DNA of 12,133 nucleotides from positions 1-12,133 of the forward strand of contig JBHGNT010001094.1 in assembly GCA_043228905.1 (NCBI GenBank), given 5' to 3'. Under the pieces are notes generated by a model. It did no database searches, had not been told where the DNA came from, and was given only the letters and a program-made list of their open reading frames with translations. A program made the position numbers and the translations under genes. The DNA is from Azolla caroliniana (taxonomy: Eukaryota > Plantae > Polypodiophyta). Positions 1 to 12,133 of the stretch are shown one piece after another (position 1 is the stretch's first letter; each line of letters begins with the position of its first letter).

Positions 1-2204
1 GATTTGTCTTCCGCGGCTTGTCGTTCGTCCTTCAACTGCTTGATGAGTGCCATTGTATCCACCTCCTGCTCCCGGTAATGTGACAATTGGGTTTGATAAG
101 TGTTCTGCAGCCTTTGCAAGATCATCGTTGCTCTTTCCTTCCTTCTCTTCATAATGCTTCTTACGCAGCTCCATCCATTCTTGCGCAGCTTCCTCTAACA
201 GCGTGGTTCTTTCAGCCCGTCCCTCCGCCAACGCCGTCTCAACTCTATGCACCTCCTGCCTGAGCTCTGCCATCTTTTCTTGCTGTTTCTTATGCTTTGT
301 ATCTAGGTGCTTGTAGTCCCGGTGCAGGTGCTCAAAATCATCGGTCTTCTGCTTCAGCTTTTGGTTGAGTTGCCGGCGAGAGCGGTCTTCCCGGTCCTTC
401 TGCTGACGGAGTTCTTCTTTCAGCCTTTCGATCTCTGTTTCTGCCATCCATTGAAACTTCTCCTTTTCTTGCAACGCCTTCTTTTTCTCCTCCTTCAGCC
501 GGTCATAGGCCTGATGTCCTTTCCGCAGATTCTCTTTTGCCCGGTGGAGGTTCTTAGCAGTCTTTCGTTGCTCTTCTTCTATCGCTTTCTTCAAGTCCCG
601 CTCTCGGGTGCGTAATGCTTCCTCTGCAGCCAATTCATCTCTTAATTTAGCAAGCTCTTTTTCTTGCACCGCCACTATCTCTGGGGTCTTATTGCTATGT
701 ACAGGTGTTGGTGCTTCTTTATTCTGTACATCGATCGGGGTCACCGGTGCTTGGAGCTATGGTCCGGTTAAGGCCATTTTGGCCAATTCTTTTGTGGCCA
801 GGTCCATGTCTTGTTCTAGGCTCTGGATCCTTGACCAGGCCGTCTCTAGTTCTCCGGTTGTGACGAGCAACCGGTCCATCTGCGCTTTCTCTTCCGCCTC
901 GATGTAGTGTACCACTCCGACAATCTGTTCTCCAATCCACCGGAGCCATTGGCTGTCGGTGCCCTGTTGTTGCGTCTGCCCGGAGGGTTGGCTATTGGTG
1001 TAGTTGGTCAGTGGTCGGTTTTGTCCAGTTGCGTCGGGCTGCAACTTTGGCTCTTGTTGGTGACCACTTTGCCGTTCTAGTTGCGGCTCCGTTGGCCGCT
1101 TCGCTTCTGAATGCTCTTGGCTTGCCGGTGGGGTCGGCAACTGTACTTCTGGCGCTTGCATTTCGGGACTTGCCATATCCTGACCCGCCAGTAGAGGTTG
1201 TTGTGCAGGGAGCTCTGTGATTGGTTCTTTTTGAACCGGTTCCGGTTCCATCCTTCTTTGGGTCCGAATGCTCCCCGGCATGTTCGGAGCTGCTTGCCTT
1301 CTGCCACCGCTAAAGGTGCTCTAACGGTTCCTCCTCCGCTTCCTCCTCCTGAGTCCTGATGTTGATTTTCGCTACCAAGGGGTCTGGTGCTTGTTGAACT
1401 GGTTGGCTAAGCCTGATCTGGATTGGTCGTACCGGTGGCTCCTCCTGCATTTCCGCTTGCCGCTTCCTATTGGTGCGCTCTTTCCCGCCTGGTCCTTGTC
1501 GGCCGCCTTCCCTTTAGTTGCCTTAGACGCCAATAGCTGCTGCCGTTTAGAGGCCATTTTCGGGGTGCCTTCTGTTGTTCTTCCCCGCTTCGTGGTCTTG
1601 ACGGGCTCGATAGGTGGTGCCAATAGGGTGAGCCATTGTGCCACCGCCGTCCATATCTTCCGACCCTCCTTCCTCTGACAGAGTCGATGGCCGCAGAGAG
1701 GCCATCCGCAATCAGTACCACCCAGTCCACCTTCAGGCCTTCATATGTGGCTATGATTAAGCCGGCCCGGTTCTGGGGCATGCACGGGGGTCGAGGGTAC
1801 ACATGTCCAAATTCATGGAGCACACAAGCAATCTCTCGAAAGAGTGGATCTTCGTCGCCCTGTGTCCGGTAGGCCTTGCTTGCCAGAGAGTATTCCCCGA
1901 AATATTTTCGAAGTTGTTCCGGGGTAGGGTTGTCGATATTGAAGATTCCCCTTTCCGAAAGGCCAATCAACACATGGATGGCCTCCTCAGTAATCAGCTC
2001 CGTGTCGATTTCTTTGACGATCTTCTCCACCTCCCGGTGCGGTGGCGCCTCCATGATGGTGAGGAAACCCTCTAAGCCGTGTTGCCTTAGCCACATCTTG
2101 GCTGCTTCAGAGAGTGCTTGGCAGTCCATGGCTTCGTCGAGCGCTGGTGAGGGTTGTGTGTGAGGAGTTTCTGTGTGCGTGGGCTCGCGTCTGCTGATCT
2201 TCAA
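1..2204 (-). pseudogene. Extra ORF downstream of host pol, same sense: globular N-terminal domain, Pro/Gln-rich linker, long coiled-coil; disrupted and runs off the window
   Basis: ORFs 1467..2204, 1372..1644 and 757..1281 join through frameshifts. After TAG 757-759 the same frame stays open, giving EKELAKLRDELAAEEALRTRERDLKKAIEEEQRK...EIERLKEELRQQKD... An AAGG duplication near 137-144 shifts the frame. Confidence 0.7.
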
Positions 2205-2450
2205 TTGCCTATCTGTGTGTACTCCTCTGTTCGTGAAATGTGAGGGTTTCTATGTGGCAGGGGCCTTCTTGTTGCATGTTGGCGCCTGTTTTTTTTTTCT
2301 TACCCGCGCGTGTGCACATCGTGTACTAAAATAGAATGTCGTGCGCTGTGGCGGTGGTTTAATACCCTATTAATAGCCCACTACGTACCTTTTCAAAGTG
2401 CCTGTTCACTCATTGTTTTTGCATGTGTCTGTTCACCCCTCGCCCTTGCA

Positions 2451-2529
2451 TGATTTACTTTGATTTGATTTGATTTGATTTTGTTTTGTTTTGTTTTTTT
2501 TTTTTTTTTGTTTTTCTTTTGTTTTTTTC
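2451..2529. repeat. Low-complexity spacer: (TGATT)n, (TTTTG)n and poly-T (A-rich on the host sense strand)
   Basis: Read directly from the sequence. It lies between the integrase stop and the extra ORF. Confidence 0.85.
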
Positions 2530-2552
2530 AAAACAAGATAAAGATGGTTTTG

Positions 2553-3845
2553 TTAATTCGCATCCGGTCCTACTAGACCCCTATCCGGTCCCGCTGGATG
2601 GCTTGCCGTTGCGTCGTTGTTGTCGTTTGCCGGCTCGTGCTCCCTCTTACCGGCTTCCCGCTTGCCGATTGCTGAACGTGTTGTCATCTCTTCCGACTTA
2701 CCAGTGTCTGGTTCTGTGTCGTCCTTTACTTGTTCAAATGGATTTCTTGGCATGGGTCCATTGTATGGTTTGAGTCGGAACCCGTTGACCCACTTTCCCA
2801 GAACCTCGCCGGCGAGTGTCCCTAATTGGTAGGAACCGTTGAACTCACACGTAATCCAGTATGGTCCGGTCCACCGAAACCGTAGTTTTCCCGGCATCTT
2901 ACCCATCCGAGTCTGGAACACGAGTACCGGCTTACCGATTCCGAACATCTTTTCGTTCCCTTTTCGGTGACGATCCACGAACGCTTTCCTTCGCCGCTGC
3001 TCTAGTTCTAGGTGCATGATGCTGGCTAGCCAGTGTTCTTCCAATTCGCACAACGCGTTTTACCGGATAACTTCTGATTCCTTCTCATTTAGGCGTTCCC
3101 GAATCTGTATCCGTAAACTCGGTACCTGGAACTCTACCGGCATCACTGCTTCCAATCCGAATGCTAGGCGGAACGGTGTTGTGCGGATACTTGTCTTATA
3201 TGCCGTTCGGTAGGCCCAGAGTGCACTGTGCAACTTTGTATCCCAATCCGTCCGGTTCTCATTGACGATTTTCCGCAGGATATTCTGTAGTGTTTTATTT
3301 GTTGACTCTGCTAATCCGTTAGCTTGCGGATAATAGGGAGTGCTCTGTTTGTGCACCACCGCATAAAATGTCGTCAAACTTTCCACTACTTGCCCTAAGA
3401 AGTGCCCACCTTGGTCACTTATGAGCTCTATCGGACATCCATATCGGCACGGGATGCATTCATATAAAATTTTTGCCGTGGATGCCGCGGTGTTGTCGCG
3501 TAGTGCTTTCGCTTCCACCCAGTTCGTGCAGTAATCCGTAGCGACGATCACGTACCGGTTGCCGGTTCTCATTGCCAGTGGTTTGAACGGACCGACAAAA
3601 TCTAGCCCCCATTTCTGAAATGGTTTTACGGTAGCACGGGCTGGTGAGGCATTTTGGCTTGTTCGGTTGGTTGGCCCATTGTTTGACATAGGTCGCATTC
3701 TTTAGCGTACCGGACTGCATCTTTCAATGTAGTCGGCCACCATAGTCCACTCTGCCATATTTTCCTTGCCGTAGCGTCTCCGGCATAATGTCCTCCAGCC
3801 ACGCCGCAGTGTGCCTCGCGCAATATTATTTCCTTTTCGTCACGC
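2553..3845 (-). pseudogene. Host integrase (HHCC zinc-binding domain, DDE core, GPY/F module)
   Basis: EAHCGVAGGHYA...CDLC, PFQKWGLDFVGP, LISDQG, YYPQANGLAESTNK, FRWTGPYWI. Frameshift near 3628 and in-frame TAA at 3060-3062. Confidence 0.95.
3841..3845. repeat. Target site duplication CACGC, left copy (right copy at 7904-7908)
   Basis: Removing the insert plus one copy restores the host frame: GIWRRAVR-DEKEIILREAHCG. One extra A at 7903 separates the right copy from the LTR end. Confidence 0.75.
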
Positions 3846-3908
3846 TATTGTGAAGGATTTGCTTCACGATATAAAAATAAATTTAAATATTGAATTCAAT
3901 AATATTTC

Positions 3909-3970
3909 AAATACTTGAACCCACAACCTTAAAAACCAAGCACAATGTATAAACCACTAGGGTAGGCTAT
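3909..3970 (-). other. tRNA-like module 1 in the LTR (degenerate A box/B box); second copy at 7002-7063
   Basis: Minus strand reads TACCCTAGTGGT...AAGGTTGTGGGTTCAAGT. It is a diverged paralogue of module 2. Confidence 0.55.
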
Positions 3971-4044
3971 TCGTTTTTAGAAATGTTGTTAAGAATGTGC
4001 TTTACTATATAAGAATAAACTTAAATATTGTATTAAGCAAAATT

Positions 4045-4101
4045 GAGAGACTTGAACCCTCAACCTTGTATATCAAGCACAAAGCATACACCACTAAGCT
4101 A
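4045..4101 (-). other. tRNA-like module 2 in the 5' LTR (D, anticodon and T arms; no acceptor stem)
   Basis: Minus strand reads TA GCTT AGTGGTGT ATGC T TTGTG CTTGATA TACAA GGTT GAGGG TTCAAGT CTCTC. Confidence 0.7.
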
Positions 4102-4280
4102 GGTTATTTGTTTTAGAGTTACATCTATCATTATACTTATCCCATATATATCTTGATACATTAGAGCTTAGATGAGCATGATGGCTATCATGCATCACAT
4201 GTAAACCATGTGCGCCAAATGGTGATCATGCATCACATGCATCACATGCACCCCCATATCATTATATGCATGACAGAACC

Positions 4281-4286
4281 TATAAA
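4281..4286 (+). promoter_or_regulatory. Candidate Pol II TATA box of the LTR (copy at 7374-7379)
   Basis: CCTATAAAG near the middle of the LTR, downstream of a CATGCA-rich block. Supported by position and motif only. Confidence 0.45.
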
Positions 4287-4380
4287 GAGAGGCAAGGAAT
4301 TAAGGGATGAATCAAGGGAAAACAGGGTAATGGATCAATCAAGAGAGAGTGAGAAAATAAGACAATCAAGTAGAGAAGAC

Positions 4381-4435
4381 TAGCTCATTGGGTGGAGAAC
4401 CTCTTGTTTCGAAGTTGAGGTCGTGGGTTCAAATC
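4381..4435 (+). other. tRNA-like module 3 in the LTR (sense-strand A box/B box); second copy at 7474-7528
   Basis: TAGCTCATTGG (4381-4391) followed by GAGGTCGTGGGTTCAAATC (B box at 4426-4435), at tRNA-like spacing. Confidence 0.68.
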
Positions 4436-4541
4436 AAGGGTCGATAGAGAATGTGTTAAGTTTGCGATCAAGGATTGTAACGTTGGTAAAATACTACATT
4501 TTTAATATACATCATGTTTATATCATATACTCTTGTTCTTT

Positions 4542-4630
4542 GAATCATACTTTGTCTCAATCTTCTTTCTAGAATCATACTTTGTCTCAATCTTCTTTCT
4601 TGAATCATACATTGTCTCTATCTTTTATCT
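4542..4630 (+). repeat. 30-bp tandem repeat, about 3 copies (GAATCATACTTTGTCTCAATCTTCTTTCT[A/T]); copy at 7635-7723
   Basis: Two near-identical units and one diverged unit, read directly. Confidence 0.9.
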
Positions 4631-4637
4631 ATGATTG

Positions 4638-4672
<35 letters not shown>
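4638..4672 (+). repeat. Compound microsatellite (TC)n(CA)11; copy at 7731-7765
   Basis: Read directly. Same length in both LTRs. Confidence 0.92.
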
Positions 4673-4813
4673 TTACTCGTAACTCTTCTTCTTACTATCC
4701 TTAACCATTCTATCATCACCATACAAGCCTTATTAAAAGTTAAGTTCCTTCAACTCCCCTTGACCTTAGTCCCCGCAACTTCGCCGCACGAACCACAACT
4801 ACCCCGACACATT

Positions 4814-4831
4814 TGGTGAACCCGACGTGAA
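4814..4831 (+). promoter_or_regulatory. Primer binding site complementary to the 3' end of tRNA-Trp
   Basis: TGGTGAACCCGACGTGAA lies 4 nt after the 5' LTR. Its reverse complement TTCACGTCGGGTTCACCA matches the plant cytosolic tRNA-Trp(CCA) 3' end as I recall it. Confidence 0.85.
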
Positions 4832-4848
4832 GGCGGCGACGAGGAGAA

Positions 4849-6900
4849 ATGGAGGAGCAAATGAGGCTTATGTGTACGATGATGGAACGAGTGATGCGGG
4901 AACAAGGGATGATGGCAAGCATCGACAAAGCCGTCGACAATATTCTCGCACAAGTAGGAATCTTCGAAGGTATAAATTTAACAAGATTTCTGAAGATTTA
5001 TAATGAAGAAATGCTTAAACGCGGTGTCGACGAAGCTGCAAAAATTAATAGCTTTAGTCGAGTCGCTGTGATTGGGCTACAAGAAAGGATCCAGGAGCTA
5101 CAGAGGGAACATCAGACATGGGCGACTTTCGAAAGAGCATTGCTAAATGAATACAACCTCAACGATATGTCAAGGATGTCAAGGCGAACTTTCATGGATT
5201 GGGTAGAGTCTAATAAACATTTAAGTGTTTTGGAAGTATTAAAAGAGTTTTCGGAAAGATTTGAGCAACTAAATGTTAGAGATAGAAATATAATAGTGCC
5301 AGATAAAGTAATATTGTTTCTACAAGCTACTAATATTAAAGACAGGAAGGACTTGGGAATGCTTTTAGAATATCAGAATAGTCCAAGTGGACTTACCGAA
5401 AACTGGGAGGAGATTAAAAGGGTGTGCGCCCATTTCTGCAAAAGAAAGTTATGGTTTATGGAGTTGCCCGACAGAAATGATGAAGAAACGGGGAACGAGT
5501 CGGGAGAAAAGAAAGTAGAAGAATCACTCTTACACGAATTGGTGAAAGGCATGAAAGACTTGTCAATCAAAGTGACGAAGCTAGAATCGGGACAAAGCTC
5601 AACTTCATCAAGGCAGGGAGGTGGAATGGTCCAAAGGTGTATGTGGTGTGATAGTGTCGACCACCAAAAGAAAGATTGTCAAGAACATAGGGATTCTCTT
5701 AATCATGATAAAATCTACTATCAAGATGGAAAGATTCACTTGACAAAGACTCAACAACCAATCCAGCTCAACTTCGGGAAAGGTGGAATGAAAAAGCTAA
5801 TGGAAGATGCCGAGAGAGAAACGACTCAAGAGATACAATTCGTGACAACCTTAGCAACCTTAGGGTTACGCGTAGAAGACTCATATGGTGGATCTGGCTT
5901 TTGGCAAGATGTGATGGATTATGCAAGAAAAGGGAAGGTTCGAGTGGATGAATTAAAAAGAGCGGGAGATGAAATACGAAACTTCATTGGATGGAATGAT
6001 CTAGTAGACGCGCTATCAGCATTCGCCCAAGTGAATGCACAAGATGTACTAGTGGAAAAGAAGCGAAAGAGAGTTGAGGAGGTTGATCCGTCAATGAAAC
6101 ATGAGACACAAGAACAAGAGAGAAGGGAGATTGAAAAGGATGCTCTTGAGTTGAAAGAAGTTGATAAAGTCAAAGGGAAGACAAACCCAACTTTTAAGCT
6201 TGCTTCGGACACAGAAGCCACGACGGATATAAAACATATGGCAGAGGAAGTTATGAGAGGGTGTGCAGCAACACTCCACGATTTGGATCATGGTATCATC
6301 AACATTGCAAGTGTAAAGAAGATAAATGATGTTGCAATTCATGAAGGGGATAGGAGTCATTATACAAAGAACCATTGGACTCGAGCAACAACAGAGGCGC
6401 CTACAAAAATTGTGGAGCAACAAATTCCTTATATTTCTTTGATAGATCATGGATCAAAAATTAACATGATGTCTTCAGAATGTTATGCTCAAGGAAGGTG
6501 GACAATAGATAATAATCATGGGTCGAAGAAAATAGTTGCAACAAAGATGACGGAGGATCTATTCGGAGCATGTCCCAGTGTGAAAGTAACAATGGGAGAT
6601 GTGTCGGTGGATCAAAATTACTATGTGCAAGATGGATCAACCTACCCCGTCATCCTTGGTCAATCATACAATAGCGTAGTAAGTATGGAAACAAAGGATG
6701 GTGAACCATACATCAACGTAGTAAGGATAGAAACAATTGTGATTGATGATGATTCGACTTTCGTGAGGATCAAGAGTCAGGATGGAAGGAAGAGGGGCCA
6801 GTTCTTAACCATGATGTCTAACCGTGAAAGAAACAAAGAATGGTTGCGGGAACATCCAGCTCAAAAACGGAATGAAGAGTTTTTTCAAGATTTTGGATGA
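4849..6900 (+). CDS. 683-aa Gag-protease polyprotein of the nested element
   Basis: Uninterrupted ORF filling the internal region. Gag-like N-terminus (FEGINLTRFLKIY...TWATFERALL), CCHC knuckle CMWCDSVDHQKKDC (5638-5679), and retropepsin-like LIDHGSKINMM (Asp at 6445) with YPVILGQ. Confidence 0.88.
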   Translation: MEEQMRLMCTMMERVMREQGMMASIDKAVDNILAQVGIFEGINLTRFLKIYNEEMLKRGVDEAAKINSFSRVAVIGLQERIQELQREHQTWATFERALLNEYNLNDMSRMSRRTFMDWVESNKHLSVLEVLKEFSERFEQLNVRDRNIIVPDKVILFLQATNIKDRKDLGMLLEYQNSPSGLTENWEEIKRVCAHFCKRKLWFMELPDRNDEETGNESGEKKVEESLLHELVKGMKDLSIKVTKLESGQSSTSSRQGGGMVQRCMWCDSVDHQKKDCQEHRDSLNHDKIYYQDGKIHLTKTQQPIQLNFGKGGMKKLMEDAERETTQEIQFVTTLATLGLRVEDSYGGSGFWQDVMDYARKGKVRVDELKRAGDEIRNFIGWNDLVDALSAFAQVNAQDVLVEKKRKRVEEVDPSMKHETQEQERREIEKDALELKEVDKVKGKTNPTFKLASDTEATTDIKHMAEEVMRGCAATLHDLDHGIINIASVKKINDVAIHEGDRSHYTKNHWTRATTEAPTKIVEQQIPYISLIDHGSKINMMSSECYAQGRWTIDNNHGSKKIVATKMTEDLFGACPSVKVTMGDVSVDQNYYVQDGSTYPVILGQSYNSVVSMETKDGEPYINVVRIETIVIDDDSTFVRIKSQDGRKRGQFLTMMSNRERNKEWLREHPAQKRNEEFFQDFG

Positions 6901-6926
6901 ACTTTGCACAACCAGTGTGCAAGTTC

Positions 6927-6938
6927 AGAGGGGGTGGG
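6927..6938 (+). promoter_or_regulatory. Polypurine tract
   Basis: AGAGGGGGTGGG directly abuts the TG of the 3' LTR. Confidence 0.88.
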
Positions 6939-7730
6939 TGTCGTGAAGGATTTGCTTCACGATATAAAAATAAATTTAAATATTGAATTCAGTAATATTT
7001 CAAACACTTGAACCCACAACCTTAAAAACCAAGCACAATGTATAAACCACTAGGGTAGGCTATTCGTTTTTAGAAATGTTATTAAGAATGTGCTTTACTA
7101 TATAAGAATAAACTTAAATATTGTATTAAGTAAAATTGAGGGACTTGAACCCTCAACCTTGTATATCAAGCACAAAGCATACACCACTAAGCTAGGTTAT
7201 TTGTTTTAGAGTTATATCTATCATTATACTTATCCCATATATATCTTGATACATTAGAGCTTAGATGAGCATGATGGCTATCATGCATCACATGTAAAGC
7301 ATGTGCGCCAAATGGCGATCATGCATCACATGCATCACATGCACCCCCATATCATTATATGCATGACAGAACCTATAAAGAGAGGCAAGGAATTAAGGGA
7401 TGAATCAAGGGAAAACAGGGTAATGGATCAATCAAGAGAGAGTGAGAAAATATGATAATCAAGTAGAGAAGACTAGCTCATTGGGTGGAGAACCTCTTGT
7501 TTCGAAGTTGAGGTCGTGGGTTCAAATCAAGGGTCGATAGAGAATGTGTTAAGTTTGCGATCAAGGATTGTAAAGTTGGTAAAATATTACATTTTTAATA
7601 TACATCATGTTTATATCATATACTCTTGTTCTTTGAATCATACTTTGTCTCAATCTTCTTTCTAGAATCATACTTTGTCTCAATCTTCTTTCTTGAATCA
7701 TACATTGTCTCTATCTTTTATCTATCATTG

Positions 7731-7765
<35 letters not shown>

Positions 7766-7902
7766 TTACTCGTAACTCTTCTTCTTACTATCCTTAACCA
7801 TTCTATCATCACCATACAAGCCTTATTAAAAGTTAAGTTCCTTCAACTCCCCTTAACCTTAGTCCCCGCGACTTCGCCGCACGAACCACAACTACCCCGA
7901 CA
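6939..7902 (+). repeat. 3' LTR of the nested element (964 bp)
   Basis: TGTCG...CGACA inverted termini, preceded by the PPT. About 17 substitutions and no indels versus the 5' LTR by manual alignment. Confidence 0.95.
7138..7194 (-). other. tRNA-like module 2 in the 3' LTR, with a perfect T-arm
   Basis: Same as the 5' copy, but the T-arm is GAGGG-TTCAAGT-CCCTC with 5/5 Watson-Crick pairs. Confidence 0.72.
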
Positions 7903-7903
7903 A

Positions 7904-8177
7904 CACGCACTGCACGCCGCCATATGCCATTTGCACCTTTGTGGTATAGTGTGTCCTGTAATAGACAGAAGTGCCGGCTTTGAACCGCTAAGCGTTTCCT
8001 TTCGTCTTTGTTCATCTCCTCCGGGGGTAAACCGGTGCTCAGAAATTGGTGCATGTTGGTGAGCCACTTGTCTTCCTCTGCGACCGAACTATCCGTTGCC
8101 GTTTTTGCTGTGACTCTAAACAGCTTTGCATCCGGAATGTCGTTTGGGACTCCGTCACCGGTTTCGCCGGAATCCAA
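7904..8177 (-). pseudogene. Host RNase H-integrase linker, cut by the nested insertion
   Basis: Reads ...FCLLQDTLYHKGANGIWRRAVR and then runs into LTR sequence. The frame resumes at 3845. Confidence 0.85.
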
Positions 8178-8792
8178 CTAGCTTAAATAGTCCGCTACCG
8201 CATGTTGTATGCTAGGTTAGTGGAATATCTCGAACTCGAATTCTTGCAGTTGTAACGTCCACCGGGCCAGCTTACCAGTGAGTGATGCTTTGGATACCAA
8301 ATAGAGGAGCGCCGAATGATCTACGTGAAAGGAAAATTTCCTTCCCAACAGATAGTGTCTAAACTTGGTGACACTGTAGATCATACCCAAAGCCTCCCTT
8401 TCCGTCGTGGAATAATTACGTTCCGCTTGGGACAGCTTCCGGCTAGCATAATAGACTGGCTGGTACCATTTCGGTTATGTCATTTGCATTAGTGCGCTCC
8501 CGATTGGGATGTCGTACGCGTTAACGAACACATGGAACTCTTGGGACCAATCCGGAGGTTGCACCACCGGCGCTTGTGACAACAGTACTTTTAGTGCCCG
8601 GTAAGCCTGGTCTTCTGTGTCCGTCCATCGGAACGATGTCCGATGAACCGCGGCATACAGTAGTGTAGCCAGGTCTGCCAGATACCGGAGCATTCGGCTA
8701 TGCCACCGAATTTGTCTTAAGAACCAGCTTAGTGCATTTGCCGTGGCTAGTGCCGATGCCTCCAGGATTGCTTTTACTTTGTCCGGATCCAC
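8178..8792 (-). pseudogene. Host RT connection domain and Ty3-type RNase H
   Basis: FHVFVNAY (first catalytic D replaced by N), YASRKLSQAERNYSTTEREALG, HVDHSALLYL, LARWTLQLQEF, HAVADYLS. In-frame stops at 8475, 8217 and 8178. Confidence 0.92.
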
Positions 8793-9464
8793 TGCGATAC
8801 CATCCTTGCTTACTATATGGCCTAGTAACGCTCAGCTGGTTACTCCGAACACGCATTTTGCCGGGTTCAAGCTTAGTCGGTAAACCCTACATTTTTCTAG
8901 GCATAGTCAGAGGTGCTGAAGGTGATCCCCTTCCTGGCTATAAACAACAAAGTCATCCAAGAACACCTGCATGAATGCCGGAATGAATTCCCTGAAAATT
9001 TCCATGATGATCCGCTGGAAGGTTGCCGGTGTCGTTTTCAGTTCGAACATCATCACTATGGCAACAAAGACTCCCCATTCGGTGACAAAAGTAGTTTTCT
9101 CCTGGTTAGCGGGGTGCATCCGGATTTGATTATAGCCGTTGAAACCGTCCAGAAAACTATACACCTTATGACCGGCGACCGCATCTAGGACTCCATCCGT
9201 GAATGGAAGTGGGAAGGCGTCCGTTACCGTAGCCACATTCAATTTCCGGTAGTCGACACACACTCTGATCTTACCGTTCTTTTTGCGTACTACGACTATC
9301 GGGCTGAGCCATGTGGCTTTCTTTACCGGTCGGATGAAGCCCACTCTTAGCAAATTGTCGATTTCTTCTTTGACTTTTGCTGCGTAATTCGGGTTCATCC
9401 GGTAACGTCGTTGCGCTACCGGTTTGGCGTCTTTACTCAGATGTATCTGGTGTTGATATAACTA
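8793..9464 (-). pseudogene. Host reverse transcriptase
   Basis: WLSPIVVVRKKNGKIRVCVDYRKLN, FLDGFNGYNQI, MFELKT (degenerate MPFGL), QVFLDDF, LNPAKCVFG, LLGHIVS. Stops at 9462, 8907 and 8832. Confidence 0.95.
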
Positions 9465-9983
9465 AGGATCGAGTCTCGACATGTCCTCGTAGGACCAAGT
9501 GAACAAATCGTGAAATTCTTTAAGGAGTGTGATCATTGCCGTTTTGTTCTCCGAAGTCATTTCCTTGGCGATGTGCACCGGTCTTGTGTCCTTTGTGGTG
9601 CCTAGGTTTACTTCTTCTAGTTGGGATGCTTTCACGCATTGTGATACTGCCATTTCTTTCTCCAGTGCCTCTTGTGCTTGCCGTAATTCCCGGATTGCTT
9701 CTTTATCCGGTTCCTCGTCGATCCTGTCCGGTTGCAGTATGTATGGTGACACTGCTTCGGCTACATCAATCTCGAACAAAGGTACGATCTTCGGATTTTC
9801 CTGTAAGTATTGATCGACCTCTTCGTCCGCCAATCCTCCCAGCATGTTGACACATTCCGCATATAGCGGCGTTGATTCCTTGCCGGTACCGGATCGTGGT
9901 TGAGTCAGTACTCGTACTTTTGCTTTTCCACGCCGGAACGTAATTATATTCTTCCTCCAGTTTTGCTTTATGTGTGCTATTTT

Positions 9984-10394
9984 TAACCAAGGGCGTCCCA
10001 AAAGTAGTGGGTACGCTCCTTGAGCCTATAGCTGGAGAACTACTATGGAAATGCGAAATGTGTGACCCCCGATGGTCACTTCCAGATCGCGTATTAATCC
10101 GGTCGGCCGTACTGAGCTCGTGTCCGCCATCCGAAGCCAAAACGGGCACGGTTCCCAGTCTTGGATTCCTAGCGTGTTACACGTTCGGAGGCTGATCATG
10201 TTCACGCCGGATCCTCCATCGATAATCGTGCCTGGTAGCTCCTTTCCCTTCATGATGGCTGTGATTGCCGGACTACTTGTGTCCACCACTGTTGGTCCTT
10301 CCTCCGGATTTGAAAAGAATGTCAGAGCCGGTGGTGTGTCAGTTGTCGTCCTTCTGGTCTTCAACCCTTCCGTGAAGCGTGGTACCAGTTGCAA
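9984..10394 (-). pseudogene. Host aspartic protease (retropepsin)
   Basis: IIDGGSGVNMI catalytic-type motif, then LRMAD and YPLLLGRPWL. In-frame TAG at 10026-10028 and a frameshift relative to gag near 10400. Confidence 0.88.
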
Positions 10395-10399
10395 TAGCC

Positions 10400-12133
10400 A
10401 GCCTGACAGGTTGAGTTTTTGGGCTGCCTTGGGCTGGTGAGCTCTCCAACATTCTCTTTTTGTTGTTCGAGCTGTGTTGCATTCCGCTCATTTGCCTTCT
10501 TCACCCATTCGGTTGCCTGCTTCTGGATGGCTTCTTGAGTTTCCCACTCTGTGGCTTTGGCTTTTGATCTTGTAGTGAGTTGTTGTATGTCTGCGACTTC
10601 CGCGTCTACCATGGTCACCGTTGGTCACTTGTCATAGCTCTTCGCTGGACATTGATTACTATAGTGGCCTTCTTGCCGGCAATAATAGCAGTACGACTTT
10701 TGTGCGTTGCTAGATTCGGAGTGTGTGGTTGGTGGAGGATCGGGGGTAAGTGCTTGGATTTGGTCCAATTGGCTGCTCGGAGCGCCCTTTTCTGGTTCTC
10801 GTGGATGACCTCCCTTTTGGTTGAAATGACGTTTCTTACTGAAATTCTTTTTGTTGCGGTAACCTTGACGGTGTTGGTCATCATACTTGCCATAGTCATC
10901 CCTTTGGTGGTTGTAACCAGGGGAGTGATCCTGGTTGTATCTCTCGTACCGTCCATTATAGTCATGGTATCTATCCTGTATGTCATACCGGTCATAAGCG
11001 TCTCTTCGATCGTTGTACCGGACATCTTGTGCCAGTCGGTAGCGCTCCTCTCCCCGCCAACATTCTTCTTCTTCCTCCTAGTTGCTCCATGGTTCAATTT
11101 TCCGAACTGGTGGTGCTTGCCGATTTAACAAGTTATACTCACACCGTTCCATTGTGTGACTTCTGGAGTGGCAGAGCAAGCATTGGGAACGCATGGTGCA
11201 TTCCAGCGCCGAATGTCTGGCATTCAGGCATGTCGTACACTGAACTGCTTGCCGGAAATGGAGGTCCTCTTCCGTTGGTAGTGCCCGCTGAAGGGCGCCC
11301 ATGGTTAGCCATGAACTTGAGGTTTCCATTTCCCGAACTTGGTCGATCACTTGATCTATGCTGCTGGTGCGGAAATCAATAACGGTGCACACCGTACGTA
11401 AGGGTTCCTGGAGGGCTGCTAAGAATATGACCTTTGTTTCTTCCTCCGGTGGTGTCCGGCTGAGCTGACTGTGGATCCGCTGGAACCGGATGACAAACTG
11501 CTGAATGTTCTCCGTTGGTTCCTACCGGATGTTGTAAAATAAGCCTACCATTTCCCGTTGGTCCATCTCCTTGTGAAAGAAATGCAAAAATTTTGTCTTT
11601 AATGTTTCAAACGTGGGGATGGTGCTGGGATCTTGTGTTCGGTGCCATCTGGCGGCCGGTCCCTCCAAGGTCATGCCGAACTCTGCCCTTTTTGAGCGTT
11701 CCTCTTCGGCTGCATTTAAGTGTTGGGACACATGATTCGCCTCCCAAGTCTGCTAAAACGCATGGACGTGGGCTTCCGCGTCTGGATCATCCCAGTATCT
11801 GGGATATTGGAATAACATATCATCGTCTGGTGTCGGTACACAGGCTGGTGGTGTCTGTGGTCGTTCCTCCGGTTTTGGTGTCAGAGGTTTTTCCCGGTCT
11901 TCTGTCGCCGTCAGAGATCTTTCCTGCTCCTTCTTTGGTGTCGATGGCTTCTCCTCCTGGACTTCCGGTGTCGGAGGTCTCTCGTCCTCGACTTTTGGTT
12001 CCGGAGTATGGTCAACTTCCGGTATCGGAGTTTCCAGCTTTGTCAATTCTGGTTTCGGTGTCGGCAAGGTATCCGACTCCTTGTGCTCTGGTCCGCCTGG
12101 GGTGTCGTTACTATTGCGGTAGTTCGTTTGCAT
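10400..12133 (-). pseudogene. gag: Host gag: Pro/Glu/Thr/Lys-rich N-terminus, retrotransposon capsid-like domain, three CCHC zinc knuckles
   Basis: One reading frame runs through ORFs 11753..12133, 11522..11731, 11078..11392 and 10361..10618, with in-frame stops at 11753, 11522, 11078 and 10625. Capsid-like motifs: LEGPAARW, FETLKTKFL, ENIQQFVIRF. Knuckles: CTTCLNARHSALEC and CLLCHSRSHTMERC (11141-11239), CYYCRQEGHYSNQC (10649-10690). Confidence 0.88.

Follow-up and report, generated by a model that had tools for sequence, protein, structure and literature searches.

A conserved antisense A/B-box module of tRNA origin in the LTRs of coding Ty3/gypsy elements, likely from mosses

The closest described system is Helenus (TRIMp3), a group of non-coding TRIMs of 311-1263 bp in which part of the LTR is derived from a tRNA; the accessible part of the account gives Selaginella as the only plant case, and proposes Pol III as the promoter system of the element and a SINE insertion as its origin (PMC10886601). 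The same part of that work (Kojima 2024, PMC10886601) expects the autonomous partners of TRIMs to use Pol II LTRs unlike those of the TRIMs, and states that "not a few" Repbase LTRs contain tRNA-like parts, of which only short ones were analysed. Cassandra and Ajax, as outlined there, are TRIMs with a 5S-derived (type 1) Pol III promoter in the LTR, and that of Cassandra makes the element RNA (PMC10886601). In the U3 of simian foamy virus, according to the accessible portion of one report, Pol III miRNA cassettes lie within a Pol II LTR, are transcribed and are dispensable in some conditions (PMC3993851). Both tRNA-derived LTRs and Pol III units in U3 are therefore established.

We analysed a stretch of 12,133 nucleotides (the window) with an LTR element that resembles Helenus in having a tRNA-derived LTR part, conserved around boxes A and B, which forms no functional tRNA. 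Unlike Helenus, the carriers measure 4 kb (gag-pro) or roughly 7.5 kb (gag-pol) and have a TATA box, and the conserved module is antisense; the element in the window is 4057 bp long with a 683-aa ORF, and Pol III appears unable to transcribe it. A Pol III promoter was captured in the LTR as in Cassandra and Ajax, here of the tRNA type and apparently unable to make element RNA. As in the foamy virus, a Pol III-type unit lies inside the U3 of a Pol II LTR and is dispensable; unlike the viral miRNA hairpins, which are transcribed, this putative unit is tRNA-shaped and antisense and gives only a weak hairpin signal. A preliminary description of this DNA knew of no such arrangement. The tRNA-type analogue of Cassandra is already known as Helenus (PMC10886601), but in the literature searched (Repbase and subscription journals being outside its scope) we found no report of tRNA-like modules in coding moss or Phygy LTRs. 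A database-level record of tRNA-like parts in coding LTRs may exist, considering what the accessible text of Kojima says of Repbase.

The element is nested in the RNase H-integrase region of a decayed Ty3/gypsy element of the opposite strand. Its main features are:
3846..4809, plus strand: 5' LTR of 964 bp; two of the five leftmost bases have decayed
6939..7902, plus strand: 3' LTR, 964 bp, ending TG...CA
3842..3845 (left, ACGC, plus strand) and 7903-7906 (right, ACAC): target-site copies of 4 bp with one CpG-type mismatch
4178..4272, plus strand: CATG-rich repeats, conserved, probably the upstream part of the Pol II promoter
4281..4287, plus strand: TATA box, conserved across families (0.079 changes per column-branch unit), 3' copy at 7374-7380
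4814..4830, plus strand: primer-binding site, which we take to be of tRNA-Trp type; same motif in about 40 related loci among the matches listed
4849..6900, plus strand: gag-protease ORF, 683 aa, with internal indels; relatives have DUF4100
6890..6900, plus strand: deletion junction; compared with the autonomous element L071, about 3.4 kb of pol is gone
6927..6938, plus strand: polypurine tract

The two LTRs, offset by 3093, differ at 17 positions (K2P 0.018). Empty sites of the host place the joints at 3841/3843 to 7905-7907, and a target-site duplication of 5-6 bp at ACGC/ACAC is also a possible reading. A 42-bp tandem duplication and other indels at 6657-6736 disturb the protease region, and the frame stays open. 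The host gypsy has extra ORFs 3' of its integrase on its own strand (window 1-2249, minus strand; 260, 187 and >252 aa), the >252-aa frame being coiled-coil-like. Such extra frames resemble those of Athila/OTA-type elements, and no Pfam family scored above its cut-off in them.

Twelve homologues were found for the gag-protease ORF, and the sole named one comes from the liverwort Riccia. Metagenome contigs were scanned as well; the best 80 of 95 confirmed loci include many complete gag-pro/pol elements whose primer-binding site and polypurine tract are those of the window element. All six Pol ORFs scanned contained RT, RH and INT, with no chromo domain and no extra ORF, and the polyprotein fills the internal part. 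Protein scans of viral contigs and of genome contigs revealed no relatives. Against L071 the window element aligns at 92% and then 77% over gag-pro, and the alignment resumes only about 3.4 kb further on, where pol ends, which marks it as a deletion derivative of the TR-GAG type. Three further elements (L073, L074 and L098) likewise lack pol, their gag-pro running directly into the polypurine tract. We therefore regard the window element as a pol-less internal-deletion derivative of an autonomous Phygy-like Ty3/gypsy, and the layout common to these four makes it a spreading non-autonomous subfamily. In four runs, from organisms A and B, thousands of Logan contigs map to the element, which indicates a multi-copy family, depth being no copy number. 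At the deletion, two short stretches that resemble each other, one from the end of gag-pro and one from the end of pol, have been joined. Directly 5' of the polypurine tract, many distant families (L085, L091, L096, L097 and L101) have a conserved motif in common, about 25 nt long and including a small inverted repeat. Six contigs (L096, L145, L103, L091, L093 and L136) run from pol through one LTR into a second gag, and would be tandem LTR-element arrays or collapsed assemblies.

TR-GAG elements, as far as the accessible text describes them, are non-autonomous and keep GAG/PROT while RT, RH and INT are absent (PMC13570524). The window element agrees with them in having LTRs, PBS, PPT and GAG/PROT without RT/RH/INT; unlike them (no tRNA-like LTR modules are given in that part of PMC13570524), it carries modules inherited from the autonomous parent. 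Phygy, a non-chromovirus Ty3/gypsy of Physcomitrella, has a 4-bp NCGN duplication and 81% tRNA-Trp, and the portion of its description at hand mentions no tRNA-like LTR modules (Neumann et al. 2019, PMC6317226). Like Phygy, our elements have no chromodomain and a polyprotein that fills the internal part, with RT-RH-INT in the autonomous relatives. Where Phygy has 4-bp NCGN, the window element has ACGC/ACAC, with one mismatch and in a single copy, and the Trp isotype of its primer is our assumption. These flanks, the primer site (presumably Trp) and the compact layout fit Phygy, a probable affiliation drawn from such features; the gag tree was a quick tree. The family is likely from mosses, and a moss host is what we infer.

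The modules in each LTR are:
3848..4114, no strand: tandem duplication of a 137-bp unit at the U3 start, holding modules 1 and 2
3911..3964, minus strand: module 1, damaged duplicate of module 2 with an A-box mismatch and an internal T5 run at 3931-3935; 3' copy at 7004-7057
4048..4101, minus strand: module 2, an A/B-box unit of tRNA origin in antisense, its core conserved between families; 3' copy at 7141-7194
4039..4042, minus strand: T4 run 5 nt past the module 2 B box, a putative weak terminator for Pol III; a T5 follows 112 nt further on
4381..4436, plus strand: module 3, sense tRNA-like unit 100 nt past the TATA box; 3' copy at 7474-7529

Through a box scan (A/B-box consensus, 1+1 mismatches allowed, 1000 dinucleotide shuffles), we found A/B pairs at 3964-3912 and 4101-4049 on the minus strand and at 4381-4435 on the plus strand, all again at +3093. 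Three pairs per LTR compare with a shuffle mean of 0.005, and none of the 1000 shuffles had two pairs. The spacing from position 8 to position 52 is 43-45 nt, the mode of tRNAs. The preliminary description was thus right about two antisense and one sense module in 964-bp LTRs, about their tRNA spacing and about the TATA box at 4281, which is conserved across families. It had counted three modules; all three pairs are present, but modules 1 and 2, 78% alike, are the units of one 137-bp tandem duplication, which leaves two independent modules and not three. Its picture of three functional modules flanking the promoter did not hold, since the duplicate that forms module 1 is damaged and what module 3 retains is mainly the B box.

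The tRNA likeness was scored with a matrix. An 18-nt motif found 70 loci in viral contigs, mostly ordinary viral tRNAs of many isotypes, so that no isotype can be assigned; the other tRNAs of these loci were the source of the training set (295 collected, 252 unrelated ones used). Module 2 scored 24.1/27.2 bits, like a median tRNA (23.8), module 3 scored 17.7, and module 1 at most 12.4 (its 5' copy). There was no match of at least 18 bits in 171,783 coding bases. Rfam RF00005, the covariance model suggested in the preliminary description, matched module 2 only, with 20.3 and 25.1 bits (below the gathering score of 29) at model positions 8-63 and the acceptor stem absent. The Rfam scan had no 5S match up to E 10. 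Twelve related loci, 57 kb in all, were likewise free of Rfam tRNA matches up to E 10, so the covariance model by itself misses modules of this kind. A functional tRNA gene was ruled out: ARAGORN found 0 tRNAs, the Rfam match covers positions 8-63 only, and there is no covariation.

Thirty related LTR sets were scored with 300 shuffles each, some segments possibly not spanning the whole LTR. The antisense module was found in 11 of them at p up to 0.017 and in two more at 0.05, and the sense module in seven at p<0.05; one or both modules occur in 14 sets, one set is borderline and 15 have none at p<0.05. Since the module-free sets include elements with intact gag-pol (L096, L081/82, L103 and L097), the module is dispensable. 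The modules are no mark of a special gag-pro family, as had been supposed, but are inherited from autonomous gag-pol elements (L071, L085 and L078). Carriers such as L085, L078, L077 and L145 are only 59-63% identical to L071 in Pol, and the cassette of antisense module, CATG repeats, TATA box and sense module, in this order, aligns at about 75% between the window clade and L085, L094, L120 and L128. L075, with Pol 73% identical to L071, has no LTR match, and L096, 73% identical to L085 in Pol, aligns at the right end of the LTR only. Families 59% alike in Pol thus share the U3-TATA cassette while sisters 73% alike do not, which suggests exchange or repeated loss of U3, possibly LTR swapping between families; because of this discordance, the age of the module cannot be read from Pol distance.

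Strong module matches numbered 16 in 38.5 kb beside LTR marks; the remaining non-coding DNA (110.7 kb) had 3 and the coding DNA (171.8 kb) had 0, counts from non-independent loci with the window included. The search for free-standing units yielded those three matches, with one free unit (L102:4-57), a strong tRNA-like sequence in flanking DNA outside the LTR and a candidate free SINE head. The module-bearing U3 unit occurs once in L072 and twice in the window, with a further tandem joint in run X11 (window 7118-7213), and L142 has one LTR with two tandem units of TATA box and sense module. Sense tRNA-like modules of other sequence and position (L091:1819-1873, L093:2886-2940 and L092:3418-3625) suggest more than one capture in the lineage.

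For the conservation analysis, we aligned the cassette in 11 LTR rows, related to each other and mostly from one assembly series, comprising the window and eight loci matched by whole-LTR BLAST; they were chosen without the box score, and L142 and the 28-41 nt matches were left out. Two loci are composite contigs with 5' and 3' LTRs only 77-82% alike. Parsimony changes per column were counted at 11 tRNA-invariant core positions set beforehand. In the antisense module the core changed at 0.04, against 0.202 in the spacer, 0.214 at non-core box positions and 0.196 in the background (TATA box 0.079), five times more slowly than the rest of the alignment (permutation p 1.5e-4, with 0.008 for the A core and 0.004 for the B core; leaving out the window gave 3e-4, and six rows 1.5e-3). 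G/C background columns changed faster, not slower (0.228 vs 0.191). A softer result came from sliding the mask along the alignment, where 7 of 612 placements were equally conserved (31 of 557 with six rows), the lowest lying over the CATG/TATA region. Some aligned copies have broken cores (L120 and L073). In a second clade, whose LTRs cannot be aligned with these, the match is 48 of 51 for core cells compared with an 81% background, the comparisons being pairwise and not independent. The spacing is 43-44 nt in 21/21 antisense copies. The variable-loop AGG is invariant or nearly so across them, and the plain A/B-box model does not predict it. In the sense module the B core is kept (p 0.02-0.05) and the A core is not (p 0.32-0.74).

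Logan variants at >=6% in organisms A, B and C occur at nine sites, seven in the 32-nt spacer, two at box edges and none in the core, a weak test since 0/11 is set against 7/32 and the flanks likewise show no rows; sequencing run X19 gave one contig. The 17 differences between the LTRs are not rarer between the modules.

The preliminary view of the modules as tRNA-like is thereby supported: they are tRNA-derived and family-wide, and the antisense one is constrained at the A/B core bases. Slow change at exactly these bases speaks against a passive relic and agrees with a TFIIIC/Pol III site next to the Pol II promoter. We judge the chances about evenly balanced that module 2 is a selected TFIIIC/Pol III site which helps to keep the LTR Pol II promoter open. 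The antisense unit lies about 180 bp upstream of the TATA box, where it would bind TFIIIC/Pol III and help to keep the element's Pol II promoter accessible. Such a benefit would be analogous to the barrier and nucleosome-clearing effects of tDNAs. Barrier activity of tDNAs is established in yeast and animals. A and B boxes bind TFIIIC, which leads to recruitment of TFIIIB and Pol III, and T-runs terminate transcription, according to the accessible part of PMC13578239. A tRNA or SINE head may have entered U3 once, and the captured unit would then have been held by selection as a DNA promoter; it would have spread with the U3-TATA cassette, probably also through exchange between families, and have been duplicated in tandem in the window's clade. 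Any Pol III product would be at most a short antisense RNA of about 75-180 nt heading to the left end of the LTR. A T4 run lies within 40 nt downstream in 17/21 antisense copies, T-runs being common in AT-rich DNA. In the window copy module 1 is decaying, and module 3 is probably a B-box site at most.

We might also speculate that a lineage of autonomous moss Ty3/gypsy elements domesticated a tRNA gene as a portable anti-silencing barrier, which would shield the Pol II promoter from neighbouring heterochromatin. Selection would have maintained this outward-facing TFIIIC/Pol III promoter in U3, which would have passed between families along with the promoter cassette and multiplied by tandem amplification. 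This version is possible and rather doubtful.

Two other explanations seem unlikely to us, and equally so. The modules may be passive SINE or tRNA relics riding in U3, captured more than once and often lost. Their patchiness (14 of 30 sets positive), the modules at other places and orientations (sense at +140 in L091/93, and L092), the free unit of L102 and the decay of module 1 and of the module 3 A box agree with this. The slow core speaks against it, being found in an alignment that was not box-selected, as do distant antisense groups (L085, L078 and L145), which share orientation and a 3' spacer that is 0.78-0.88 alike compared with about 0.36 when shuffled. A passive relic is already weakened for module 2 and remains a fair reading for module 1. 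A landing pad for Pol III-seeking elements was rejected, no insertion being found just 5' of the antisense A box in the aligned rows.

The other explanation is that a short antisense Pol III RNA is itself selected, with its T-arm extending into a longer 3' hairpin, and acts in trans like the foamy-virus U3 RNAs. In the window, an 11-bp stem folds around the T-loop of module 2, and a significant extended T-arm stem was found in 7/21 antisense copies and 0/10 sense or free copies. The inner three T-stem pairs hold in 18-20 of the 21 antisense copies with two double changes at 52-62; this pair is also where both box-edge Logan variants fall, and their frequencies are similar in two of the three organisms. 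However, 14 of 83 control positions in the same LTRs also pass the stem test, and the mean z is -1.22 for modules vs -0.71 for controls, so the extended hairpin is a hint only, weakly above control. Whole-module folding gave z of -1.29 and -0.87, RNAalifold recovered only 3 pairs on the antisense copies, and spacer and anticodon position vary freely. Cloverleaf pairs over 21 antisense copies reached 49.4% vs 50.0% shuffled; cloverleaf covariation was therefore rejected, only the inner T-stem, which overlaps the B box, being kept. Box cores constrained without a fold are the pattern of a DNA promoter, as expected for a selected TFIIIC/Pol III site.

Selection may instead act on the genomic RNA, the U3 complement of tRNA loops pairing with the primer tRNA. 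HIV-1 U3-R contains a tRNA-like sequence that matches its primer tRNA. In the bipartite primer site of Ty3, as far as the accessible text goes, U3 pairs with the T and D arms of the primer (PMC5371799). Both Ty3 and our elements have a U3 complement to tRNA arms; the conserved blocks correspond to the D-loop, variable loop and T-loop, and the antisense orientation is the required one. Ty3 matches its primer, whereas the modules do not where testable: the match was 23% at positions 49-52 and 29% at 62-73, the positions readable from the PBS, and the module as a copy of the primer tRNA was rejected there. Sister families with the same PBS have no module, and we consider such pairing quite improbable.

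The conserved words could also be Pol II factor sites of the LTR promoter, with tRNA descent incidental. They lie 160-215 nt upstream of the TATA box, within a cassette whose conservation and duplication resemble those of a U3 enhancer. However, the constraint falls at scattered tRNA-invariant positions in both boxes at fixed spacing, neighbouring box positions changing at the background rate (0.214), which makes this very unlikely.

Transcription of the element by Pol III from the sense module, on the pattern of Cassandra and of the proposal for Helenus, is scarcely credible: a sense module does lie 73-100 nt past the TATA box in seven aligned or scored LTRs, but its A-box core is not conserved (p 0.32; the B-box core is moderately so), the element codes for protein and has a conserved TATA box, and the 3.1 kb between the sense modules contain 11 sense-strand runs of T4+, three of them T5+ (the first run 62 nt past the B box; first T5 downstream of module 3 at 4499-4503). 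Given these T-runs and a conserved module that faces outward, Pol III cannot, on sequence grounds, make the genomic RNA, and a Cassandra-type analogue whose RNA comes from Pol III is not supported.

LTR-borne Pol III promoters are described from tiny non-coding TRIMs, in which they would take the place of Pol II. A tRNA-type promoter that is conserved in full-size coding elements and is unable to make their genomic RNA must have another role. This points to a retrotransposon that exploits the machinery of tRNA genes to its own ends, in chromatin or in RNA. If the barrier reading is true, many TFIIIC sites would be scattered through moss genomes, and the finding bears on whether tDNA-type barriers work in plants and on the origin of the TRIMp3 promoters.
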